This document shows positions 1 to 64,000 of a stretch of DNA of 64,000 nt, piece by piece. Every line of letters begins with the position of its first letter. Positions within the stretch are counted from its first letter, which is position 1. The translations under genes were made by a program, and so were the position numbers. Source of the DNA: Sphingorhabdus sp. (GTDB taxonomy: Bacteria > Pseudomonadota > Alphaproteobacteria > Sphingomonadales > Sphingomonadaceae); contig NZ_JBIICD010000008.1 of assembly GCF_044239045.1 (NCBI RefSeq), forward strand, positions 8,311 through 72,310. Direction: 5' to 3'. The notes under the pieces were generated by a model. That model did no database searches, had not been told where the DNA came from, and saw only the letters and a program-made list of their open reading frames with translations.

Positions 1-2
1 TT

Positions 3-617
3 GTCGGTCTGATGAGCTTCCTCATCGGCATCGTCATTGCGCAACAAGGCGCGGTGCAGCTGCGCCAATTTGGTGCGGAGGTTTTTACCATCAACCTGAT
101 TGGACGGCTTACACTGCGTGAACTCGGCATATTGATGACTGCGATCATGGTCGCTGGGCGGTCTGGATCTGCCTTTGCCGCACAGATCGGGACGATGAAG
201 ATTACCGAAGAAATTGACGCCATGCGCACAATCGGCGTTGTCCCTGTAGAAGCATTGGTCGTGCCGCGCGTAATCGCCGCGGTGGTCATGATGCCATTGC
301 TGGGTATTTTCGCTTCGTTAATGTCCATCATTGGCGGCGGATTATTGTGCTGGATTGTCTTGGACATACCCCCGGCGACCTTTGTGCAGCGACTGCGCGA
401 AGTAACGCCAATGACTGACTTTTGGGTTGGCATGATCAAGGCACCGGTCTTCGGCGCAATCATCGCTATGGCGGGCTGCTTTCAGGGGATGCAGGTGAAA
501 GGCAATGCCGAACAAGTCGGGTTAAGAACAACTGCAGCGGTGGTGCAGGCCATTTTCCTCGTTATCGTTCTCGACGCATTTTTTGCCGTGTTCTTTAGCG
601 AAATTGGTTGGGATTAA
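3..617 (+). CDS. mlaE: MlaE-family ABC transporter permease (5' truncated by window edge)
   Basis: RELG..MTAIMVAGRSGSAFAAQIGTMKITEEIDAMRT motif; first gene of an E-F-D-lipoprotein operon. Confidence 0.9.
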   Translation, partial: VGLMSFLIGIVIAQQGAVQLRQFGAEVFTINLIGRLTLRELGILMTAIMVAGRSGSAFAAQIGTMKITEEIDAMRTIGVVPVEALVVPRVIAAVVMMPLLGIFASLMSIIGGGLLCWIVLDIPPATFVQRLREVTPMTDFWVGMIKAPVFGAIIAMAGCFQGMQVKGNAEQVGLRTTAAVVQAIFLVIVLDAFFAVFFSEIGWD

Positions 618-620
618 GCG

Positions 621-1442
621 ATGAACGCACCCAACATCATCTCCGTGACTGGCCTGTGCAACAGCTTTGGCGACCAAGTCATCCATCAGGATCTCAACAT
701 CGAAGTGCGCCGCGGCGAGATATTGGGCGTCGTTGGCGGTTCTGGCACAGGTAAATCCGTGCTCATGCGGTCAATCATCGGCTTACAAAAACCCGATTCA
801 GGCGAAATCCGCGTCTTTGATGAAGGCATGATTGGCAAGGAAGAAGATCAAGCTACCGACGTCCGGCGACGCTGGGGCGTCTTGTTTCAGGGTGGCGCAT
901 TGTTTTCGACCTTAACCGTCGCGGAAAATGTGCAGGTGCCCTTGCGCGAATTTTATCCGGATTTCAGTCAAGAGCTGCTCGACGAAATCGCCCGCTACAA
1001 AATATTCTTAAGCGGCCTTCCGCCAGAAGCGGCGCATAAATATCCATCCGAGCTATCGGGTGGAATGCGCAAGCGTGCGGGTGTGGCACGGGCATTGGCG
1101 ATGGATCCGGAATTGTTGTTTCTGGATGAACCGACCGCTGGACTTGACCCCATTGGCGCCGCCAAATTCGACAATCTAACACGCGATTTGAAAGAGACGC
1201 TTGGACTAACCGTCTTTTTGATTACGCATGATTTGGATACGCTCTATTCCATTTGTGACCGCGTGGCCGTTTTGGCCGATCGGAAAGTTATAGCCATCGG
1301 TGCGATTGAAGAATTACTGGCTATCGACCACCCGTGGATCAACGATTATTTCAGCGGCCCACGCGGTCGCGCGGCACGGCGCGGTCACAGCGACCAAGGC
1401 GATTCCGCCCGTGCAAAGACGCAGCAGCTAGGAAGGTCATAA
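621..1442 (+). CDS. mlaF: MlaF-family ABC transporter ATP-binding protein
   Basis: Walker A GGSGTGKS, signature LSGGM, Walker B LLFLDEPT, LFQGGALF motif. Confidence 0.92.
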   Translation: MNAPNIISVTGLCNSFGDQVIHQDLNIEVRRGEILGVVGGSGTGKSVLMRSIIGLQKPDSGEIRVFDEGMIGKEEDQATDVRRRWGVLFQGGALFSTLTVAENVQVPLREFYPDFSQELLDEIARYKIFLSGLPPEAAHKYPSELSGGMRKRAGVARALAMDPELLFLDEPTAGLDPIGAAKFDNLTRDLKETLGLTVFLITHDLDTLYSICDRVAVLADRKVIAIGAIEELLAIDHPWINDYFSGPRGRAARRGHSDQGDSARAKTQQLGRS

Positions 1443-1451
1443 GGCATTAAG

Positions 1452-2432
1452 ATGGAAACCAAATCCAATTATGTGATGGTGGGCGCTGTCACGCTTCTTC
1501 TTATCACGCTGCTGGCGGCCTTCACCGTTTGGCTTTCGCGGACAAGTGACGGCGACAGAAAAGAATATGACATATTCTTTCAACAATCGGTCAATGGCTT
1601 GGCCAAGGGCTCGGGCGTATCCTTTTCTGGCGTTCCAGTGGGCCAAATTGAAAGCATCGAATTATGGGAGCCCGATCCAGAATTCGTTCGGGTGCGCATC
1701 AGTATCAAGGATACGGTGCCCATACTTTTGGGTACGACTGCGACAATCAATGGTGTTGGTTTCACCGGTGTCTCGGAGATTCAGCTGGATGGTGCGGTTA
1801 AAGACGCACCTGCACTGGATTGCCCTAAAGTGAAACCGCAGACCGCATGCCCGACAGGCGTGCCTGTCATTCCGACAAAGCCCGGCGCTTTGGGTGAGCT
1901 GCTCAATAACGCGCCTTTGCTTTTGGAACGGCTGTCGACTTTGACTGAACGGCTGACCAACATATTGTCCGACAAGAATCAACAGTCCATCGAACAGATT
2001 TTGGACAATGTGGAAAGCCTTTCGGGATCATTGGCAACGCAAGGACCCGACTTGCGTGCAGCCATACAGGAATCGCGCATTGCCTTGCAAAAGGCAGGTC
2101 TGGCTGCGGATGAGATTACCAAAATGGCAGGCGCGACCAATAAGCTACTCGACAGCGACGGTCGCCCGATGCTGGATGAATTGCGCAAAACGCTGCGATC
2201 CGCAAATGGCAGTCTGGCTGCTTTGGAAACTACTTTGAACAATGCGAATCCGGCGATTGAAACTTTAAATTCCCAGACTTTGCCTGAAGTGACGCAACTG
2301 GCCCGCGACTTGAGAGACCTGTCGACATCGTTAAAGTCGGTGACCGAGAAAGTGGATCAAGGCGGCATAAGCAGTGTCGTCGGCGCGCCCGCCTTACCCG
2401 ATTATAAACCCGGCAGCAGGAACCCAAAATGA
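1452..2432 (+). CDS. mlaD: MlaD/MCE family protein with helical C-terminal extension
   Basis: METKSNYVMVG N-terminal anchor; MCE domain (GLAKGSGVSFSGVPVGQI). Confidence 0.9.
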   Translation: METKSNYVMVGAVTLLLITLLAAFTVWLSRTSDGDRKEYDIFFQQSVNGLAKGSGVSFSGVPVGQIESIELWEPDPEFVRVRISIKDTVPILLGTTATINGVGFTGVSEIQLDGAVKDAPALDCPKVKPQTACPTGVPVIPTKPGALGELLNNAPLLLERLSTLTERLTNILSDKNQQSIEQILDNVESLSGSLATQGPDLRAAIQESRIALQKAGLAADEITKMAGATNKLLDSDGRPMLDELRKTLRSANGSLAALETTLNNANPAIETLNSQTLPEVTQLARDLRDLSTSLKSVTEKVDQGGISSVVGAPALPDYKPGSRNPK

Positions 2433-3025
2433 TGTTCAGCAAAATCTCCGGATCGCGCTTATGTGCGTTACCTCTCATCATGGCCCTTGGCGCGTGCGTA
2501 AGCTTCGGTGGTAAGGCGCCAGTCTCCATGCTCGTCCTGACAGCTGACAATACCGTGGCAGCCGGTGTCGCGCGAACAGCGACAGCGAAAGACATATTGG
2601 TAATCCAGATGCCACAAGTCCCGCGCAAGCTGGATCATAATCGGGTGCCAGTGCAGATTGATCCCAGCAGCATTGCCTATCTCAAAGACGCATTTTGGGC
2701 GGATAAACCCGCCCGTTTGATGCAGAGCTTACTCGTCGAAACCGTTTCGGCAAAGAGCGGGAACTTAGTGCTGAACGAAGCCGACGCAGGCGGCAAGGCC
2801 GTGCGCTTTTTATCGGGAAGCCTGCTAGAATTTGGCATCGATGCGGAAACGAGCGAAGCTGTAGTCGTCTATGACGCGGTCAAAATCATTCGCGGAAGTG
2901 CGACCGAAAAGCGCCGGTTTGAGGCGCGCCGTCCCGTATCCGCGATTGCACCCGTATCGGCAGGCGCGGCGTTAAATGCCGCCGCAAACGACGTTGCGGG
3001 TCAGATCGCCGACTGGGTAGGCTAA
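2429..3025 (+). CDS. ABC-type transport auxiliary lipoprotein (PqiC-like)
   Basis: Lipobox LGAC; AFWADKPARL motif; position after MlaD. Confidence 0.8.
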   Translation: MMFSKISGSRLCALPLIMALGACVSFGGKAPVSMLVLTADNTVAAGVARTATAKDILVIQMPQVPRKLDHNRVPVQIDPSSIAYLKDAFWADKPARLMQSLLVETVSAKSGNLVLNEADAGGKAVRFLSGSLLEFGIDAETSEAVVVYDAVKIIRGSATEKRRFEARRPVSAIAPVSAGAALNAAANDVAGQIADWVG

Positions 3026-4080
3026 AGACCGAAACCCTCCGGCTGCGGCCAACCTTGGGCATAAGCGGCCAATGTCTTGAATAAGGCCCCCATGGCGTCA
3101 GGCTCTACCAGCCGTTGACGCGCCGCGTTTATGTCTGCAGCTCTGTCGGGGTTGGACGCAGCCAAATGTTGCGCACGCTGCTCAATGCCCAGACCCAAAA
3201 GCCATGCACCTTGGTCACTTGGTCCAGCCGTCAAAAGACCACTATTTTTCGCGCAGGTCGCCAATTCAAAAAAGTCGACATGCGCCGTCAAATCCAGCTG
3301 TCCCGGATTGGTAAACGGGTCGGCATAATTGTGGCTCTGGACCGCTTGTAACGTGTTGCCCAACGCAGGCTGTGTATAGCCATAGTCGATGACCAACATC
3401 ACCCCGCCCTGCTTTACCAGCCGTGCCGAAAGCTGCTGCATGATCGACGATGCATCAGGACAGATTTCATAAATACTGCCCATGGCGGCCGTGCGAAAAT
3501 GTGCGGGAATGAGGTCATCAGCCGAGGACGCGCCGGGCACAGCCGCAAAACCCGATTCACTATCCCGCACAACGACCCGTTCCCGCCAGCCAGATTGTGT
3601 CGCAACCATCTGTCGAACCGGTAAGGCGTCGAAAAACTCGTTTGCCACAATGCACAAAGGCGCATCGGTCGGAAGACTATCCAGATTGTCATGGAATGTC
3701 GCGTCTGGCACTGCCTGCAACTGCTTGGCGCGTAATGCCGGGCTGTTTTCCACGAAATGGACCGATGGTTCCCATCCAAAACGCTTCATTGTTCTGAGCG
3801 CGTCTGCTGCCAAAGTTCCCCGGCCAGGGCCAAGCTCCACATAATGGCAAGTGGCCGGACGATGGCGTAACCAGATATCGCTCAACCAAATGCCCACCAT
3901 CTCGCCAAACATCTGGCTGATTTCTGGCGCAGTGATGAAATCACCTTCTGCGCCCAGCGGGTCAGCGCGACCATAATATGCGGTGTTGGCCACACGCATA
4001 TATTCGGCAACGCTGATGGGTCCTGATGCCTCTATCTGCTGCGCTAGACGGACTGCAACTTGCGCGCTGTCAGGTGACAC
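3022..4080 (-). CDS. SAM-dependent methyltransferase, MidA/NDUFAF7 family
   Basis: DFITAPEISQMFGE, ELGPGRG, ANEFFDALP, DLTAHVDF motifs; GTG start at 4080 overlaps the lgt end (track start 4149 looks too long). Confidence 0.9.
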   Translation of the reverse strand: MSPDSAQVAVRLAQQIEASGPISVAEYMRVANTAYYGRADPLGAEGDFITAPEISQMFGEMVGIWLSDIWLRHRPATCHYVELGPGRGTLAADALRTMKRFGWEPSVHFVENSPALRAKQLQAVPDATFHDNLDSLPTDAPLCIVANEFFDALPVRQMVATQSGWRERVVVRDSESGFAAVPGASSADDLIPAHFRTAAMGSIYEICPDASSIMQQLSARLVKQGGVMLVIDYGYTQPALGNTLQAVQSHNYADPFTNPGQLDLTAHVDFFELATCAKNSGLLTAGPSDQGAWLLGLGIEQRAQHLAASNPDRAADINAARQRLVEPDAMGALFKTLAAYAQGWPQPEGFGL

Positions 4081-4936
4081 TATTACTGCCGGACATGGCC
4101 TCGGCGCGCTGCTTGCGGGCACCTGCGGTGAATACCAAGAACAGTCCAACCAATATCATCGGAGCGGTGAGCCACTGCCCCATGGTCAGGCCGCTTGTTT
4201 CCACCAGCCACTGCAACTGTAGGTCAGGTTCCCTGACAAACTCGATGGAAAAACGGGCTGTGCCATAAATGATTGCCGCCATACCTGTCAGGAGCCCGGG
4301 CCGATACCGCGCAGTGGTTTTCCAGAATAATGGCCACAATATTGCGGCCATCAACAGCCCTTCAAACACAGCTTCATACAGCTGGCTTGGATGGCGCGGC
4401 AAATCACCGCCATTGGGAAACACAATCGCCCATGGCACGTCGGTGACGCGGCCCCAAAGTTCATCATTCACAAAGTTCGCCAGGCGGACGAGAAATATCC
4501 CAAAAGGCACGACGCAGGCAACATAATCGCAGACCCGCAAGAAAGAGAGCTTATGCTTGCGCGCCAAAAGCCAGATCGAAAATATGATACCAATCGCGCC
4601 GCCATGGAATGACATCCCGCCTTCCCAAAGTTTGAAGATGTCCATAGGATTCTGCAAAATGGAGGGTTGGTAGAATAAAATATACCCAATCCGTCCACCC
4701 AAAATAATACCTAAGGTGGTATATAAGATTATGTCATCGGCTTGCTCGCGTGACATGGGCGCACCGGGACGTGCGAGCAATTTCAACAACATCCAATAGC
4801 CGAGCAAGATGCCGACCAAATATCCAAGCGAATACCAACGGATTTGGAAGAAGCCCAAATCGAGCGCAACGGGACCTACGCCAAGGCCCGTAAACTGAAT
4901 AAAACCGGCAGCGGTTGAAATAATCTCGAATGACAC
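4070..4936 (-). CDS. lgt: Prolipoprotein diacylglyceryl transferase
   Basis: IRWYSL, GGRIGY, GGMSFHGG, RLANF, RHPSQLYE signature motifs. Confidence 0.97.
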   Translation of the reverse strand: MSFEIISTAAGFIQFTGLGVGPVALDLGFFQIRWYSLGYLVGILLGYWMLLKLLARPGAPMSREQADDIILYTTLGIILGGRIGYILFYQPSILQNPMDIFKLWEGGMSFHGGAIGIIFSIWLLARKHKLSFLRVCDYVACVVPFGIFLVRLANFVNDELWGRVTDVPWAIVFPNGGDLPRHPSQLYEAVFEGLLMAAILWPLFWKTTARYRPGLLTGMAAIIYGTARFSIEFVREPDLQLQWLVETSGLTMGQWLTAPMILVGLFLVFTAGARKQRAEAMSGSNSVT

Positions 4937-5011
4937 AATATTTCCTCAGGATCTTTTGACATTCCTATAGAGCCAAATAGAAGTCGCACAAAGAGTTTAG
5001 GAGAGAATCAC

Positions 5012-6709
5012 ATGCCGTCGCAGTTGGACCTTGCAATCGATGCCACCATTAACCGGCTCATGGCCGATGATGGACCCTTAGCCGTTACCTATGCCGAGAA
5101 AAACGGTGTTCAAATGCCCGTTTTCGCCAAAGCACCGGGTAACATGGCCGACTATTTCGCATTTTTCTGTGCGACCCATGCGGACAAGGAATTTTTGGTC
5201 GATGGCGATATCCGCTTAAGTTTCGCAGAAACCTATGGTGCGGCGCGCGCTTTGGCTGGTGGTCTTGTAGAAGGCTACAAGCTGCAAAAGGGTGAGCGCG
5301 TCGGCATTGCGGCGCGTAATTCCGCCAATTGGATCGTTGCCTATATGGCGATTGTGATGGCCGGCGGCGTTGCAACGTTGCTCAATGGCTGGTGGCAAGG
5401 TGGAGAATTGGCAGAAGGCATTCGCATGGTTGGCTGCCGCTTTGTTCTCGCCGATGAACAGCGTGCCGCGCGGATGGCTGGACAAGATATTGGTGGGTGT
5501 GAACTGCTCATCATCAACCATGATTCCAAACCCTTGGATGGCTTATCGGTGATGACCGCTAAGGGTGGCGGCGCGGCGACAGCGCTGCCAACCATCGATC
5601 CACTCGATAACGCGACGATTTTATACACCTCTGGATCAACCGGACAGTCGAAGGGTGCGGTGTCAGACCATCGCGCTGTCGTCCAAGGCGCAATGAGCTA
5701 TGTCGGTCAAACGCTTGTCTTTTTTGAGCTTATGTCCGCCAGTGGCCAGTCGATGCCGGCCCAGCCTTCAGCGCTCGTCAATGTGCCCTTGTTCCACGTT
5801 ACTGCGTCGATACCTTTGGTGCTGCAAAGCTTCGCCATTGGCCGCAAGCTCGTTTTGATGCCCAAATGGGACGCAGAAGAAGCGATGCGGATTATCGAAA
5901 AAGAACGCATCACATATTTCGTGGGCGTTCCGTTGATGAGCATTGAGCTTGCAACGCACCCGGCCCGACACAAATATGATTTAACAAGCTGCACCGCATT
6001 TGCCGCCGGCGGCGCGCCACGCCCTGTCGAGCATGTCAAAAAAATCCGCAAGGAAATGAGCTGGGGTTATCCATTATTGGGCTACGGCCTTACTGAAACC
6101 AACGGCGTTGGCTGCGGCAATTTCACCGACAATTATCTAGAAAAGCCAACCAGCACGGGCCCTGCGACCAAGCCACTTGTCGAGGTCCAAATGCTGGACG
6201 ATGATGGCAATGTATTGCCGCAGGGTGAACGCGGCGAAGTGGGCATTCGGACGATTGCCAATTTCAATGGCTATTGGAATAACGAAGATGCCACGCGTGA
6301 TGCCTTCACCGCCGATGGATTTTTCCGGACCGGCGACATCGGCTATCTCGACGAAGATGGCTATTTGTTTATCGTCGATCGAAAGAAAGATATCATCATC
6401 CGGGGCGGCGAGAATATCAGTTGCCCAGAGGTCGAAGCTGCGGCCTATGAACATGACTCGATAGTCGAATTGTCTGTCTTTGGTATCGCTGATGACAAAT
6501 ATGGTGAGGTTCCGGGCATTGTCTATCAGACAAAGGAAGGCGTCACGCTAACCGCGGATGAATTGAAAGCGTTTTTGGCACCCCGTCTTGCACCATACAA
6601 AATTCCTGTACATTTCTGGCAAGTGGCCGAACCACTTCCCCGTCTGGGGACACAGAAAATCGACCGGGTGACGCTGCGACGCGAATATAATGCCAAGATA
6701 TCTGCTTAA
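5012..6709 (+). CDS. Long-chain fatty acyl-CoA synthetase (class I adenylate-forming enzyme)
   Basis: YTSGSTGQSKG P-loop, GYGLTE, FRTGDIG, terminal GTQK. Confidence 0.9.
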   Translation: MPSQLDLAIDATINRLMADDGPLAVTYAEKNGVQMPVFAKAPGNMADYFAFFCATHADKEFLVDGDIRLSFAETYGAARALAGGLVEGYKLQKGERVGIAARNSANWIVAYMAIVMAGGVATLLNGWWQGGELAEGIRMVGCRFVLADEQRAARMAGQDIGGCELLIINHDSKPLDGLSVMTAKGGGAATALPTIDPLDNATILYTSGSTGQSKGAVSDHRAVVQGAMSYVGQTLVFFELMSASGQSMPAQPSALVNVPLFHVTASIPLVLQSFAIGRKLVLMPKWDAEEAMRIIEKERITYFVGVPLMSIELATHPARHKYDLTSCTAFAAGGAPRPVEHVKKIRKEMSWGYPLLGYGLTETNGVGCGNFTDNYLEKPTSTGPATKPLVEVQMLDDDGNVLPQGERGEVGIRTIANFNGYWNNEDATRDAFTADGFFRTGDIGYLDEDGYLFIVDRKKDIIIRGGENISCPEVEAAAYEHDSIVELSVFGIADDKYGEVPGIVYQTKEGVTLTADELKAFLAPRLAPYKIPVHFWQVAEPLPRLGTQKIDRVTLRREYNAKISA

Positions 6710-6743
6710 TACTGACATGATGCCGGATCGCGACTAAGGTCGC

Positions 6744-9506
6744 GTGATGGCATCAACAGTAGAACGGATATTCAAGCAGCGCGACATTATCGACCGGAGC
6801 GTGCTGGCCGAGAAAATTGACGGCATTGTTCACGCATGTGGAGCCGAAGCACGCCGTCCACACGTCGTAGAGATATTGCAAACGGCACTGGCCAACGGTC
6901 GGACCGAAATTCAACGACGCCTCAATGCTGCGCCGTCGCAAGGCTATCGTGCGTCTGCGGAGCAAGCATTTCTTGTCGATCAAATCGTCCGGCTTATCTA
7001 CGATTATGTCACTGTTCATGCTTATCCCGCTGCCAATCGCTCGGCATCCGAAAGGATCGCGGTTCTGGCTGTCGGTGGATATGGTCGCGGGGAAATGGCG
7101 CCACATAGCGACGTGGATATTGGCTTTGTAACGCCCTTCAAGCGCAGCTCTTGGACCGAGCAGGTCGTCGAAGCGATCCTCTATTTGCTCTGGGATCTTG
7201 GGTTGAAGGTTGGTCAATCAAGCAGATCCCTCGATGAAACGGTAAAGATGGCGCAAGAGGATTTAACCATTCGTACCGCGTTGCTGGAAAGCAGGTTTGT
7301 GTGGGGCGATCGCGGCGTTTACGAAGAGGTTTCACTACGTTTTTGGAATGAAGTTGTCGCAAACACGGCATCAGACTTTGTCCGCCTAAAAATGATTGAA
7401 CGCGACGATCGGCATCGACGCATGGGTGACAGCCGATATGTGGTCGAACCCAATATCAAAGATGGCAAAGGCGGGCTTCGCGACCTCCACACACTCTACT
7501 GGATTGGGAAATATATCCATAAAGTGTCAGCCGTGTCCGAACTTGTCGATGTTGGCCTGCTCACAATCGATGAATATAATCGTTTTAGAAAAGCCGAGAA
7601 TTTCTTGTGGTCCGTGCGTTGTCATATGCACAATATCACCGGACGCGGGGAAGACCGTCTGACATTTGATCTGCAACGCGAAGTAGCAGAGCTTATGCAA
7701 TTTGCCGATCGCCCCGGCCGCTCAGCGGTTGAAAGGTTCATGCATTTTTACTTTTTGAACGCAAAAACGGTTGGCGATGTGACGGGACTTTTCCTGGCGC
7801 ATTTGGATGAAGCTATGGCCCAAAAAGGCCGTCGATTTTTACCCAGCTTTGGCCGGAAGCCAAGAAAGCTCAACGGCTTTCAATTGGATCGTGGTCGCCT
7901 TGCGTTACCAGATGATGGCTTTTTTGCGCAAGACCCCGTGCGCTTGCTCGAGATATTTCATTTGGCGGACCTGCATGAATTGGAAATTCACCCGCTGGCG
8001 ATGCGTGCCGCCCAAAGGGATGCCCGGCTGATCGACAAAGTATTGCGGCGCGACCCCAGAGCCAACGCCCTTTTCCTCGAAATATTAACATCGCCGCGCG
8101 ACCCGGAAACGGTGTTGCGCTGGATGAATGAATCTACCGTTTTTGGGCGATTTATACCGGATTTCCGTCGCGTCGTAGCGCAGATGCAGTTCGACATGTA
8201 CCACCATTACACGGTCGATGAACATTCGATCCGCGCCATTGGTTTGCTGGCCGATATCAACCGCGGAAAGCTCAAAAAAGATCACCCATTATCTACCGCG
8301 ATGGTGCAACAGATTGTCAGCAAGCGGGTATTGTTTGTGGCAACCTTGCTCCATGATATTGCGAAGGGGCGTGGCGGCGACCATAGTGTGTTGGGCGCGG
8401 AGATTGCCGAAACCTTATGCCCGCGGCTCGGCCTTTCACCAGCCGAAACGGAAACCGTTGCGTGGCTCGTCCGTTATCATTTGTTGATGTCGGCCACTGC
8501 GTTCAAGCGGGACTTGGCAGATTTCAAGACCATCCTGGATTTTGCCCAGGCGGTACAGTCGCCCGAGCGGTTGAAGCTGCTATTGGTCTTAACCGTCGTT
8601 GATATCCGCGCGGTTGGACCAGGCGTTTGGAACAGTTGGAAACGACAGCTTTTGTCGGACCTGTTTGAAGCGACAGAAGAAGTGCTGCGCTTGGGACACA
8701 AACAACGCGGCCGGGATGAGAGGATCACCTCGAAAAAGGCGCAGCTGGAGTCCACGTTGCAACTACCGCCCGATAGCTTCGCGGCTTTTGCCAAAACGCT
8801 TCCTGACGCTTATTGGATCGCCGAACCAGACGACATCATTGAACGCAACGCCCAGCATCTTCTTTCCAATGCCGGTACAGAACTTGCCATTGATGCCTGT
8901 TTCTATCCTGATCGTGGGGCAACGCTCGTCACGGTTTTTGCGGCCGACCATCCAGGATTATTTTACCGCATAGCGGGCGCCATTCACCTAGCGGGCGGCA
9001 ATATTATCGATGCGCGGATTCACACCAGCAGTGACGGCATGGCGGTCGACAATTTCCTGATCCAGGACCCGCTGGGTCGTCCGTTCCAGGAGCAAAGTCA
9101 GTTAAACCGCCTCAAGCGCAACATTGAAGAGGCGCTCACCAATCGCGCACGTTTGATGACACAACTGGACGCAAAGCCAAAAGCACTGCGCCGGGCTGAC
9201 GCCTTTAAAATCGCGCCATCGGTGTTGATTGATAATCAAGCATCTAACAGGTTTACAGTGATTGAAGTGAATGCGCTGGATCGCCCCGCCTTGCTTAACA
9301 ATTTGGCGCTCGCGCTGTTTGAATCCAAAGTCACATTGCACAGTGCGCATATCGCCACTTACGGGGAACGCGCCGTCGACACATTTTATGTGACGGATTT
9401 ATTCGGCGGCAAAATCGAAAACAAAAACAAGTTAAAGGCACTTGAAGCGAGGCTTTTGGAATCCGCCGCAGTAAAGGCGCGAGCAAAGCCAAAGGTCGCA
9501 GCCTAA
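6744..9506 (+). CDS. glnD: [Protein-PII] uridylyltransferase / uridylyl-removing enzyme
   Basis: AVGGYGRGE..P.SDVD nucleotidyltransferase, EPNIKDGKGGLRD, HHYTVDEH, HD domain (LLHDIAKG), two C-terminal ACT domains. Confidence 0.97.
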   Translation: MMASTVERIFKQRDIIDRSVLAEKIDGIVHACGAEARRPHVVEILQTALANGRTEIQRRLNAAPSQGYRASAEQAFLVDQIVRLIYDYVTVHAYPAANRSASERIAVLAVGGYGRGEMAPHSDVDIGFVTPFKRSSWTEQVVEAILYLLWDLGLKVGQSSRSLDETVKMAQEDLTIRTALLESRFVWGDRGVYEEVSLRFWNEVVANTASDFVRLKMIERDDRHRRMGDSRYVVEPNIKDGKGGLRDLHTLYWIGKYIHKVSAVSELVDVGLLTIDEYNRFRKAENFLWSVRCHMHNITGRGEDRLTFDLQREVAELMQFADRPGRSAVERFMHFYFLNAKTVGDVTGLFLAHLDEAMAQKGRRFLPSFGRKPRKLNGFQLDRGRLALPDDGFFAQDPVRLLEIFHLADLHELEIHPLAMRAAQRDARLIDKVLRRDPRANALFLEILTSPRDPETVLRWMNESTVFGRFIPDFRRVVAQMQFDMYHHYTVDEHSIRAIGLLADINRGKLKKDHPLSTAMVQQIVSKRVLFVATLLHDIAKGRGGDHSVLGAEIAETLCPRLGLSPAETETVAWLVRYHLLMSATAFKRDLADFKTILDFAQAVQSPERLKLLLVLTVVDIRAVGPGVWNSWKRQLLSDLFEATEEVLRLGHKQRGRDERITSKKAQLESTLQLPPDSFAAFAKTLPDAYWIAEPDDIIERNAQHLLSNAGTELAIDACFYPDRGATLVTVFAADHPGLFYRIAGAIHLAGGNIIDARIHTSSDGMAVDNFLIQDPLGRPFQEQSQLNRLKRNIEEALTNRARLMTQLDAKPKALRRADAFKIAPSVLIDNQASNRFTVIEVNALDRPALLNNLALALFESKVTLHSAHIATYGERAVDTFYVTDLFGGKIENKNKLKALEARLLESAAVKARAKPKVAA

Positions 9507-9544
9507 AGTTTGAGCCCCACCTGTGAGGTCGCACACAGGGGGTC

Positions 9545-9577
9545 AAAAAAAAGGCCGGTCTTTCGACCAGCCTTTCT
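9545..9577 (-). terminator. Intrinsic terminator of ompA (a second hairpin lies at 9515-9542)
   Basis: Minus strand AAAGGCTGGTC-GAAA-GACCGGCC-T8, between convergent glnD and ompA. Confidence 0.8.
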
Positions 9578-9601
9578 TTTAACCTGAAATCAGATTGGGA
9601 A

Positions 9602-10723
9602 TTACATTCCCGAACCTGGACCATAGGTGACTTCCACGCGACGGTTTTGCGGTTCACGCTCACCATCTGCAGTTTGTACCAATGGTGCAGTTTCACCGAA
9701 TGCTTCGCTGGCAATCGCGCCAGCTGATACGCCCTTGGACTCAAGATACGTACGAACGGTATCGTTACGACGCTGTGAGAGGCCAACATTGTACTTTGCA
9801 GCACCCGACTTATCGGCGTGACCTGCAAGCATAACCTTCGCACTGCCACAGTTCGAATATTGCGCAACGGCATTATCGAGAACCGAAGCCGCGTCTGGAC
9901 GCAGGTTCGATTTATCCCAATCGAAGAACACGATATAAGGACCCGTGTTGCACACTGGCGCAGGTGGCGGTGGTGGCGGTGGTGGGGGTGGTGCCACATA
10001 AGGTGGCGGTGGTGGTGGTGGTGCCACTTCAACAGGCGCAGGTGCACCGCCGAAGTTATAAACAAAGCTACCCATCACGCTGTGCGAACGGAAGCGTGTC
10101 TCTACGGCACGGCCAAGACGATCAACAAGACCGACCTTATCCGCGTTGAAGAAACGATACTTCAGGCCCACATCCCAGTTGTCGCTCAATGGCGCACGAA
10201 CGCCAGCAAGTGCCTGCCATGCAAGACCCGTATCGGAGTCATCGAGGAATGAAGGTGCTGCTAAAGTGGTTTGCGCGTCTACACGAGCAACACCAACGCC
10301 GCCACCAACAAAGCCCTGAAGGCCGTCGTCATCACCGAAATCAAACATCGCATTGACCATGAAGCTCAATGCATTTGCATCACCAGCTACGGCGTAGTTA
10401 CCGCCAGCTACCAAAGTCGTGGCCGTGCCCCGTGTGATCTGAGGTGCGGAGCTGTTGAAACCAGACACATTCGCTTTACGGTATGAGACTTCTGATTCGA
10501 GACGGAAACCGCCAAAATCATATCCGACTACGCCGCCGAAATCATAACCCTTGTCTGTGTCTACTGTTGCCGCATTTTTCTGGGCACCAATATCCAAAGC
10601 AAGGTCTTCTACTATCATGGCACCGCCATCAACTCCGACATACCACTGGTTATCGCGGGCCAAAGCCGGTGACGCCAGAGCAGTAGAAGCGAGTGCCAAA
10701 CTTATGGCTAACTTACGCATCAA
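9602..10723 (-). CDS. ompA: OmpA family protein (beta-barrel, polyproline hinge, peptidoglycan-binding domain)
   Basis: Signal peptide ending ALA, alternating beta-strands, Pro-rich linker, GHAD...YNVGLSQRR, QNRRVE. Confidence 0.93.
   Translation of the reverse strand: MMRKLAISLALASTALASPALARDNQWYVGVDGGAMIVEDLALDIGAQKNAATVDTDKGYDFGGVVGYDFGGFRLESEVSYRKANVSGFNSSAPQITRGTATTLVAGGNYAVAGDANALSFMVNAMFDFGDDDGLQGFVGGGVGVARVDAQTTLAAPSFLDDSDTGLAWQALAGVRAPLSDNWDVGLKYRFFNADKVGLVDRLGRAVETRFRSHSVMGSFVYNFGGAPAPVEVAPPPPPPPYVAPPPPPPPPPPAPVCNTGPYIVFFDWDKSNLRPDAASVLDNAVAQYSNCGSAKVMLAGHADKSGAAKYNVGLSQRRNDTVRTYLESKGVSAGAIASEAFGETAPLVQTADGEREPQNRRVEVTYGPGSGM
9958..10030. repeat. (GGT/GGC)n low-complexity repeat encoding OmpA polyproline runs
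   Basis: Encodes APPPPPPPYVAPPPPPPPPPPAP on the minus strand. Confidence 0.85.
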
Positions 10724-10894
10724 CTTTCCCCTTATCTATCTTAGGAACGGAAATTCGAGAACGCTGGTTTACCCATTCTGTTCCATCGATGCAAGTCGCT
10801 ATGTCCTTATACTGTTGCTAAAATGTCGCCATTTTTGGCGATTTATCATAATATTTGCTGCGTTTTTGAGCGTTATCGGCCCATGCTGCTAAGC

Positions 10895-11401
10895 TCATGT
10901 TGCTAATATGCCCAATAGCCGGAAATATTGCAAAATTGCCACAAGTGCCGCGCGCGCTTCGCTGTCGACGGCAGTGCCACCGGTTGGATTGGATATCGAA
11001 GGCGCGGTGGTCCATTGGCCTGATATGAACAAGCTATGCCGCCGTGTGGACTTATTCCAAACCCGCATAGCTTCATGGGGAGCGATAAAGCGCCAACTGC
11101 CGCCAATCCAGTAAGCGATTTGACCGGCTTTGTTCGCCCACGCCCCCGCTGGCGTTCCATTAATGATCCAAGATTTGCCAATATCATTGTCGGTTACGGC
11201 GGGTACCGCGGACAAGGCCAGCGCCCATGCGTCACGAAACGCCGGCGAGCGCCGCCGTTCGGCATGGACCGCACTGCTCAACACCCCCGCCGCGCGCGCC
11301 GACGCCGCCACATTCGCCGTCTGCGCCAAATGGTCCAGAAAAAGGCTACGGATTTTCATATTCAACCGCGCATCCGGCACGGGTGTTTTGTTGATGGCCA
11401 T
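10895..11401 (-). pseudogene. Chimeric ORF: small-terminase-like HTH N-terminus fused in frame to a DUF2793 C-terminus (probable GTA/prophage deletion scar)
   Basis: N-half FLDHLAQTANVAASARAAGV...ERRRSPAFRDAWALAL; C-half WIINGTPAGAWANKAGQIAYWIGGSWRFIAPHEAMRVW...PTGGTAVDSEARAAL; ATG at 11401 with AGGAGG SD. Confidence 0.7.
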
Positions 11402-11420
11402 ATCCAGCCCTCCTGAGCGC

Positions 11421-11453
11421 AAAGAAAAAGGGCCGAAGTTTGCGCTTCGACCC
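11421..11453 (-). terminator. Intrinsic terminator in the leader just upstream of the chimeric ORF
   Basis: Minus strand GGGTCGAAG-CGCAAA-CTTCGGCCC-TTTTTCTTT. Confidence 0.75.
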
Positions 11454-11509
11454 CAAAGGTGATGATGAAAGCGAGCCCCAACGCGACTCGCAATTTTCGA
11501 CTATGACAT

Positions 11510-11538
11510 AAATTAAGCTTTTATGGTTACGATGTCAA
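11510..11538 (-). promoter_or_regulatory. Putative sigma70 promoter of the chimeric ORF
   Basis: Minus strand TTGACA-N17-TAATTT in an AT-rich patch. Confidence 0.5.
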
Positions 11539-11627
11539 TATGTTTTTAGCCTATTTGGTTATTACGTAAAGCCCCACACCCACAACAGCATTTCGCATCT
11601 CCCCCGCTTTCGCTAAAGCCCCCCCCC

Positions 11628-12179
11628 ATGTCCCGCATCATCCTGTTCAACAAACCTTATGGCGTCTTGCCGCAATTTACCGACAAGGGGACGGAGGGCT
11701 CGCCGCGGCCGACTTTGTCGCAGTTCGTCGATGTGCCGGGCGTCTATCCGGCGGGGCGGCTCGATATGGACAGTGAGGGGTTGATGCTGTTGACCGATGA
11801 TGGCCGGTTGCAGGCGCGGATTTCGGACCCGAAATATAAAATGGCGAAAAGCTATCTGGTGCAAGTCGAGGGCGATATGTCCGACGATGCGTTGCTGCAG
11901 TTAAGGCGCGGCGTTTCATTGAAGGATGGCCTGACCCTGCCTTGCGCGGCGGAGCGGATTGCCGACCCGATGCTCTGGCCACGCGACCCGCCGATCCGTG
12001 TGCGGCTGTCGGTGCCCGATAGCTGGATCATGCTCACCATTCGTGAAGGCCGCAACCGTCAGGTCCGGCGTATGACCGCCGCCGTTGGGCATCCGACATT
12101 ACGGCTTGTCCGGCGCGCGATTGGCGAATGGACGATGGATGGCCTTGCACCAGGCACTTGGCGCGAGGTTGAGGGCTAA
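11628..12179 (+). CDS. rluE: 23S rRNA pseudouridine synthase, RsuA/RluE family
   Basis: [34 protein letters not shown]. Confidence 0.9.
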
Positions 12180-12355
12180 GGCTTTACCGGCCGTGCGATG
12201 CGCTTGCCCTTGGTCCGGCTGGTCAGATGAAATTGCCCGCAACGGTCGCAGGCATAATGCCGCAGCGTGATGGTCGCCGCTGCAATCGCCGATAGCGCGT
12301 CTGCCGCGGTCGCATAACGCGCTTTCTTCGCGCAGATGCTTAACCGCGTGCGCAG
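12176..12355 (-). CDS. Small basic Cys/His (zinc-ribbon-like) protein, 59 aa, absent from the ORF track
   Basis: Hand translation (M)[58 protein letters not shown]; CTG start 5 nt after a GAGGA SD; fills the gap exactly. Confidence 0.65.
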
Positions 12356-12356
12356 A

Positions 12357-13508
12357 TCAATCCTCGCTATCGAACGCGATGCAGCCCTGATTGCAGAGTT
12401 GCGTCAGAAGATCGACGGCGGCGGGGCTGCCCGCGATGGCGGCATCCAGAACAAGGCTGTCCGCAGCGCACAAATCTTTAGCCAACGCCGCCGTCTCGCC
12501 AACACAGTCGAAACAGATGCCATCGGCAAACAGCATCAGCGCGTCCTTGCCGCCTGCGATAAAGGCCAGACGGCTCGCCGGATTACGCGCCAGCGGCAAT
12601 TGCGCGTTGATCGCCGCGCGCAGTTCCTCCGGCGTAACGGGCTCTTCGGGCCGCCAATCCATATCGGGATATTTGGGGGTGCTGTTGAAGGTGCCGAACC
12701 AGCGGGCGAAATGGGCGGGGTCGGACAAGGATTCCAACATCATCTGCTGAAGCCGCCCAAGCGCATCGGGTAAAATCTCGCCTGGATTGGCTTGGGCCTT
12801 CAAATCGGGGTCGCGGTAGAGTTCATCATCTGGAATGCCGTCGAGAATATCGTCGACATAATGCCCCAAAATGTCGGCGCGCGATGGGGCGCGGAAACCG
12901 ACCGAATAGGTCATGCAATCCGCGCCCATAGCAACGCCATTATGCGCGATGCCCGGCGGGACGTAGAGGATATCGCCGGGCTCCAGCACCCATTCCTCGG
13001 TCGCCTCAAATGCGCTCAGCAGTTTCAAATCCTCATGCGGCAGCAAAGGCGTATCGGCATCGCAGTGCGCGCCAATCTGCCAATGACGGCGGCCAAGCCC
13101 TTGGATCAGGAAAACATCATATTGGTCGAAATGCGGCCCGACCCCACCTTGGTCGGCGGCAAGGCTGACCATCACATCGTCGATGCGCCAATTGGGAATG
13201 AAACGAAACGGCGCGATCAGGTCGGCGACAGCAGGGACATGATGGTCCACCGCTTGCACCAGCAACGTCCAATGGCTTTCGCTTAAACCCGAAAGCCGTT
13301 CTTCGGCCAGCGGGCCTTGCTCCATCTCCCAACCAGTTTCGGTCTGAATAATCAGCCGCGATTCCGTTTCCTCTTCGCACGCCAGCCCCGCCAGCTCGTC
13401 CGGCTCCAGCGGGTTTTGCCAGTCGCGAAACGCATTGCGGATCAGCAGCGGTTTTTTCTGCCAATATTCGCACAGGAATAAGTCGATGTCGAAATTTTGA
13501 AGGTCCAT
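12357..13508 (-). CDS. roxA: JmjC/cupin 2OG-Fe(II) oxygenase, RoxA/YcfD-like
   Basis: YWQKKPLLIR, WTLLVQAVDH, WRIDDVMVS, GPHFDQYDVFLIQG.G.R.W, LEPGDILYVPPG.AH. Confidence 0.8.
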   Translation of the reverse strand: MDLQNFDIDLFLCEYWQKKPLLIRNAFRDWQNPLEPDELAGLACEEETESRLIIQTETGWEMEQGPLAEERLSGLSESHWTLLVQAVDHHVPAVADLIAPFRFIPNWRIDDVMVSLAADQGGVGPHFDQYDVFLIQGLGRRHWQIGAHCDADTPLLPHEDLKLLSAFEATEEWVLEPGDILYVPPGIAHNGVAMGADCMTYSVGFRAPSRADILGHYVDDILDGIPDDELYRDPDLKAQANPGEILPDALGRLQQMMLESLSDPAHFARWFGTFNSTPKYPDMDWRPEEPVTPEELRAAINAQLPLARNPASRLAFIAGGKDALMLFADGICFDCVGETAALAKDLCAADSLVLDAAIAGSPAAVDLLTQLCNQGCIAFDSED

Positions 13509-13546
13509 GGCTTTGCGCTGTCGTCTAAAGCGGCAAAATGCAAGCG

Positions 13547-13966
13547 TCAGCGCGCAAACAAATTCGCGTCGTCGGCAAAGGCTTTGAACTCCAACGCATT
13601 GCCGCTGGGGTCATAAAAGAACATCGTGGCTTGCTCGCCCACTTGGCCCTTGAACCGGATATGCGGCTCGATACCAAAACGGACGCCCGCCGCCTTTACC
13701 CGTTCGGCCAATGCCGTCCATTGCGCCATATCCAAAACAACGCCGAAATGCGGAACGGGGACGTCATGGCCATCGACGGGATTATGTGTCGATACGCTGC
13801 GCGCTGACGCATCCAAATGCGCGACAATTTGGTGGCCGAAAAAATTGAAATCGATCCATTGATCCGATGACCGCCCTTCGGCGCAACCCATGACAAAGCC
13901 GTAAAAATGCCGTGCCTCGGCCAGATCATGGACGGGAAAGGCCAGATGGAATGGACGTAAGCTCAT
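13547..13966 (-). CDS. VOC/glyoxalase family protein
   Basis: [36 protein letters not shown]. Confidence 0.9.
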
Positions 13967-14159
13967 TTTTTGGTCACCGGTTTAGGCAAGGGTTGGTCGA
14001 TGCTGTCAGCACTAGCAAGCTCTTGTGCCATTTGCACGGCGCAACTGTTGACCCGCGGCAAATTGCTTGGCCGCTGACTGAGCTGGCCCATTGTAAACCG
14101 CAAGCAACGACGCTGTTTGTCCGATTGCAATTGTCACATAGGGACGGCAAAGGCGGGGC

Positions 14160-15782
14160 ATGCAGAAAATCTCCGCCCTGCTTCATCGATTTCCGCGCTG
14201 GGCCGCTATGGGCGCTGGCGCTTTGTCGGCTTATGGTTTTGAACCTTGGGGGCTTTGGCCACTGACTTTGGTCTGCTTTGCGTTGCTCATCCACCTGATC
14301 GCGCACGCCCCAAATACAAAGCACGCCTTCATTCTTGGCTGGCTGTTCGGGGTCGGGCATTTCACCTTTGGCAATCAATGGATTGCGGTCGCCTTCACCT
14401 TTCAAGCGGCGATGCCGATTTGGTTGGGCTATATCGCGGTGGTTGCGCTAGCGCTGTATCTGGCGGTCTATCCGGCTTTGGCGGCGGCGGGAGCCGTTTG
14501 GATACGCCAATTCGCAGCGAAAACCCCTCCGCCCGACCGCGACGATGTAAGGAACGGCGCTGCCACATATTCGCTCATCCTCTCCTTTGCCGGCTTGTGG
14601 ATCCTGACCGAATGGCTGCGCAGTTGGGTGTTCACTGGCTATGTCTGGAACCCGCTCGCGGTCGGATTTGTTTCGCATTGGTTTGATCTATGGCTTCCGA
14701 CAATCGGAACCTACGGCGTTGGGGGGCTGATGATCTTGGCCAGCGGTGCGATGGCGCTGCTCGGTAGTCGACGTTGGACAAACGGATTTGTTTTGGCGGC
14801 GATTGTCGGCGTGGCCATTTTGTCGTCGGCCAAAATTTATGTGACGGAGCCGTCGCTCAGCACGCGAACCGCCGTCACCGTCGTGCAACCCAATATCAGC
14901 CAAGCCGACAAATATGCACCGGGCTATGACGTGATCAACTTTGCCAAATTGGCGATGAACAGCCGCCCCTTGCCCGGCCAAGCGCCGCGCCTGATCCTCT
15001 GGCCGGAGGCTGCAATTCCAGACTATCTGGAGGACGGATATCCCTATCCATATTATCAGAGGCAAGCGGGCGAAAGCGCCGCCGGTGCGCGCGCACGCCT
15101 CACCACGCTGATGGCTGATGGTGATGTTCTGGTGACAGGGGCAAACCGCCTTATTTTTGAAAAACGTCAATTGGTCGCTGCGCGCAATAGCGTCTCCGCC
15201 ATGGACGCCTTTGGCCGTATCCTTGGCCATTATGACAAGGCGCATTTGGTGCCTTATGGCGAATATCTGCCCATGCCATGGTTGCTGAAACCGCTTGGGT
15301 TGGCAAGATTGGTGCCGGGCAGCCTAGATTTTTGGCCCGGGCCCGGCGCGCAGACGATGACCGTGACCGTTGACGGCAAGCCTGTAAAAATTGGCATGCA
15401 GATTTGCTATGAAATGATTTTCTCTGGTCAGACGGTGGACCGCAATAACCGGCCCGATTTCATCTTCAATTCATCGAACGATGCCTGGTTCGGCACGATT
15501 GGCCCGCCGCAGCATTTGGCGCAGGCGCGGTTGCGCGCGATTGAAGAAGGCTTGCCCGTCATTCGTTCCACACCAACGGGGATCAGCGCGATAATCGACG
15601 CCGATGGCCGGATCCTGCAAAGCCTGCCCTTGGGCAAGGATGGCCGCATTGATGCGTTTTTGCCGCGCGCCAAAGCACCGACATTCTTTGCGCGATTTGG
15701 CAACGTCATTCCTTTGGCTTTTGCTGGGCTGCTGATCGTGTTGGCATTGTTACCGCTTGCCCAGCGGCGCGCTTCTCGCTAA
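14160..15782 (+). CDS. lnt: Apolipoprotein N-acyltransferase
   Basis: Multi-TM N-terminus; nitrilase triad WPEAA, YDKAHLVPYGEY, ICYE; SNDAWFG. Confidence 0.95.
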   Translation: MQKISALLHRFPRWAAMGAGALSAYGFEPWGLWPLTLVCFALLIHLIAHAPNTKHAFILGWLFGVGHFTFGNQWIAVAFTFQAAMPIWLGYIAVVALALYLAVYPALAAAGAVWIRQFAAKTPPPDRDDVRNGAATYSLILSFAGLWILTEWLRSWVFTGYVWNPLAVGFVSHWFDLWLPTIGTYGVGGLMILASGAMALLGSRRWTNGFVLAAIVGVAILSSAKIYVTEPSLSTRTAVTVVQPNISQADKYAPGYDVINFAKLAMNSRPLPGQAPRLILWPEAAIPDYLEDGYPYPYYQRQAGESAAGARARLTTLMADGDVLVTGANRLIFEKRQLVAARNSVSAMDAFGRILGHYDKAHLVPYGEYLPMPWLLKPLGLARLVPGSLDFWPGPGAQTMTVTVDGKPVKIGMQICYEMIFSGQTVDRNNRPDFIFNSSNDAWFGTIGPPQHLAQARLRAIEEGLPVIRSTPTGISAIIDADGRILQSLPLGKDGRIDAFLPRAKAPTFFARFGNVIPLAFAGLLIVLALLPLAQRRASR

Positions 15783-15842
15783 GGGCGCATCACGATATAA
15801 AGAATTCTTTATACGCAGACACAGCAATAGACTGGAAAAACC

Positions 15843-17051
15843 ATGCGCTCAAATTACCTCTTCACGTCCGAATCCGTGTCCGAAGGACATCCTGATAAGG
15901 TTTCGGATCAGATTTCCGACGCCATCGTCGATCTGTTTTTATCCAAAGATCCCGAAGCACGCATCGCGTGCGAAACCTTGACCACCACGCAATTGGTTGT
16001 GCTCGCGGGCGAAATTCGCTGCAAAGGCGTTTACGAAAATGGTCAATGGGCCGAAGGCGCGAAGGAAGAGATTGAAGCCACAGTCCGCCGCACCGTTAAG
16101 GAAATCGGCTACGCGCAAACGGGCTTCCACTGGGAAACCCTGCGCTTCGAAAATAACCTGCACGGCCAATCTGCACATATCGCGCAGGGTGTAGACGCAG
16201 GCGACAACAAGGACGAAGGCGCTGGCGACCAAGGCATCATGTTCGGCTATGCCTCGACTGAAACCCCTGACCTGATGCCCGCGACGCTGGATTACAGCCA
16301 CAAGATCCTTGAGCGCATGGCCGCAGACCGCCATTCGGGCGCTGCGCCGTTTCTGGAACCCGATGCCAAAAGCCAAGTGACCTTGCGCTACAACAATGAA
16401 GGCAAGCCAGAGGCCGCGACCGCTATCGTCGTATCGACGCAGCACGCACCCGGATATGACGAAGGTGCGAAGGAAGCCGAGCTACACAATTATGTGAAGG
16501 GCGTCATCGCGGACCTGTTGCCAGCAAGCCTGCTGACCAACACCGAATATCATATCAACCCAACGGGCAGCTTCGAAATCGGCGGCCCGGATGGCGATGC
16601 TGGCCTGACCGGTCGCAAAATCATTGTCGACACTTATGGCGGCGCAGCGCCGCATGGCGGCGGTGCGTTTTCGGGTAAGGACCCGACGAAGGTTGACCGT
16701 TCGGCCGCCTACATCACGCGCTATTTGGCGAAGAATATCGTCGCCGCTGGTCTTGCCACACGCTGCACCATTCAATTGGCTTATGCGATTGGCGTGTCCA
16801 AGCCTTTGTCGCTTTATGTCGACACGCACCGCACGGGCACGGTCGGCGATGATCAGATTGAAGCGGCCATCATGGGCATTGCAAAACTGGGCGGCCTCAC
16901 GCCACGCGGCATTCGCACGCATCTTGGCCTGAACAAGCCGATTTACCGTAAGACCGCCGCTTATGGCCATTTCGGTCGTAAGCCCGAAGGTGACTTCTTC
17001 CCATGGGAACGCACCGACTTGGTCGAGGACCTCAAAGCAGCGCTGGCTTAA
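15843..17051 (+). CDS. metK: S-adenosylmethionine synthetase
   Basis: [43 protein letters not shown]. Confidence 0.98.
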
Positions 17052-17094
17052 TTCAACTTGCAGGGAGGCTGCTGAAAGTTTAGCCGCCTCCCGC

Positions 17095-17799
17095 ATGACT
17101 GCGAACAAAATCGGTGATCCAACGACGCTGAACCGCCTTTATGGCCGTTCAAAGGGCAAAAAGCTGCGTTCCGAGCAGAACGACTTGGTCGAAAATCTTC
17201 TGCCACAGATTTCGGTACCCGAGGAAGGCGCGCTGAGTAGTCAAGAGCTGTTCGGCGACGACCGCGCGATGCATTTCGAAATCGGTTTTGGCGGCGGCGA
17301 GCATTTGGCGTTCCGTGCGGACCTTTTGCCCGATCATGGCTTTATTGGCTGCGAGCCATTTCTGAACGGTGTCGCACAAGCGCTATCGCATATCCGCGAA
17401 GGCGGCCTGCACAATGTCCGCCTGCACATGGGCGATGCGTTGGAAATGTTGCGCCGTGTGCCCGACGGGTCTTTGTCCTTCGTCTATCTGCTGCATCCCG
17501 ACCCTTGGCCAAAGGCGCGGCATGTGAAGCGCCGGATGATGAATGACGGGCCAGTCGATTTGATTGCGGCAAAGTTAAAACCCGGCGGTGAATTCCGTTT
17601 TGGCACTGACCATCCCATCTATGTCCGCCACGCGCTGATGATCATGCAGCGCCACCGGCAGCAATTTGACTGGCTAAACAACGGCGCTTCGGATTTCCAG
17701 AACCGCCCCGGCGGCTGGCCGGAAACCCGCTATGAAGCAAAGGCGCGCCGCCTTGGGCACGAAGTCTGGTATTTCCGCTATCGGCGCAAAGAGGCCTAG
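17095..17799 (+). CDS. trmB: tRNA (guanine-N7)-methyltransferase
   Basis: FEIGFGGGE, FIGCEPF, HPDPWPKARH, FGTD; ATG at 17095 preferred over track start 16963. Confidence 0.95.
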   Translation: MTANKIGDPTTLNRLYGRSKGKKLRSEQNDLVENLLPQISVPEEGALSSQELFGDDRAMHFEIGFGGGEHLAFRADLLPDHGFIGCEPFLNGVAQALSHIREGGLHNVRLHMGDALEMLRRVPDGSLSFVYLLHPDPWPKARHVKRRMMNDGPVDLIAAKLKPGGEFRFGTDHPIYVRHALMIMQRHRQQFDWLNNGASDFQNRPGGWPETRYEAKARRLGHEVWYFRYRRKEA

Positions 17800-17902
17800 G
17801 GTCAGGAACACTGCCAAGTTAAACATTCGACAAACTTGGCGAAGCCTTCGACGAGAAACGATGCACGTGGTGCAAGCGGCGAAAAATGCGCTATGAAAGG
17901 AT

Positions 17903-19030
17903 ATGGAGAGATCTACACCCCCGCATCCGCTCATTGGTCACCAGATGGCATTGCTCACCATAATTGGCTTTTGGGCCTTTTATGCGCTGATCTTGTCGCT
18001 GCGCGCCGCATTGTTGGAATTTCCTGCGCAAGCTATCTTGTTCGAACGGCGCTTGATGGTGGCGTTCGTTGGCGTGCTGGTGACCTGGCTGCTGTATGTC
18101 GGTTTGCGTATGGCCGACCGCCGCGCGCTTGGCTTTCGGGTCAGTCTGGCGTTCGTGGGGGCCATTCCCTGCGCGATAATATTGGCCTCCGCCAATTTCT
18201 ATATCTTTAACCTATATGAACCCATCAGCCTGTTTAAAGACCCAAGCCTTGGCCGCTCGGTTGAAAATCTGAAGGCGCAACTGGGCCTGTCATTTTGGCA
18301 GGAAATTGCCGATATTTCGGTAACGCATTATTTTTTCCTGATCGCCTGGGCCTCGCTCTACGTCGCCATTGGTTACGCCCGCGAAGTGCGCGAAGCCGAA
18401 CGGAAAACGTCGCGCTTTGCGCAAGCCGCCCAAGATGCCGAGCTGCGTTCCTTGCGCTATCAGGTCAATCCACATTTCCTGTTCAATACGCTGAATTCGC
18501 TTTCGAGCTTGGTCATGACCGGAAAGCCGAAAGAAGCCGAAGCGATGATCCAGAATCTGTCCAATTTTTATCGGACAAGCCTGTCGTCCGATCCGCTGGA
18601 AGATGTCACGCTCGCAGACGAGGTAGAACTGCAGCGGCTCTATCTCGAAATTGAAAGCGTGCGTTATCCCAAAAGGCTCCGCGTCAAAATCGACATTCCA
18701 AGCGCATTGATGGGCCAGCATGTCCCGGCATTGATCCTGCAACCTTTGGTCGAAAACGCGATTAAATACGGCGTGTCCCGCACCACCCGTCCGGTAGAAT
18801 TGCGCATCAGCGCTAAAGCTGAGGGCGGTGTTCTTATCCTCAGCGTCCTAGACGATGGCGAAGCGGTCGATCCCGACCATGTTGGCGGAAATGGCATTGG
18901 CTTGGCCAATGTCCGCGACCGATTGGAAGCCCGCTATAAATCGGCGGCGCGTCTCGATACGCAAGCGATAGCTGGCGGCGGCTTTGTCGCCAATCTGCGC
19001 TTGCCCCTAAGCCGAAGGATGGAACGATGA
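17903..19030 (+). CDS. LytS-family membrane sensor histidine kinase
   Basis: LRYQVNPHFLFNTLNS, LQPLVENAIKYG, G.G.GLANVRDRL. Confidence 0.93.
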   Translation: MERSTPPHPLIGHQMALLTIIGFWAFYALILSLRAALLEFPAQAILFERRLMVAFVGVLVTWLLYVGLRMADRRALGFRVSLAFVGAIPCAIILASANFYIFNLYEPISLFKDPSLGRSVENLKAQLGLSFWQEIADISVTHYFFLIAWASLYVAIGYAREVREAERKTSRFAQAAQDAELRSLRYQVNPHFLFNTLNSLSSLVMTGKPKEAEAMIQNLSNFYRTSLSSDPLEDVTLADEVELQRLYLEIESVRYPKRLRVKIDIPSALMGQHVPALILQPLVENAIKYGVSRTTRPVELRISAKAEGGVLILSVLDDGEAVDPDHVGGNGIGLANVRDRLEARYKSAARLDTQAIAGGGFVANLRLPLSRRMER

Positions 19031-19770
19031 AGCGACTGCGGACGTTAATTGTCGATGACGAACCTTTGGCGATTGAGCGTCTGCAAATATTGAGCGCAGA
19101 TCACCCCATGATCCAAATTGTCGGCACGGCAAATGACGGGGTGGAGGCGCTGCATATTGCCCAGACATTGACGCCTGACCTTATTTTTCTCGACATCGGC
19201 ATGCCCAAAATGGACGGCATCAACGCTGCCCGCGCCTTGGGACTAATGCCGAAAAAACCCGCCATCATCCTGATCACCGCGTATGATAATTTCGCGGTTG
19301 AGGCGTTTGACCTCGACGTCGTCGACTATGTGCTAAAACCTGTGTCGAGCGAACGTCTTGGCCGTGCGATCACCCGCGCATCTGGCGCCCCTGAAACTGA
19401 GGCGGCTGTGACAGTGGCTTCGGCAAAAACGAACAGCCGCTACGCACATGAATTTTGGGTGTCGCATCGCGCAGAGCTTATTCGGGTCGCGGCGATGGAT
19501 ATTGAACGGATTGAGGCCGAGCGGGATTATATGCGGCTACATACCAACGGCCGCAGCTATTTGCTGCACCAGACGATTTCGGCGCTGGAACAAAGATTGG
19601 ACCCCGAACAATTTCAGCGCATTCACCGCAGCCATATTGTCCGCCGCGATCTCATCACGGGGCTTCGGCATGAAGGTGGCGGGGTCTGGCACGCTTTGCT
19701 GGGCGAGGATCAGGCGATGCGCATCGGGCGCAAATATCTCGCCGACGTCAAACGGCTGGCCGGGAAATAG
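19027..19770 (+). CDS. LytTR-family response regulator
   Basis: Receiver (VDDE, FLDIGMP, LKP) plus LytTR domain (FQRIHRSHIV). Confidence 0.95.
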   Translation: MKRLRTLIVDDEPLAIERLQILSADHPMIQIVGTANDGVEALHIAQTLTPDLIFLDIGMPKMDGINAARALGLMPKKPAIILITAYDNFAVEAFDLDVVDYVLKPVSSERLGRAITRASGAPETEAAVTVASAKTNSRYAHEFWVSHRAELIRVAAMDIERIEAERDYMRLHTNGRSYLLHQTISALEQRLDPEQFQRIHRSHIVRRDLITGLRHEGGGVWHALLGEDQAMRIGRKYLADVKRLAGK

Positions 19771-19781
19771 AAAACTCGGTT

Positions 19782-20801
19782 TTAAATCAATCCTGCAAGC
19801 GGGCTGGATGGGTCCGCATATAGTCGCCGTCCCATTCGGCCCGCCAGATAGGCCATGCGGCCCGACTGGACCGCCAATTTCATGGCCGTTGCCATCGCAA
19901 CAGGATTTTTGGCTTCGGCAATCGCGGTGTTCATCAACACGCCTTCGCAACCCAATTCCATCGCCACGGCAGCGTCCGACGCCGTGCCAACACCCGCATC
20001 AACCAATACGGGCACCTTCGCGCCTTCGACAATCAAGCGGATGGTGACGCGGTTTTGAATGCCAAGCCCCGACCCAATCGGCGCGCCCAACGGCATCACG
20101 GCCACGGCACCAGCATCTTCCAATTGCTTGGCGGCAATGGGGTCATCGACGCAATAGACCATCGGCAAGAAACCTTCCTTGGCCAAAACCTCGGTCGCCT
20201 TTAACGTTTCGCGCATATCGGGATACAAAGTCTTGGCCTCGCCCAATACCTCCAGCTTGACCAGATCCCAGCCACCCGCCTCACGCGCCAACCGCAAGGT
20301 GCGGATCGCATCATCGGCGGTGAAGCATCCGGCGGTATTGGGCAAATAGGTATATTTTTTGGGATCGATATAATCGGTCAGCATCGGTGCCTTAGGGTCC
20401 GATACATTGACGCGGCGCACCGCGACTGTGATAATCTCCGCGCCCGACGCCACCAGCGCGGCGGCGTTTTGTTCAAAATCCTTATATTTGCCGGTCCCGA
20501 CAATCAGCCGCGAATGAAATGTCCGTCCCGCCACGGTCCAGCTATCGCGCGCGGCGCTGTCCTGCCCGCCGCCGACAAAATGGACGATCTCCAGCCTATC
20601 ACCATCCGCCAAGATCACATCTTCCAACGTTGAGCGCGAGACAATCTCCAAATTACGCTCCACTGCGACCTTTGCCGGGTCAAGGCCAATATCGCGGACA
20701 AGATCGGCCACGGTGGCATGGGCGCGAAAACGTCGCAGCTCGCCATTCAGTGTGAGGGAGATAGTATCGGAGGACAGGGTAGAGGTCATTTCATCTCGCA
20801 T
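19782..20801 (-). CDS. thiG: Fused sulfur carrier ThiS - thiazole synthase ThiG
   Basis: ThiS (LNGE...EIVHFVGGG) in frame with ThiG ([27 protein letters not shown]); start may be 20789. Confidence 0.95.
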
Positions 20802-20877
20802 TTTTTATTCACTTGCATATAGTGACGGGCGAGCAATTTGCGCAACCGCTGCTTTGATATAATCTGGGGAATATAGT

Positions 20878-21318
20878 TTGGCTGATCAGCCGGTAATCTT
20901 TGTTCTAAACGGACCCAATCTCAATTTATTGGGGACAAGAGAGCCCGAAATTTACGGCACCGATACGCTGGATGATATTGCCGGCCATTTGGACGACCGT
21001 GCGCGTGCCGCAGGGGCAGTGATTGATTTTCGGCAGTCCAACCATGAAGGTCATTTGATCGACTGGCTGCATGAGGCGCAAGCCGTCGGCGCAAAGGCGG
21101 TGTTGCTGAACGCTGCTGGCTATACGCACACATCGATTGCGATCTTGGACGCGATCAAGGCGATTAATGTCCCGGTTTTTGAAGTGCATCTATCCGACCC
21201 GCATCAGCGGGAAGCTTTCCGGCATTTGAGTTATGTGAGCATGGCCGCAAAAGCGGTGTTTGCGGGGCATGGCGCAAAGTCGTACGAACTGGCGCTGGAC
21301 GTAGCGTTACAACTTTGA
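20878..21318 (+). CDS. aroQ: Type II 3-dehydroquinate dehydratase
   Basis: [40 protein letters not shown]; TTG start. Confidence 0.95.
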
Positions 21319-21361
21319 CATTAGGCGCTCCAAAGTAAATTCAGGGGCCAAGGAGTTTTAC

Positions 21362-21832
21362 ATGGCGGCAAAGACAGGAACTAGTGGCAGCATGCAGGTC
21401 GACACGGACCTCGTCCGCGAACTGGCGGCAATGCTGAACGACACAGGTCTCAGCGAAATTGAGGTTGAGGACGGCGAACGCAAAATCCGTGTATCCCGCA
21501 ATATGACCGCAATTGCCGCACCGATGATGGCCGCGCCCGTGGCTGCCGCCGCTGCGCCAGCACCAGCAGCCGCCGCGCCCAGCGCCCCTGCGATATCTGC
21601 CAATGCCATGAAATCACCGATGGTGGGCACTGCTTATCTGACGCCGGAACCCGACGCCGCTCCCTTTATCAGCGTGGGTCAGCAAGTGAAGGCGGGCGAT
21701 ACTGTCATGATTATCGAAGCGATGAAGGTCATGAACCCGATTGTCGCCGCCACGTCGGGCACAGTCACCGAAATCTTGGTCGAAAGCGGCCAGCCGGTTG
21801 AATTTGACCAGCCCTTGTTGGTGATTGCGTAA
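21362..21832 (+). CDS. accB: Acetyl-CoA carboxylase biotin carboxyl carrier protein
   Basis: SPMVGT and EAMKVMN biotin motif; Ala/Pro linker. Confidence 0.96.
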
Positions 21833-21834
21833 AC

Positions 21835-23184
21835 ATGGCCATTGAAAAAATCCTTATCGCCAACCGTGGCGAAATTGCGCTGCGCATTCACCGTGCCGCG
21901 CATGAAATGGGGATCAAGACGGTTGCCGTCCATTCGACCGCTGATGCCGATGCCATGCATGTGCGGTTAGCAGATGAGGCAATTTGCATCGGGCCGCCCT
22001 CTGCGACCGACAGCTATTTGAACATTCCGGCAATTATTTCCGCCGCAGAAATCAGCCATGCCGATGCAATCCACCCTGGCTATGGTTTCTTGTCGGAAAA
22101 CGCGCAATTTGCCGAAATCGTCGAAAGCCACAATATTACATGGATTGGCCCAAAGCCCGAGCATATCCGTACGATGGGCGACAAGGTCGAGGCCAAGCGG
22201 ACCGCAGGCGCATTGGGCCTGCCGCTCGTCCCCGGCTCCGACGGCGCGATTGAGGATGTCAATGAAGCCAAAGCGATAGCGCGCGAAATTGGCTATCCTG
22301 TGATCATCAAGGCCGCCTCCGGTGGCGGTGGACGCGGCATGAAGGTCGTCAACAGCGAAGAAGAGCTGGAGACGCAAATGCAGCAAGCAGGGTCCGAAGC
22401 GAAAGCCGCCTTTGGCGACGCGACGGTCTATCTGGAAAAATATCTCGGCAACCCGCGCCATATCGAATTTCAAATTTTCGGCGATGGCAATGGCAACGCC
22501 GTCCACCTTGGCGAGCGCGACTGTTCATTGCAGCGGCGGCACCAAAAGGTATTGGAAGAAGCACCATCCCCTATATTGGCGACGGCCGAGCGGGATCGCA
22601 TGGGCAATATCTGCGCCAAGGCGATGGCCGATATGGGCTATCGCGGGGCGGGCACCATTGAGTTCCTTTGGGAAAATGGTGAATTCTATTTCATCGAAAT
22701 GAACACACGGTTACAGGTCGAACATCCGGTCACCGAAATGATTACGGGCATCGACCTTGTCCGCGAACAGATCCGAGTGGCAGAGGGCAAGCCGCTTTCG
22801 TTCAAGCAAGAGGATGTGACCTTCACCGGCCATGCTGTGGAATGCCGGATCAATGCCGAAGATCCGCGCACCTTCATGCCCTCACCTGGCACCGTAAGCT
22901 GGTATCACCCGCCCGGCGGCTTGTATGTCCGCGTCGATAGCGGGCTCTATCATGGCTATAAAGTCCCGCCATATTATGACAGCATGATCGCCAAGTTGAT
23001 CGTCTATGGTCAGACACGCGAAGGCTGCCTGATGCGCTTACGCCGTGCGCTCGGCGAATTTGTGATTGAGGGCATGAAGACCACTATTCCGTTGCATCAA
23101 CGGCTGTTGGAAGAGCCCGATTTCCAGAACGGCAATTACACCATTAAATGGCTTGAAGAATGGCTGGCGAAGGACGCGGAATAA
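21835..23184 (+). CDS. accC: Acetyl-CoA carboxylase biotin carboxylase
   Basis: [46 protein letters not shown]. Confidence 0.98.
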
Positions 23185-23873
23185 CCCTCTCCCGCCGTGC
23201 GGCTGCCCTTGGGCTGGCGGCCCTGCCGCTGGTTAGTTGCGCGCCTATGGGGCCCGACCGTGATGTGTTGTTTATTCCCGCGGACAAGGCCGCCGCGCTT
23301 AAGCCCGATGACCCCAAAAGATTATTGGAACTGATAAAGCTCGACCCCGCGATCCAGCTCGATATGCGTTATGCGACCACCAATAATTTTACCGGCCAAA
23401 TATTGTATGACGAAGCCCGCGCCTTTTTGGCGGCCCCGGCGGCTTTGGCGGTTGCGCGCGCCAGCAAGGCGGCTTTAGCCGATGGCTTTGGCCTGACAAT
23501 TTACGATGCCTATCGCCCTTGGCGCATTACTAAAAAGCTATGGGACGCAACGCCAGTTGGCCCGAAAAAAGAATATGTCGCCAACCCCAAGCGCGGGTCA
23601 AAACATAATCGTGGCTGCGCCGTCGATCTAACCTTGCATGATTTGCAAACCGGGCAGCTTGTCGAAATGCCGACCGAGTTTGATGATTTTTCGGAAAAAG
23701 CGCACCGCGATTATATGGGTGCGTCTGCGGCGGCCATTGCCAACCGTGCGCGGCTAGCACGTTATTTGGAAGCAGAAGGTTTCGTCGGCCTGTCCAACGA
23801 ATGGTGGCATTTTGATTTTACCGGGTGGGAGCAGTTCCCGGTTATGGATAATCCATTTAACAAGATCGCTTAA
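23160..23873 (+). CDS. ddpX: D-Ala-D-Ala dipeptidase (M15/VanX family), predicted lipoprotein
   Basis: [31 protein letters not shown]; RR motif and lipobox LVSC; start uncertain (23160 ATG or 23181 ATA). Confidence 0.85.
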
Positions 23874-23997
23874 CATATTCGTTCATCAAAACACTTCCTT
23901 TCATGAACGTGAATGCACAGTTCAGTTTCGCTTCAGCTGAATCGGTGCAGACGGTTTTCAACGCAGACGCATGGTGCCTCTGCCATGGAGACCACCC

Positions 23998-24702
23998 ATG
24001 AAAAAATATATGTTAATGTCTTTGGCGACCGCGACGGCGCTTTCGTCCATTGCGGCGCATGCTGCATCGGCCGCACCCGTGCGCGCCGACATGATGGTCG
24101 AAGACTTTGCGGATGTTTCGCGTGAAGAACGGCGTGCCGAACGGCAAGAGGCCCGCGCCAACCCGACACCCCCAGCAGACGTCATAAATCGCGCCGCGCC
24201 GCAACGTGATAACAAGCGCGCAGAACGTCCGCGGGATATTGCGCGCACCGAACGCCCCGAAGCGCGCCAAGACAGCCGTTATTATGACCGCAACCGTGAT
24301 GGTGACCTCGACCGTCGCTGGGACCGTAATCGCGATGGCAGTTTGGACCGGAATTGGGACCGGAACCGCGATGGCCGGCTCGACCGCCGCTTCGACCGCA
24401 ATGATGATGAACGCATTGACCGTCGGTATGACCGGAACCGCGATGGCCGGTTGGACCAGAACAAAATCGGCCGCTGGACCCACAACTGGCGCAATGACAA
24501 TCGCTATAACTGGCGTAAATATCGTGAGCAGAACCGGAACTATTTCCGTCCCGGCCGGTATCACGCCCCCTATCGCGATCAGCAATATCGCCTGCCCGCC
24601 GCTTATGGAAGCTACCGTTGGGTGCGTTATTATGACGATGTCCTTTTGGTCGATGTGCGCAACGGACATGTGGTTGACGTCATTCGCGACTTTTTCTGGT
24701 AA
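23998..24702 (+). CDS. RcnB-family secreted protein with Arg/Asp-rich repeats
   Basis: Signal peptide MKKYMLMSL...AHA; C-terminal YRLPAAYGSYRWVRYYDDVLLVD...FFW; GGAGA SD before ATG 23998. Confidence 0.8.
   Translation: MKKYMLMSLATATALSSIAAHAASAAPVRADMMVEDFADVSREERRAERQEARANPTPPADVINRAAPQRDNKRAERPRDIARTERPEARQDSRYYDRNRDGDLDRRWDRNRDGSLDRNWDRNRDGRLDRRFDRNDDERIDRRYDRNRDGRLDQNKIGRWTHNWRNDNRYNWRKYREQNRNYFRPGRYHAPYRDQQYRLPAAYGSYRWVRYYDDVLLVDVRNGHVVDVIRDFFW
24283..24462 (+). repeat. Five tandem 36-nt (12-aa) repeats, [YWF]DRNRDG.LDR.
   Basis: YDRNRDGDLDRR/WDRNRDGSLDRN/WDRNRDGRLDRR/FDRNDDERIDRR/YDRNRDGRLDQN. Confidence 0.92.
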
Positions 24703-24715
24703 ATGCATAAAAATT

Positions 24716-24748
24716 AAAAGGCCCGGATCCAATTGTCCGGGCTTTTTT
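24716..24748 (+). terminator. Intrinsic terminator after the RcnB-like gene
   Basis: AAAAG-GCCCGGA-TCCAATTG-TCCGGGC-TTTTTT. Confidence 0.8.
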
Positions 24749-24804
24749 GCTTGTAACCTTGGTCCAAGCTGCCCAAACTCTCGCCCATAAACGGGGGAGA
24801 GTTT

Positions 24805-26076
24805 TTGATGTTACGTTGTCTATTATTTGCAAGCGCCGCTGTATCATTGGCCGCGTCCGCGTCCGCCGCGACGCAAGCTATCATCGTTGGCAACCTAATC
24901 CCCGATGCCGCAACTGGTGCCACTGGGCCAGCAGTCATCTTGGTCGAAGACGGGCGGATTAAAGACATCGCCAAGGGCATCAACAATCCGTTTCAGGCGA
25001 ACACTGTGGTCGACCTGTCGACCAAGACCTTGGTCCCCGGCCTCATTGACCTCCATGTCCATTTAACTGGCGACCCTGGCGATGATTATCGCGACGAGGC
25101 GGTGAACCCCGATGAATGGGGCGTGGTCATGGGCGTGAAGAACGCGGCGTTGACGGTCAAGGCTGGTTTCACCACCGTGCGTGAGGCGGGCTCTGCACAA
25201 AATACCGCTTTTGTCCTGCGCCGCGGCACCGCAGAAGGCCGCATCATTGGCCCGCGCATCATCGCGGCGGGGCCAGCTTTGTCCATCGTCGGTGGCCATG
25301 CCGATGTCAGCGGTTTCCGCAATGACGTCATTGCCACGCTGGAATCGGGCTATACCTGCACAGGGCCCATCGAATGCGCCGAAAAAGTGCGTAAATCCTC
25401 GCGCGCGGGCGCGGATGTCATCAAAATCACCGCAACGGGCGGCGTCTTGTCGCAACAGGGCCGCGGATTAGAGGCGCATTTCACCAGCGAGGAAATGCTG
25501 TCCATTACCAACACCGCCCATTCGCTTGGCCTAAAGGTCATGGCGCACGCCCATGGTGCGCGCGGCATTGAAGCAGCATCCGCCGCGGGCATTGATTCCA
25601 TCGAACATGGCACATTTGCCGATGAGGCGGCGTTGAAGATGATGAAGGCCAAGGGCACTGCCTTGGTGCCCACGTTAATGGCGCTGGAGGGCGTGCGCGC
25701 CCGTCTGGGCAAGGGCATCTACACCCCCACGGTTGAAGTGAAGGCAAAGCAAGCCGTTGAGGCCGCTGGCCGTCAAGTCCGCCGTGCCAAGGCCATGGGC
25801 GTCACTGTCGCCTTTGGCACCGACGCGGGTGTGTTTGAGCATGGCCGTAATGGCAGTGAGTTCGCTTTGTTAGTGAACGCCGGAATGACCCCGACCGAGG
25901 CATTGGCCAGCGCCACTACTGTGGCCGCCAAAACGCTTGGGCTGGAAAATGACATTGGCCGGATTGCGGTGGGCTATTCCGCGGATCTGGTCGCCGTGAA
26001 CGAAAATCCTCTGACCAATATTCGCACTCTCGAAAAAGCGGAATGGGTCATGGTAAGAGGACGCATCATTCCGTGA
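24805..26076 (+). CDS. Secreted amidohydrolase (Xaa-Pro dipeptidase-like)
   Basis: PGLIDLHVH, IKITATGG, VMAHAHG, SIEHG, FGTDAG. Confidence 0.88.
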   Translation: MMLRCLLFASAAVSLAASASAATQAIIVGNLIPDAATGATGPAVILVEDGRIKDIAKGINNPFQANTVVDLSTKTLVPGLIDLHVHLTGDPGDDYRDEAVNPDEWGVVMGVKNAALTVKAGFTTVREAGSAQNTAFVLRRGTAEGRIIGPRIIAAGPALSIVGGHADVSGFRNDVIATLESGYTCTGPIECAEKVRKSSRAGADVIKITATGGVLSQQGRGLEAHFTSEEMLSITNTAHSLGLKVMAHAHGARGIEAASAAGIDSIEHGTFADEAALKMMKAKGTALVPTLMALEGVRARLGKGIYTPTVEVKAKQAVEAAGRQVRRAKAMGVTVAFGTDAGVFEHGRNGSEFALLVNAGMTPTEALASATTVAAKTLGLENDIGRIAVGYSADLVAVNENPLTNIRTLEKAEWVMVRGRIIP

Positions 26077-26088
26077 TTCGGTGATCCC

Positions 26089-26799
26089 ATGACCACAGAT
26101 ACGCAAGCCAAAGAGTTTGACCCCAATAATGATCCCGCCAAGCTGGCGCGGATCGGCGCGCATGTCACCAAAAGGTTGAATGCCAATCCGCTAGTGCAGC
26201 AGGTCGAGCACCCCGATGCGCAATTATATGTCTATCAAGGGTTTTTAAGCGCCAAAGACTGCAAGACATTGATTGCGAAAATTGATGCCGATGCCGTCCC
26301 CTCCACTTTGTACAAAGGCACCGAGCAACAGGGCTTCCGCACCAGTTACAGTTGCCACCTCAACCGGTGGGACGCATTCATCTCCAAAGTCGAAGCTCGG
26401 ATGAGCGATGTTTTGGGTATCGACAATGATTATGCCGAAACCATGCAGGGGCAGCGTTACCAAGTCGGCCAAGAGTTTAAGGCGCATCACGATTTTTTTC
26501 ACCCAAGCCAAAGCTATTGGACGCACGAAGGCCCAGGGGGCGGCCAGCGCAGTTGGACCGCCATGATCTTCCTAAATGAACCCAAAGAGGGCGGCGCAAC
26601 CGAATTTCCGCATCTTGGCCTTGGAATCCGTCCGCAAGCGGGAATGATGCTGATGTGGAACAATGCGCAGCCCGACGGGACACTGAACTATAAAACATTG
26701 CATACCGGCACGCCGGTCACAAAAGGGGTGAAGCACATCATCACCAAATGGTACCGGCAAAATAACTGGCTGGAGCTTACGAGCGCCAAGGCGTCTTGA
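26089..26799 (+). CDS. Prolyl 4-hydroxylase-like 2OG-Fe(II) oxygenase
   Basis: RTSYS, ETMQGQRY, AHHDFF (HxD), GGATEFP, LHTG.PV..G.K. Confidence 0.85.
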   Translation: MTTDTQAKEFDPNNDPAKLARIGAHVTKRLNANPLVQQVEHPDAQLYVYQGFLSAKDCKTLIAKIDADAVPSTLYKGTEQQGFRTSYSCHLNRWDAFISKVEARMSDVLGIDNDYAETMQGQRYQVGQEFKAHHDFFHPSQSYWTHEGPGGGQRSWTAMIFLNEPKEGGATEFPHLGLGIRPQAGMMLMWNNAQPDGTLNYKTLHTGTPVTKGVKHIITKWYRQNNWLELTSAKAS

Positions 26800-26951
26800 A
26801 AGGCATCGCAGTGCGCTTGCCACGCGCTTATTGTCGTCTGTCGAAACCATATTGCGCTTGGCCGTCATGACGCCGACAGCCATTGCCAATCACACAGCCC
26901 AATTTATGCCCATCTTAGAAATTTGTTAAAAAAACATTCGGAGAGTTTCCC

Positions 26952-28757
26952 ATGAAAATGAAGCACCATATCCTTCTGCTGAGCTGCGCTGCCTTGTTGT
27001 CGCCTGTCGCTGTGCAGGCGCAGGTCACCGCGACCGAAGCCGCCGCCACCGAAAGCCAGAAGCTGTCAGCATTATTTGCCGCCGATGATGAGGCAAGCCT
27101 ACAGCGCAATCCGTTGAACGCCATGTTCCGGGGCGACATGCGCTATGCCGACCGTTTTGGTGATTTCATCAGCGATGCCTATTTCGCCAATGAACGCAAA
27201 GCCGCCGAAGCCAATTTGGAGGCGCTGAAAAGCATCGACCGTAGCCAGCTGAATGCGACCGACAAGATCGCCTATGACGTGTTCAAGCAGAACCAGACTG
27301 ATGCGCTCAAGGGCTTATCAAAAGAGATTATGGACCTGACGGTTGTCCGTCCGCTCAATCACTTTTTCGGCTTTCACACTTTCTACCCAACCTTCGCCAG
27401 CGGACAGGGTGCAGCGCCATTCAAGACGGTGCAGGATTATGACAATAACTTGAAACGGCATAAGGAATTTATCGTCCTCATGGATCGGTCGATTGACCGC
27501 TTCCGTCAGGGCATGGCCTCGGGCGTGTTCGAAACGAAAATGACGATCACGAACGTTGTCGATCAATTGAATACGCAGCTCGCGCAAAAAACCGAAGAGT
27601 CGCCATATTATGGCCCCGTCCTGAAATTTCCGGAAGGTTTCAGCGATGCCGACAAGGCGCGTCTGACGGCCGAATATCGCGACATCATCGAAAACGGCCT
27701 CTACCCGGCCAATGCCCGTCTGCGCGATTTTCTGCGCGACAGCTATTTGCCCTTGGCGCGGGAGCAAGTTGGCCTTTCGGCGATGAAGGGCGGCGAAGGC
27801 CTGTATCAATATATGATCGAGCAAACGACGACATTGCCGTTGAAAGCCGACGAAGTGCACAATCTTGGATTGTCCGAAGTCGCGCGGATCACATCGGGGA
27901 TGGAGGCGATCCGCAAAGAAGTCGGGTTCAAAGGCACTTTGCCCGAATTTTTTGAACATTTGCGTTCGGATCCGAAGTTCAAACTCGGCAGCCGTGAGGC
28001 GTTGACGCAAGGCTATTATGACATCGGCAAAATCGTCGATGCCAAGATTTCGACGCAGTTCAAATATCTTCCCAAGGCCCCGCTTGAAATTAAGCCTTAT
28101 GAAGAATTCCGCGAAAAATACGAAGCTGGCGGCAGCTATCAATCCGGCACGCCCGATGGTTCACGCCCCGGTACATTTTATTTCAACGCCTATGACCTGC
28201 CAAGCCGAACGACCCCTGGCATGACCACACTTTATTTGCACGAAGGTGCGCCTGGACACCATTTCCAGATCAGCATCGCGCAGGAAAATGAAAAATTGCC
28301 TGCCTTCATGCGCTTTGGCGGCAACACCGCTTATGTGGAGGGCTGGGCGCTGTATTCGGAAACCTTGGGCTATGACATGGGCCTGTTCAAAGACCCGTAT
28401 CAGCGCTTCGGCACATTGTCGGACGAAATGCTGCGCGCCATGCGCCTTGTCGTTGACACGGGCCTGCACAGCAAGGGTTGGACGCGCGAAAAGGCCATCG
28501 ACTATATGCTCGCCAATAGCGACATGGGCAAAACCGACGCAACCGCCGAAGTGGAACGCTATATCGCCATTCCAACACAAGCCTTGGCGTATAAAATCGG
28601 TGCGCTCACCATCATGCGCCTCAAGGATAAGGCCAAGACGCAATTGGGCAAAAAATTCGACGTGCGCGAATTTCATAATCAGGTTTTGAACACTGGCGCA
28701 TTGCCGTTGACCGTTCTGGAAAAGAAAATCGACGATTGGATTGCCGCGTCGAAATAA
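26952..28757 (+). CDS. DUF885 family secreted protein
   Basis: Signal peptide; HEGAPGHHFQ, YVEGWALYSE, RAMRLVVDTGLH, EVERY, QALAYKIG. Confidence 0.9.
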   Translation: MKMKHHILLLSCAALLSPVAVQAQVTATEAAATESQKLSALFAADDEASLQRNPLNAMFRGDMRYADRFGDFISDAYFANERKAAEANLEALKSIDRSQLNATDKIAYDVFKQNQTDALKGLSKEIMDLTVVRPLNHFFGFHTFYPTFASGQGAAPFKTVQDYDNNLKRHKEFIVLMDRSIDRFRQGMASGVFETKMTITNVVDQLNTQLAQKTEESPYYGPVLKFPEGFSDADKARLTAEYRDIIENGLYPANARLRDFLRDSYLPLAREQVGLSAMKGGEGLYQYMIEQTTTLPLKADEVHNLGLSEVARITSGMEAIRKEVGFKGTLPEFFEHLRSDPKFKLGSREALTQGYYDIGKIVDAKISTQFKYLPKAPLEIKPYEEFREKYEAGGSYQSGTPDGSRPGTFYFNAYDLPSRTTPGMTTLYLHEGAPGHHFQISIAQENEKLPAFMRFGGNTAYVEGWALYSETLGYDMGLFKDPYQRFGTLSDEMLRAMRLVVDTGLHSKGWTREKAIDYMLANSDMGKTDATAEVERYIAIPTQALAYKIGALTIMRLKDKAKTQLGKKFDVREFHNQVLNTGALPLTVLEKKIDDWIAASK

Positions 28758-28764
28758 GCGCATA

Positions 28765-28796
28765 AGCTTCCCGGTGAGAATGCTTACCGGGAAGCT
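28765..28796. terminator. 11-bp stem hairpin after the DUF885 gene (terminator or REP-like)
   Basis: AGCTTCCCGGT-N10-ACCGGGAAGCT; no U-tract. Confidence 0.5.
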
Positions 28797-28861
28797 GCGG
28801 TCAGGACCACTTGATTGGTTTGGTAGGTTGATATAGCTCCTCGGTCAGGGGAGAGTTAATT

Positions 28862-29749
28862 ATGCCAAGTTTTGCCGCCAGCCTTGCTGGTTTTATATTG
28901 CGCACCACGGGCTATTATCGCCGGATGTTCAGCGGTGGTCCGCAATTTGAAAAGAATATTGCAAAGATCCGTTCTGCACCCTTGCCATCGCCCAAGGCAC
29001 ATGCCGAGGTCGATATACGGCAAAGCGAATTTCAGGGCCGTCCTGTTTGGCACCTTGCCCCAAAAAATGCCTCGCCAACGGCGCATATCCTATTCTGGCA
29101 TGGCGGCGGTTATGTTTATCCGGCAACCGACATCCACTGGAAATTTCTGTCGCGCATGGCCTCGGTATATGGTTGGTCCATCACCGCGCCGCTCTATCCG
29201 CTCGCGCCGGAAAATACGGCCGATCATATCACCAATTGGGCGATGGATTATTATACCACTTATAAGGCGGAGATGGGTGACACGGCCTTTGTCATGGGCG
29301 GCGATTCTGCCGGTGGCGGTCTGACTGCTGCATTGGCGCAAATGGCGCGCGACAAGGGGCACGCTTTGCCCGCCAGCCTGTTGCTCATCTGCCCATGGCT
29401 CAATCTTGACCCATCACATCCCGACCAACTGAAAACAGAACCCCGCGATGGCATCCTGACCATCAGCGGGATTTCCGCAGGCGGCTTGCTCTATGCGGGC
29501 GACTTGCCAAGCACCGACCCAAGATGCAGCCCGATTTTCGGCAATTGGGACGGCTTACCGCCAATCCTCGCTTTTGCGGGTGGTGACGACATCTTGGTCA
29601 CGGACGCGCGGGCATTGAAGGCGAAGCTGCCTTCGGTGGAGCATATCGAGCTAGCGGGCATGCTGCATGATTGGCCGATTTTCAGTTTCAATGAATCGCG
29701 CAAGGCGCAGGCAAAAATGGCCAATTTTGTCACGCCAGCGGTGGCATGA
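28862..29749 (+). CDS. Alpha/beta hydrolase (HSL-type esterase)
   Basis: HGGGY oxyanion motif, GDSAGG nucleophile, catalytic D and H (MLHDW). Confidence 0.9.
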   Translation: MPSFAASLAGFILRTTGYYRRMFSGGPQFEKNIAKIRSAPLPSPKAHAEVDIRQSEFQGRPVWHLAPKNASPTAHILFWHGGGYVYPATDIHWKFLSRMASVYGWSITAPLYPLAPENTADHITNWAMDYYTTYKAEMGDTAFVMGGDSAGGGLTAALAQMARDKGHALPASLLLICPWLNLDPSHPDQLKTEPRDGILTISGISAGGLLYAGDLPSTDPRCSPIFGNWDGLPPILAFAGGDDILVTDARALKAKLPSVEHIELAGMLHDWPIFSFNESRKAQAKMANFVTPAVA

Positions 29750-29806
29750 CGCATTTGCCCATACGCCAGCCGGGCTTTATGCTGTCTGCATGAACATAGA
29801 CGCATC

Positions 29807-30730
29807 ATGCCAGCGGTAAAGGCCGCCAATCCGCGCGACGTTTTCGCCGCAGAGGACTGGCGCGCCATCACCACCTTGTCGCGGTGGCGCGGCATCTGGT
29901 TGGTGCTGCATGGTTGGATGACTGTCGCCCTTGCGGCCTTTGGCGGCGCGGCGGCATGGGATTATCACTGGCTCGCCGGCATTCTGGTGACACCTTTGGC
30001 GCTGGCGATATTGGGCGGGCGGCAATTGGGGCTTTCGATCCTGATGCATGATGGCGCGCATGGCTTGCTGCACCCCAACCGCAAGGCCAATAACTGGCTG
30101 GGTCAATGGCCAACGGGCGCTGCGACAGGCAGCGATTTGTTCGCCTATCGCGCCTATCATTTGACGCACCATAAATTCACGCAGCAGCCCGAAGACCCAG
30201 ACCTATCTCTTTCTGCGCCCTTCCCTACCAGCCGTGATAGCCTGCGCCGCAAGTTCATCCGCGATCTGACGGGGCAGACATTTTACAAACAACGGCGCGC
30301 ACAATTTACGGCTGCTCTGCGCGGGACAGGCACCACCGCGCACACGGTGGGTCGGTTCTTAATCTTACAAGCCATATTGCTAACGATATCTTTGCTCGTC
30401 TGGGGCTGGACACCGTTTCTGCTTTGGCTGCTGGCACTGGCCACGACATTTCAGTTGTTCCTGCGTATCCGCAATATCGCTGAACATGCCTGCACGCCAA
30501 CGGGCAGCGGTGATCCATTCACCCATGCGCGAACCACTTATGCCGGCCTGATCGCACGAGCGACCGTCGCGCCTTATTGGGTCAATTATCACAGCGAGCA
30601 TCATCTGTTCATGGGTGTGCCCTGCTACAATCTGGCGGCGACCCATCGCTTGCTGGGATCCGGCGGCTATCATCCGAAGATGACTTTATCGCCCCATTAT
30701 CGCGACGTTCTGGCGCAGGCGGTCAACTGA
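29807..30730 (+). CDS. Fatty acid desaturase family membrane protein
   Basis: His boxes HDGAH, HLTHH, HSEHH. Confidence 0.85.
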   Translation: MPAVKAANPRDVFAAEDWRAITTLSRWRGIWLVLHGWMTVALAAFGGAAAWDYHWLAGILVTPLALAILGGRQLGLSILMHDGAHGLLHPNRKANNWLGQWPTGAATGSDLFAYRAYHLTHHKFTQQPEDPDLSLSAPFPTSRDSLRRKFIRDLTGQTFYKQRRAQFTAALRGTGTTAHTVGRFLILQAILLTISLLVWGWTPFLLWLLALATTFQLFLRIRNIAEHACTPTGSGDPFTHARTTYAGLIARATVAPYWVNYHSEHHLFMGVPCYNLAATHRLLGSGGYHPKMTLSPHYRDVLAQAVN

Positions 30731-31244
30731 CGGAGGACGTGCCCGCGTTTTCGCGTTTGATGATGTCCAGAAGCGCGTCGATTTTTGCGTGCAACCGCAT
30801 GATTTCCAGTTCGGCGCGCAAATTGACTTCATAATCATGCGCCGCGGCGATGCGGTCTTTGGCCGACTGGCGATTTTGGCTCATCATGATGATCGGCGCT
30901 TGAATCGCGGCGACGGTTGACAGCATCAGGTTCAGAAAGATGAACGGATAGGGGTCAAATGCCTTCCCCAATTGGCCCATTATCCCGGAGTTCAACAGCA
31001 TCCAGCCCAGCAGCACAGCGCCAAAGACCATGATGAATTTCCATGATCCGCCAACCGCTGCAACCTTGTCCGATAGGCGTTCGCCAAAAGTCGCCTGTTC
31101 ATCGACAATATCGCCGACGTCACGGCTGGTGCGCTGCACATGGTGAATATGCTGCAACACCTTGGCCTCTTCGGCCTCCAATTGACCCAGTGATTTTCCC
31201 AGGAGATCAATCGCCAGTTTTTCGACAGACGGCAGTTCTTTCAT
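30723..31244 (-). CDS. DUF1003 membrane protein
   Basis: GGSWKFI, FDPYPFIFLNLMLS..AAIQAPIIMMSQNRQ..KDR. Confidence 0.9.
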   Translation of the reverse strand: MKELPSVEKLAIDLLGKSLGQLEAEEAKVLQHIHHVQRTSRDVGDIVDEQATFGERLSDKVAAVGGSWKFIMVFGAVLLGWMLLNSGIMGQLGKAFDPYPFIFLNLMLSTVAAIQAPIIMMSQNRQSAKDRIAAAHDYEVNLRAELEIMRLHAKIDALLDIIKRENAGTSSVS

Positions 31245-31288
31245 GTCAACTCTCCTGCAATGTTCCGACCGGTCGGCGCGCGATGAAG

Positions 31289-32854
31289 CTATGCAAGCGC
31301 CTCGGCGATGAGCTTGCGCGAGTTTGCAATGCCATAGAGCGCGATGAAGCTGCCCATGCGCGGCCCCGCGCTGGAACCCAAAAGCGTTTCATACAAGGCC
31401 TTGAACCAGTCGCGCAGATTTTCAAATCCACCCTCTTTGCCGATTTCATAGACGATATTCTGAATATCCTCGGCGCTGGCATCGGCGGGCAATTCGGCCA
31501 GCCGCGCATCCAACGTCTGCAACGCGGCAATCTCGATGCCCTCGGGCTTACGCTTGTGCAAGGTTGGCGCGACGAAATCACGGTTATAGGCCAAAGCAAT
31601 CGGGATAAGCTCGGCCAGTTCCGGCGCGTTTTCGGGCGAGACATTATCGGCATAATTGCCCAAATAAGCCCAAACCTGATCCTCGGTGGCGCCTGCCCCC
31701 ATCACGCCGACAAGGTTCAATAACAGGCCGAATGTCACTGGCGGCTGCCCGCTGGGTACTTGGCCATTGTGGACATGGTGCACTGGGTTCCCCAACCGCT
31801 TTTCAATCGGTTGCTCATGCCATTGCGCACGGAATTGGAAATATTCGTCCACGGCCTTTGGCACCACGCCCAAATGCAGTTGCTTGGCGCTTTTGGGTTC
31901 GCGGAAGGCATAAAAGGCAACGCTGTTTTCCGTGCCATATTTCAGCCAATCCTCGAGTGCGAGGCCATTGCCCTTGGACTTGGAAATCTTCTCGCCTTTT
32001 TCGTCGAGGAACATTTCGTAAATCAGGCTTTCGGGCGGACGGCCGCCAAGCACACGCGCGATTTTACCCGATTGCACGCCGCTGTCGGTCAAATCCTTGC
32101 CATACATTTCATAATCGACGCCCAACGCGACCCAGCGCATTGCCCAGTCGACCTTCCATTGCAGCTTTGACTTGCCGCCCAAGACCGATTGCGTGACCAT
32201 GTCGCCATCATCCTCGAACCGGACAAGGCCGGCTTCGGCATCAACAACCTCAACCGGCACCTGCAGCACGACGCCGCTCTTCTCGCTGATCGGCAATATC
32301 GGCGAATAGGTCGCGGCGCGTTCCTTGCGCAACGTGGGCAGCATGATGTCCAATATGCCCTGATAATGTCGCAATACATTTTTCAGGGCATCGTCAAACA
32401 CGCCGCTTTCATATTGCGACGCAGATGAGATAAATTCATATTCAAAGCCAAACTGATCCAGAAAATCGCGCAGCATCGCATTGTTATGCGCGGCAAAGCT
32501 TTCAAATTTTTCAAACGGATCGGGAATGCGCGACAAGGGCTTGCCCAAATGTTCGGCGAGCATTTTTTGGTTCGGCACATTGTCCGGCACCTTGCGCAGG
32601 CCATCCATATCGTCCGAAAATTCAATCAGCCGCGTCGGCGCGTCGGACAAGGTCCGGAACGCATTGCGCACCATCGTCGTGCGCAGCACTTCGTTAAAGG
32701 TGCCGATATGCGGCAGACCCGATGGGCCATAGCCACATTCGAAGATAATCGCCTGATTATCGGCCTTGCCATTGGGATAGCGTTTCAGCAAACGCCGCGC
32801 CTCTTCATAAGGCCAGGCTTTTGATGCCAATGCTATGTCGCGGTGGTCAGTCAC
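31289..32854 (-). CDS. lysS: Lysine--tRNA ligase, class I
   Basis: AWPYEEA, GYGPSGLPHIGTF (HIGH), KISKSKGN (KMSKS), GPRMGSF; GTG start 32854 preferred over 33025. Confidence 0.96.
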   Translation of the reverse strand: MTDHRDIALASKAWPYEEARRLLKRYPNGKADNQAIIFECGYGPSGLPHIGTFNEVLRTTMVRNAFRTLSDAPTRLIEFSDDMDGLRKVPDNVPNQKMLAEHLGKPLSRIPDPFEKFESFAAHNNAMLRDFLDQFGFEYEFISSASQYESGVFDDALKNVLRHYQGILDIMLPTLRKERAATYSPILPISEKSGVVLQVPVEVVDAEAGLVRFEDDGDMVTQSVLGGKSKLQWKVDWAMRWVALGVDYEMYGKDLTDSGVQSGKIARVLGGRPPESLIYEMFLDEKGEKISKSKGNGLALEDWLKYGTENSVAFYAFREPKSAKQLHLGVVPKAVDEYFQFRAQWHEQPIEKRLGNPVHHVHNGQVPSGQPPVTFGLLLNLVGVMGAGATEDQVWAYLGNYADNVSPENAPELAELIPIALAYNRDFVAPTLHKRKPEGIEIAALQTLDARLAELPADASAEDIQNIVYEIGKEGGFENLRDWFKALYETLLGSSAGPRMGSFIALYGIANSRKLIAEALA

Positions 32855-32891
32855 GTGTTGCTCTTTCGTTCCAAATAACCCAACAGGGCTT

Positions 32892-35627
32892 ATGGGAACT
32901 CCACTAGCCTTTCCTGCGCTCCATGCAAGCCATGCCGGTATTTGGATGGGCAGCAACGATGGACAAGTGCAATCCATTGGCAAGGGCGAAGCGGCGGGCC
33001 GCGCTGCCGAAACGCCGATGGTCATGCTGAATGCGCCTTTGGTCGCACAACGGCTTGGCTATCCCGATTTGTCGGGGCTCGACCTTCTGGAGCTTTATGC
33101 CTTTGTCTACCCCGCGCGCTTTGCGGTGCCAACGCCCAAGGGATTGGCAAAGACTTTGGGCTTGCCCGCGCCCGCGACGGATCAAGATGTCCCGACTTTT
33201 TTGCTGCACGCCGCGCGCCATTTGCTGTCGGTGCTGGGTGAAGCGGATTGGGCCGAGCGCGAAGGCGCTTGGGATTCGGCGCAAGCCTTGATGCGCCTGC
33301 GCTGGCCATGGGCCAATCTGGTCTTGGCGCAGCTTAAAAAGCCCGAGCGGCCCGAGCGCTGGCTGTTTAGCCGCCTGCCCGAATGGGAGGAGGCCCCGCC
33401 CCGCACCCCGCCGCGCGTGGTCACATTGCAGGCCGATGCCGTGCAAGAACGCTTGGCGTCTTTGGTCGGTGGCTCTGCGGAAACACGGCAGGGCCAGCGC
33501 GATTTTGCGCAGGCGGCGGCAGAAATCTTTTCGCCGCGCAAGGGCAAAAGCGAGCCACATATGGTTTTGGCGGAGGCGGGCACGGGCATTGGCAAGACGC
33601 TCGGCTATCTAGCCCCTGCCAGCCTGTGGGCGACGGCGGCCGATGGCACGGTGTGGATTTCGACCTTCACCAAGGCGCTGCAACGGCAATTGGTGCGCGA
33701 GGCGAAGCGGATTTACCCCGACCATGAAACATTCAAGTCCAAGGTTGTGGTGCGTAAGGGCCGCGAAAATTATCTGTGCCTGTTAAATCTGGAGGATGCT
33801 TTGCAAGGCGGCTTTGCCGGACGCGCGGCGATCCTTGCGCATCTGGTCGCGCGCTGGGCGGCCTATTCGCATGATGGCGATATGATCGGCGGCGATTTGC
33901 CCGGTTGGCTACCGACCTTATTCCGGCGCAATGGCTCGACCGCTTTGACCGACCGGCGCGGCGAATGCATTTATGCCGGATGCCCGCATTATAAAAAATG
34001 TTTCATTGAACGCGCGGCGCGTTCATCGGTGCAGGCCGAGATCGTCATTGCCAATCACGCGTTGATGATGGTCAACGCGGCGCGCGGGCGCGATGAGCAA
34101 AACCGACCCAGCCGGATTATTTTTGACGAAGGTCATCATCTATTTGACGCGGCAGATTCGATGTTTGCTGCCGCGCTGACAGGGCAAGAAACCATTGAGC
34201 TGCGCCGCTGGGTCATTGGTCCCGAGGGCAAGGCACGCGGCAGGCGTCGCGGCTTGTCGGCGCGGCTGGCCGATGTTGCGTCTTATGACGAAGAAGGCGG
34301 CCTCGCCATTGAAATGGCGCGCGTCGCCGCGGAGGCTTTGCCCGGTGATGGATGGCTGGCACGCTTGGCCGAAGGGACGCCATCGGGACCAATTGAGCAT
34401 TTGCTTGCCGCCGTTCGGGCGATGGTGTTCGCCCGCGACGAAAGCAATGCGACCGAAAGCGGCTACGGTCTGGAAACCGAGCTTGCCGATCCTGATCCCA
34501 ATGTCATTGACGCCGCCGCCGATGCCGCAATCGCGCTGGAGGCGCTGGCAAGACCGCTGACGGTGCTGGGGCAGCGGTTGGAGGCGATGATAGCCGACCC
34601 GCCCGATTGGCTCGATGGCAGCGCCCGCGCGCGCGTGGAGGGCGCAACCGCAAGCCTAAGCTGGCGCATCGACACATTGCGCGCATGGATATCGATGTTG
34701 GCGCGCGCCGTTGGCCCCGTTGACCCTGAATATGTCGACTGGCTGGCGATTGACCGGTTTGAGGGGCGTGAGATGGACATTGGCATGCACCGCCGCTGGC
34801 TCGACCCGATGAAGCCCGTGGCAGAAATCGTCCTAAAACCCAGCCATGGCGTGCTCGCCACCTCCGCAACCTTGCGTAGCGGCGGCGACTGGCAAAATGC
34901 CGAGGCGCGGACAGGCGCCTTGCATCTCGATAAGCCCGCGACACATTTTTTGGCGGTCAGCCCGTTCGACTATAAAGCGCAGGCCGAGGTGCTGATTGTC
35001 ACAGATATCAAAAAGGGTGACCCTGCCGCCTTGGCGGGGGCTTATGCGTCCTTGATCACGGCATCGGGCGGCGGCGCCTTGGGCCTGTTCACCGCGATAC
35101 GGCGCTTGCGATCCACTTATGCGCGTATCGCCGACCGCTTGGCGCGGGATGGCCTGCCTTTATTTGCACAACATGTGGACCCCATTGATACCGGAACATT
35201 GGTCGACATATTCCGCGATGACCCGCATGCAAGCTTGCTCGGCACCGATGCACTGCGCGACGGGGTGGACGTGCCGGGCCATTCGCTGCGGCTTGTCATC
35301 ATGGAGCAAATTCCCTGGCCCCGCCCCGACATATTGCACCGCGCGCGGCGGTTGAAACATGGCGGCATGGACTATGATGATCGCATCATCCGCGCCAAAA
35401 TGGCGCAGGCCTTTGGCCGCCTCATCCGCAGCGCTGGCGACAAAGGCCATTTTGTGCTGTTGTCATCCGCCGTGCCAAGCCGGCTTTTGTCCACATTTCC
35501 GCCGGGGACACCCATTCGCCGGGTGACGCTGGAGGAGGCGGTGCATTCGGTAAAATCAGGTCTTTCGTCTGACACAAATTTGCGGCAGGACACCATAGAC
35601 ACGTTGGAAGAGAGCAACCCGATTTGA
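32892..35627 (+). CDS. DinG-family ATP-dependent DNA helicase
   Basis: EAGTGIGKT, RKGRENYLC, Fe-S Cys cluster (CIYAGCPHYKKC), DEGH, DGVDVPG, QAFGRLIR; start at ATG 32892. Confidence 0.92.
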   Translation: MGTPLAFPALHASHAGIWMGSNDGQVQSIGKGEAAGRAAETPMVMLNAPLVAQRLGYPDLSGLDLLELYAFVYPARFAVPTPKGLAKTLGLPAPATDQDVPTFLLHAARHLLSVLGEADWAEREGAWDSAQALMRLRWPWANLVLAQLKKPERPERWLFSRLPEWEEAPPRTPPRVVTLQADAVQERLASLVGGSAETRQGQRDFAQAAAEIFSPRKGKSEPHMVLAEAGTGIGKTLGYLAPASLWATAADGTVWISTFTKALQRQLVREAKRIYPDHETFKSKVVVRKGRENYLCLLNLEDALQGGFAGRAAILAHLVARWAAYSHDGDMIGGDLPGWLPTLFRRNGSTALTDRRGECIYAGCPHYKKCFIERAARSSVQAEIVIANHALMMVNAARGRDEQNRPSRIIFDEGHHLFDAADSMFAAALTGQETIELRRWVIGPEGKARGRRRGLSARLADVASYDEEGGLAIEMARVAAEALPGDGWLARLAEGTPSGPIEHLLAAVRAMVFARDESNATESGYGLETELADPDPNVIDAAADAAIALEALARPLTVLGQRLEAMIADPPDWLDGSARARVEGATASLSWRIDTLRAWISMLARAVGPVDPEYVDWLAIDRFEGREMDIGMHRRWLDPMKPVAEIVLKPSHGVLATSATLRSGGDWQNAEARTGALHLDKPATHFLAVSPFDYKAQAEVLIVTDIKKGDPAALAGAYASLITASGGGALGLFTAIRRLRSTYARIADRLARDGLPLFAQHVDPIDTGTLVDIFRDDPHASLLGTDALRDGVDVPGHSLRLVIMEQIPWPRPDILHRARRLKHGGMDYDDRIIRAKMAQAFGRLIRSAGDKGHFVLLSSAVPSRLLSTFPPGTPIRRVTLEEAVHSVKSGLSSDTNLRQDTIDTLEESNPI

Positions 35628-36169
35628 CCTTCACCCTTACCTTGTTCCGCCATGCCAAATCGAGCTGGGATGACACCGTCCCGCGGGACTTTGACCGACC
35701 GCTTAATAAACGCGGCGAAAAGGCAGCGGTCACCATGGGCGTCTGGGTCAAACGCAACGGATTAACCTTTGACCATGTGGTCGCCAGCCCCGCCGTGCGC
35801 GTTATCGAAACCATTGACCAATTTGTGAAGGGCACAAGCGGACGGATGGAACCCAATTGGGACCGCCGGATTTATCTGGCGTCCTCTGCGACGTTAATGG
35901 ACGTGCTGCGCGATCAGTCCGATGAACATAAAAATCTGCTGATGGTCGGGCATAATCCCGGGCTAGAGGATCTTGTATTCGACATTTGCCCCGATGACGG
36001 CAGTTCGCCTTTGCGCGATTTGGTCTGGGAAAAATATCCCACCGCGGCCATTGCGCGGATGGAGCTCAACATCTCGCACTGGTCCGAGCTGGATCGCAAA
36101 TGTGGTCAGCTCACCCATTTCATCCGGCCGCGTGATCTCGACCCTGAACTTGGACCCGAAGACGAATGA
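35624..36169 (+). CDS. sixA: SixA-family phosphohistidine phosphatase
   Basis: RHAKS, DFDRPL, SPAVR, VGHNPG. Confidence 0.88.
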   Translation: MTFTLTLFRHAKSSWDDTVPRDFDRPLNKRGEKAAVTMGVWVKRNGLTFDHVVASPAVRVIETIDQFVKGTSGRMEPNWDRRIYLASSATLMDVLRDQSDEHKNLLMVGHNPGLEDLVFDICPDDGSSPLRDLVWEKYPTAAIARMELNISHWSELDRKCGQLTHFIRPRDLDPELGPEDE

Positions 36170-36687
36170 CGCCCGTTATTTGGCGTAACGCCGATGCGCG
36201 TGATGCCGAGGCTCTTGCCTATCTAGGCGCGGCGACGTTCATGGCAACCTTCGCCTTTGACCATCCCGGCCAACCGATGATGGAACATTTGCGGCAAGAA
36301 CATAGCGCCGAATATTACGCTGCAGCGCTCCGTGACCCGGCTATTGATATTTTGCTTGGCGAAACCCCGCTAGGCGCGCCTATCGGCTATGCCATGGTCA
36401 CGCCGCCGTCGCATCCCGCGTTGCAGCAAGAGGGCGATATCGAACTGAAACGCATCTATTTATTGGGCCCATGGCAGGGCAATGGTAACGGTAAAGACCT
36501 GCTAGATCGCGTTTTTGAGGTAACAGAAAAACGCAGGGCAAAACGCCTGTTGCTTTCTGTCTACGAAAAAAATGTCCGCACCATTGGCTTTTATGCGCGC
36601 GCCGGCTTTGGTGCCATTGGCGAAACAGTCTTCATGGTTGGCCCAGTGCCTTTCCGCGACTTGGTCTACGCGCGGAATATGGGTTAG
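36166..36687 (+). CDS. GNAT N-acetyltransferase (PaiA-like)
   Basis: ELKRIY....QGNGNGK, LSVYEKN...FY...GF. Confidence 0.85.
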
Positions 36688-37052
36688 GCGGCGGCCAAGG
36701 CGGACGCCAGCCGATCGCGCACAGCCTGCAAAGCCCTAAAATCGAATGCAGTAGTGGGCGCTATGGGTGCAGATGCAGATGCTGGCGCAGTTGGCTGCGC
36801 ATCCTTTGCTCCGCCCTCCGTCAAAAAGCGGCGCGCGCCTTTCACGGTATAGCCTTCTTGATACAATAAACGATGGATATTGTGCAGCAGGGCCACATCT
36901 TCAGGCCGGTATAACCGCCGACCACCCGCACGCGTCAGCGGTTTCAACATGGGAAATTGTTCTTCCCAATAGCGCAATATGTGCGTGCGCACGCCCAACG
37001 CCTCCGCCATTTCACCAATATTCCGGAAAGCGTCAGCCGATTTTTCGGGCAT
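36684..37052 (-). CDS. MerR-family transcriptional regulator
   Basis: [22 protein letters not shown]...GGRRLY; conserved position after ihfA. Confidence 0.92.
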
Positions 37053-37056
37053 GATG

Positions 37057-37347
37057 TTATTTTACCTTTTGACGCATGCCTTGGCTTGCACGGAATGTAA
37101 GAACCCTACGTGGGGTAATAGGCACTTCCACGCCCGTTTTCGGGTTGCGGCCGATACGCTCCGCTTTGTCGCGCAAAACGAAGGTGCCAAAACCAGAAAT
37201 TTTGACATTATCGCCATTCAATAAAGCACTGGTCATATGGCCCAGAATAGATTCGACCATCGCTGCGGCGTCCGCACGCGACAAACCGACTTGACGGTTA
37301 AGCATCTCGGCCAAATCAGCGCGAGTCAATGTTCCTGCATCAGCCAT
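37057..37347 (-). CDS. ihfA: Integration host factor subunit alpha
   Basis: [31 protein letters not shown]. Confidence 0.95.
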
Positions 37348-37448
37348 ATTCGTCTCCGGCCCTTGACGTCGATTATTAAGCGACTTTGGTTAGTAAGCCC
37401 ATAGCATACAATAGAAATTCGATTTGTAAATTAGCGATGTTAGGGAAA

Positions 37449-38417
37449 TTACATCCGGACGATCGATGCGCCCCAGGTGAACCCGCCGCCCATTGCTTCC
37501 AAAACGACAATGTCGCCTGTTTTTATCCGACCATCGCGCACCGCGACATCCAAGGCCAAGGGAACCGACGCGGCAGATGTGTTTGCATGCTGGTCAACAG
37601 TGAGGACAACTTTGCTGGGATCAAGTGCCAGTTTCTTCGCCGTCGCCTCAATAATCCGGGCATTTGCCTGATGCGGAACGACCCAGTCGATGTCGGCTGA
37701 CGTCAATTCCGTTGCCGCCATCACCTCGTGCAATACATTGGTGAGATTGGTCACGGCGTGGCGGAACACCTCGCGCCCCTTCATCCGCAATTTGCCGACG
37801 GTACCCGTGGTGGATGGGCCGCCATCGACATATAATAATTCATTATGTTGGCCATCGGCGTGCAATTTGGTCGCCAGTGCGCCGCGCGTGCCAACTTCGC
37901 CTGACAAGACTACCGCGCCAGCGCCGTCGCCAAACAACACGCATGTGGTGCGGTCTTCCCAGTCCAATATCCGGCTAAAGGTTTCGGCCCCGATGACTAA
38001 AGCATTATGGGCGGAACCGGCGCGGATCATGCTTTCGGCGACGGAAAAGGCATATAAGAAGCCCGAGCAAACCGCAGCCACATCAAAAGCCACACCGCCA
38101 TTGCAGCCAAGCGCGTGCTGCACAATTGTGGCAGAGGCGGGGAATGTCTGGTCGGGCGTTGCGGTCGCCAATATGATAAGATCAATGTCACTTGCCGACA
38201 TGCCGGCCGCGTCGAGCGCCTTACGCGATGCTTCGATCGCCAGGCTGGAAGTGGTTTCATCAGGCTCGGCAATGTGGCGGAACTTTATACCCGTCCGCTC
38301 GGTAATCCATGCGTCTGTCGTATCAACCTTATTGGCTAATTCGGCGTTGGACACGCGGTTGCGGGGAAGCGCCGACCCAGTGCCCTTAATCACGGCGCGA
38401 AGAGCGACTTCAGTCAC
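37449..38417 (-). CDS. fabH: 3-oxoacyl-ACP synthase III
   Basis: AVCSGF (Cys), VPHQAN (His), HANTSAAS (Asn), GGGFTWG. Confidence 0.97.
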
Positions 38418-39439
38418 GCGGCCCGTATCCGCGCCAGATCTTGCGTGATCCGTGCTGTAATGTCTTCTTCGACCAATCGCGCCGCGACCTCGACCGCATG
38501 GGCCACGCCTTTGATATTGGCGCTGCCGTGGCTTTTGACGACCACACCGTTCAGCCCCATGAACACCGCGCCATTATGATTATTGGGATCCAGATGATGC
38601 CGCAGCAATTCAGTGGCGGGACGCGATACCAGAAATCCGAATTTTGAACGGATGGAACTGGTGAAGGCCCGGCGCAAAAGATCCGTCACGAAACGGGCAG
38701 TGCCTTCGATGGATTTCAATGCGATGTTGCCGGTAAAGCCATCGCAAACCACAACATCACATTCGCCCCGGTTGATCTTGTCGGCCTCAACAAAGCCCTG
38801 AAAATCCATGTGCAGCCCGGTCGCATCGCGCAAATGTTGCGCCGCGTCGCGCAATTCATCGGTGCCCTTCATTTCCTCGGTCCCGATATTCAGCAAGCGG
38901 ACACGCGGACGGTCAAAGCCGAAGATTATACGCGAATACGCCGCACCCATCACGGCGAACTGGACAAGGTTCTTCGCTTCACACTCGGTGTTGGCACCCA
39001 GATCCAGCATCACCACATCGGTATCTTCAAGCGTCGGCAGCAAGGCCGACAAAGCGGGTCGGTCGATGCCGGGCATCGTGCGTAGGGCTAGTTTGGCGGT
39101 GGCCATTAAGGCGCCAGTGTTTCCCGCGCTGACAGCGGCGCTGGCATCGCCAGCCTTCACGGCATTGATCGCCATGCCCATCGAACTGGTCTTGGCCTTG
39201 CGCAAGGCGGCGCTAACCTTGTCATCAGCAGTGACGACAACATCGCTATGCAGTATTTCAGACGCAGCGCGCAAATTGGGGTGTTTATCGAGCGCAGATT
39301 TAATCTGCTTTTCGTCACCCACCAATAGAAACTGGAAGCTGTCATGCCGGTGACGTGCCAAAGCCGCGCCTGCAATCATCACAGGAACGCCTTCATCACC
39401 GCCCATCGCGTCAATGGCGATACGCGGTTTCATCGACAC
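38414..39439 (-). CDS. plsX: Phosphate acyltransferase PlsX
   Basis: [37 protein letters not shown]. Confidence 0.97.
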
Positions 39440-39461
39440 CAGCTATTCTCCTTGAACAGGA

Positions 39462-39638
39462 TTAGGCGACTGCCACCACTTCGCGGCCATTATAATGGCC
39501 ACAGGCATCGCACAGATGATGTGGACGCTTCAGCTCACCACAGTTGGCGCATTCTTGGTACGCAGCAACCTTAAGCGAATCATGGCTGCGACGCATGCCG
39601 CGCTTCGATGGGGAAGTTTTTCTTTTGGGGACAGCCAT
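39462..39638 (-). CDS. rpmF: 50S ribosomal protein L32 (two CxxC pairs), absent from the ORF track
   Basis: Hand translation [58 protein letters not shown]; upstream of plsX. Confidence 0.97.
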
Positions 39639-39836
39639 TTCGGCACCTGTTCCATTTCAAAATCAATAAGTTCTAAGACATGTTAGGCGAAAGAGTTGGT
39701 CGTGGCAAGCAATCGCCAGAATCGGCCTCATTCATCCGCACATGTCTGTGTGAGCGGCGCGCTATACTTGTTTTTCGGTGCTTTGCAAGCCGAGAGATAG
39801 CAGTTAGGGTCACGATCTCAAACTGGGAGAGAATAT

Positions 39837-40235
39837 ATGTTAAGTTTACCCGTCACCCTTACCATAGCCGCAGGTGCAGCCTTGGTGAATATCTGGCTGA
39901 TGATCCGTTGCGGTCAGGCGCGCACCAAGGAACGCGTATCGATTGGCGATGGCGGCAATGAATTTGTCATCCGCCGGATGCGGGCGCACGCGAACTTCGT
40001 CGAAAGCGCGCCATTCATTTTGATACTCATCGCCGCGCTTGAAGCAACCAGCGGAACCAACCAATGGCTTTGGGGCCTTGGCCTCGTCTATATCATTGGT
40101 CGTTTCGCCCATGGCCTGGGCATGGACGGCGGGTCATTGGGCAAGGGCCGTATGGTCGGCACGCTGACCACGATGATTACGTTGCTGGCCCTTGCTGGCT
40201 GGGCCTTGTGGAACGTCTACGCAGCCATTCTCTGA
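39837..40235 (+). CDS. MAPEG family membrane protein
   Basis: SIGDGG....RRMRAHANFVE, GRFAHGLG. Confidence 0.88.
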   Translation: MLSLPVTLTIAAGAALVNIWLMIRCGQARTKERVSIGDGGNEFVIRRMRAHANFVESAPFILILIAALEATSGTNQWLWGLGLVYIIGRFAHGLGMDGGSLGKGRMVGTLTTMITLLALAGWALWNVYAAIL

Positions 40236-40236
40236 C

Positions 40237-40923
40237 TTATCGGGCAGCAAGCACATCGTCTGCAACAAAGGCGTTGTGCTTGCGCTCATAGCCAAATTGG
40301 CTGGTGGGGCCATGGCCGGGGATGAAGGTCACATCATCCCCCAATGGCCAAAGCTTCGTCGTGATCGCATTAATCAGGTCGGCATGATTACCACGCGGGA
40401 AATCGGTGCGACCGATCGATCCTTGAAACAACACATCCCCGACAATCGCCAGACGGCTGGGTTGATGATGGAAAATGACATGTCCGGGCGTATGGCCGGG
40501 GCAGTGAATGACATCGAGCGTCAGATTGCCAACGGTCACGGTATCTCCGTCGACCAGCCAGCGGTCCGGCTCAAAACTATGGGCTTCCATGCCATAGCGC
40601 GCGCCGTCATTGTCGAGCTTCTCAATCCAGAAACGGTCGTCCTCGTGCGGGCCTTCAATCTTCAGCCCCAATTCTTGCGCCAGCATCCCTGCTTGCCCGC
40701 AATGGTCCAGATGGCCGTGCGTCACCAATAATTTTTCCAGCTCAACGCCCGTTTGCGCCACCGCGGCTTTCAATTTGTCGAGATCACCGCCGGGGTCAAC
40801 CAAAGCGCCCTTGTTCGTTTCGGTGCACCAAAACAGCGTGCAATTCTGCTGCAACGGGGTGACGGGAATGATCGCGGCCTTCAATGGCGGCGCCTTTGTG
40901 GGTGTGGATGTGACGTTAGACAT
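40237..40923 (-). CDS. MBL-fold metallo-hydrolase (glyoxalase II-like)
   Basis: THGHLDH, HCPGHTPGH, GDVLF, PGHG. Confidence 0.92.
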   Translation of the reverse strand: MSNVTSTPTKAPPLKAAIIPVTPLQQNCTLFWCTETNKGALVDPGGDLDKLKAAVAQTGVELEKLLVTHGHLDHCGQAGMLAQELGLKIEGPHEDDRFWIEKLDNDGARYGMEAHSFEPDRWLVDGDTVTVGNLTLDVIHCPGHTPGHVIFHHQPSRLAIVGDVLFQGSIGRTDFPRGNHADLINAITTKLWPLGDDVTFIPGHGPTSQFGYERKHNAFVADDVLAAR

Positions 40924-40963
40924 AGATATTCATGTGCCGCACTCGCGCGGCGGAGGCAAGTGT

Positions 40964-41599
40964 TCACAGCCGCCGGCCTGCCCAAACCACCCTGCCGATG
41001 ATCGCAACGGTGGCGCCGTCCACATCTGGCCAACCGGGATAGGCCGGATTATCCGACAGCACGGACAATCGCCCGCCGGGTCCGCTGGCCAGCCGTTTGA
41101 CCATCAACGCATCATCCAGCCGAATGACATGAATGCCGTCACGCAACGGGCCTGTCGCAGCGCGGTTGTCGACCATGATATCATCCCCATGGTTCAATGT
41201 CGGCGACATGGAATCGCCATCCACCTGAATCAACGACAGCATGGCTGGATCCAGCCCCTGTTTACGCAACCATTTTTCGTCAAAGCCGATTTTCCCCGCG
41301 AGCGTTTCGCGGTCCGGAATTGCGCCGGGGCCCGCTGATGCGCCAACCGAAAGCTTGGGAATAAGCCGGATGCCCGTTCGGGTCGCGCCCGCCTCCGGCC
41401 CACCCAGCACGCTTTCATCCACGCCAAAATATCGTGCCAATATCCCACGCTCGGTCTCTGGCAGTTTTTTGGGTGATCCGCGTTTGATAAATTGTTGAAT
41501 ATAAGTCGGATTGCGTCCGACCAGTTTCGACAGACCAGCAAAATCTTCTGCATTTTCCGCAATCAAGCGCTCCAAAGCAGCCCTTGGGTCTTCCCCCAT
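40964..41599 (-). CDS. CI/LexA-like repressor: HTH plus S24 peptidase
   Basis: HTH (LSKLVGRNPTYIQQFIKRGSP), Ala-Gly site (ASAGPG), catalytic Ser (GDSM) and Lys (VKRL), IIGRVVW. Confidence 0.88.
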   Translation of the reverse strand: MGEDPRAALERLIAENAEDFAGLSKLVGRNPTYIQQFIKRGSPKKLPETERGILARYFGVDESVLGGPEAGATRTGIRLIPKLSVGASAGPGAIPDRETLAGKIGFDEKWLRKQGLDPAMLSLIQVDGDSMSPTLNHGDDIMVDNRAATGPLRDGIHVIRLDDALMVKRLASGPGGRLSVLSDNPAYPGWPDVDGATVAIIGRVVWAGRRL

Positions 41600-41618
41600 G
41601 TTGTTCCCTCCGGTTCGG

Positions 41619-41652
41619 TTGGAAATTTCCTAGACTTGTAGGATTTATCCTA
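41619..41652. promoter_or_regulatory. Two 14-bp palindromic operator-like sites, T(A/T)GGA-N4-TCCTA
   Basis: TTGGAAATTTCCTA (41619-41632) and TAGGATTTATCCTA (41639-41652), 20 bp centre to centre. Confidence 0.7.
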
Positions 41653-41660
41653 TCACTTTT

Positions 41661-41675
41661 GTTCTATATTTGTTC
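41661..41675. promoter_or_regulatory. Alphaproteobacterial LexA (SOS) box
   Basis: GTTC-TATATTT-GTTC exactly fits GTTC-N7-GTTC. Confidence 0.7.
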
Positions 41676-41722
41676 TTACCGATTCGGGCAAGCCAATCCG
41701 GGTCGACCGTGGAGGAGACATC

Positions 41723-41929
41723 ATGCATATCACGCGCCTAATTGAGAGGTTTCTCCGGGAACAGGACCTGCCACCGACCAAATTCGGGCGCTTGGCCGCG
41801 GGCGATCCGCGCCTCGTACTCGACATCCGGATGGGGCGAGAAATCCGACCCGAAATGGAGGTAAAACTACGCCATTTCATGTCCCATTATGGCCAAACCG
41901 CCCAAACGCAGGACCGGAACGCGATATGA
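41723..41929 (+). CDS. Small Cro-like HTH protein
   Basis: 68 aa, PTKFGRLAAGDPRLVLDIRMGR; GGAGGAG SD; divergent from the S24 repressor. Confidence 0.75.
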   Translation: MHITRLIERFLREQDLPPTKFGRLAAGDPRLVLDIRMGREIRPEMEVKLRHFMSHYGQTAQTQDRNAI

Positions 41930-42231
41930 GCAGGCGGACACAATCGGGCACCCTCATAAACGCCTTGCGCGCAATCATCCCCACTGCCGACATAAGCATA
42001 TTGCAGGAACGGCCATGGCACAGCCTCACCTTTTCTGGGACGCAAATAGGCCTGTCGGTGCAATATTCGGATGGACCATGGCAAAGCGACGTGGCGGCGC
42101 TGTCGCAGCTTTTGTCCGAATATGAATTTGACTTGGCCCACCAGATCGTCGCCGACATTGGCGTAACGCAAGCGGTTATCGGCAAAGGCACCCAATGTCT
42201 GATCATAGATGCGTTGTTGCTCGATAGCTGA
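41926..42231 (+). CDS. Hypothetical protein coupled to the Cro-like gene
   Basis: ATGA overlap; ERPWHSLTFSG and L.EYEF.L...IVAD motifs recalled from sphingomonad hypotheticals. Confidence 0.65.
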   Translation: MSRRTQSGTLINALRAIIPTADISILQERPWHSLTFSGTQIGLSVQYSDGPWQSDVAALSQLLSEYEFDLAHQIVADIGVTQAVIGKGTQCLIIDALLLDS

Positions 42232-42279
42232 CACAAGGCAAAACTTGTGCACCGTCGCCATCGACCGTAAACAATGTGC

Positions 42280-43452
42280 ATGACCACACAAACCGCACCG
42301 ACCTTGCCCCGCATCGCACCCGAATCGATTGTCCCGCGCCTGCAAAGCTATTGGGACGCGCTCAATATGTGGGTGCAGACCAATTATCTGGAACTTGGCA
42401 TTGCCGTGGTGGCGGCGATCATCGTGTTCGTTGCGCTGAGTTGGTTGAAAAGAATCGCCGCAAACATCGCGCGTGCCAGCGAGCACCGCGCACATTTGAA
42501 ATCCATCATCGCCCGAACCTTAGCCCGCACAAGCAAGTTTTTCCGTGTCATGGTGTCGATTGAATTGGTCAATCAGATTGCCAATGCGCCAGTGGCGCTG
42601 ACCCAGACCGTCGACATATTGTTCACCATCGCGATCGTCATTCAAATCGCCATCTGGCTGCGTGAAATCATCTTGGGCTTGATTGAGCGGCGCGCAGGCG
42701 AAGGCGTGCATGAACATGACACGCTGCAAAGCGCGATGGTGCTCATTCGCCTGCTCGTCAGCTTCGTGTTATTTGCCATTGCCGCCATTGTCGTACTCGA
42801 CAATCTGGGCGTTAATGTCACAGGCCTCGTCGCCGGGCTTGGCGTTGGCGGCATTGCCATTGGCCTTGCCGCACAGGGCATTTTTTCCGACCTGTTTGCC
42901 GCCATCTCGATCATTTTCGACAAGCCATTCCGGCGCGGCGACACGGTGTCCTATGACAATACCGTTGCGCGGGTTGAAGTCATTGGCATGAAAAGCACAA
43001 GACTGCGCGCGCTGACGGGGGAAGAGAAAATTATCTCCAACAGCAAATTGCTGGAAAAGGAAATCACCAACAACACGCTGACCTTGTATCGGCGGGTTAC
43101 TTTCGTACTCACCCTTGTATACCAAACGCCCCCTGCCCTTGCCCGCCGTGTGCCCGACATTCTGCGCCAAGCAGTTGAGGCGAACAATGCGCAATTCATT
43201 CGTGCTGGTTTCAATAATTTTGCCCCAAGCTCGCTCGATTTTCATCTGGTGTTCGACATTGAAAGCGATGATGTCGAAGAGATGTTTCAGGCCCGCCACA
43301 ATATTGGCATCGCGATTATCGATAGCTTTGCCCGCGAAGGAATCTCTTTTGCCTATCCGACGCAGACGACGTTCACCGCCGCGCCAGATGGCACGATGGT
43401 GATGCCTTATGCCACGCCGTCCCAAACAGCTGAGGCACCTTCGAAAAGCTGA
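42280..43452 (+). CDS. MscS-family mechanosensitive channel
   Basis: GLGVGGIAIGLAAQ..FSDLFA, DKPFRRGD, IGMKSTRLR..TGE. Confidence 0.92.
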   Translation: MTTQTAPTLPRIAPESIVPRLQSYWDALNMWVQTNYLELGIAVVAAIIVFVALSWLKRIAANIARASEHRAHLKSIIARTLARTSKFFRVMVSIELVNQIANAPVALTQTVDILFTIAIVIQIAIWLREIILGLIERRAGEGVHEHDTLQSAMVLIRLLVSFVLFAIAAIVVLDNLGVNVTGLVAGLGVGGIAIGLAAQGIFSDLFAAISIIFDKPFRRGDTVSYDNTVARVEVIGMKSTRLRALTGEEKIISNSKLLEKEITNNTLTLYRRVTFVLTLVYQTPPALARRVPDILRQAVEANNAQFIRAGFNNFAPSSLDFHLVFDIESDDVEEMFQARHNIGIAIIDSFAREGISFAYPTQTTFTAAPDGTMVMPYATPSQTAEAPSKS

Positions 43453-43568
43453 TTCGCGGTTTAATGGGCAAAGCGCCGCTAGCATGCCGTAACGGCAAAT
43501 AAGCGGGGCTTGTATTGCGCGTGTGAAACCGCCACGATACGTCCAAATTAAGAAGCAGGAGACTCCGT

Positions 43569-44027
43569 ATGACCGCAATTACACCCGCTGAACTCGCAAC
43601 CAAAGTTGGCGAAAATATTGGCGTATCGGAATGGATTTTGGTGGATCAGGAAATGATCAATAAATTTGCCGATGCAACGGGCGACCATCAATTCATTCAC
43701 ATCAACGAAGAAATGGCCAAGCAGACACCGTTCGGTGGCACCATTGCCCACGGCTTTCTGACCTTGTCTTTGTTCCCGGTGATGAGCGCCAAGTCAGACT
43801 GCCCCAAGGTTGCGGGCGTCAAAATGGGCGTCAATTATGGCGGCAACAAAACCCGTTTTCTCGCGCCTGTTCGTTCAGGCAAGCGCGTACGCGGCCATTT
43901 CAAATTGCTGGAGCTTGCCGAAAAGCGCCCCGGCCAATGGCAGCAGACGTTGGAGTTCACTGTCGAGATTGAGGGCGAGGAAAAGCCCGCACTTCAAGCT
44001 GAATGGATCAGCCAGTTTTTCGTATAA
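43569..44027 (+). CDS. MaoC-family dehydratase ((R)-hydratase-like)
   Basis: FADATGDHQFIH, TIAHGFLTLSL, VNYG.NK.RF.APV. Confidence 0.9.
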   Translation: MTAITPAELATKVGENIGVSEWILVDQEMINKFADATGDHQFIHINEEMAKQTPFGGTIAHGFLTLSLFPVMSAKSDCPKVAGVKMGVNYGGNKTRFLAPVRSGKRVRGHFKLLELAEKRPGQWQQTLEFTVEIEGEEKPALQAEWISQFFV

Positions 44028-44051
44028 TTTACATTTTAAGGAACCACTCAC

Positions 44052-45230
44052 ATGCGTGACGCAGTAATCGTATCCACCGCCCGTACCGCCATTGGTAAAG
44101 CCTATCGCGGCGGGTTCAACGCAACATCGGGCGCAACGCTCGGCAGCTATTCTTTGAAGGCCGCTGTTGCGCGCGCTGGCATCGAAGGTGGCGAAATCGA
44201 CGATGTTCTCTGGGGCTCCGCGCTGCAGCAGGGCACGCAAGGCGGCAACCTTGCACGCCAGGTCGGACTGCGCGCTGGACTGCCCGTTTCGGTATCGGGC
44301 ATGACAATGGATCGCCAATGTTCATCGGGCCTGATGTCGATTGCGACTGCGGCCAAGCAGATCATCGTCGACAATGTCGATATCATGGCTGCGGGCGGAC
44401 AAGAATCGATCTCGCTGGTGCAAACGAAGGAAATGCGCGTTCAGCCAGACCGCGAATTGATCGAAATGCACAATGCCATTTACATGCCGATGCTGCAGAC
44501 CGCCGAAGTCGTCGCCAAGCGTTATATTGTCAGCCGCGATGCGATGGACGAATATGCCCTGCAATCGCAGCAGCGCACCGCCGCCGCACAAGCCGCTGGC
44601 TATTTCGACGCCGAAATCGTGCCCGTGACCACGACCATGAACGTCGTGAACAAGGAAACCGGCGAAGTCAGCCAAAAGGAAGTGACCATCGCCAAGGATG
44701 AAGGCAATCGCGCAGATACGCAGCTTGCCGGTCTGCAAGCGCTTCAGCCTGTGCTTGGCCCTGACATGACGATCACTGCTGGTAACGCAAGCCAGCTGTC
44801 CGACGGTTCATCCGCCTCCATCCTGATGGAAGCAAAATTGGCGGAGAAAAAGGGTCTGAACCCGCTTGGCCGTTATGTCGGCATGGCGGTTGCAGGCACA
44901 GAGCCAGACGAAATGGGCATTGGTCCCGTATTCGCAATCCCGAAATTGCTGCAGCGTTTTGGCCTGAAGATGGACGATATCGGTATCTGGGAATTGAACG
45001 AAGCATTTGCCGTGCAAGTCCTCTATTGCCGTGACAAATTGGGCATTCCAAACGAACTGCTCAACGTCAATGGCGGGTCGATTTCGATTGGCCATCCTTA
45101 TGGCATGACGGGCGCACGTTGCACGGGCCATGCCTTGATCGAAGGCAAGCGTCGCGGTGCGAAATATGGCGTTGTCACCATGTGCGTTGGCGGTGGCATG
45201 GGCGCCGCTGGCCTGTTCGAAATCTTTTAA
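44052..45230 (+). CDS. Acetyl-CoA C-acyltransferase (thiolase)
   Basis: [38 protein letters not shown]. Confidence 0.95.
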
Positions 45231-45251
45231 TCGCAAATAAGGAACAGCCGC

Positions 45252-45545
45252 ATGTCCGCCATTGGTGTAATCGCGACGCTCACCGTCGCCGAAGGCAAGA
45301 ACGAAGATTTTGAGGCTGTTTTTGCAGAATTGTCTGCAGCGGTTCGGGCCAATGAACCGGGGAATGTATTTTATACGCTCACCCGGTCACGGTCCAACCC
45401 GCAAGTGTACAAAGTGCTTGAGCAATATGCGGATCAGGACGCACTGACCGCGCATGGCGCCAGCGACTATTTCAAGGCCGCTGGACCCAAGCTGGGCGCA
45501 TGCCTCGCTGGCGCACCGGATATTGAGTATCTGGACGGGCTGTAG
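45252..45545 (+). CDS. Antibiotic biosynthesis monooxygenase (ABM) family protein
   Basis: 97 aa dimeric alpha/beta barrel pattern (NEPG..FY.L...Y..LEQY.D..AL.AH). Confidence 0.85.
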   Translation: MSAIGVIATLTVAEGKNEDFEAVFAELSAAVRANEPGNVFYTLTRSRSNPQVYKVLEQYADQDALTAHGASDYFKAAGPKLGACLAGAPDIEYLDGL

Positions 45546-45627
45546 GGCTTAAAACCTCTATTGGGCCGTGAACGCATAAATCTCACCTTCGCGGTTTGAG
45601 GCCATTTTGTTCAGTGCAAGGAATTCT

Positions 45628-45895
45628 CCGTAATTCCTGTCACCGTAAATTTGTCACCGTTATTCCCGCATGTGCATACCCTCTGCGTCCTATGCGCCTC
45701 TGCGTGCAAAATGGACACGCGCAGAGGCGCGGAGGGAGGGGATGTAAACATTCCCCACCCCCGTCACCCTGAACTTGTTTCAGGGTCCATTTATCCTCTC
45801 TAGCTCTGGGCGTGGTGCACGATGGACCCTGAAACAAGTTCAGGGTGACGAAGTGGAAGGATGACGGCCCGCACCTGCTCAAATTACCGTGACAG
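45628..45895. repeat. Composite REP/MITE-like repeat cluster
   Basis: TGTCACCGT at 45638 and 45652; imperfect outer inverted repeat 45637-45652 / 45881-45895; 11-bp IR GCGCCTCTGCG 45694 / 45720; 29-bp perfect IR 45762 / 45822. Confidence 0.85.
45762..45850. repeat. Palindromic REP-like element with 29-bp perfect inverted arms, each arm itself a hairpin
   Basis: CGTCACCCTGAACTTGTTTCAGGGTCCAT (45762-45790) and its exact reverse complement (45822-45850). Confidence 0.92.
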
Positions 45896-45930
45896 TGCAC
45901 TAAATCATGGAATTCCAGCAACAGGTGCAT

Positions 45931-46002
45931 TGCACCACGCGCGATGGTGAAATGGCCCTTCACTGGCCAGCGTTCGACTGCGGCGTTAATATGCAAGGTC
46001 AT
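45931..46002 (-). pseudogene. 5' remnant (24 codons) of an L-Ala-D/L-Glu epimerase / DgcA-like enolase-superfamily gene
   Basis: MTLHINAAVERWPVKGHFTIARGA resembles the recalled family N-terminus (ERWP...FTI.RG); similarity stops and the frame runs into repeats. Confidence 0.6.
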
Positions 46003-46078
46003 CGCTGAAAACCCGCAGAAATCGGTGCTTCGCAAAATGCCATTAAGCAGCTCCAAAAAAGGAGCAAAATTTCGTCGC

Positions 46079-47311
46079 TCAATTGTGCTTGGCTATCCAG
46101 TCTTCCACGATAGGCGCAATTTTTTCGCGCCATTTGCTGCCGTTGAAAATGCCATAATGGCCGACTTCTGGCACCATATGATATTTCTTAAACGCCGCAG
46201 GCAGGCTGGTCGCAATATTCAACGCAGCCTTTGTTTGGCCCAATCCGCTGATATCATCGCGCTCACCTTCAATCGCCAGCAAGCCGATATCGGTGATCGC
46301 AGCAGGATCAACCAGCTTACCGCGATAGTTGAATTCGCCCTTGGGCAGCAAATGACGCTGGAAAACCGTATCAACGGTTTGCAGGTAGAATTCCGCCGTC
46401 ATATCGCACACCGCGCGATATTCGTCGTAAAACTCCTTATGCCGATCCGCACTTTCACCATCGCCTTTTACAAGGTCAGAGAACATCGACCAATGGCTCA
46501 TCATATGGTTGCCCAAGTTCATCGACATAAAGCCCGAAAGCTGCAGAAAACCAGGATACACACGGCGGCCAGAGCCCTTGTAATAAGGCGGGACTGTCGC
46601 GATCACATTTTGCACGAACCATTCATGCGGACGCTGGGTCGCATGGTTGTTCACCGCCGTTGGCGCTTCGCGGGTGTCGATCGGTCCGCCCATCATCGTC
46701 AATGTGCGCGGACGCAGCGGGTGATCTTTCGCAGCCATAACCGCCGCGGCAGCATAAGCTGGAACCGATGGCTGGCAAACGGCGAGCATATGTGCGCCGC
46801 GCCCACCCGCGTCTGGGCCAAGGAATTCTAGCCACTCAATCAGATAATCAATGTAGGTTTCAAGGTCGAACCCGCCACCCGTCAACGGCACATCGCGCGC
46901 ATCTTTCCAGTCGGTGATGTAGACGTCATGCGTACCCATCATCCGTTCGACTGTGCCACGCAGCAACGTCGCAAAATGCCCGGACATCGGCGCGCAGATT
47001 AGAAGCCGTGGCTTTTCGCTACTGCCTTCGTAAACGAAACGCTTCAGTTGGCCAAATGGCTTGCGCGCGACATTTTCTTCTTGAACGCCCAAGGTCTTGC
47101 CTTTGATGACCACTTCTTTCAAACCGAACGCTGGTTTTCCGCGTGGCAAAACCGAATGGGCGAAAACCTCAAGCGCCGAAGCCGCCACCGGGGCCATTCC
47201 GCCATAATTGAACGGCGAAGGCAGCGCGCTGAGCCATTCTGCCTGTTTCTGCGCGACCCAGCCTGCACCGGCAAGCCAGCCGCGTTGAAGGTCATATCCC
47301 GTATAAAGCAT
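46079..47311 (-). CDS. phaZ: Intracellular polyhydroxyalkanoate depolymerase
   Basis: APMSGHFATLLRGT, DVYITDW, AVCQP (Cys nucleophile), EGERDDISG, GHYGIFNG; start MLY at 47311. Confidence 0.95.
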   Translation of the reverse strand: MLYTGYDLQRGWLAGAGWVAQKQAEWLSALPSPFNYGGMAPVAASALEVFAHSVLPRGKPAFGLKEVVIKGKTLGVQEENVARKPFGQLKRFVYEGSSEKPRLLICAPMSGHFATLLRGTVERMMGTHDVYITDWKDARDVPLTGGGFDLETYIDYLIEWLEFLGPDAGGRGAHMLAVCQPSVPAYAAAAVMAAKDHPLRPRTLTMMGGPIDTREAPTAVNNHATQRPHEWFVQNVIATVPPYYKGSGRRVYPGFLQLSGFMSMNLGNHMMSHWSMFSDLVKGDGESADRHKEFYDEYRAVCDMTAEFYLQTVDTVFQRHLLPKGEFNYRGKLVDPAAITDIGLLAIEGERDDISGLGQTKAALNIATSLPAAFKKYHMVPEVGHYGIFNGSKWREKIAPIVEDWIAKHN

Positions 47312-47379
47312 ATTCAGGCCTTTAAGTTTCGCGGCGGTAATATTCTGCCGCAATAGCCTGTTGCTTTACGCATTTATTG

Positions 47380-47391
47380 TGCATTGCACCA
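47380..47391. promoter_or_regulatory. Candidate PhaR-type operator upstream of phaZ
   Basis: TGCATTGCACCA (TGC-N3-GCA core) about 70 bp upstream of phaZ. Confidence 0.45.
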
Positions 47392-47457
47392 TAGGAAAAG
47401 CGTTTACATCCTCCGTAGCGGATTGTTACCCGTCCAGCGCACTGCTAGGCGGGCGCG

Positions 47458-49257
47458 ATGACAAACGATTTTTCCGAAGCGCAAGCCATAACAACATCCG
47501 AAGAAGCTCCGGCCGCCAAGCCTAAGCTTAACTTTGGCAGTTTGCGCATGATCGGTCACTTTACCATCCGCTATCCGCGCCAGATCATGTTTGCGCTGCT
47601 GGCGCTGGTTGCAGCAGCCGCGTCTACGCTTGCCATCCCTTATGGTCTGCGTCTGATCATCGATGAAGGCTTTGTTAAAAATGGCGGTGATCCTGCGCCT
47701 TATTTCTATTTGCTGTTGGGCATCGTGGTTATCATCGGCGTTTCGACGGCGTTCCGTTTTTACTTCGTGAGCTGGCTCGGCGAGCGCGTGGTGGGCGATA
47801 TTCGTGTTGCGGTGCAGCAAAATCTATTGCGTTTGGCACCACGCTTTTTCGAAGAAAATCGTCCGGGGGAAATTGCCAGCAGAATGACCGCCGATACGGC
47901 GATTATTGAACAAATTGTCGGCACCACTGTGTCCGTTGCATTGCGTAATATCTTCATTGGCGTGGGCGGTGTGTCCTTGCTATTCGGCCTTGCTCCAAGC
48001 CTGACCATATGGTTGCTCGCGGGAATTCCAGTGGTCGTCTTGCCCATTGTATTTCTGGGGCGGCGGCTGGAAAAGGCTTCGCGCAAAAGCCAGGACAATG
48101 TCGCCAGCGTCGGTACGATCATTTCAGAAGCACTTGGCGCGATCAAAATTGTTCAGGCTTTTGGACAGGAAAGCCGCGAAGGCGTAAGATTTGCCGATGC
48201 TGTCGAAGGGACATTTGCGGCTGCAAAAAAGCGTATAAGGTTGCGGGCCTTTTTGACCGCACTTGTAATGGCGCTGATATTTGGCGGTATCACATTGCTC
48301 GTTTGGGAAGGCACGGACCAAGTTAAAGAAGGCGTCATATCTTCGGGAACATTGTTCGCAGTCGTCTTGTACGGGGCATTGGTTGCTGGGTCATTTGGGG
48401 CGCTGACTGAAGTATATGGCGACCTTGTGCGCGCCTCAGGCGCTGCGTCGCGGCTCGCCGAATTACTGAATGAAGTGCCAGAGATCGCACCGCCTGCTAA
48501 CCCAGTTGTTATGCCGCCAGCACGCGGGCAATTGGAATTCCAACATGTTCGCTTCCGCTATCCCACACGACCCGACGTTGCGGCGCTTGATGATTTCAGC
48601 CTGAAAGTATCACCGGGGGAAACGGTTGCTGTTGTGGGGCCGTCAGGCGCGGGCAAATCAACTTTGTTCCAACTGGCAGAGCGTTTTTACGACCCTGAAA
48701 TCGGTACCGTCCGCATTGATGGTGTCGCGCTGACCAGCGCAGATCCTGCCGAATTCCGGCGCCGCATATCGTTGGTGCCGCAGGATACAGTGTTGTTTGC
48801 AGCCTCCGCGCGTGACAATCTGCGCTATGGCCAATGGGATGCCAGCGACGAGGCGATATGGGCGGCGGCAGAAAAGGCCAATGCGGCAGGCTTTTTGCGT
48901 GAACTGCCAGAGGGTCTGGAAACATATCTCGGCGAAGGCGGTGCGCGGCTTTCCGGTGGCCAGCGCCAGCGTCTGGCCATTGCCCGCGCCTTATTGCGCG
49001 ATTCGCCAATCTTGTTGCTCGATGAGGCCACAAGCGCGTTGGACGCCGAAAGCGAGAAGCTGGTTCAGGACGCGCTGGAGCGCCTGATGGTTAACCGCAC
49101 CACAATCGTGATTGCACATCGGCTCGCGACGGTGCGTTCTGCCGACCGCATCATTGTAATGGATCAGGGCAAAATTGTTGAAGAGGGCGATCATGCCACG
49201 CTGAGTGCCGCGGGCGGATTATATGCTCGCCTCGCCAGCCTGCAATTTGATGCTTAA
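47458..49257 (+). CDS. Fused ABC exporter (transmembrane + ATPase, MsbA-like)
   Basis: Six-TM domain, GPSGAGKS, LSGGQRQR, LLDEATSALD. Confidence 0.93.
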   Translation: MTNDFSEAQAITTSEEAPAAKPKLNFGSLRMIGHFTIRYPRQIMFALLALVAAAASTLAIPYGLRLIIDEGFVKNGGDPAPYFYLLLGIVVIIGVSTAFRFYFVSWLGERVVGDIRVAVQQNLLRLAPRFFEENRPGEIASRMTADTAIIEQIVGTTVSVALRNIFIGVGGVSLLFGLAPSLTIWLLAGIPVVVLPIVFLGRRLEKASRKSQDNVASVGTIISEALGAIKIVQAFGQESREGVRFADAVEGTFAAAKKRIRLRAFLTALVMALIFGGITLLVWEGTDQVKEGVISSGTLFAVVLYGALVAGSFGALTEVYGDLVRASGAASRLAELLNEVPEIAPPANPVVMPPARGQLEFQHVRFRYPTRPDVAALDDFSLKVSPGETVAVVGPSGAGKSTLFQLAERFYDPEIGTVRIDGVALTSADPAEFRRRISLVPQDTVLFAASARDNLRYGQWDASDEAIWAAAEKANAAGFLRELPEGLETYLGEGGARLSGGQRQRLAIARALLRDSPILLLDEATSALDAESEKLVQDALERLMVNRTTIVIAHRLATVRSADRIIVMDQGKIVEEGDHATLSAAGGLYARLASLQFDA

Positions 49258-49284
49258 AGGGATGAAACTGCTCGTTCCGTCAAT

Positions 49285-49482
49285 TTAAGCAATGATATCA
49301 GGTATCAGTTGGTCCTCTAGACGCATGATACGGTCCTTCAAAACCAGCTTTTTCTTTTTCAGACGCGCGATTTGAAGTTGGTCAATCAACGTCTGAGCGG
49401 AAAGCGCCCGGATGGAATCGTCGAGATCCCGGTGCTCAATCTTCAGTTGTTCCAGTTGCTGCTGATAGCCGTCGTCGTTCAT
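49285..49482 (-). CDS. DUF465/YdcH family coiled-coil protein
   Basis: EHRDLD..I......DQLQIARLKKKKL.LKDRI...IPDIIA; start MNDD at 49482. Confidence 0.88.
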   Translation of the reverse strand: MNDDGYQQQLEQLKIEHRDLDDSIRALSAQTLIDQLQIARLKKKKLVLKDRIMRLEDQLIPDIIA

Positions 49483-49650
49483 ACACCTTTCTAAACAGAC
49501 TGGAGCGAACAAGTCATCGTGAAAAATGGGCGCTGGGCGAGGGCTGACCTTTGTCAGCGACCGGACGATCATTATCGACAAGACTCCCATCAGTATTCGT
49601 GATTTACTCCTTGGTTCAGAGAGTCGTGTCTCAGATTGAAGGAGAATGAT

Positions 49651-49821
49651 GTGCATCATAATCATCTGTCCGCGCTTCGTAACAAGCATGCCGAACTCGA
49701 ACAAAAGCTGGAGCGTGAAGAAAGCAGGCCGTTCCCCGACAGCAGAACCATTCTCGATCTAAAAAAACAAAAGTTACATCTTAAAGACGTTATTCTGCAT
49801 GAATCGGCATTAACTGGTTGA
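49651..49821 (+). CDS. Second DUF465/YdcH family protein, divergent
   Basis: HLSALRNKHAELEQKL..E..RP.PD...I..LKKQKL.LKD; AAGGAG SD before GTG 49651. Confidence 0.82.
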   Translation: MHHNHLSALRNKHAELEQKLEREESRPFPDSRTILDLKKQKLHLKDVILHESALTG

Positions 49822-49871
49822 CTACGAATAATTTGATACGGGGTATCGCTTGCCCTTTCGGTCTCTGCTAA

Positions 49872-52145
49872 GTGCAGCCTATGGAAAGCGCTACCCGTTC
49901 TGCCCGCAATATCCTGACAGGTCTGCACGAGGTGATGGCCTCGAAGAACCATGCCCAGGGTAAGCTGAATCATGTGGTCAACATTATCGGTGAAGCGCTT
50001 TCGAGCGAAGTGTGTTCAATTTACTTGTTGCGCGATGGCGCACTTGAGTTGTTTGCCACGCGCGGGTTGAACCAAGCTGCCGTGCACATTACACGTTTAG
50101 GCTTAGGTGAGGGCCTCGTTGGGACAATTGCTGAAAATGTCGAAACGCTGAACCTGGATCAGGCGGCAGCACATCCGAATTTTCGCTACGTCCCAGAAAC
50201 GGGGGAAGAACGCTTTCACAGTTTTGCCGGTGTGCCCATTGTCCGGTCCGAACGGGCCGTCGGCGTGCTCGCGGTCCAACATGTCGAACCGCGTAAATAT
50301 GAAGAGGTCGAAATTGAGGCACTTCAAACCGTCGCCATGGTGTTGTCGGAACTCATTGCCAACGCAGGCCTAATTGACGAACCAAGCAGCCGGGGCGGAA
50401 GTGACACGGGCACTATTAGCCTCACAGGATTGCCGCTTGTTAAGGGCGCAGCGGCTGGCGTTGCTATTTTTCACCAGCCAAATGTCCGCATTGAGCACAC
50501 AGTTGCTGAAGATATCGAAGCCGAACGCCAGCGTGTATACTCCGCCTTCGATAAAATGCGTGAGCAAATCGACCGTATGACCAGCCAGATAGAGTTTGGT
50601 ACAGGCGGCGAACATGAAGAGGTCATCGCGACATACAAAATGTTCGCATATGATGAGGGCTGGAGCCGCCGGATCAACGAAGCCATTGACAGTGGCCTAA
50701 CCGCAGAAGCAGCCATTGAACGCGTTCAGCAACGCACGCGCATGCGCATGCGGCAGATCGACGACGCGCTGCTTGCCGATCGCATGCATGATTTGGAGGA
50801 TCTGTCGAACCGTTTGCTGCGCATCGTTTCCGGGCAAATGAGCACTGCGGCGCAGCTTGGACTCAAAAAAGATTCCATCCTTATCGCGCGCAATTTGGGT
50901 CCCGCAGAATTGCTGGAATATGACAAAAGGCGCCTGCGCGGTGTGGTCTTAGAAGAAGGCTCATTAACCGCACATGTGGTAATCGTGGCCCGTGCCATGG
51001 GCATTCCGGTTCTTGGCCGCGTTCGCGGTATTCGTCATAAGGTGCGCGACGGCGACATGCTGTTGCTAAACGCTGACGAAAAAAGCGTGATCGTGCGCCC
51101 GTCGTCTGCGGCAGAAGAAATATTTCAACATGATCTTATTGATCGGCAGAAGAAAAAAGCGCGCTATGCCGCGATGCGCGATGAAGCATCCGTCACTAAA
51201 GACGGGGTGCCCGTTACGCTGATGATGAACGCCGGCTTGCGTGATGACATGTCGGCTTTGGCGACAACCGGCGCTGAAGGTGTTGGCCTTTTCCGGACCG
51301 AGTTCCAGTTTCTGATATCGGCGACATTGCCGCAGCGCGAACGGCAGCAGCGTTTTTACCGCGATGTCTTAGACGCCGCCGGCGACAAGCCAGTCATTTT
51401 CCGCACGCTGGATATCGGCGGAGACAAGGCTCTACCCTATCTTAAGGACGAAACGAACGAAGAGGAAAACCCTGCGCTGGGCTGGCGCGCGCTCCGGCTG
51501 TCGCTCGATCACGCCGGATTGATGAAGGCGCAGGCTCGGGCGTTGATTGAGGCAGCAGCCGGTCGCACGCTCAACGTCATGTTCCCGATGGTTTCTGAGC
51601 CATGGGAATTTGACGCAGCCAAAGCCATTTTCGACGGTCAGATTGAGTTTCTGGAACGGCAGAAAAAGATATTGCCAAGCAAAATCCGTTATGGCGCGAT
51701 GCTAGAGGTCCCGGCCCTGGCCGAGACCCTCGATATACTTCTGCCCAAGATTAATTTTCTGTCGATTGGGACCAACGATCTAACTCAATTCCTTTTTGCC
51801 GCCGACCGCGCTGATCCGCGCTTGGCAGAACGGTATGATTGGCTAAGTCCCGCTATTCTGCGGTTCATCCGGCGGGTCGTTAAAGCAACCGAGGGCCACG
51901 ACGTCGACGTCGCGGTTTGCGGGGAGATGGGTGGACGGACGCTTGAAGCACTTGCCCTCATGGGTATTGGCATTCACCGACTATCGATTACACCAGCTGC
52001 CGTTGGACCAATTAAAGCCATGATCCGTTCCACAAACCATGCTGATGTCCGTGCAAAAATGGAAGAGTTGCTGAATAGCCCCACAGAGAATTTGCGCGAA
52101 CAATTGACGACTTGGGCAGTTGGTCAAGGAATTGAAACCGGATAA
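49872..52145 (+). CDS. ptsP: PTS(Ntr) enzyme I with GAF domain
   Basis: N-terminal GAF, phospho-His in GSLTAHV, GVGLFRTEF, NPALGWR, IGTNDL, VCGEM. Confidence 0.96.
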   Translation: MQPMESATRSARNILTGLHEVMASKNHAQGKLNHVVNIIGEALSSEVCSIYLLRDGALELFATRGLNQAAVHITRLGLGEGLVGTIAENVETLNLDQAAAHPNFRYVPETGEERFHSFAGVPIVRSERAVGVLAVQHVEPRKYEEVEIEALQTVAMVLSELIANAGLIDEPSSRGGSDTGTISLTGLPLVKGAAAGVAIFHQPNVRIEHTVAEDIEAERQRVYSAFDKMREQIDRMTSQIEFGTGGEHEEVIATYKMFAYDEGWSRRINEAIDSGLTAEAAIERVQQRTRMRMRQIDDALLADRMHDLEDLSNRLLRIVSGQMSTAAQLGLKKDSILIARNLGPAELLEYDKRRLRGVVLEEGSLTAHVVIVARAMGIPVLGRVRGIRHKVRDGDMLLLNADEKSVIVRPSSAAEEIFQHDLIDRQKKKARYAAMRDEASVTKDGVPVTLMMNAGLRDDMSALATTGAEGVGLFRTEFQFLISATLPQRERQQRFYRDVLDAAGDKPVIFRTLDIGGDKALPYLKDETNEEENPALGWRALRLSLDHAGLMKAQARALIEAAAGRTLNVMFPMVSEPWEFDAAKAIFDGQIEFLERQKKILPSKIRYGAMLEVPALAETLDILLPKINFLSIGTNDLTQFLFAADRADPRLAERYDWLSPAILRFIRRVVKATEGHDVDVAVCGEMGGRTLEALALMGIGIHRLSITPAAVGPIKAMIRSTNHADVRAKMEELLNSPTENLREQLTTWAVGQGIETG

Positions 52146-52232
52146 TTTAAGGTCCCTTAAATATCTGATTATCTGTAATTAACATTGACATTATGCATTT
52201 GATGCTCATTATCATGACGACTGCACGGAGAT

Positions 52233-52841
52233 GTGAGGGGGCGGGTCGTGGAGATTGCAGTGGACGAAATTCCTCGTGTGGAAGAGGAACCTATTACTGT
52301 AGCTCAAGAACTCAAGGCCGCCCGTGAACGGATGGGCATGACCCTGGTCGAGCTTGCCGCCGAAACACGCGTGCCCATGCGACATTTAGAATCCATTGAG
52401 AAATCCGAATTCAGTGCGCTACCGGGACAGACATATACTGTCGGGTTTGTTCGATCTTACGCCCGCGCGCTTGCCCTAGATGATGTTGCGATTGTGAATG
52501 CGTTACGCGCCGAATTTTATAGCGGTGGGCATGAAAGATATGAGGCACCGCTCCAGAATTACGAGCCAACGGATCCCGCACGCGTTCCTTCCAAGACTTT
52601 GGCGTGGACGGCTGCGGCAGTTGCGGCGATGGTTTTGGTCGGTTATTTGATTTTCAGGAGCTACGCATTAGCGCCAACTGCAGCGCCGCAAACGCCAGCG
52701 CCAGTGATCACAACAGTGCCGGCAACGACAGCGCCCAATCCGGTCGCCACTGTGAATGACGATACATCCGCTGCGAATGTCGGCATGGACGAACAAACTC
52801 CTCCATCACCCCCACCTTTGGCAGCCACCCCAAATCCGTGA
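52233..52841 (+). CDS. rodZ: RodZ-like protein (HTH, TM, linker) lacking the usual C-terminal DUF4115 domain
   Basis: LKAARERMG.TL..LA..TRV...L.SIE....Y..GFVRSYARAL; one TM; conserved position between ptsP and cpoB. Confidence 0.75.
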   Translation: MRGRVVEIAVDEIPRVEEEPITVAQELKAARERMGMTLVELAAETRVPMRHLESIEKSEFSALPGQTYTVGFVRSYARALALDDVAIVNALRAEFYSGGHERYEAPLQNYEPTDPARVPSKTLAWTAAAVAAMVLVGYLIFRSYALAPTAAPQTPAPVITTVPATTAPNPVATVNDDTSAANVGMDEQTPPSPPPLAATPNP

Positions 52842-52970
52842 GCCCTATTATTACGTGCCGAAATGCCGATTAATTTCAATTTTTTTACACCCAAATGCCG
52901 TGTTGGCCTTTATCGCGGGATTGCAGTAAGCTATACCCGTGATTAGAGCTTTTTAAAGGGAAGTAACCCA

Positions 52971-53879
52971 ATGTATCTTCGGCGCGTTATCCTTGGCGGT
53001 GCAGCTTTCGCACTCAGCGCACCCGCAATTGCGCAAGACGCCAATATCGATGGAAGAGTTGGCAAACTTGAGAAGGAGATGCGGGCGGTTCAGCGCCAGG
53101 TATTTCCCAATGGCGCCGGAAAATTTATCGAGCCTGATATCCAGACACCTACAGCGACAACTACATCAGCCAGCTCGACCACTGCAACGGTAGATCTGAC
53201 CGCGCGTGTGGATGCGTTAGAGGCGCAGCTTGCAACCCTGACCGGGCAGGTCGAGTTGCAAGGCAATAATATGCGCGGACTTGAAGGCAGACTGAAAGCC
53301 ATCGAAACACAACTGGCAGCCCGAGCCGCATCGCCAGTTGAAACAATTGTGCCAACCGCAACGCCAACAGCGACGGCGACAGCGCCGAAATCCAAAGGCG
53401 GCGCAGCTCCCACAAAGCCTGTTACAACCGCTAAGGCAAACCCAGCCCGCGTCGCCGCGGTTGCCGCTATCGAACGTCCCGCAAGTGGCGATGCGTTCGA
53501 AGACGGCTACAATTATGGCTACCGCTTATGGGAAGCCAAATTCTATCCAGAATCACAAGCAACCCTTGAAGAAATCGTCGCGAAATTTCCGAAACATAGA
53601 CGCGCCAGCTATGCACGCAATTTGCTGGGCCGGGCATGGTTGGATGACAAAAAGCCAGCCACCGCAGTGAAGGTTTTTTACGAAAATTATAAGGCTGACC
53701 CTCGTGGTGACCGCGCGCCGGATAGCTTGCTTTTCTTGGGATCGGCTTTGACTGACCTTGGAAAGGCAGCTGAGGCATGCGAAGCCTTTGGTGAATTGGC
53801 GAAGGCATATCCTGATGCGGCGACAGGCCGCTTGGCCGAACGCCTCACATCAAGCAAAACAAGGGCGAAGTGCAAGTAA
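52971..53879 (+). CDS. cpoB: Tol-Pal associated CpoB/YbgF protein
   Basis: Signal peptide, coiled coil, TPR region (RAPDSLLFLG..L..LG..AEAC..F.EL...YP). Confidence 0.85.
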   Translation: MYLRRVILGGAAFALSAPAIAQDANIDGRVGKLEKEMRAVQRQVFPNGAGKFIEPDIQTPTATTTSASSTTATVDLTARVDALEAQLATLTGQVELQGNNMRGLEGRLKAIETQLAARAASPVETIVPTATPTATATAPKSKGGAAPTKPVTTAKANPARVAAVAAIERPASGDAFEDGYNYGYRLWEAKFYPESQATLEEIVAKFPKHRRASYARNLLGRAWLDDKKPATAVKVFYENYKADPRGDRAPDSLLFLGSALTDLGKAAEACEAFGELAKAYPDAATGRLAERLTSSKTRAKCK

Positions 53880-54829
53880 CGCTGAAGCCGGTCTTTCTCG
53901 ACCGTTTTAGGGCTGCGCTTTGCAGGCTAGGCTGTGCTGATGATCGCTTATTATGCGCGGTCTCGGGTGGCCCAGATAGCCTTGCCCTTTTGCTGTTGGC
54001 GCAGCAAATTTTGCCCGGCAAATTGGTTGCCGTAACCGTAGACCATCAATTGCGATCGGATTCCGCCAACGAGGCGCAGGTTGTTGCAAAAATCTGCCGC
54101 GATCTTGGCGTGTCGCATATCATTTTAACACCCGATGAGAAGATAGTGGGTAATCTCCAGTCGTCGGCGCGCACAGCACGTTACGCTTTGCTGGAACGCG
54201 CAGCTGATGCAGAAAATTGCCAGCACATTGCCACGGCGCATCATGCCGATGACCAATTGGAAACCCTGCTGATGCGATTGGCGCGCGGCAGCGGCGTCGA
54301 TGGGTTGTCGGGCATTCGCGCACGCAATGGACGGGTGGTCCGGCCGCTTTTGGAATTCACAAAGGCGGAGCTTATCGACATCTGTTCCAGCGGCGGCATT
54401 GAAGCGGTCAACGATCCCAGCAACGCAAATATCGATTTTGACCGGGTCGCGATGCGGCGCTGGTTAGCCAGCACGCAGCACCCATTTCCTGCAACCCGCG
54501 CTCTGCGCACGACAAGCGCATTGGCCGACGCATCTGATGCATTGGTCTGGATGACGGACACGCTGGCCGCGCAGAGAATACGCCAAGAAAATGACATTAT
54601 CATCTGTAAGGCTAGCGACCTGCCTCGTGAATTGAAACGACGGCTGTTAATCCGCTGCCTGAGGAAGATGGACTCCAATCTAGCCCCGCGTGGTGACGCA
54701 ATTGATCGCTTGTTAACTGACCTCGAAAATGCGCAGGCTTCCATGATTGGCAATATCAAATGCCTAGGCGGAGCTGATTGGCAGTTTTCCAAAGCGCCAC
54801 CTCGGCGTGCTCAAGAAAACAGCCTTTAA
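53870..54829 (+). CDS. tilS: tRNA(Ile)-lysidine synthetase
   Basis: AVSGGPDS, TVDHQLR, ARYALL, TAHHADDQLET, VRPLL, DPSN. Confidence 0.95.
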   Translation: MQVTLKPVFLDRFRAALCRLGCADDRLLCAVSGGPDSLALLLLAQQILPGKLVAVTVDHQLRSDSANEAQVVAKICRDLGVSHIILTPDEKIVGNLQSSARTARYALLERAADAENCQHIATAHHADDQLETLLMRLARGSGVDGLSGIRARNGRVVRPLLEFTKAELIDICSSGGIEAVNDPSNANIDFDRVAMRRWLASTQHPFPATRALRTTSALADASDALVWMTDTLAAQRIRQENDIIICKASDLPRELKRRLLIRCLRKMDSNLAPRGDAIDRLLTDLENAQASMIGNIKCLGGADWQFSKAPPRRAQENSL

Positions 54830-54918
54830 TTTTGCCAATCCCTATATTGTCATTCACGCATTCGACCCTACATTAACTTATTATCTCCACGTATTTAGCG
54901 CGGGGACAGAACAAGGCA

Positions 54919-56871
54919 GTGATGATGAACGACGAACAAGAACCCAAAAGCAACCCGATGCTCCGCAACTTGGCCATTTGGTCCGGGATCATTGTGGCGC
55001 TTTTGCTTGTAGCCTCGATATTCGGTGGTTCGTCAGAATCTGCGAAGGGCATCAGCTATTCATCGTTCCGCGACAAGGTTGAGGCAGGCGAAGTCAAATC
55101 TGTTGCGATTGCGCCTGAGCGTATCAGTGGCAAGTTGCAAAATGACGAAGCATTCGTCACCGTCCCCATTCCAGGCGATAATAGTCTATATCCTCTGCTT
55201 GATGAAAAAGGCGTCGATGTTCAAGGCAAGGCCGAAGAACAGCCGAGCCTCATTCTGATCCTGTTATATCAAGCGTTGCCGTTCTTGCTCATCCTTGGCA
55301 TCGCATTCTTCGTTTTGCGGCAAATGCAAAAAGGCGGCGGCGCAGGTGGAGCCATGGGCTTTGGCAAGTCGAAGGCAAAATTGCTGACTGAAAAACATGG
55401 CAAGGTAACGTTCGATGATGTCGCCGGCATTGACGAGGCCCGCGAAGAGCTTCAGGAAATCGTCGAATTTTTGAAAGACCCACAAAAATTCAGCCGCCTT
55501 GGTGGTAAAATCCCCAAGGGCGCTTTGCTTGTTGGTTCGCCGGGTACCGGCAAGACTTTGCTCGCACGCGCAATTGCTGGCGAGGCTGGCGTACCGTTCT
55601 TCTCGATCTCTGGGTCTGACTTTGTCGAAATGTTTGTGGGTGTTGGTGCAAGCCGCGTGCGCGACATGTTTGAGCAAGCAAAGAAAAACGCACCTTGCAT
55701 CGTGTTCATCGATGAAATCGACGCGGTGGGCCGCAGCCGTGGCGCTGGCCTTGGTAATCAAAATGACGAACGCGAACAGACATTGAACCAGCTTTTGGTC
55801 GAAATGGACGGATTTGAAGCCAATGAAGGCATCATCATCGTTGCTGCAACCAACCGCCCCGATGTCCTTGATCCAGCATTACTGCGCCCCGGTCGCTTTG
55901 ACCGTCAGGTTGTTGTGCCGCGCCCGGATATTGATGGGCGCGTCAAGATTCTCGCCGTGCACATGAAGAAAGTGCCTTTAGCACACGATGTCGATGGCAG
56001 AGTCATCGCACGCGGAACGCCCGGTTTCTCGGGTGCTGACCTTGCCAACCTTGTGAACGAAGCCGCATTGCTTGCCGCACGTCGTGGCAAACGACTAGTC
56101 GCTATGCAAGAATTCGAGGATGCCAAAGATAAGGTGATGATGGGCACCGAACGTAAGTCGATGGTCATGACCGAAGATGAAAAGAAAATGACGGCCTATC
56201 ATGAGGCCGGCCATGCAATCGTGTCGATCTATGAAGCCGCATCTGACCCGATCCACAAGGCAACCATCATTCCCCGTGGCCGAGCCTTGGGTATGGTCAT
56301 GCGCCTACCAGAGAGGGATAATTACAGCTATCATCGCGATAAAATGCACGCCAACCTCTCCGTATCCATGGGCGGACGCGTGGCGGAAGAATTGATCTTC
56401 GGCTATGACAAGGTCAGTTCAGGCGCATCCAGCGATATCCAATATGCAACCAGCTTAGCGCGCGACATGGTCACCCAATGGGGCATGTCGGATGCGATGG
56501 GGCCGCTACAATATGAAGAGCGTCAAGAAGGATATCTTGGCTACGGCATGTCACAGCGATCAGCTATGTCGGATGAAACAGCACAAAAGATTGATGCCGA
56601 AATCCGCAAGCTGGTTGAAGGCGGGCATAAACGAGCGACCGAGTTGCTGACGACGCATAACGAACAATTACACCTTCTTGCCAACGCACTTCTGGAATTC
56701 GAAACGCTTTCGGGCGACGAAATCAACCAGCTTTTGGAATCAGGTAAATTCGAACGTGACGACGGCAAGGTAGTTAAGCCCTCGTCCATTCCAACGGTAG
56801 GTACAGCCATCCCAAAAGCGGGACGCAGCAAGTCTACGCCAGTCGAAGGCGCAGCGCCACAAGGCGCTTAG
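54919..56871 (+). CDS. ftsH: ATP-dependent zinc metalloprotease FtsH
   Basis: Two TMs, [28 protein letters not shown]. Confidence 0.98.
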
Positions 56872-56889
56872 TTTTCAGCTTTTATTCGC

Positions 56890-56930
56890 GGCCTCAACGC
56901 ACTATCCCCCATGGGGAGAGAGTTGAGGTC
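56890..56930. repeat. Long imperfect hairpin downstream of ftsH (REP-like or RNA stabiliser)
   Basis: GGCCTCAAC/GTTGAGGTC outer stem, CTATCCCC/GGGGAGAG inner stem, CAT loop. Confidence 0.5.
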
Positions 56931-57068
56931 GCCGTTTTCCCTGCTAAATAAGCGCCAAAGATGAGGAGCGAGCAGCATGCCCCGCCCGCCGCTGGGCCGC
57001 GTGGAACGTCGCGCGATTTTTGGATGACACAGAATCTCTCCAGCATTCCCAAGCGGAACTAAAGCCAC

Positions 57069-57099
57069 AAAAAAGAAAAGGCCCGTACGAGCCGGGCCT
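57069..57099 (-). terminator. Intrinsic terminator of rpoZ
   Basis: Minus strand AGGCCCG-GCTCGTA-CGGGCCT-TTTCTTTTTT. Confidence 0.82.
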
Positions 57100-57124
57100 G
57101 ATTCATTCCACAATGATTGGGATA

Positions 57125-57469
57125 TTACCGGTCGTAATCGCGCTGCATACCAGCCCCGCGAGCTGGGGCAGCGGCGGTCAAACGAAGTGCCTCGGCAGAC
57201 AGGCTGATCGAGCCGACTTCATCGGCTTCTTCATCCTCATCAACCTGAACCTTCTGAAGCGACTGCACGAGGCCTTCTTTCAACTGGTCAGGGCGAACAG
57301 TTTCCTCAGCGATTTCGCGCAAAGCAACGACTGGATTTTTATCCCGATCACGATCAATGGTCAGTTCAGCGCCACCAGAGATTTCGCGCGCACGCTCGGC
57401 GGCGAGTAATACAAGGTCAAACCGATTGGTGATCTTGTCGATGCAATCTTCAACAGTAACGCGTGCCAT
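57125..57469 (-). CDS. rpoZ: RNA polymerase omega subunit
   Basis: [34 protein letters not shown]; GGAG SD; start 57469. Confidence 0.97.
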
Positions 57470-57591
57470 ATTGGCTCCTGATTCTTCGTATTTTTCGGAA
57501 AGTTGCCTGCGCCTAGATATAATGGGCCAAAATGTCAATGAAAAGGGCAGGTCGCTTGCCGTGCGATGCGCAAAGCGGTATTGCCAGCAAC

Positions 57592-58773
57592 ATGACAGTG
57601 CAATCAGGCAAGCCCGGGTTCCCCGGAACGCACTTTCAGGTCGCGGGCCATGAATTGCACTTAGTTTATCAGCCGCAAGATCGACTCAACGCCGTTTTGC
57701 AGCTCATCGCAGTGGCGCAAAAATCGATACACATGTTTTTCTACATGTTTTGTGCCGACGAAACCGGCCGGCAAGTGCGCGACGCGCTCATTGCGGCGGC
57801 GAAACGCGGTGTGCACGTGCAATTGATTATCGACAGTTTTGGGTCAACGCAGGTGACCAATCGGTTCTTCGACGCTTTGCTTGATGCGGGCGGCAACTAT
57901 CACAGTTTCAGCACCCGCAAAGGCTTTGGTTACCTGATCCGCAATCACCAAAAAATGCTGATCATCGACGGCGCACATGCGCTTGTAGGTGGCTTCAACA
58001 TCGCCGATGCCTATTTCGGACGTGCTGGCGACGATAGCTGGGAAGATCTTGGCATAATCGTGTCTGGCCCGCAGGCGCAGCGGTTAAGCAATTATTTCGA
58101 GGATATGGCGCAAGCGTCAAATGACGGCGACGTCCGCTTCCGGCAAATCCGCAATATTATTCGGCAATGGCGACCGGGCATTGGTCAAGTGCAATGGTTA
58201 TTGGGTGGACCAACCAACCGGATTTCCCCATGGGCGCTCACGTTCAAGCGATCATTGGATACAGGCAAGAGATTTGACATTGTTTCCGCCTATTTTTCGC
58301 CGTCCCAATCCATATTGCGCCGCCTTGCTAAGACCGCCAAGCGCAACAAGGGGTCCCGCCTCATATTGGCTGGCAAGACCGATAATGGGGCAACGATTGC
58401 AGCCGCACGCGTGCTTTATCGATATCTGATACGCCGCAAAACTGGGATTTACGAATATCAACCACGTCCACTTCATATGAAGCTCATGGTCATTGATGAC
58501 ACGGTCTATATCGGCTCAGCCAATCTGGATGTCCGCAGCATGTTTATCAATTTAGAGATTATGGTGCGCATCAAGGATGCAGCGCTCGCTCTGCATATGC
58601 GTGCACTGATTGACGGGCTTGCCTCCCAGTCGGAAGCGCAGACACGGATTTTGTTAAAGAAGCGGGACACTATTTGGAGCCGGTTTAAGTCCGGCCTTGC
58701 CTATTTTCTTGTTAATACAGTCGATTACACGATTGGTCGCCGGATCAAATTCCGCCTAATCCGCAACCGATAG
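57592..58773 (+). CDS. Phospholipase D family, cardiolipin synthase-like
   Basis: Two HKD motifs ([19 protein letters not shown]...GSANLD); start MTVQ at 57592. Confidence 0.9.
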
Positions 58774-58849
58774 GGTCCTGCCCCATGTTCCCTATCAATC
58801 TGCTCCCCCCAGCTTGCAATCTATTATGTATCGGTCCTATGCAGCTAAT

Positions 58850-59173
58850 ATGGCAAAGCTAAGCAACGGCACTATTTCGGTTATTTTTGTGGCACAGCGC
58901 ACGGAACTGGACGCCGACGGTTACGCTAGGGCTGCCGCGATGATGGATGAGCTCGCCGCGCATCAAGATGGCTATATTGGCATAGATTCGGTGCGTGGCG
59001 CAGATGGACTTGGCATCACCGTCAGCTATTGGGCAGACGAAGCACGCGCAAAAGCGTGGCGCGATCATCCTGATCACGCCGCAATGCGCGAGGCGGGCCG
59101 GAACCGATGGTATTCAGATTACAGCCTGCATGTGGCGCAAGTGACCCGCAGTTATGATTGGAAGAAGCCATGA
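58850..59173 (+). CDS. ABM-family monooxygenase
   Basis: GYIGIDSVRG.DGLGITVSYW......AW..H..H..R..GR..WY. Confidence 0.85.
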   Translation: MAKLSNGTISVIFVAQRTELDADGYARAAAMMDELAAHQDGYIGIDSVRGADGLGITVSYWADEARAKAWRDHPDHAAMREAGRNRWYSDYSLHVAQVTRSYDWKKP

Positions 59174-60474
59174 GCGCGGTTCAAACAATTCCCAGTAGCC
59201 GTGTTGTCGTGCTATTCCTCGTGATGCTCGTTGCCGCGGCGGGCAATACCGCAATGCAGTCGGCCCTTCCCGCGATCGCCAGTGAATTGGATATGCCCGA
59301 CGTATGGGTCAGTCTGGCCTTTAGCTGGTCTGCGTTATTATGGGTTATTACTGCACCCAAATGGGCACGCCTGTCGGATCGCCGAGGCCGCAAGCAACTG
59401 ATGAGCGTTGGCGTGATCGGCTTTGCTGCGTCCATGGGCTTGTGCGGATTGGTGCTCTGGCTTGGACTGGCGGGCCTCATTGGCCCCGTTGTGACGTTTA
59501 TCCTGTTTGCATTATTCCGCAGCCTTTACGGCGGTTTTGGCTCGGCTGCCCCACCCGCCGTTCAGGCCTATGTCGCGGCCCGAACCGAACGCGCCGAGCG
59601 CACCAAGGCGCTATCAATGCTTGCATCCTCTTTTGGCGTTGGCACCGTGATTGGCCCTGCAACCGCGCATTATTTCCTGTTTCCGCCGTTTGGCTTGGCC
59701 GGGCCACTCATCATGTTTGCCGCCTTTGGGGTGGCTGTATTGATTGCGTTACATGTTCAATTACCCAATGACACCCCGCGGTTTGAGGCGCGCGGCGCCG
59801 TTGCAGCTTACCCAAATTCAGCTTCCGTGAATTCGCCGGATGCTGAAGAAGTTGATGGTGATGCGTTGGGATCAGTGTTGCCTAGCAGCGAGGTCCGTCT
59901 GCCATGGCGTGATGAACGCATGGCATCCTGGCTGATTGCAGGTCTGATCGGTGGCCATGCGCAGGCAATCATTTTGGGCGTGGTGGGTTTTCTCGTGCGT
60001 GACCGGTTGGGATTGCATGATCGTCCTTGGGAGGCGGTGCAAGCCAGCGGCTCGGTTATGCTCATTGGCGCAATGGCGACCTTGTTAGCTCAGTGGGGCC
60101 TCATCCCGATGCTCTCACTTGCTGCGAGAAGTTCCGTCCTCTTGGGCGCGATTCTCGCCTTACTGGGCACAATCTTGACAGGCGTCAGCCATGATTTTTA
60201 TGGTATTAGCACGGGCTTTGCCATTGCCTCGCTCGGCTTTGGGCTGTTCCGACCGGGCTTTACCGCAGGCGCATCCTTGGCGGTCCATCGGCATGAACAA
60301 GGGGACGTTGCGGGCAAAATCGCCTCGATCAGCGGCGCGGCCTATATTGTCGCGCCGGCGGTTGGTGTTGCGTTGTTCAATTACTGGGAACCCGCCACAT
60401 TCATTCTGATCTCGGTATCGCTGCTATTCCTGATCATTTGGGGACGGCGCGCTTTGATAGTACCTGAAATCTAA
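59170..60474 (+). CDS. MFS transporter (TetA/DHA1-like)
   Basis: About 12 TMs, WARLSDRRGRK motif A; ATGA overlap with the upstream gene. Confidence 0.9.
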   Translation: MSAVQTIPSSRVVVLFLVMLVAAAGNTAMQSALPAIASELDMPDVWVSLAFSWSALLWVITAPKWARLSDRRGRKQLMSVGVIGFAASMGLCGLVLWLGLAGLIGPVVTFILFALFRSLYGGFGSAAPPAVQAYVAARTERAERTKALSMLASSFGVGTVIGPATAHYFLFPPFGLAGPLIMFAAFGVAVLIALHVQLPNDTPRFEARGAVAAYPNSASVNSPDAEEVDGDALGSVLPSSEVRLPWRDERMASWLIAGLIGGHAQAIILGVVGFLVRDRLGLHDRPWEAVQASGSVMLIGAMATLLAQWGLIPMLSLAARSSVLLGAILALLGTILTGVSHDFYGISTGFAIASLGFGLFRPGFTAGASLAVHRHEQGDVAGKIASISGAAYIVAPAVGVALFNYWEPATFILISVSLLFLIIWGRRALIVPEI

Positions 60475-60537
60475 GGTCCGGAACCACCGACGGCTGTCAT
60501 CATTCCTAGCAAGATAACGGTGATACGGAATTTGGAT

Positions 60538-60600
60538 AAAAAAAGGGCCGACCGAAGCCGACCCTGAAAAAGTCTTTAGGAGAGGATGCCTATAAGGCTT
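60538..60600 (-). ncRNA. Candidate small regulatory RNA with an anti-SD CCUCUCC seed (possibly SuhB/MmgR-like)
   Basis: GCCU-UAU-AGGC hairpin, AUCCUCUCCUAAAGACUU, GGGUCGGC-UUCG-GUCGGCCC-U7 terminator; upstream TTGCAC-N17-CATATG. Confidence 0.7.
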
Positions 60601-60604
60601 TACC

Positions 60605-60683
60605 CATATGGTTGGGTTTCATTTTTTGTGCAAGTGCGAACAGTGCAATAGCTGTTGCAAATGATGCAACTATTAATTATAAG
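60605..60683. promoter_or_regulatory. Divergent sRNA/LysR promoter region with a palindromic LysR site
   Basis: Minus: -35 at 60628-33, -10 at 60605-10; plus: TTGCAA(60655)-N17-TATAAG(60678); TTGCA-AATGA-TGCAA (T-N11-A) at 60655-60669. Confidence 0.6.
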
Positions 60684-60763
60684 TTTAAGCTGAATTTCGC
60701 GACATTTATACGATTGCGAGATCAAAATATTTTTGTTGCAGTGCGGCAAAATTAGGAGATGAT

Positions 60764-61639
60764 ATGCGCAGATTGCCCCCCTTACGCTCACTGGAAGCCT
60801 TTTTACGCGTCGCTAAACTGGGTTCGGCAAAAGCGGCCGCGAGTGAACTCGCTTTATCTCCACCTGCACTAAGCCGTCGTATCAAGGCGCTGGAAGACTT
60901 CATCGGTAAATCCCTGTTTGACCGCCGCGCACAAGCGATGGTCATTAATGCGGATGGCGAGGCACTTCTCGCGGCCGTTGAACCCGCAATGGACGCAATG
61001 GCTGAGGCGGTTGACGAACTCGCTGGACGTGGCGGGGAATATCGCCTGCGTCTGGGTCTTTTGCCGCTTTTTGGCTCGCAAAGGCTTATTCCGCGCTTAC
61101 CTGAACTACGTAAGGCGTTTCCAAAGCTACATATCGATGTGGACACATCTGGTCATGCCGAAAATCTGCTGGGTGATGTCGTCGACGCGGCCATCATCAT
61201 CTCAGCAGACGTCGACCCCAAGCTTTACAGTGTCCGGTTAGACCGCAACCTTGTTTACGCCATCGCCTCTGAAAAATGGGCGAATGAGCATAATGTCGAA
61301 AAGCCTGAGGACCTCGCAAAGCATACCGTCATGGTTCACAGTGACATGCCTATGATATTTGACGCATGGCGACAGGCCATGGGGGTCCCCCGCCTGAAGC
61401 CGGCTGCGATCGACAGCCTGGATAGTGGCGCATTAATGTTGGAGGCGGCTGCAAATGGTCTTGGCGTTGCGATCATGCACGGAAGCCACTTTTCTGACGC
61501 GCGCGACCCGCGCCTGACACGTCTTTTCAATACAGAAGTAGAAAGCCCATATAGCTATTACTTCGTGTGTCGCCCACGTGCGCTGAAGCAGCGAGCCGTA
61601 AAAATCTTTCATGACTGGTTGTTGAAGTCAGGCGTATAA
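60764..61639 (+). CDS. LysR-family regulator, GcvA-like
   Basis: MRRLPPLRSLEAFLRVAKLGSAKAAASELALSPPALSRRIKALE HTH; substrate-binding domain ending FHDWL. Confidence 0.92.
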   Translation: MRRLPPLRSLEAFLRVAKLGSAKAAASELALSPPALSRRIKALEDFIGKSLFDRRAQAMVINADGEALLAAVEPAMDAMAEAVDELAGRGGEYRLRLGLLPLFGSQRLIPRLPELRKAFPKLHIDVDTSGHAENLLGDVVDAAIIISADVDPKLYSVRLDRNLVYAIASEKWANEHNVEKPEDLAKHTVMVHSDMPMIFDAWRQAMGVPRLKPAAIDSLDSGALMLEAAANGLGVAIMHGSHFSDARDPRLTRLFNTEVESPYSYYFVCRPRALKQRAVKIFHDWLLKSGV

Positions 61640-61807
61640 ATGCGCGTGTTTCCTTAACGCCTGTGCGTGACATTCAGTCAATTTGGCTCTCCCTGCCCGT
61701 TTAAACCGGATCTGATTTGCATTTCCGGACTGGCGACCGTCATCATCAACCGATTGCGATGGAGCGAAGCACTTGACCCAGTCGGCGGTGGACGTCATTG
61801 CGGTAGT

Positions 61808-62047
61808 ATGACTCAAGACGTAGCCGATATGAATTTTGAAACCGCGCTGCGTGCGCTAGAAGACATCGTCCATAAGTTGGAAAGCGGTGAAGCGCCGCTC
61901 GATGAGTCCATAGCGCTGTACGAACGCGGCAATGCTTTGCGGGCCTTGTGCCAACAGCGGCTTGATGCGGCAAAGGCGCGCATTGAGGCCATAGTGCAAG
62001 GGCCTGACGGCACGCCAACGGGTACAACAACATTCGATGCCGGATGA
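61808..62047 (+). CDS. xseB: Exodeoxyribonuclease VII small subunit
   Basis: FETALRALEDIVHKLESGEAPLDESIALYERG; start ATG 61808. Confidence 0.95.
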   Translation: MTQDVADMNFETALRALEDIVHKLESGEAPLDESIALYERGNALRALCQQRLDAAKARIEAIVQGPDGTPTGTTTFDAG

Positions 62048-62952
62048 GCAATATGGCTGCGCAATCATCCTTGTTACAAGACGCACTCGCGCAAATTGCA
62101 GCGGACATTGATCACGAATTTGACACGCTTCTAACGCTGCCTGGTGATGCGCGGGACCGTCTATATGCCTCCATGCGCCACGCGGCGATTGGCGGCGGCA
62201 AGCGCCTCCGTCCGTTGCTTGTGACCGCAACCGCGGCTCTTTTCCACGCGGACCGTGCGGTTGCATTGCGCGTTGGCACGGCTGTCGAAGCCATTCATGT
62301 TTACTCTTTGGTGCATGACGACTTGCCCTGCATGGATGACGACGACATGCGACGGGGCAAACCGACAGTGCACCGCGCATTTGATGAGGCAACCGCAGTT
62401 TTGGCCGGCGATTCCCTGCATGCTTTGGCATTCGAAATACTTGCGAACTCGCAAACGCATAGCGACCCGTTCGTGCGCGGTGAACTAATCTCAACACTGG
62501 CTTTAGCAAGCGGCCCAGAAGGCATGGCCGGCGGGCAGATGATGGATATTGAGGCCGAGAAATCGGTTGTTGATTTGCAAACGGTCATGCGCTTGCAAGC
62601 GCTGAAGACAGGCGCACTTATCGCTGCCAGCGTCGAAATGGGAGCGATATTGGGGCATATCCCACCTGAAGGCCGGACACATTTACGCGGATATGCGCGC
62701 GATATTGGCCTCGCCTTTCAGATTGCCGACGACATCATGGATGTTGAAGGTGATCCAGAACTAGCTGGCAAAGCGCTGCAAAAAGACGCGGCAGCCAATA
62801 AAGGCACATTTGTATCTCTGATGGGCCTCGAACGCGCCAAGCAGCAAGCGGAAATGCTTGTGCAGCAGGCCAACGACCATCTATCGAGTTATGGCGCCGA
62901 AGCCGATCTTTTACGCGCCATTGCAAATTATATCACCGAAAGGGATCGCTGA
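62044..62952 (+). CDS. ispA: Polyprenyl (farnesyl) diphosphate synthase
   Basis: GGKRLRP, HDDLPCMDDDDMRRG (FARM), KTGAL, FQIADD (SARM). Confidence 0.95.
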   Translation: MSNMAAQSSLLQDALAQIAADIDHEFDTLLTLPGDARDRLYASMRHAAIGGGKRLRPLLVTATAALFHADRAVALRVGTAVEAIHVYSLVHDDLPCMDDDDMRRGKPTVHRAFDEATAVLAGDSLHALAFEILANSQTHSDPFVRGELISTLALASGPEGMAGGQMMDIEAEKSVVDLQTVMRLQALKTGALIAASVEMGAILGHIPPEGRTHLRGYARDIGLAFQIADDIMDVEGDPELAGKALQKDAAANKGTFVSLMGLERAKQQAEMLVQQANDHLSSYGAEADLLRAIANYITERDR

Positions 62953-63462
62953 ATGACACACCGGATTGGCGTATATCCCGGTACATTTGACCCTATCACC
63001 TTGGGCCATATGGACATCATCCGACGCGGCGCGAAACTGGTGGATGAGTTGATCATTGGTGTAACCACGAACGCTGCTAAATCTCCAATGTTTTCCGATG
63101 ATGAACGGATTGCAATGGTCGAGCGTGAAGTCGCCAGCATCGGTTCGACGCATATTCGCGTGGTGGGATTCAACTCGCTGCTGATGGATTTCGCCGAAGC
63201 CCAAGGTGCAAGCATCGTCATTCGGGGTATTCGGGGCGTCACAGATTTCGAATATGAATATCAGCTAACGGGCATGAACCGCCAGTTGAATGATCGCGTC
63301 GAAACGCTGTTTTTAATGGCCGACGTGTCTCTACAACCCATTGCCTCGCGGCTGGTGAAGGAAATTGCGATTTACGGCGGCGAAATTGGAAAATTTGTGA
63401 CGCCCGCTATTCGCGACGAGGTCGTTGCCCGCGTGCAAAAGTTGGGCAAAAAAGCCGGTTAA
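62953..63462 (+). CDS. coaD: Pantetheine-phosphate adenylyltransferase
   Basis: YPGTFDPITLGH.DII.R, IRGIRGVTDFEYE, IASRLVKE. Confidence 0.97.
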   Translation: MTHRIGVYPGTFDPITLGHMDIIRRGAKLVDELIIGVTTNAAKSPMFSDDERIAMVEREVASIGSTHIRVVGFNSLLMDFAEAQGASIVIRGIRGVTDFEYEYQLTGMNRQLNDRVETLFLMADVSLQPIASRLVKEIAIYGGEIGKFVTPAIRDEVVARVQKLGKKAG

Positions 63463-63465
63463 ACG

Positions 63466-63969
63466 CTAAATTGGTTTGCGTCGCTTGCGTTCCGTAGGTT
63501 TTGGAGTCGGTGGTAGTTCTAGATATTCCTCCGGCACATAAATGGCATAGGTGGCCAAACGGACTTCACGGACGAACTGGAACAGGCAAGCCGACAGCAA
63601 CACCAGCGCCAGCATGAACAACGCCACGGCGACCCAAGCAGCATGCGTGTTGGTAAGCCCTAACACAAATAGCGCGACAATCATGACGCACACCGAAATG
63701 GCAGACAGCACCGCAAATAATATCGACGAACCAACGACGCGCATGCGCTTTTCGATGATACGCAATTCCCGCACGACACGTTCATGCGCAGCGCCTTTCG
63801 TGTCAGCATATTGACGCTGCAAATCGCGTGACCGATCAACAATGCGCGATAGGCGGCCAGTCAAAACATTGAGGAGGCTGCCTACCGCGACCAGCAGAAA
63901 CGCCGGCGTCAGCGCCGTCTGTAAAACAGAAATGACGGCGGCAAGATCGGGACCAAATTTACCGTCCAT
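63466..63969 (-). CDS. DUF2721 membrane protein
   Basis: ALTPAFLLVAVG.LLNVLTGRLSRIVDRSR pattern with TM helices. Confidence 0.82.
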   Translation of the reverse strand: MDGKFGPDLAAVISVLQTALTPAFLLVAVGSLLNVLTGRLSRIVDRSRDLQRQYADTKGAAHERVVRELRIIEKRMRVVGSSILFAVLSAISVCVMIVALFVLGLTNTHAAWVAVALFMLALVLLSACLFQFVREVRLATYAIYVPEEYLELPPTPKPTERKRRKPI

Positions 63970-64000
63970 TTTGCTTCTCTACCGCCAGGGCCCGCAAATC

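Follow-up and report, generated by a model that had tools for sequence, protein, structure and literature searches.

The closest described system is RcGTA, the gene transfer agent of Rhodobacter capsulatus encoded by g1 to g15. DUF2793 is the RcGTA tail-fibre domain, found in the product of rcc00171 (PMC5026251, PMC10883770). Recurrent pseudogenisation and loss of GTAs is established in alphaproteobacterial lineages (Kogay et al., 2024, PMC10883770), and the persistence of altruistic, lysis-dependent GTA production despite non-producers is an open question (PMC10883770). In the roseophage vB_DshS-R4C, the tail fibre consists of a rod (residues 1-35), a knob (36-117), and a foot (118-230), with the N-terminal extension of the rod binding the megatron (PMC10276861). 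In Caulobacter, the GTA is under GafY/IHF activation and GafZ anti-termination, acting through a long leader and a terminator located behind the first gene (PMC11150451).

In the relatives of the organism studied here, the parental cluster has the same gene order and Pfam content as RcGTA, with a TerS-like g1, Terminase_6, portal, DUF6127, S78 protease, capsid, tail genes, DUF2460, and Rcc01698_C. The fibre gene is the last of the cluster in this Sphingorhabdus-like clade, whereas it is at a separate locus in R. capsulatus. Unlike RcGTA, the 64-kb stretch of DNA that was analysed (the window) keeps no more of the cluster than 63 g1 codons and 105 fibre-gene codons, joined in a single ORF (Table 1). 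It is highly likely that this ORF was left behind by a single deletion of approximately 13.6 kb of the GTA cluster, as a scar that is most likely decaying. As such it is an example, resolved to the nucleotide, of a known process of GTA loss and no new kind of element.

Table 1. Features of the rluE-ompA locus in the window, and deletion junctions in related genomes and contigs
Feature	Position	Strand	Basis or loci
ompA-family porin gene, conserved right-hand neighbour of the GTA cluster	9602..10723	-	
Chimeric ORF g1(1-63)::DUF2793(45-149)	10895..11401	-	Profile and protein searches
DUF2793-derived segment: knob beta-domain and C-terminal helix	10895..11212	-	PF10983, alignments A1/A4, AF2
Codon 97 (TAC, Tyr); TAA stop in sister allele	11111..11113	-	L024-L027
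Junction microhomology GGCCTTG (7 nt)	11219-11213	-	Parental DUF2793 5′ sequence and g1 orthologues
g1-only segment: N-terminal 4-helix HTH domain	11220..11401	-	PHROG 4044, g1 orthologue alignment, AF2
Retained g1 upstream block, candidate promoter and leader	11402..11590	-	Alignment of 15 loci
Intrinsic-terminator-like hairpin, stem 9-10 bp, loop CGCAAA, then TTTTTCTTT	11419..11454	-	
RluE-like pseudouridine synthase gene (PF00849), conserved left-hand neighbour, divergent from g1	11628..12179	+	
Junction g1 to DUF2793			Window type, L008, L023/L051, L050
Junction g1 to g15			L028, L039, P0063
Junction g2 to g15			L004-6
Junction g2 to DUF2793 or just upstream of DUF2793			L007/L034, L029, P0022
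Junction g3 to g15			L017
Junction rluE-g1 intergenic to g15 or DUF2793			L031/L037, L032, L011/L041/L042/L030, L015, L016, L018

The chimeric ORF

The ORF has 168 codons and a TGA (10897-10895), starts with the ATG at 11401, and is preceded by an AGGAGG ribosome-binding site. A TTG at 11422 was considered as the start and rejected, as it adds only seven codons and the start in the relatives is MAINKT. The initial annotation had described two ill-matched halves in this one ORF, a small terminase HTH and a DUF2793 domain without its N-terminus, and this description was borne out by profile and protein searches. With the N-terminal half searched alone, residues 5-62/64 match PHROG 4044 'terminase small subunit' (E=7e-10), and this part is approximately 80-90 % identical to g1 orthologues at their N-termini; these orthologues are 167-171 aa long and encoded directly upstream of TerL. 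The oligomerisation and C-terminal part of g1 (about 105 aa; orthologue residues ~65-168) is absent, and from residue 64 on the sequence is that of DUF2793.

Codons 64-168 of the fusion correspond to residues 45-149 of a 149-aa DUF2793 tail-fibre protein, with residues 72-130 matching Pfam DUF2793 (PF10983) at 50.4 bits against a cut-off of 27. Since this match begins at position 28 of the profile (28-86 of 87), the domain in the fusion is without its N-terminal third. The missing residues 1-44 form a conserved segment with invariant R8, LPLLAV, Q18-A19, E22, and HNEA, and hold most of the invariant positions of the DUF2793 family in the family alignment. An NCBIfam search gave no match to either half.

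Full-length homologues from elsewhere were sought as a refutation of the proposed deletion. In a search of approximately 5.8 billion proteins, which gave 103 matches in three groups, there were none outside the lineage with the same junction. The only full-length match is one 98 %-identical protein of 168 aa with this junction; a truncated allele of 96 aa (P0026) also spans a window-type junction. The second group is made up of 149-aa DUF2793 proteins that align to residues 62-168 only, and the third of 167-171-aa g1 proteins that align to residues 1-64/74 only, one of which is named 'Terminase' in Sphingorhabdus wooponensis. Because the halves match separate full-length families, they are parts of two different genes.

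In the AF2 model of the fusion (mean pLDDT 80), residues 15-64 are helical, 77-132 form a beta knob, and 142-163 form a further helix; alignment A3, in the C-terminal half of which two unrelated families are mixed, served as AF2 input only. The best fold match to the model is the R4C fibre chain of PDB 8GTC, and the DUF2793 profile of the clade matches residues 7-111 of this fibre (8GTC chains S/T, deposited as 'Ribonuclease III') with E=4e-13. Compared with the R4C fibre, the fusion has no rod, and a short C-terminal helix replaces the foot. The g1 part resembles the N-terminal helical HTH of the Sf6 gp1 DNA-binding domain (PDB 3HEF), with a fold match over 53 residues (rmsd 1.6 A, probability 0.91) at a weak Foldseek E-value of 1.2. 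In comparison with a working small terminase, it is without the oligomerisation core and the C-terminal region. The predicted tryptic peptide across the fusion junction is DAWALALSAVPAVTDNDIGK.

The junction in metagenomes

The sequence occurs only in lake-water metagenomes, evidently its source, and the assembly graph of run X5 branches exactly at the junction, as might be the case if the contig were chimeric and the true genome kept the cluster. There is next to no chance that the junction is such an artefact, however, as unitigs of all eight runs examined (X1-X8) cross it (11190-11339) with 0-4 differences, the exact fusion protein is found on 54 contigs, which come from several sources, and ENA and JGI assemblies made by other assemblers have the identical junction between diverged flanks (L003, L024-27, L055/56). 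Together these exclude misassembly and supply the support that the initial annotation had wanted for the junction. Furthermore, a k-mer assembler would not be led astray by a repeat of only 7 nt. The k-mers of positions 10000-12400 are present at 86-99 % in twenty metagenome runs from lake water, which represent different samples and studies. In run X5, the fused path has a depth of ~33 and an unfused DUF2793 path a depth of ~14, with a downstream unitig common to both; an exact search with the 30-nt extension of this unfused allele did not find it in any of the 56 fetched loci.

Intact clusters in relatives and the proposed deletion

A complete RcGTA-like head-tail cluster is present exactly between rluE and ompA on the 61-kb Logan contig SRR30597350_24356 (L001/L002). 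It begins with g1 (168 aa), TerL, portal, DUF6127, S78 protease, and capsid, continues with head-tail connectors, tube, chaperones, tape measure, DUF2460, g13, and g14, and ends with the Rcc01698_C megatron g15 followed by a 149-aa DUF2793 gene. The order given in the initial annotation, with the small terminase first and DUF2793 last, next to ompA, is thus seen in the intact clusters of relatives. The left flank of this contig (LNT, glyoxalase, JmjC, rluE) and its right flank (OmpA, GlnD, AMP-ligase, LGT) contain the same genes as the flanks in the window, at 86-95 % aa identity. When the 19 proteins of this cluster were compared with the 64-kb window by tblastn, only the fusion ORF was found and no other head-tail gene; the set of genes that defines a functional head-tail cluster (TerL, portal, protease, capsid, tube, tape measure, and megatron) is therefore not present in the window. 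With this ORF at the ancestral locus, the organism can be recognised as lacking the main GTA head-tail cluster there. Between orthologous rluE and ompA genes, intact clusters were found in at least six lineages, including S. wooponensis 03SU3-P, UBA656, SupBloom_067, WA123a, and several metagenome contigs.

The reverse history, with an ancestral fused gene that the cluster entered by insertion in the relatives, is refuted by the diversity of breakpoints at the locus, as insertion cannot produce some 18-20 different ones. In addition, both halves of the fusion are shortened versions of GTA genes that are elsewhere complete and conserved, lineages with 77-92 % identity in the flanking DNA have the cluster at this same locus, and trees of the flanks show intact and deleted states interleaved. 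Insertion has a negligible probability, and the intact clusters at the orthologous locus support the proposal of the initial annotation that everything between the first and the last gene was lost in one in-frame deletion.

In the window, the g1-specific sequence ends at 11220 and the DUF2793-specific sequence starts at 11212, with the shared microhomology between them (Table 1), where a breakpoint near 11215 had been anticipated. The fusion reads ...GCG CTG GCC TTG / TCC GCG GTA... at the junction (marked by the slash), g1 orthologues read GCG CTG GCy TTG GCC GAA, and the parental DUF2793 reads ...CAC ATG GCG GTG GAA GCG GCC TTG TCC GCG.... This parental 5′ sequence is carried by the JGI contigs L053 and L054, with 98.5-99.4 % identity to the window over the DUF2793 part, and by one unitig of run X5; all three leave the window sequence exactly at 11219. 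Comparison of the g1 orthologues with the parental DUF2793 forms shows GGCCTTG to be common to both parental genes, and allowing one mismatch the shared sequence becomes GGCCTTGnCCG. The microhomology would point to microhomology-mediated illegitimate recombination. Compared with the reference contig, the window lacks approximately 13.6 kb, a stretch that begins at g1 codon 64 and ends at DUF2793 codon 44.

The events may be envisaged as follows. The ancestor, of a Sphingorhabdus-like lake lineage, would have had an RcGTA-like cluster between rluE and ompA, of which one deletion would have removed the 3′ two-thirds of g1, all of g2 (TerL) to g15, and the first 44 codons of DUF2793, and with them TerL, portal, protease, capsid, head-tail and tail genes, and the megatron. 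The ends would have been joined by illegitimate recombination at the 7-nt GGCCTTG, the reading frame being kept by chance. The remaining ORF would have no GTA function and would be drifting towards a pseudogene. Since the putative g1 promoter/leader and the ribosome-binding site are retained, transcription of the ORF may persist under whatever GTA regulation remains.

Probable decay of the fused gene

The initial annotation had left the choice between a decaying scar and a new fusion protein. In four JGI samples (L024-L027), alleles with the window-type junction have a stop at codon 97 (Table 1); 14 contigs carry the resulting 96-aa ORFs (P0026, P0118, and P0119). The fusion of the window differs from that of L024 by 6 non-synonymous and 7 synonymous changes (pN/pS 0.29), compared with 1 and 16 in GlnD and 0 and 18 in AMP-ligase; the difference between 6/7 in the fusion and 1/34 in GlnD plus AMP-ligase is significant (Fisher p=8e-4). 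Between the window and L055, pN/pS is 0.42 in the fusion and 0.05 in rluE. Overall, values of 0.29-0.42 for the fusion, which come from small counts (13-18 substitutions) and are raw with respect to transition bias, stand against 0.00-0.05 for GlnD, AMP-ligase, and rluE. Both of the properties by which a pseudogene was to be recognised, constraint that is relaxed relative to the neighbours and an inactivating allele in the population, were therefore found.

About 3 % of single substitutions in the fusion ORF create a stop, so that ~0.4 would be expected among the 13 that separate the window from L024; with one observed, the codon-97 stop is compatible with neutrality. Of five junctions between two coding sequences, only that of the window type is in frame, where chance predicts one in three; those of L008, L023/L051, L050, and L004 are out of frame. 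These five come from scans at the DNA level and are independent of gene calls and of the protein search, whereas other in-frame fusions (P0046/L028, P0038/L029, P0022, P0063) were found by the protein search, which is blind to out-of-frame cases. The open frame at the window junction is consistent with chance. Residues 1-44 of the fibre, lost from the fusion, align with the R4C rod, and the megatron g15 is deleted too. Among metatranscriptome contigs (X24-X27), there is a 189-nt piece over the 3′ end of the fusion only and none that crosses the junction.

If the chimera were instead a functional new protein under selection, combining the terminase HTH with the fibre knob and helix, it would be, for example, a regulator, a DNA-binding surface, or an oligomeric factor. 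In keeping with this, the ORF is open on 54 contigs, most contigs with the ORF have it intact, the AF2 model consists of two folded modules, the putative promoter/leader and the ribosome-binding site upstream show full conservation, and pN/pS, at 0.3-0.4, is less than 1. However, the nonsense allele is on 14 contigs from several samples, constraint is approximately 10-fold weaker than in the flanking genes, the one stop among 13 substitutions is what neutrality allows, the in-frame state is what chance predicts, and both halves are without the parts that mediate their known interactions. Given the nonsense allele, the relaxed constraint, the chance frame, and the loss of the docking segment together with g15, a scar fits better than a new protein, and of the two possibilities first raised the decaying scar is favoured and the new fusion protein is improbable. 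A residual or new function is still allowed a slender chance because of the folded modules in the AF2 model and the pN/pS below 1.

The region upstream of g1

The stretch of approximately 190 nt that precedes g1 hardly varies among 15 loci, whether the cluster is deleted or not, and is much more conserved than coding DNA, which differs by 10-20 % between species. This block may be the GTA promoter and leader. It contains TTGACA (11538-11533), a 17-nt spacer, a weak -10 sequence TAATTT (11515-11510), and a leader of ~100 nt. The hexamer pair was not flagged in a sigma-70 scan, as its -10 matches the consensus at only 3 of 6 positions, and it was consequently dropped as a promoter call.

The terminator-like hairpin and its T-run end the leader, directly before the ribosome-binding site. 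In the 12 leaders compared with RNAalifold, the hairpin is kept in all 12, with one-sided changes in the stem and no compensatory ones; the structure is therefore a prediction. The leader had no match above threshold in Rfam, where suhB and BjrC68 scored ~18-20 bits against gathering scores of 39-41. By analogy with GafYZ in Caulobacter, control of the g1 leader by a type of anti-termination is plausible, and if such control applies, the scar ORF would be silent in most cells.

There are assembly-graph branch points at 11219 and 11573 within single lake samples (runs X5 and X7), and at 11573 some strains have other sequence beside rluE, which translates as VVKDWAVNSL. This is the N-terminus in P0024 (L030), the first residues of which (MLLWVG) also begin a 257-aa ORF that is located between rluE and g1 in L004 (8142-8915) and in L005 and L006. 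The 257-aa product is probably membrane-associated and has no significant Pfam match; its lineage (L004-L006) has the g2-to-g15 deletion. Three bases upstream of the rluE ATG there is a run of nine C (11616-11624; G9 on the other strand), where relatives mostly have GGGGGTG, and this homopolymer is within the region of the rluE ribosome-binding site.

Repeated loss at the rluE-ompA locus

Many different deletions of the same cluster are present in related genomes, a finding that goes beyond the initial annotation. In the rluE-ompA interval, approximately 18-20 different junctions were identified in related lake genomes and metagenome contigs (Table 1), not all of which need be primary events; a nesting analysis guarantees about five, since the positions of the breakpoints show by themselves that at least five scars could not have arisen from each other through further erosion. 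P0063, P0022, and P0048 are known from protein records only; in P0048, on a 733-bp contig, the N-terminus of g1 is joined to a fragment of a TPP enzyme. The cluster is absent in 8 of the 13 recovered GTDB species representatives of the clade, each with its own breakpoints. No deletion reaches the last 81 nt of DUF2793 or rluE, and it may be that the neighbouring genes and their control regions set the limits of deletion.

In neighbour-joining trees built from the flanking genes, lineages with the cluster are interleaved with deleted ones, and the nearest relatives of the window, at ~91-92 % nt identity, are L015, which is deleted with another junction, and UBA656, which is intact. Between the window and L055, synonymous divergence is 0.147 in rluE, ~0.12 in the g1 part, ~0.03 in the DUF2793 part, and 0.004 in ompA. 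Such mosaic divergence across 2.5 kb (9602-12179) indicates recombination across the locus, and suggests either homologous recombination or a local sweep around ompA. Alleles at the locus thus seem to move by recombination.

In being a deletion, and in the interleaving of GTA-positive and GTA-negative lineages, the loss described here is like those documented in other Alphaproteobacteria. It goes beyond them in its nucleotide resolution, in the number of junctions at one orthologous locus in closely related lake species, and in the occurrence of fused and unfused DUF2793 together in run X5. That independent deletions are so dense at one locus, and apparently coexist with unfused forms in lake populations, is a useful addition to what is known. 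No paper on such repeated loss in Sphingorhabdus was found in the open-access literature. It is conceivable, if rather less than probable, that the scar is one instance of an ongoing, repeated, and possibly selected loss of the GTA in Sphingorhabdus-like lake bacteria. On this reading, the ~18-20 junctions would be separate, near-exact excisions of one and the same cluster of 13-14 kb. If non-producers are indeed sweeping, through 'cheater' dynamics or genome streamlining, the locus would provide a natural system for the study of GTA maintenance. Losses that are frequent, datable, and still segregating make the question of GTA persistence testable by metagenomic time series. For annotation, the ORF is best described as a GTA remnant or pseudogene, rather than as a 'DUF2793 domain-containing protein' or a 'terminase'.

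Other variation in the cluster and its flanks

In the WA123a-type lineage, the portal gene of the GTA is extended to an ORF of 639 aa (L049:6279-8198; also L046:10739-12734 and L020:12663-~14580), in which Phage_portal (E=4e-74) is followed by a Gly-rich linker and a C-terminal Endonuclea_NS_2 nuclease domain (E=7e-24). One or two YezG-like ORFs of the immunity type are directly after it. From its domains, this ORF looks like a polymorphic-toxin module fused to the GTA portal; a literature search for GTA plus 'polymorphic toxin' returned nothing relevant. There is a 1-nt frame change between the portal and nuclease parts in L046, and a stop at codon 401 in L020.

The otherwise intact cluster of this type also contains extra ORFs (L046:5150-8000, 9810-10740, and 13900-14720, with L049 and L020 alike). 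A DUF3800 gene and a 333-aa ORF are between rluE and g1, a DUF2335 membrane protein is encoded between g2 and g3, and an NYN-domain protein between g4 and g5; g1 and g4 are slightly shorter than in the reference.

In ompA, the Pro-rich linker (window ~9960-10030) differs in length between samples, with GGTGGCGGT or GGT inserted behind 10001 in runs X4 and X25, and many unrelated contigs end in this low-complexity linker.

Follow-up and report, generated by a model that had tools for sequence, protein, structure and literature searches.

The locus under study poses the question of why a promoter should be separated from its own first gene by an intrinsic terminator, and how such an arrangement came to stand ahead of a chimeric open reading frame. 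Within the window (the whole stretch of 64,000 nucleotides that was analysed), the cassette occupies about 160 bp of the minus strand and reads from a promoter into a leader terminator. As read from the sequence, it is intergenic and its neighbours are divergent: on its 5' side lies an rluE-like gene (11628-12179, plus strand), and on its 3' side a minus-strand open reading frame of 168 codons (10895-11401), in which terS codons 1-64 are fused to the C-terminal part of DUF2793, a deletion scar that now lies behind the leader. Since the flanking genes diverge, the cassette is a true 5' leader. The promoter, hairpin, terminator, AGGAGG and ATG that an earlier note had listed were all found on the minus strand, at the positions given below. 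We conclude with high confidence that the cassette is the promoter and 5' leader of a GTA head-tail operon of the RcGTA type, now an orphaned relic. The explanation as a whole, which includes the mechanism proposed for this leader, is regarded as reasonably probable.

The promoter begins with an upstream box, ATAACCAAATAGG (11550-11562, about -50 to -62), a candidate regulator site that hardly varies among 50 distinct modules or across other genera of the family. It is followed by the A/T-rich tract CTAAAAACATA (11539-11549), which abuts the -35 element on its 5' side, has a counterpart at the same position in nearly all modules and may be inferred to be UP-element-like. The -35 element TTGACA (11533-11538) is a full consensus match and does not vary among the 11 leaders identified via terS or the 50 aligned modules. 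The 17-bp spacer TCGTAACCATAAAAGCT (11516-11532) contains a conserved CGTAAC and is a candidate antiterminator-binding element; its inverted repeat is imperfect here, with a left arm TAACC (11529-11525) and a right arm GCTTA (11518-11514) that runs into the -10. This last element, TAATTT (11510-11515), is weak at 3/6 matches, and its second-position A (-11) is invariant in the module alignment. Our consensus promoter scan does not list this promoter, as the -10 with only 3/6 matches fell under the threshold despite the 6/6 match of the -35 and the 17-bp spacing. The -35, the spacing and the A at -11 are invariant across the 50 modules, and the element is a candidate promoter of the sigma-70 type. 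Transcription is predicted to start near 11502-11504 on the minus strand, within an initially transcribed box, CATAGTCGAAAATTGCGAGTCG (11484-11505, minus strand), that every leader found through terS and each of the 50 modules preserves, the common form of the start-of-transcript box in these modules being CATAGTCGAAAATTGCGAKTCG. Inside CATAGTCGAAAATTGCGAGTCG, at about +6 to +12, lies the -10-like hexamer GAAAAT (11498-11493, minus strand), a candidate site for sigma-dependent pausing and loading.

For the leader RNA, the minimum free energy and centroid structures of RNAfold agreed on the same two hairpins. The first, here called the middle hairpin, pairs GCGAGTC (11491-11485) with GGCTCGC (11477-11471) on the minus strand through seven pairs, one of them G.U. 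The second belongs to the intrinsic terminator (11421-11454, minus strand), which is composed of the stem arm GGGGTCGAAG (11454-11445), the loop CGCAAA, the stem arm CTTCGGCCCT (11438-11429) and the T-tract TTTTTCTTT (11429-11421). It was also reported by a consensus scan, with 10 pairs of which 6 are GC; the stem of 9-10 bp and its 6-nt loop are followed by TTTTTCTTT. The energy of the terminator hairpin was -14.1 kcal/mol, and the T-tract begins 28 nt 5' of the start codon. In between, the Shine-Dalgarno sequence AGGAGG (11414-11409, minus strand) precedes the ATG (11401-11399), an arrangement kept before terS in relatives. A T-tract follows the hairpin in the 3' direction on the minus strand only, with none on the plus strand. 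The terminator thus lies on the strand that the earlier note had assumed, and not on the opposite one. The divergent flanking genes and the minus-only T-tract likewise rule out that it is the 3' end of a neighbouring gene.

In the surrounding 5-kb region, terminator-like matches were not enriched (8 observed against 6.4 expected from shuffles), and the whole leader folds no better than shuffled sequences (z = -1.14), so that no global RNA structure is claimed. As such matches occur at chance frequency in this region, the case beyond chance rests on conservation. A hairpin with a T-tract was present in 34 of 38 distinct leaders, built from 30 different hairpin sequences with a median energy of -16.9 kcal/mol, and in most of these 34 it lies 24-38 nt 5' of the start codon. 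The inner stem pairs alternate between A-T and G-C across lineages; since the 30 hairpins were each folded singly, this support describes the pattern and does not amount to a formal test of covariation. An RNAalifold run on 18 close leaders recovered the terminator with one-sided changes only and 0 compensatory pairs, because these sequences are too similar. In other families of the order, a strong hairpin and T-tract was found just before terS in 4 of 11 loci, where the terminators may belong to a gafA-like gene ending just upstream. The middle hairpin behaved differently. It was rejected as a conserved element, since sister lineages have a mismatched 3' arm, a different and longer hairpin, or none at all; it is lineage-specific and of uncertain function. 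The earlier note had described promoter, hairpin and terminator as retained. This stands in the sense that the element is present and intact, and it fails for the middle hairpin as a conserved part, as it does for a reading of "retained" as "selected" (see below).

Upstream of the terminator, a module of about 95 bp is common to 50 distinct copies and comprises the upstream box, the A/T tract, TTGACA followed by CGTAAC, the spacer inverted repeat, the -10 and the transcript-start box. In the alignment of these modules, 44 columns are at least 90% conserved, and the copy studied here deviates at just one of them: it has C at 11517, where 49 of the 50 modules have G, which further weakens the right arm of the spacer repeat. 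The pattern TTGACAWCGTMAC-N24-32-GAAAAT matched 53 of 120 genomes of the genus, compared with 0 for the reversed control. Other genera of the family have the module as well, likewise ahead of terS and a terminator, and in them the core AATTGCGAGTCGG of the initially transcribed box is kept and directly adjoins the terminator. This box marks the right end of the unit of about 95 bp, which is duplicated in some genomes; on the other side, conserved sequence stops about 62 bp upstream of the start. All 11 leaders identified via terS have the hexamer GAAAAT unchanged, with the variants AAAAGT, AAAACT and AAAAAT in the genus; of the forms in other genera, GAGAAT fits NANNNT, whereas GGGAAT does not in the same register. 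Most modules have an inverted repeat between -35 and -10, such as TAACC-N6-GGTTA, AACCCTA-N6-TAGGGTT, AACTCTA-N6-TAGAGTT or GCC-N5-GGC in relatives. Its arms vary by lineage and are imperfect in several; for a protein operator such variation is unusual unless the protein co-evolves.

The identity of the lost operon was established from relatives, in which the same leader stands directly upstream of an intact terS of 155-200 aa, with upstream neighbour genes that differ among them. A similar leader ahead of terS in GTA-positive relatives, which the earlier note had proposed to look for, therefore exists. In the relative G009, the leader is followed by terS, terL, portal, HK97 capsid, tail tube, DUF2460, baseplate hub, an Rcc01698-like gene and DUF2793, and the OmpA gene after this cluster is the same as the OmpA gene here. 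A search of the present genome (98.8% complete) for genes of the GTA cluster returned only the terS and DUF2793 stubs. About 14 kb have been deleted, so that terS codon 64 is now directly followed by the end portion of the DUF2793 gene. The view that a GTA control region was left intact after loss of its operon is thereby borne out. The GTA capsid gene has been lost in about half of the species of the genus.

We considered whether the leader had been retained by selection and rejected this. Compared with its closest relative, the leader differs at approximately 4-5% of sites (hand count on the alignment), against 17% at rluE third-codon positions. However, the changes specific to this genome amount to 3 in about 140 sites of the leader (counted by eye), 3 in 130 of the dead terS stub and 8 in 112 of the rluE third positions. 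The leader thus changes at the rate of the dead stub, and Fisher's test against the rluE third positions gave p = 0.066. In addition, the deletions of other species have cut or removed the promoter, with breakpoints that lie within the promoter, within the leader or upstream of both. The promoter was cut internally in G020 and G101, the terminator was removed in G051, G075, G001, G091 and G002, and the whole cassette is gone in G067 and G084. What these data suggest is a deletion of recent date that, by the chance position of its breakpoint, missed the leader; the cassette owes its intactness to this recency and not to selection. In total, 26 genomes carry the strict promoter pattern without a GTA capsid gene, and many of them are more than 95% complete.

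With regard to a possible regulator, an intact DUF6456 gene was found in this genome (G000:C21:10518-11021, 165 aa, Pfam DUF6456 E = 1.8e-39). Both gafA and gafZ belong to the DUF6456 family (PMC9765227), which was also detected in a Caulobacter control genome. Here, as in relatives, the gene adjoins a divergent HTH repressor gene, and the 82-bp intergenic region between the two holds a one-mismatch copy of ATAACCAAATAGG in this genome and in relatives. Upstream of the DUF6456 gene lies also GTGATTCG, which resembles the transcript-start box. Genome-wide, the 10-mer core of ATAACCAAATAGG was not enriched (9 observed against 7.4 expected), and the initially transcribed box has a single other match in this genome, with five mismatches, on contig C2. 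Most capsid-less genomes of the genus keep the DUF6456 gene, so its protein may have targets other than this promoter. A GafY-like domain was not found beside the DUF6456 gene, nor elsewhere in the genome by tblastn at better than E = 0.02; the search used eight N-terminal domains of long GafA-like Sphingomonadales proteins and is a weak method, which a divergent GafY could escape.

Taken by analogy with described GTA systems, these parts suggest a promoter-loaded antitermination of the GafZ type as the mechanism in GTA-positive relatives, for which we put our confidence a little above even. RNA polymerase with the housekeeping sigma factor would initiate efficiently, as the A/T tract and the consensus -35 with a weak -10 are expected to form a strong promoter. 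It would next copy the conserved box of about 30 nt that holds the -10-like GAAAAT and, by default, stop 28 nt short of terS, at the intrinsic terminator, so that only an RNA of about 80 nt is made and the lethal particle genes stay off. Once made, the DUF6456 protein, a member of the GafZ/GafA family, would bind the inverted repeat between -35 and -10, load on the polymerase at the promoter-proximal box and carry it through the leader terminator. Its gene would presumably be kept off by the adjoining HTH repressor gene. Overall, such a device would be a lambda-Q-like switch with constitutive initiation, default termination and read-through by an antiterminator. Judged from its sequence, the copy studied here is likely still to yield the short terminated RNA, and polymerases that read through would reach nothing but the fusion ORF.

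Other explanations attribute the decision to a different step. If the hairpin and T-tract were a fixed partial attenuator or a 5' stabiliser, on and off would be set at initiation via the upstream box and the spacer repeat. This is a tentative alternative that we consider unlikely. It would fit the upstream box common to the GTA promoter and the repressor/DUF6456 intergenic region, the inverted copy of this box that several lineages have in the spacer (the two copies bracket the -35, as would suit a repressor) and the description of Rhodobacter GafA as a factor that activates initiation by bringing in RNA polymerase. However, a promoter that combines an A/T tract with a consensus -35 has no need of an activator, and the GTA promoter of Caulobacter became constitutive once it was given a consensus -35. 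Moreover, a canonical strong terminator before the first gene that is kept through complete sequence turnover is hard to explain without gating, and two other GTAs are gated by a terminator that a processive antiterminator overcomes. The decision might instead be taken by the RNA itself, as a riboswitch, a leader-peptide attenuator or a hairpin choice controlled by a protein or sRNA, with termination relieved by refolding. The order of promoter, structured leader, terminator and Shine-Dalgarno sequence is indeed that of a classic attenuator; GTCGAA in the conserved box equals six bases of the terminator 5' arm and could compete for the TTCGGC of the 3' arm, and in the RNAalifold structure the T-tract is paired with the Shine-Dalgarno sequence as well. 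Yet this possible competing pairing is just 6 bp long, and the segment between conserved box and terminator varies from 0 nt (G005, G298) to more than 100 nt of unrelated sequence, with no conserved aptamer-sized fold. A permissive scan against Rfam 15 returned nothing at the gathering score, the best matches being BjrC68 (17.9 bits, cut-off 39) and mmgR (19.9 bits, cut-off 41), and these sub-threshold matches were driven by the terminator. A conserved leader ORF is likewise missing, with an ATG-TCA-TAG mini-ORF confined to the closest clade, and conservation continues 5' of the transcribed region into the promoter, which a factor loaded on DNA would lead one to expect. An RNA-level sensor is therefore judged very unlikely.

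Two further proposals concern the cassette after the loss of its operon. The terminated transcript of about 80 nt could itself be the product, a small regulatory RNA with a GTA-independent role, which would explain its survival in GTA-less genomes. The 26 capsid-less genomes with the strict promoter pattern, the deviation of the present copy at a single conserved column, the compact path from promoter to terminator and the weak, sub-threshold likeness to alphaproteobacterial sRNA models speak for this. Against it stand the independent deletions listed above, which hit the promoter, the terminator (in five genomes) or the entire cassette, and a cassette that has changed no less than the dead terS stub. 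Beyond the conserved box, the transcript differs from lineage to lineage and offers no shared seed region, and the cassette occurs as a single copy in this genome, with no hint of a target. Of all readings considered, we give this one the least credence. Similarly, the orphan cassette and the repressor/DUF6456 pair might still be a working switch in GTA-less cells, with a regulatory RNA of about 80 nt made by default and induction driving the terS::DUF2793 fusion and perhaps the downstream OmpA-family porin gene. It would explain both the intact DUF6456 in most capsid-less genomes and the unblemished promoter modules in many of them, and we nevertheless hold it to be quite improbable. The preferred explanation is thus that of a GTA leader whose operon was gated by antitermination and which is a relic in this genome. 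The copy found here matters less in itself, being a fresh scar, and illustrates how, in a lake lineage undergoing streamlining, the switch persists for some time after its operon has gone. Of more interest is the cassette of the relatives, which is conserved almost base for base across genera and paired with a short GafZ-only regulator. Its consensus -35 predicts that antitermination alone gates particle production, and its size suits direct tests by reporters, in vitro transcription and cryo-EM of the loaded polymerase.

For comparison with known systems, the lambdoid late promoter PR' offers a parallel in logic. There, a constitutive promoter has a Q site between -35 and -10, followed by a sigma-dependent pause and the terminator tR'. 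By default a short terminated RNA is made, and processive antitermination opens the packaging and structural genes, with the terminase first. The cassette as interpreted here would follow this logic, with a -10-like hexamer within the first 15 or so transcribed bases as a candidate for pausing and loading. In contrast to PR', no protein of the Q family takes part, and the element is host-domesticated and controls nothing in this genome.

The RcGTA of Rhodobacter capsulatus (Fogg 2019, PMC6363796; Sherlock & Fogg 2022, PMC9638019) has a homologous structural cluster (g1/terS to g15) and a regulator of the DUF6456 family, GafA, whose C-terminal domain binds the region of -35, -10 and start. GafA is a fused GafY-GafZ that contacts the omega subunit of RNA polymerase, whereas the protein found here is short, GafZ-only and 165 aa long; furthermore, a leader terminator is not mentioned in these two papers (PMC6363796, PMC9638019). 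In the BaGTA of Bartonella, Korotaev et al. (bioRxiv 10.1101/2024.11.20.624540) described a constitutive minimal promoter, PbgtA-K, with a -10-like NANNNT just downstream, a leader terminator that silences the capsid operon and an antiterminator, BrrG, that binds at the promoter, a layout that the present cassette with its candidate elements resembles. However, BaGTA is of independent phage origin, its leader of 864 bp with a weak "L-shaped" terminator compares with about 160 bp in total here, and BrrG is Q21-like and by sequence not DUF6456. A preprint also points to Q21-like features in models of GafZ and GafA.

Finally, the CcGTA of Caulobacter crescentus and its promoter PgtaT (with GafY, GafZ, IHF and terGTA; PMC11150451; Gozzi et al. 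2022, PMC9632790) allow the most direct comparison. Tran & Le (2024, PMC11150451) found that GafZ binds a palindrome between -35 and -10, after which RNA polymerase bypasses terminators; the antitermination by GafYZ that the earlier note had mentioned is correct, and a gene of the GafZ family is present here. Both systems have an RcGTA-related cluster with the small terminase gene first, a protein of the DUF6456 family, an inverted repeat between -35 and -10 and, here by prediction, a terminator to be bypassed for expression and a repressor gene over the activator gene. In Caulobacter this repressor of gafYZ is the LexA-like RogA, and its counterpart here is the divergent HTH repressor beside DUF6456. 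On the other hand, the terminator of CcGTA consists of three 150-bp repeats after gtaT, with a 5' UTR of 251 nt, compared with a single canonical intrinsic terminator in a leader of about 80 nt, placed before terS and not after it. The CcGTA -35 is degenerate (AATCAT) and needs GafY and IHF bound far upstream, in contrast to the TTGACA here, where a GafY-like domain was not found; when the weak -35 of PgtaT was swapped for the consensus, GafY was no longer needed. In sequence, the operators of the two systems are unrelated. As far as the sequences tell, the cassette is a family-wide variant that differs from Caulobacter in its leader terminator, its consensus -35 and the lack of an apparent GafY partner. 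Control of a GTA by termination and antitermination has been shown in two systems only, namely Caulobacter, where the terminator follows the first gene, and Bartonella, where the leader is long. The sphingomonad form is much more compact than either, with promoter, candidate loading box and canonical terminator in about 160 bp.

In the window, the leader occupies the minus strand between two divergent neighbours, an rluE-like pseudouridine synthase gene starting at 11628 on the plus strand and a 168-codon fusion ORF on the minus strand (11401-10895). Read from the sequence, it comprises an upstream box ATAACCAAATAGG (11562-11550), an A/T tract, a -35 element TTGACA (11538-11533), a 17-nt spacer, a -10 element TAATTT (11515-11510), a conserved box CATAGTCGAAAATTGCGAGTCG (11505-11484), a 7-bp middle hairpin GCGAGTC/GGCTCGC (11491-11471) and a terminator GGGGTCGAAG-CGCAAA-CTTCGGCCCT with TTTTTCTTT (11454-11421), followed by AGGAGG (11414-11409) and the ATG at 11401, all on the minus strand. 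The coordinates given in the earlier note were all correct. A consensus scan reported the terminator and missed the promoter because its -10 matches at only 3/6 positions. RNAfold recovered both hairpins, and the leader as a whole folded no better than shuffles. As the flanking genes are divergent, the hairpin and T-tract cannot close another gene and sit within a 5' leader.

Residues 1-64 of the fusion ORF are the N-terminus of the small terminase (TerS) of a gene-transfer agent (GTA), and the C-terminal two-thirds of DUF2793 correspond to residues 72-130. When the N-terminal 67 residues were used as query against 40 relatives, intact terS genes (155-200 aa) turned up in the genus. The same leader precedes them despite differing upstream neighbour genes and therefore travels with terS. 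In the relative G009, the genes behind it are terS, terL, portal, HK97 capsid, tail tube, DUF2460, baseplate hub, Rcc01698-like and DUF2793, and then an OmpA gene and a 920-aa gene, both as in the window; terS to DUF2793 form a complete RcGTA-type cluster. When all the encoded proteins were compared with this genome (98.8% complete) by tblastn, the only matches were two stubs and OmpA. The GTA operon is gone from this genome and the leader is an orphan. The earlier note had proposed an orphaned GTA control element; similar leaders upstream of terS were found in GTA-positive relatives, as in G009 with its full cluster, and together with the two stubs they support the proposal. A second, independent in-frame terS::DUF2793 fusion with other breakpoints (terS residues ~1-42) occurs at locus L059 of G062. 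The OmpA-family gene (10723-9602) has a strong hairpin with a T8 run just downstream of it (9545-9616, minus strand), most simply its terminator; several enterobacterial and Bacteroides sRNA models matched this hairpin weakly, below threshold.

The strict promoter pattern TTGACAWCGTMAC-N24-32-GAAAAT was found in 53/120 genus genomes, in most as a single copy, while its reversed control gave 0 matches in the same 120. Where a genome had a GTA capsid gene and no strict match, the module was there with one or two alterations. Fifty distinct modules align nearly gap-free over ~95 bp from the upstream box to ...GAtTCG, with 44 columns at least 90% conserved, and diverge beyond. A second pattern (upstream box, -35 and CGTNAC), whose control had no matches, extended the module's range to further genera within the family and to a single genome from a second one; in most of twelve loci fetched from these matches, terminator and terS come after the module, and several have the core AATTGCGAGTCGG immediately next to the terminator stem. 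Compared with its closest relative, this genome has a leader that differs at ~4-5% of sites (counted from the alignment) and rluE third-codon positions that differ at 17%. Five genomes carry two module copies 0.5-2.4 kb apart (L076 in G117, L077 in G099, L078 in G132, L079 in G015, L065 in G075). Here, the duplicated unit is the ~95-bp module from the upstream box to ...GATTCGCGG, and unrelated cargo genes (a lipoprotein, various hypothetical proteins) lie between the two copies. Of these copies, the one upstream lacks a terminator and is now oriented towards the cargo, and the one downstream still has terminator and terS. The module resembles a portable promoter unit or a recombination hot spot. 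At L066 (G076), terminator and terS are missing behind module and conserved box; unrelated DNA stands there, with a gene carrying a C5 DNA-methyltransferase-like motif (FAGIGG); the GTA capsid gene of this genome is on another contig.

A clean GC-rich hairpin abutting a T-tract was present in 34/38 distinct leaders (median -16.9 kcal/mol), mostly 24-38 nt before the start codon, and the remaining four had hairpins with interrupted T-tracts or outside the script limits. These 34 leaders hold 30 different hairpin sequences: a GGGC...GCCC base is kept while inner pairs alternate between A-T and G-C, and some stems are unrelated (e.g., GGGGACATGC/GCGTGTCCCC). RNAalifold of 18 close relatives recovered the stem with one-sided changes only, so that formal covariation is weak, and the case for a terminator rests on sequence turnover with structure retained. 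The middle hairpin has a mismatched 3' arm, is replaced by a longer unrelated hairpin or is absent in sister clades, and was rejected as a defining part of the element. RNAalifold also paired the terminator T-tract (UUUCUU) with the Shine-Dalgarno AGGAGG (11409-11429, minus strand) through pairs rich in G.U that 15-18 of the 18 leaders retain; this could mask the terS ribosome-binding site in read-through transcripts.

GTA loss is rampant in the genus, as the capsid gene is present in only 59/120 genomes and missing from 61; 26 genomes have the strict promoter pattern and no capsid. The losses are independent, with left breakpoints within the promoter (G020, G101), directly behind the conserved box (G001, G002, G051, G075, G091), directly behind the terminator (G021), in terS (this genome, G052, G062, G090), in terL (G008, G053, G064) or before the entire cassette (G067, G084). 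With breakpoints so scattered, some in or before the promoter, the promoter is not protected. Locus L033 (G014) keeps terS, terL and portal and has lost the capsid-to-tail genes, L075 (G092) has the leader fused directly to the portal gene, and nearly all loci examined (also L004 in G008, L060 in G064, L053 in G053) retain the last ~20-40 codons of DUF2793 before the OmpA gene. Changes specific to this genome amount to 3/~140 leader sites (counted by eye from the alignment), 3/130 in the dead terS stub and 8/112 rluE third positions. By these counts the deletion is recent, and recency alone explains the intact cassette. At 11517, two bases ahead of the -10 and within the spacer repeat's right arm, one of these changes replaces the G found in 49/50 modules by C and may mark the onset of decay. 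The copy in the window is, on this comparison, a relic.

Homologues of gafA are assigned to Pfam DUF6456 (PMC9765227), which was also detected in our Caulobacter control genome. Outside the window, this genome has a single intact DUF6456 gene (165 aa, G000:C21:10518-11021, E = 1.8e-39), 82 bp from a divergent XRE-type HTH repressor gene; the pair (G000:C21:10518-11667), intact here, recurs in relatives of the genus. The LexA-like repressor RogA keeps the gafYZ operon of Caulobacter off. Other families of the order encode a DUF6456 protein of 250-320 aa, like fused GafA, directly upstream of terS; in this genus the protein is short, a GafY-like domain is missing next to its gene, and a tblastn search of the rest of the genome did not find one. 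The 82-bp intergenic region shares the upstream box (TACCAAATAGG) with the GTA promoter and contains GTGATTCG, resembling the end of its conserved box. Most other capsid-less genomes cross-checked also have the DUF6456 gene intact; G022 has it interrupted by a TGA and G024 lacks it. The regulator's role may extend past the GTA. Outside the window, palindromes related to the upstream box (CTTTCCTRCAAATAACCnnnnnGGTTATTTG) lie at G000:C1:47439-47451, C19:15069-15081 and C21:15007-15019, one beside a tRNA-like sequence and two as identical copies whose flanks are nearly identical, perhaps ahead of rRNA operons; the repressor/DUF6456 intergenic region also contains their half-motif CTTTCCTACAA.

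In Caulobacter, GafZ binds a palindrome between the -35 and -10 of the GTA promoter and travels with RNA polymerase so that terminators are bypassed; the weak -35 requires GafY and IHF, and a consensus -35 makes the promoter constitutive (Tran & Le 2024, PMC11150451). For the Bartonella GTA, the promoter is constitutive and comes with a -10-like NANNNT, the leader has a terminator, the antiterminator is Q21-like, and the authors of that work argue that Q21-like features are common to GafZ and GafA (bioRxiv 10.1101/2024.11.20.624540). Our cassette combines a promoter with A/T tract and consensus -35, which looks constitutive from these features, an inverted repeat in the spacer, a GAAAAT at ~+6 to +12 of the predicted transcript, invariant in 11 leaders found through terS, and a canonical terminator. 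Given the likeness of these parts to Bartonella and the GafZ precedent, we read the cassette as a putative Q-like switch, which would be gated by the short GafZ-type protein alone. A riboswitch or attenuator was weighed against this, but the segment from conserved box to terminator varies from 0 to >100 nt, Rfam returned nothing at threshold, and conservation reaches upstream of the transcript into the promoter. Weak points of the Q-like switch are that the spacer-repeat arms vary by lineage (TAACC/GGTTA, AACCCTA/TAGGGTT, AACTCTA/TAGAGTT, GCC/GGC) and NANNNT is out of register in some genera. With precedents in Caulobacter and Bartonella, antitermination by such a Q-like switch is plausible. 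Holding its four parts within ~160 bp, the family-wide cassette would be a new and compact way of controlling a GTA by antitermination.

Follow-up and report, generated by a model that had tools for sequence, protein, structure and literature searches.

A probable phage immunity module kept across the Sphingomonadaceae, and its proposed role as a doubly locked DNA-damage switch

A repressor gene of the HTH-S24 type, two small overlapping genes that diverge from it and the operator-bearing gap between them are best explained as a phage immunity module that has been kept by its bacterial hosts and inherited along with the chromosome throughout the Sphingomonadaceae, where it probably acts as a doubly locked switch triggered by DNA damage. 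We give this reading a probability of roughly 0.6. The module lies in a stretch of 64,000 nucleotides from a freshwater Sphingorhabdus sp., the whole of which is referred to as the window. The three open reading frames have the positions and lengths given in the original prediction (Table 1); the products of the two small genes are called p68 and p101. The central claim of that prediction, a domesticated CI/Cro module of phage type in a core genome, is supported by retention of the module in several genera, purifying selection and counterparts in phages. The layout is that of a CI/Cro region: a repressor gene diverges from a small predicted HTH gene, and the gap between them carries more than one putative operator.

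Table 1. Features of the repressor-p68-p101 module (positions in the window)
Feature	Position	Strand	Basis or remark
HTH-S24 (CI/LexA-type) repressor, 211 aa, predicted self-cleaving	40964..41599	(-)	Pfam, PHROG, residues
Shine-Dalgarno sequence GGAGGG of the repressor gene	41606..41611	(-)	Read from sequence
Putative operator O1, TTGGAAATTTCCTA	41619..41632	.	Palindrome; GGA-N4-TCC kept here in related loci
Putative operator O2, TAGGATTTATCCTA	41639..41652	.	Palindrome; centre 20 bp from that of O1
Putative LexA-type SOS box, GTTC-N7-GTTC direct repeat, GTTCTATATTTGTTC	41661..41675	(+)	Motif match
Invariant element GATTCGGGCAAG	41681..41692	(+)	Unchanged in Sphingorhabdus-type loci
Shine-Dalgarno sequence GGAGGAG of p68	41711..41717	(+)	Sequence reading; kept in alignments
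p68, 68 aa, predicted XRE/Cro-type HTH, gene in Cro position	41723..41929	(+)	AF2, fold match
p101, 101 aa, acidic, alpha-beta-beta-alpha-beta-beta	41926..42231	(+)	AF2 pLDDT 78

A Pfam search identified the Peptidase_S24 domain (PF00717) between residues 87 and 205 of the repressor (E 7.8e-15) and matched no HTH model to the N-terminus, and a PHROG search assigned residues 22-210 to phrog_4, "transcriptional repressor" (E 5e-35). Identity to the CI-like repressors of the phages RcapNL, phiO18P and MP29 amounts to 34-37%, and the motif GRN.AY.QQFI.RG.P is common to the repressor and annotated phage repressors. The residue set on which autocleavage competence had been predicted is complete: the cleavage site Ala89-Gly90 (ASAGPG) and the catalytic Ser130 (GDSM) and Lys168 (VKRL) are without variation across 79-80 orthologues, and they are also retained in most of the 150 nearest repressor representatives. 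Their invariance makes it probable that the module is inducible by DNA damage, as had been proposed. By these residues we infer that the repressor belongs to the self-cleaving S24 proteins of the LexA/CI type, and RecA-stimulated cleavage is predicted. With a dN/dS of 0.06 the gene is under purifying selection.

The gap between the repressor gene and the p68 gene measures 123 bp and contains the two related 14-bp palindromes of the original prediction, with their centres 20 bp apart. Within the window, the exact motif AGGA-N4-TCCT occurs once against 0.3 expected, which is not significant; unlike this count, the comparison of related loci provides the decisive evidence for the motif of the putative operators. 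Related loci totalling 872 kb contain the AGGA-N4-TCCT motif 110 times, and 107 of these sites fall within the repressor-p68 gap. Two GGA-N4-TCC palindromes, or three in one clade, are present in 64 of 77 gaps. A lack of operator conservation had been named as a finding that would speak against the prediction; across the 77 related loci, 61 of 69 adjacent pairs of palindromes keep the 20-bp spacing. The core of the gap is conserved above the third codon positions of the flanking genes and is nearly invariant, although the dS of the flanking genes reaches 0.4-0.9. No further operator-like site was found in the 64-kb window or, in relatives, at distances of up to 6 kb from the module, which leaves p68-p101 as the only known output.

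Next to the palindromes lies a GTTC-N7-GTTC direct repeat, the SOS box consensus of Caulobacter and other Alphaproteobacteria (PMC9578287, PMC12700426), to which LexA would bind. A LexA-type box, in either orientation, is present in 69 of the 77 orthologous gaps, and 70 of the 79 GTTC-N7-GTTC occurrences in the 872 kb fall within the repressor-p68 gap; in one clade the box is replaced by a third operator. The repeat had been overlooked in the first reading of the sequence. On its far side is the short element GATTCGGGCAAG; family-wide, GATTCG or GAGTCG is found. The element is no RNA hairpin: a hairpin in the 5'-UTR, GATTCGGG...CCGGGTC, was considered and discarded (z-score -0.27, no covariation).

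The Shine-Dalgarno sequence of the repressor gene is only 7 nt away from O1, a geometry from which the repressor promoter must overlap O1/O2. Likewise, the distance of only about 50 bp between the ribosome-binding site of the repressor and the SOS box places the leftward promoter under O1/O2, and the repressor is therefore probably autoregulated. A consensus scan yielded no promoter of the sigma-70 type in the gap, so that the promoter positions follow from geometry alone. Metatranscriptome contigs cover the locus at 90-95% identity; they may contain DNA, and they offer no usable start sites.

The AF2 model of p68 consists of four helices (pLDDT 78), and nearly all of its top 50 PDB matches are HTH proteins of the Cro/C1 type, such as HipB, HigA and the 434 repressor. 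In Foldseek these matches have a TM of about 0.6 and E values of 0.35 or higher, weak E values being expected for a protein of 68 residues. The fold suggests that p68 most likely binds DNA; its sites would lie either in the same gap, so that the switch stays open, or elsewhere. That p68 is a copy of the DNA-binding domain of the repressor was ruled out by hhalign (probability 0.7%). The p68 and p101 frames share an ATGA overlap, through which their translation is coupled. Neither protein found a match in Pfam, PHROG, NCBIfam, PADLOC or the sequence and profile searches of the PDB, and no informative relative of p101 was found. The fold of p101 has only weak matches, to tail-terminator and tail-completion proteins of phages (E 4e-3 and weaker), and one of nine p101 relatives faintly matches the Pfam family Tail_completion_gp17. 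The motifs RxW.S.TF.G and VADI are kept in p101. Both genes are under purifying selection, with dN/dS values of 0.11 (p68) and 0.39 (p101), p101 being the faster-evolving of the two.

No phage-like gene occurs in the roughly 15 kb to the left and right of the module, in agreement with the original prediction; all genes scanned, including the immediate flanks, are housekeeping genes. No tRNA was found near the module, and the GC content runs flat across it, without any compositional anomaly. The three genes and the sites recur in 77 related loci of several genera with differing flanks and a repressor identity down to 55%. Conservation of the three genes, the operators and some of the synteny extends from Sphingorhabdus to Allosphingosinicella, Sphingosinicella, Sphingobium, Novosphingobium and Sphingomonas, and the three genes with other flanks are also found in further lineages at 45-47% identity. 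Prophage flanks in relatives had been named as evidence that would weigh against the prediction. Such flanks exist, since in some distant relatives, represented by IMG/VR contigs, intact prophages adjoin the module; but each contig has a different prophage whereas the module is 77-82% conserved, and none of the phage marker genes tested was present in 80 species-representative loci. Because the prophages vary and the module is constant, the favoured explanation is that p68/p101 may serve as the attachment site of the adjoining prophages, a hot spot of integration, rather than that the module is the immunity region of these prophages.

Alphaproteobacterial phages possess a repressor of the same type, with the motif TAGGA-N4-TCCTA in the gap and, in the Cro position, a gene that resembles p68. 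A related repressor divergent from a p68-like gene, together with this motif, was found in four phage contigs (L102, L111, L121 and L126) and in a circular element of Bradyrhizobium (L128). The latter is annotated as a plasmid, and its gene content is phage-like. Within phage genomes, p101-like genes are also paired with p68-like genes, and p68-like genes occur there without p101. Three phage contigs have the p68-like/p101-like pair just upstream of Gam-HNH-terminase instead of beside a repressor, from which it follows that p68 need not act like Cro. No stretch of p101 is conserved enough for its alignment to be used in scanning viral contigs.

The mechanism that we infer covers binding, cleavage and induction as well as the parts played by p68 and p101. 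In unstressed cells, the S24 repressor would occupy O1 and O2 as dimers, 20 bp apart and on one side of the helix, and LexA would occupy the box immediately downstream, such that the two proteins jointly block the rightward promoter of p68-p101. Upon DNA damage, RecA filaments would stimulate the self-cleavage of LexA as well as that of the repressor, the latter at Ala89-Gly90 through Ser130 and Lys168. Once both locks are open, p68 and p101 would be produced together from their overlapping frames, with p101 as an obligate partner or effector of p68. In a more specific form of the model, the repressor and LexA constitute an AND gate and p68-p101 a two-protein activator, hitherto unrecognised, of a phage-derived cluster elsewhere in sphingomonad genomes, such as a GTA, tailocin or lysis module. 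This form is a tentative one, and we regard it as rather doubtful. If it is true, p68-p101 would fire only after severe DNA damage, in an SOS-linked analogue of RogA-GafYZ made from unrelated proteins, and control of a GTA or phage-derived cluster by p68-p101 would tie SOS signalling to gene transfer in the Sphingomonadales.

The original prediction had linked the repressor to RogA, as a possible master regulator of GTA. RogA of Caulobacter crescentus is reported to be missing key cleavage residues and to bind GGAA-N4-TTCC (PMC9632790), and of the proteins that it controls, GafY is described as resembling domain IV of DnaA and GafZ as sigma-like (PMC9632790, PMC11150451). Were the repressor the sphingomonad counterpart of RogA, p68 and p101 would be GafY/GafZ-like activators of a GTA or phage-derived late cluster elsewhere. 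The size and architecture of the two repressors agree (211 aa versus 213 aa, HTH plus S24-like domain), the two RogA repeats have the same GGA/TCC half-site, and the p68-p101 pair, like gafY-gafZ, consists of two small, coupled genes that overlap. The position of the phage pair before Gam-HNH-terminase is a frequent one for late regulators, and GTA regions are known in the Sphingomonadales. However, the catalytic residues that RogA lacks are invariant here, the half-sites are 2 bp closer to each other than in the RogA sites, p68, with its predicted XRE fold, does not match DnaA_C, and p101 lacks an HTH, including one of the sigma-like kind. As read from published primers, the termini of GafY and GafZ are unlike those of p68 and p101, and none of the nearest 150 representatives of 50% clusters has the RogA termini (MATLSHGQIW.../...IVWVSQ), which is a weak negative. 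Moreover, rogA is unlinked to gafYZ in Caulobacter, and the 64-kb window contains no GTA gene. Catalytically dead S24 relatives were considered as RogA and rejected; they reside on mobile elements of sphingomonads. With residues, operator spacing and the folds of p68 and p101 all different from those of RogA-GafYZ, this part of the original prediction is not supported, and we consider a RogA counterpart unlikely.

Two small overlapping genes of which the HTH gene comes first could also form an SOS-induced pair of the toxin-antitoxin or growth-arrest kind, p68 being the antitoxin or autoregulator and p101 the damage-induced effector, which might inhibit division or replication or modulate RecA. 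Small SOS effectors, SidA and DidA, exist in Caulobacter. The antitoxins HipB and HigA are the best fold matches of p68, but they represent the generic XRE fold. The faster evolution of p101 fits an effector, and LexA-controlled toxin-antitoxin pairs are described for Caulobacter (PMC13384398). Yet p101 is acidic, searches of Pfam, PHROGs, PADLOC, NCBIfam and the PDB place it in no toxin family, a separate dedicated repressor is atypical of type II systems, and phages carry p68-like genes without p101, all of which renders such a pair improbable. We find it very unlikely that the small divergent product aids operator binding by the repressor in the manner of a corepressor. The layout equals that of umuDAb and the divergent ddrR in Acinetobacter (PMC7273328, PMC11332147), but neither p68 nor p101 is related to DdrR by sequence or family, and p68 has a DNA-binding fold of its own, as predicted, and the Cro position in phages. 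The phage origin of the module and the prophages adjoining it in some distant relatives would suit an inert remnant of a decayed prophage, devoid of present function. This reading is hardly credible and is already contradicted by the conservation data: intact frames in at least 77 loci of several genera, dN/dS values of 0.06-0.39, invariant catalytic residues, near-invariant operators and no compositional anomaly.

A host-kept switch of the kind favoured here has counterparts. In the CI-Cro regions of lambda and 434, a repressor gene diverges from a small HTH gene across a gap in which several operators lie at even intervals, and in CTX-phi, LexA and the phage repressor RstR act on one promoter. 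The present module differs from these in its location outside a prophage, its two operators plus SOS box and the additional coupled p101. In Pseudomonas aeruginosa, AlpR-AlpA and PrtR-PrtN comprise chromosomal, CI-like, self-cleaving S24 repressors divergent from a small positive regulator, and DNA damage frees AlpA or PrtN to turn on phage-derived lysis or pyocin genes. There the outputs are known; p68 has no sequence kinship to AlpA or PrtN, and here a LexA box shares the promoter. Co-opted phage S24 repressors (FddR, AlpR, PrtR, RogA and UmuDAb) are emerging as parts of bacterial DNA-damage networks, to which the Sphingomonadaceae add a clean and very old case whose cis-logic can be read from comparative data: one promoter with two cooperative-looking operators and a LexA box, the latter exchanged for a third operator in one clade. 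It provides a testable model of a phage switch wired by the host into its own SOS response, and with p68 and p101 it brings to attention two uncharacterised protein families that alphaproteobacterial phages also have.

RogA is similar in that it, too, is an HTH-S24-like repressor from an alphaproteobacterium, with a length of about 212 aa and two GGA/TCC inverted repeats as its sites, and like the repressor described here it is associated with two small coupled genes, which it represses and which are of phage ancestry. It differs in its missing cleavage residues, its unlinked targets, its GGAA-N4-TTCC sites and its GafY/GafZ output in place of an XRE-like p68 and an alpha/beta p101. UmuDAb-DdrR of Acinetobacter likewise joins an S24 regulator and a small divergent partner in a DNA-damage response (PMC7273328, PMC11332147). 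UmuDAb, however, descends from UmuD and takes the place of LexA, and its partner DdrR, a corepressor, is unrelated in sequence to p68 and p101. FddR of Francisella is also a co-opted phage S24 repressor that is retained genus-wide (PMC13148647). The promoter of its own gene contains the palindrome to which it binds, and FddR regulates both itself and divergent genes as a self-contained DNA-damage unit (PMC13148647). The FddR operator, GTG-N11-CAC, differs from the GGA-N4-TCC of the present module, as do the partner genes and the host order, and in contrast to FddR, the LexA-type box beside the operators places the unit, as it appears, under the control of both its own repressor and LexA.

With domain content, conserved sites, selection and phage homology as its observed basis, the locus is best read as a co-opted phage immunity module under a double lock. 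The three genes are present as originally predicted, and so are the two palindromes, O1 and O2, in the 123-bp gap between the repressor and p68 (table below). The repressor contains a Peptidase_S24 domain (Pfam, E 7.8e-15), its residues 22-210 match a PHROG family of transcriptional repressors (E 5e-35) and it is 34-37% identical to the annotated CI-like repressors of the phages RcapNL, phiO18P and MP29. Ala89-Gly90, Ser130 and Lys168 do not vary among the orthologues. The absence of a prophage was also correctly predicted: the neighbours are all housekeeping genes (among them lysyl-tRNA synthetase, helicase, IHF-alpha, fabH, plsX, rpmF, a MAPEG protein, an MBL hydrolase, MscS, MaoC dehydratase, thiolase, PHB depolymerase, PtsP, TilS and FtsH), the GC content is flat at about 55% and no tRNA gene is present. 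As called, the minus-strand ORF of lysyl-tRNA synthetase and the plus-strand ORF of the 930-aa helicase share about 190 nt (window 32835-33025); one of the two start codons has probably been placed too far upstream. The window is chromosomal DNA of a freshwater, Sphingorhabdus-like bacterium; closest to it are MAGs of Sphingorhabdus and the species S. wooponensis, and the metagenome runs that contain it come from lakes.

Features of the repressor-p68-p101 module (window coordinates)
Feature	Position	Strand	Remarks
Repressor, 211 aa	40964-41599	minus	S24 domain, PHROG match
O1, palindrome TTGGAAATTTCCTA	41619-41632		in the gap
O2, palindrome TAGGATTTATCCTA	41639-41652		in the gap; O1-O2 centres 20 bp apart
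GTTCTATATTTGTTC	41661-41675		GTTC-N7-GTTC direct repeat
Invariant GATTCGGGCAAG	41681-41692		between SOS box and p68 ribosome-binding site
p68, 68 aa	41723-41929	plus	ORF
p101, 101 aa	41926-42231	plus	ORF; ATG overlaps the p68 stop (ATGA)

When a single genome per species was scanned, 80 loci with a relative of the repressor (55-96% identity) were obtained. A divergent p68 homologue occurs in every one of these loci long enough to show it, followed by a p101 homologue which is at times too diverged for tblastn and is then recognisable by an overlapping ORF that contains the RxW.S.TF.G and VADI motifs. Gene order is fixed in Sphingorhabdus (plsX, rpmF, MAPEG, MBL, repressor, p68-p101, MscS), and the polysaccharide genes between p101 and MscS amount to 0, about 0.9 or about 3.9 kb. 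Those of the related locus L039 (1545-5375) encode an O-antigen-ligase-like protein, a glycosyltransferase and an Ala/Pro-rich 318-aa protein; they are absent from the window, where MscS directly follows p101 (42232-42273). A different flank borders the repressor in Allosphingosinicella, Sphingosinicella, Sphingobium and Novosphingobium, where the polysaccharide/MscS side is partly retained. An 853-kb replicon of Sphingomonas parapaucimobilis carries all three genes, each annotated as hypothetical, and further lineages, in which the repressor identity is 45-47%, again contain the three genes within other housekeeping flanks. Against a dN/dS of 0.025 in the neighbouring MBL gene, the module has values of 0.06 (repressor), 0.11 (p68) and 0.39 (p101).

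The gap is conserved as well. Among the 77 gaps that entered motif analysis, 64 contain two or three GGA-N4-TCC palindromes, with a spacing of 20 bp in 61 of the 69 adjacent pairs. The direct repeat GTTC-N7-GTTC, overlooked in the original prediction, has the sequence published as the SOS box for Caulobacter and its relatives (PMC9578287, PMC12700426); it is present in 69/77 gaps, on the p68 strand in 55 and inverted in 14. The gaps devoid of it belong mostly to a Novosphingobium/Sphingobium-like clade, in which a third palindrome takes the place of the SOS box. The gap constitutes about 1% of 872 kb of locus sequence, yet it harbours 107 of the 110 AGGA-N4-TCCT sites and 70 of the 79 GTTC-N7-GTTC sites. 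Within the window alone the counts of both motifs are not significant; the weight of the motif evidence comes from the relatives. The core of the Sphingorhabdus gap is nearly invariant, compared with a synonymous divergence of 0.4-0.9 in the flanking genes. The GATTCG/GAGTCG core of the GATTCGGGCAAG element is found throughout the family, and its orientation stays the same in gaps with an inverted SOS box; the element could be a site for p68 or the transcription start region. A conserved RNA hairpin at this element was ruled out by hairpin z-score and covariation tests. The sole other GTTC-N7-GTTC of the window (55774-55788) lies inside the ftsH coding region and is probably due to chance. An 18-nt direct repeat, TTGTTC..CCG.TTCGG (78% identical), flanks the operators (41601-41618 and 41670-41687), its left copy overlapping the ribosome-binding site of the repressor; since the left copy is not conserved in other clades, the repeat is probably fortuitous. 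Contigs of related strains (90-95% identity) corresponding to window 40466-42623 occur in freshwater metatranscriptome assemblies; they run from the MBL gene through repressor, gap, p68 and p101 to the start of MscS at a depth like that of neighbouring genes, and may represent DNA carry-over.

Scanning IMG/VR for members of the p68 family retrieved 35 viral contigs. Four of them (L102, L111, L121, L126) encode an S24 repressor, 28-33% identical, divergent from a p68-like gene, with TAGGA-N4-TCCTA-type sites in the gap. A like pair with such gap sites is flanked by recombination and replication genes on a circular 46.6-kb Bradyrhizobium element, and in the Octadecabacter virus DB2 a 68-aa "DNA binding protein" of the p68 family is located at the early divergent junction. 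Taken together, these sequences indicate that the module is of a genuine alphaproteobacterial phage immunity type, with p68 in the Cro position. The pair of p68-like and p101-like genes also travels inside phages, since it is found in three phage genomes (L093, 1-700; L104, 250-1060; L106, 7790-10240) just upstream of genes for a Mu-Gam-like protein, an HNH endonuclease and the small terminase; no S24 repressor is encoded beside the pair in these three. Prophages also occur next to the module. Five contigs (L092, L094, L095, L096, L099; about 1-1100 or 3500-4630) contain a repressor-p68 block with 77-82% nucleotide conservation between contigs and a repressor 53-57% identical to that of the window; directly after the p68 stop follow three GGCCAAAAAT repeats and the late regions, with tail fibre and endolysin, of differing prophages. 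In L100 and L103 (about 7900-8560) a prophage end is followed by GGCCAAAAAT repeats, a 5'-altered p68, p101 and host polysaccharide genes. These contigs suggest that p68/p101 may be a hot spot of prophage integration in that lineage; these prophage genes and the repeats are absent from all 80 species-representative loci.

Neither p68 nor p101 matched Pfam, PHROGs, NCBIfam, PADLOC or PDB sequences, also when diverged relatives and profiles were used, save for one faint match of a p101 relative to Pfam Tail_completion_gp17. The predicted structure of p68 consists of four helices (pLDDT 78), and nearly all of its 50 best fold matches in the PDB are HTH proteins of the Cro/C1 type (HipB, HigA, PA4674, 434 repressor), with a TM of about 0.6 and, across about 50 residues, an rmsd of about 2 Å; their weak E-values are what a chain of this length would lead one to expect. 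A sequence-profile comparison led to rejection of p68 as a copy of the N-terminal domain of the repressor. For p101 an alpha-beta-beta-alpha-beta-beta domain is predicted (pLDDT 78), whose weak fold matches (E 4e-3 and weaker) in both PDB and BFVD are phage tail-terminator and tail-completion proteins, a likeness to be taken as a lead, not a finding.

Two other S24 repressors were encountered. A 207-aa paralogue, 42% identical to the window's repressor (L083-L086, gene 6001-6624), has Ser-to-Ala and Lys-to-Arg changes and is accompanied by IS110, integrase, MobA and HTH-M78 peptidase genes. Common in Sphingobium, Novosphingobium and Sphingopyxis, it seems to be a repressor of mobile elements that has lost its catalytic activity. 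The repressor of L090 (3006-4651; 49% identical) has other partners, a 52-aa gene and a LuxR/sigma70_r4 protein of 174 aa with a hydrophobic C-terminal tail; the intervening gap of 240 bp lacks the TAGGA/TCCTA motif.

The original prediction connected the repressor with RogA, the Caulobacter repressor of GTA activator genes. RogA is a 213-aa HTH plus S24-like protein devoid of key cleavage residues, and it binds the gafYZ promoter at a pair of GGAA-N4-TTCC repeats (PMC9632790). Architecture and half-site are alike, but the catalytic residues missing in RogA are invariant in the window's repressor, the half-sites in the gap are 2 bp closer, and neither the predicted folds nor the family matches and termini of p68 and p101 resemble those of GafY (DnaA-domain-IV-like) or GafZ (sigma-like). 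Moreover, the RogA termini, deduced from primers, were not found among the 150 nearest cluster representatives. The proposed link to RogA is not supported, and a loss of GTA is not established, since GTA regions exist in Sphingomonadales. A functional analogy, in which an S24 repressor would hold down a phage-derived activator pair as in RogA-GafYZ, seems unlikely.

For binding, cleavage and induction in the co-opted immunity module we infer the following course of events. O1 lies 7 nt from the ribosome-binding site of the repressor and the SOS box begins 9 bp past O2, so that about 50 bp must hold the promoter elements of the repressor and at least the upstream elements of p68. Repressor bound at O1 and O2 should shut off both its own promoter and that of p68, and LexA on the SOS box should impose a second block on p68-p101. 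Upon DNA damage, RecA-stimulated self-cleavage of LexA and of the repressor would release p68 and p101, which would be made together from their overlapping frames. p68 probably binds DNA, with p101 as its putative partner or effector.

A literature search found no publication that describes the module itself. Among described cases FddR of Francisella comes nearest to it, a phage S24 repressor co-opted for the control of itself and of divergent genes (PMC13148647). The layout is also common to UmuDAb-DdrR (PMC7273328, PMC11332147). Other analogues exist in Pseudomonas (AlpR-AlpA, PrtR-PrtN) and in CTX-phi (RstR plus LexA). Particular to the module are its age and breadth in the Sphingomonadaceae, the presence on one promoter of both a LexA box and two evenly spaced operators, with one clade having exchanged the LexA box for a third operator, and the two uncharacterised proteins, p68 and p101, that it has in common with phages.

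Follow-up and report, generated by a model that had tools for sequence, protein, structure and literature searches.

A probable SuhB/MmgR-family small RNA gene lies divergent from a GcvA-like LysR regulator in Sphingorhabdus

The 64-kb stretch of Sphingorhabdus DNA analysed here (the window) very probably encodes, just upstream of a lysR gene, the Sphingorhabdus orthologue of the trans-acting small RNA (sRNA) SuhB/MmgR (alpha-r8; Rfam family RF00519). The predicted gene lies on the minus strand at 60538..60599, where both the RF00519 match and a covariance model of our own place it, and would give rise to an RNA of ~61–62 nt. It occupies a 289-nt spacer bounded on one side by the convergent gene for an MFS transporter (59158–60474, plus strand) and on the other by a plus-strand gene for a 291-aa, GcvA-like LysR-family regulator (60764..61639), which is divergent from the sRNA gene and probably encodes its activator. 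A first-pass annotation of the same DNA had described a promoter, a 5′ mini-hairpin, an anti-Shine-Dalgarno (anti-SD) seed and a UUCG-capped terminator with U7 on the minus strand of this spacer; all were found in place, and its remark that the core recalls SuhB/MmgR is borne out by a full-length match to RF00519 and by orthologues that exceed the family cut-off. Its reading of the element as an anti-SD sRNA with a terminator typical of Hfq binders agrees with membership of RF00519 and with SuhB of Sphingopyxis granuli TFA (hereafter TFA), an experimentally validated, Hfq-dependent translational repressor that pairs with the SD region in the thnR 5′ UTR. This homologue, studied in Garcia-Romero et al. 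(2018) and in bioRxiv 10.64898/2025.12.09.693200 and described as a homologue of Sinorhizobium meliloti MmgR, is a 61-nt RNA by Northern blot and dRNA-seq.

The 5′ hairpin of the predicted RNA (hairpin 1, GCCU-UAU-AGGC, GCCUUAUAGGC; minus strand, 60588..60598) matches hairpin 1 of the Rfam consensus and is followed by a single-stranded linker, AUCCUCUCCUAAAGACUUUUUCA (60565..60587), that contains the anti-SD seed and a U-rich stretch 5′ of the terminator. The region of the seed, UCCUCUCCU (60578–60586, with AAAGACUUUUUC directly 3′ of it), aligns with the CUCCCU.AGACUU core of RF00519 in the Rfam alignment. The Rho-independent terminator (60538..60564) consists of an 8-bp stem, GGGUCGGC/GUCGGCCC, and UUCG loop at 60564–60545 and a U7 tract at 60544–60538; the terminator scan called it on the minus strand only, with 9 pairs (6 G-C), a loop of 4 and a T-run. 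The 5′ end was placed at 60599/60598 from the spacing to the −10 element and the onset of conservation, and the 3′ end at the end of the U-tract. The promoter-to-hairpin spacing likewise puts the start site at ~60599/60598 and hence yields a 61–62-nt RNA, in agreement with the length of TFA SuhB.

A gap of 64 nt separates the MFS stop codon, whose last base is 60474, from the U-tract end, and the two genes are convergent, close to the 60 bp and the opposed orientation initially proposed. Minus-strand ORFs upstream of the sRNA amount to just a 63-aa ORF over the AT-rich spacer and one antisense to lysR, in keeping with the earlier statement that no minus-strand CDS lies upstream. Folding of the single sequence gives a modest z of −2.75 relative to shuffles. 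Chance is excluded mainly by the comparative evidence, which we regard as decisive: the Rfam match, the occurrence of just one copy in the window, and a shared position in 78 of 80 related genomes. DNA nearly identical to the window comes mainly from lake-water metagenomes; the source is a freshwater Sphingorhabdus, a sphingomonad rather than a rhizobium.

In E-value mode, a 361-nt search matched RF00519 (suhB, ‘Makes More Granules Regulator RNA’) on the minus strand at 60605–60530 with 37.4 bits (E = 2.5e-6), and the alignment spans the whole model (1–77 of 77); the runner-up Rfam family for the spacer reached E = 0.12. The gathering score of RF00519 is 41 bits, and Rfam at gathering thresholds gave no match over the whole 64-kb window; the sRNA is thus unannotated because it scores just under the cut-off. 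An Rfam search had been suggested in the first-pass annotation, which had foreseen that a match of this kind would remove the novelty of the RNA, as it does. RNAs at the same position in related genomes pass the cut-off (L078, 55.6 bits, and L076, 49.4 bits, both Novosphingopyxis; L067, 49.0; L080, 47.7; L060, 45.4; L064, 44.9; L063, 44.3 and L066, 42.0 bits), as do Sphingopyxis-type suhB copies at 48–51 bits. That orthologues pass indicates that the shortfall of the window copy reflects seed sequences of the model, or a threshold, tuned on other lineages, rather than a different RNA. The RF00519 architecture is present in the window: a short 5′ hairpin leads into an unpaired, C/U-rich anti-SD motif with AGACUU after it, and the RNA closes with a Rho-independent terminator and its U-tract. 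The gathering score therefore misses the suhB of a whole abundant freshwater clade (Sphingorhabdus) while sister-genus orthologues pass, and adding Sphingorhabdus-clade sequences to the RF00519 seed alignment would repair the missed annotation.

The sub-threshold score and the empty default search could also be expected of a new sRNA family that has come to resemble SuhB/MmgR by convergence on a short C/U-rich seed and a terminator, and short sRNAs with anti-SD seeds are common in alphaproteobacteria. We consider such convergence extremely improbable. The window copy belongs to a continuous series of orthologues at one genomic position, several of them above the RF00519 threshold; its hairpin, seed, promoter block and LysR box are held in common with suhB of TFA, an experimentally characterized member, and with Sphingopyxis genes annotated or studied as SuhB; and our model, built from the Sphingorhabdus clade, gives the Sphingopyxis suhB genes 75–80 bits. 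Orthology with SuhB is the reading adopted below.

For comparative analysis, 80 loci were fetched from species-representative genomes via the LysR protein, whose identity to that of the window ranges from 100% (an uncultured Sphingomonadales MAG) and 99% (Sphingorhabdus wooponensis) to 60% (a Sphingobium-labelled MAG). The cultured species Sphingorhabdus wooponensis, S. rigui, S. contaminans and S. profundilacus (L002, L033, L055 and L056) all have the sRNA element. The core motif is found with at most three substitutions on the strand opposite lysR in 75 of these loci, and with a 1-nt deletion in three more. A covariance model (R1) built from 74 distinct sequences detects a single copy in the 64-kb window, at 100.3 bits, and gives scores of 54–103 bits for 78 of the 80 loci, with contig ends cutting into three of the 78; L073 carries a degenerate copy (24 bits), and with this model L070 has no copy upstream of lysR. 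In all 74 sequences the anti-SD core GGCAUCCUCUCC is invariant, as is the C/U-rich single-stranded stretch AUCCUCUCCUAAAGACUU between the 5′ hairpin and the terminator, while the 10 nt 5′ of hairpin 1 and the sequence past the U-tract vary freely. Seed conservation upstream of the LysR orthologue, a check put forward in the first-pass annotation, is therefore complete. Metatranscriptome contigs from relatives that are 90–95% alike show the same pattern, with 0 differences in the pieces over 60528–60601 and many in the diverging flanks. The sRNA unit is, to judge from these alignments, under strong purifying selection.

The secondary structure was assessed on a model-guided alignment, since MAFFT misplaced the divergent terminators and thereby masked covariation. 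Overall, 99.4% of cells are paired, versus 19–53% in slid controls. The terminator is paired in 99.5% of cells and five of its eight pairs show compensatory changes on both sides, with a covariation score that 0 of 500 shuffles reached. The 5′ hairpin is paired in 99.3% of cells across the 74 sequences, but three of its four pairs never vary, and this near-invariance leaves no covariation for or against the hairpin. An alternative single-sequence fold that pairs the 3′ half of the seed is less probable; its helices are 94.9% and 82.8% paired, as compared with 99.3%, which is only moderately worse, and relatives preserve it less well than they do the family structure.

Linkage of lysR and the sRNA holds in 78 of the 80 genomes (the degenerate copy adds one) and in 11 further loci, obtained by looking up eight CDC48 homologues. 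The latter include Rhizorhapis suberifaciens, a Blastomonas MAG and a locus with a Parasphingorhabdus-like LysR; their LysR proteins are 54–66% identical to that of the window, the LysR gene encodes 292–300 aa (293–301 codons including the stop) in each of them, and the sRNA, the promoter block TTCGCACTTGCAC and a TTGCA-N5-TGCAA-like box are present in all 11. Thirty of the 80 loci have the gene order lysR, sRNA, CDC48, MFS, among them loci from genomes with a LysR 97–98% identical to that of the window. The sRNA is kept whatever gene comes next, be it a CDC48 ATPase (the 30 loci), a convergent MFS gene (the window type) or unrelated genes (Sphingopyxis).

This synteny bears on whether the element might act in cis on the gene for the CDC48-family AAA ATPase, as a 5′ leader or attenuator that persists in the window as a leftover after gene loss. 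Of the 80 loci, 30 do have CDC48 directly downstream on the same strand, as do most of the more distant ones, and the mRNA of SGRAN_2042, the TFA CDC48 gene, is in the TFA CopraRNA target list. We nevertheless judge a leader function very unlikely, for a strong terminator with U7–U9 stands 100–450 nt from the CDC48 start codon, conservation is perfect in many genomes without CDC48 at the locus, and the Sphingopyxis copy, at an unrelated locus, regulates thnR, phbB and a TonB-dependent receptor in trans. The window type appears to have lost the CDC48 gene and kept the sRNA, which argues against the RNA being a mere leader.

The core promoter (minus strand, 60605..60640) comprises the invariant block TTCGCACTTGCAC (60640–60628), which includes the −35 element TTGCAC (60633–60628), a variable 17-nt spacer and a weak −10 element, CATATG (60610–60605). 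Across 97 loci this block is conserved to at least 90%, at a constant 29–30 nt from hairpin 1. A sigma-70 consensus scan of the region missed the promoter, as CATATG is without the final T of the consensus; the core promoter is thus weak by consensus. The TTCGCACTTGCAC block may double as an activation site of the LysR protein. Further upstream is a LysR-type box, TTGCATCATTTGCAA (T-N11-A; minus strand, 60655..60669), in the same register as ATTGCAAAAAATGCAAC in the TFA probe, and an extra ATTGCAC (60649–60643) lies between the box and the block. Of 98 loci, 83 have an exact TTGCA-N5-TGCAA; it is unique within each locus apart from L067, which has a second match distant from the sRNA, and a box occupies the homologous position wherever examined. 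The window holds two exact matches, compared with 0.3 expected; the second (23634–23648) is inside a coding region and was dismissed. When anchored on the −35 block, the window and TFA-type promoters align gap-free through TTGCA-N5-TGCAA, ~19 nt, TTCGCA-N-TTGCAC, 29–30 nt and the hairpin; the window thus has the operator validated in TFA, equally far from its core promoter.

Autoregulation through boxes upstream of their own genes is usual among LysR-type regulators, L070 retains the box and lacks the sRNA, and the hairpin lies 64–71 nt past the MFS stop codon. These observations would fit a locus with no separate RNA gene, in which the hairpin is a (perhaps bidirectional) MFS terminator and the upstream motifs serve lysR autoregulation only. 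We give this arrangement almost no credence. Read on the plus strand, the stem runs into TGAAAAAGTCTTT, which has no T-run, and only the minus strand gives a terminator call; conservation is highest in the 35 nt upstream of the hairpin, which are superfluous for a terminator; the sequence is kept without an adjacent MFS gene in CDC48-type and Sphingopyxis-type contexts; and the RNA family model is matched over its full length.

Two questions arise for regulation by the neighbouring gene: (i) what kind of LysR protein it encodes and (ii) whether that protein corresponds to the SuhB activator in TFA. For the first, GcvA (NCBIfam NF008352) is the best of 41 LysR-family matches, with 183.2 bits, but the cut-off of 288 is unmet; the initial description of a divergent, GcvA-like LysR thus stands as to placement and best match, and the profile scores make the protein GcvA-like rather than GcvA. 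For the second, the LysR-type protein SGRAN_2041 was pulled down on the TFA suhB promoter, shifts a wild-type box probe (AGCCCCGGCAGAACGATTGCAAAAAATGCAACAATAAATGCTCTTTTCGC) in EMSA with an almost undetectable shift when the site is mutated from TTGCA to CACA, and supports PsuhB::lacZ activity, which is lowered by its deletion (bioRxiv 10.64898/2025.12.09.693200). SGRAN_2041 has 292 aa and adjoins SGRAN_2042, which encodes a CDC48-family AAA ATPase (bioRxiv 10.64898/2025.12.09.693200). It is probably the positional orthologue of the window LysR, on the basis of CDC48 synteny, length and the primer-encoded peptides MQRLPP and VKLFHD. Note that the TFA LysR was not found in protein searches with the window and Novosphingopyxis LysR proteins, where only nearer genera were among the matches listed, and that Sphingopyxis was not named among the matches of the CDC48-neighbour protein search.

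Taken with the conserved operator and linkage, this orthology via CDC48 suggests that the divergent GcvA-like protein would bind the TTGCA-N5-TGCAA box, ~60 nt upstream of the start, and activate the sRNA promoter. Conserved linkage and operator lend independent comparative support to the step from LysR to SuhB, which has so far come from one preprint and one strain, and present it as a family-wide module rather than a peculiarity of TFA.

The sequence of TFA SuhB is 5′-CACACUUGCCUUUUAGGCAUCCUCUCCCAAAAAC, with the seed at positions 20–27 (primers and IntaRNA tables of bioRxiv 10.64898/2025.12.09.693200). We reconstructed the TFA suhB locus from the published primers and near-identical metagenome loci, of which an exact search of metagenome contigs with the TFA-type core gave 18 of Sphingopyxis type. 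In one of these, L083, the suhB_for primer is matched exactly and few positions differ from the probe; the ‘CACAC’ 5′ end of the TFA constructs is the boundary of the Rfam match. SGRAN_0364, the top CopraRNA ‘target’, is a perfect 51-nt antisense match, from which we deduce that TFA suhB lies ~150 nt upstream of SGRAN_0364 and divergent from it. On the SGRAN_0364-type side, L083 has a small membrane-protein gene and ribD, and no LysR gene is found within ~2.3 kb on the ribD side or 6.4 kb on the other. The antisense match and the gene content of L083 together indicate that the TFA activator gene is not beside suhB. The divergent lysR–suhB pair would then be ancestral in Sphingomonadaceae, and Sphingopyxis a derived case in which suhB probably moved and the operator was kept.

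A palindrome of PhaR type, CGCACTGCA (YGCRNYGCR; minus strand, 60737..60745), lies 19–27 nt upstream of the lysR ATG. YGCRNYGCR was defined as the motif of PhaR/AniA in S. meliloti, where this protein binds the mmgR promoter. In Sphingorhabdus-type loci, including the window, the palindrome stands at a fixed −104 to −108 relative to the −35 block, and the motif is upstream of that block in 79 of 108 loci scanned; in all Sphingopyxis-type loci and in L080, L102, L106, L107 and L109 its place is within the core promoter of suhB, at +22/23 relative to the −35 block. By our own arithmetic, a motif this degenerate is expected ~0.07 times per strand in a spacer of such size, and the evidence consists in the fixed position and in substitutions that preserve the motif (CGCACTGCA, TGCGCTGCA, CGCAGTGCA, TGCAACGCA and others).

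In TFA, suhB is induced by beta-hydroxybutyrate, by sebacate and in fast growth, and PHB granules promote its transcription. A presumed site for a PhaR-type repressor in the lysR leader might tie the module to PHB/carbon status, a link more tentative than that to LysR. If so, PHB/carbon status would reach the sRNA directly or through a cascade from PhaR via LysR to SuhB. The fixed palindrome suggests a testable route from carbon-storage status to an sRNA in bacteria that are dominant in many lakes. The combined proposal, that the lysR–suhB pair is ancestral and family-wide, that TFA is derived and that the PhaR-type operator shifted between the suhB core promoter and the lysR leader, is a tentative one that we think somewhat doubtful in its entirety.

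Our working model for the locus is a minus-strand transcription unit of ~62 nt with its own promoter and Rho-independent terminator. By analogy with TFA SuhB and S. meliloti MmgR, the RNA would bind Hfq via the U-rich stretch and the poly-U tail, and, as in the homologues, its C/U-rich seed would pair with the SD regions of several mRNAs and block their translation. SuhB/MmgR homologues tune carbon and PHB metabolism, envelope proteins and stress tolerance. For TFA SuhB, the December 2025 preprint reports stress and PHB phenotypes and, as direct targets, phbB and a TonB-dependent receptor (bioRxiv 10.64898/2025.12.09.693200).

Several SDs in the window had been put forward as complementary to the seed, and the example given, AGGAGAG at 4999–5005, does lie 7 nt before the ATG (5012) of a gene for an AMP-binding acyl-CoA ligase. 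Among the 151 start regions of the window, that of this gene also forms the best duplex, at −18.7 kcal/mol with 10 contiguous and 4 additional pairs. However, 22% of composition-matched shuffled seeds match that energy somewhere in the window, and the mean of the top 10 duplex energies over the 151 start regions equals the shuffled mean. Since any C/U-rich sequence is expected to be complementary to purine-rich ribosome-binding sites, no target in the window is supported, and the acyl-CoA ligase duplex was rejected as target evidence.

In public RNA data the region is covered by freshwater metatranscriptome contigs that are unstranded and kilobases long, break within the conserved core and may include DNA. 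From runs with an isolate-RNA label, a 221-nt stretch drew no match, and the 70-nt core drew only unstranded contigs that extend into the promoter; X44, a mixed run of great depth, resembles a DNA population graph. The TFA homologue and the conservation of the unit suggest that the sRNA is expressed.

Beyond the literature consulted, the additions made here are modest: an sRNA missed by Rfam across a clade, family-wide conservation of the lysR–suhB linkage and operator, and alternative positions of a PhaR-type site. The picture of how SuhB-class sRNAs work is unchanged.

In gcvA–gcvB of Enterobacteria and vtlR/lsrB–abcR of Rhizobiales, an sRNA gene is divergent from the LysR-type gene whose product activates it. 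The parallel with gcvA–gcvB drawn in the first-pass annotation is apt, as the sRNA is divergent from lysR with a T-N11-A box located between the two genes. The likeness to gcvB and abcR is one of gene arrangement and regulatory logic only, the RNAs belonging to unrelated families with other seeds (G/U-rich in GcvB) and other targets. S. meliloti MmgR is closer. Like the window sRNA it is a member of RF00519 and has the same three elements in order, namely a 5′ hairpin, the unpaired C/U-rich anti-SD motif with its AGACUU, and a U-tract terminator; it is Hfq-dependent and limits PHB accumulation. It differs in its length of 77 nt, its seed (UUUCCUCCCU) and its genomic context, and it is activated by NtrC and repressed by AniA, with no LysR regulator reported for it.

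The comparison with TFA SuhB reveals both differences and close identity. In TFA, suhB is unlinked from its LysR activator and divergent from SGRAN_0364, whereas in the window the sRNA and lysR are divergent neighbours; the PhaR-type palindrome is between the −35 element and the start site in TFA-type loci but in the lysR leader in the window; the linker after the seed is CCCAAAAAC in TFA and CCUAAAGAC in the window; and the thn target is specific to strain TFA. At the same time, the two RNAs have the same architecture, a length of ~61 nt and the same seed, AUCCUCUCC; the IntaRNA predictions published for TFA SuhB use UCCUCUCC as its seed. Their first hairpins are almost the same (GCCUUUUAGGC in TFA, GCCUUAUAGGC in the window), and both genes share the promoter block TTCGCA-N-TTGCAC and, at equal distance from it, the TTGCA-N5-TGCAA box.

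The gap between the sRNA, a SuhB/MmgR-family (RF00519) RNA encoded on the minus strand, and the MFS gene is variable among relatives of the window. In 30 of the 80 related genomes fetched through the LysR protein, the two are separated by a 2.3-kb gene for a CDC48-family AAA ATPase. Carriers include loci L004, L010, L011, L014, L015, L021, L029, L037 and L040, compared with positions 60475–60537 of the window; the window itself lacks the gene at this gap, as do many other genomes whose LysR is >95% identical. The CDC48 gene is thus a presence/absence polymorphism, and the sRNA stays intact. We also note that in a Novosphingopyxis genome (L078) a palindromic unit of ~40 nt, GGGCACCCAACAAAGTACTACTTTGTTGGGACCCGGAAA, is repeated in tandem, with three copies or more. 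The array lies at ~3.5–3.7 kb, past the sRNA in minus-strand orientation and before the CDC48 gene is reached.

The RNA has been lost in two relatives, L073 and L070. The former has only a degenerate copy (3815–3895, minus strand; 24 bits) between lysR and the CDC48 gene, with AUCUCCGCUUC as its seed. A covariance model search found no copy at the L070 locus, and this genome keeps the LysR box, matching TTGCA-N5-TGCAA exactly, at 3916–3930, a short way upstream of the lysR start. The window holds a second exact match to this box (23634–23648, plus strand), which lies within a 237-aa ORF at 23160–23873 and is probably a chance occurrence.

In the public sequencing run X44, whose type is unstated, the conserved sRNA core (60538–60601) is covered at a summed depth of ~4000. 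Several strain-specific flanks are attached to this core, and one contig contains Illumina adapter. Such a pattern looks less like RNA than like a mixed population of Sphingorhabdus sequenced deeply.

One candidate target, suggested by base complementarity and suited to conservation analysis, is an AMP-binding acyl-CoA ligase gene (ATG at 5012). In its leader (4990–5011, plus strand), complementarity to the sRNA linker extends past the Shine–Dalgarno core, with AAAG..UUUAGGAGAG facing CUCUCCUAAAGACUUU in the linker; tested within the window alone, this complementarity showed no significance.

A motif scan of loci L001–L109 located a PhaR-type palindrome, YGCRNYGCR, at 60737–60745 of the window (minus strand, 60745..60737). 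The motif is kept despite substitutions. Its offset is constant in Sphingorhabdus-type loci, where it lies within the lysR leader; in loci of the Sphingopyxis type, as in several further lineages, it is found in the suhB core promoter. The Sphingopyxis-type suhB (metagenome loci L081–L098, for example L083:6355–6436) is distant from any LysR gene and divergent from a gene for a 155-aa membrane protein adjoining ribD. In Sphingopyxis granuli TFA, where SuhB has been characterised, this membrane-protein neighbour, SGRAN_0364, is the top 'target' in the published CopraRNA table (bioRxiv 10.64898/2025.12.09.693200), a rank it owes solely to the upstream region extracted for it, which runs antisense across suhB.
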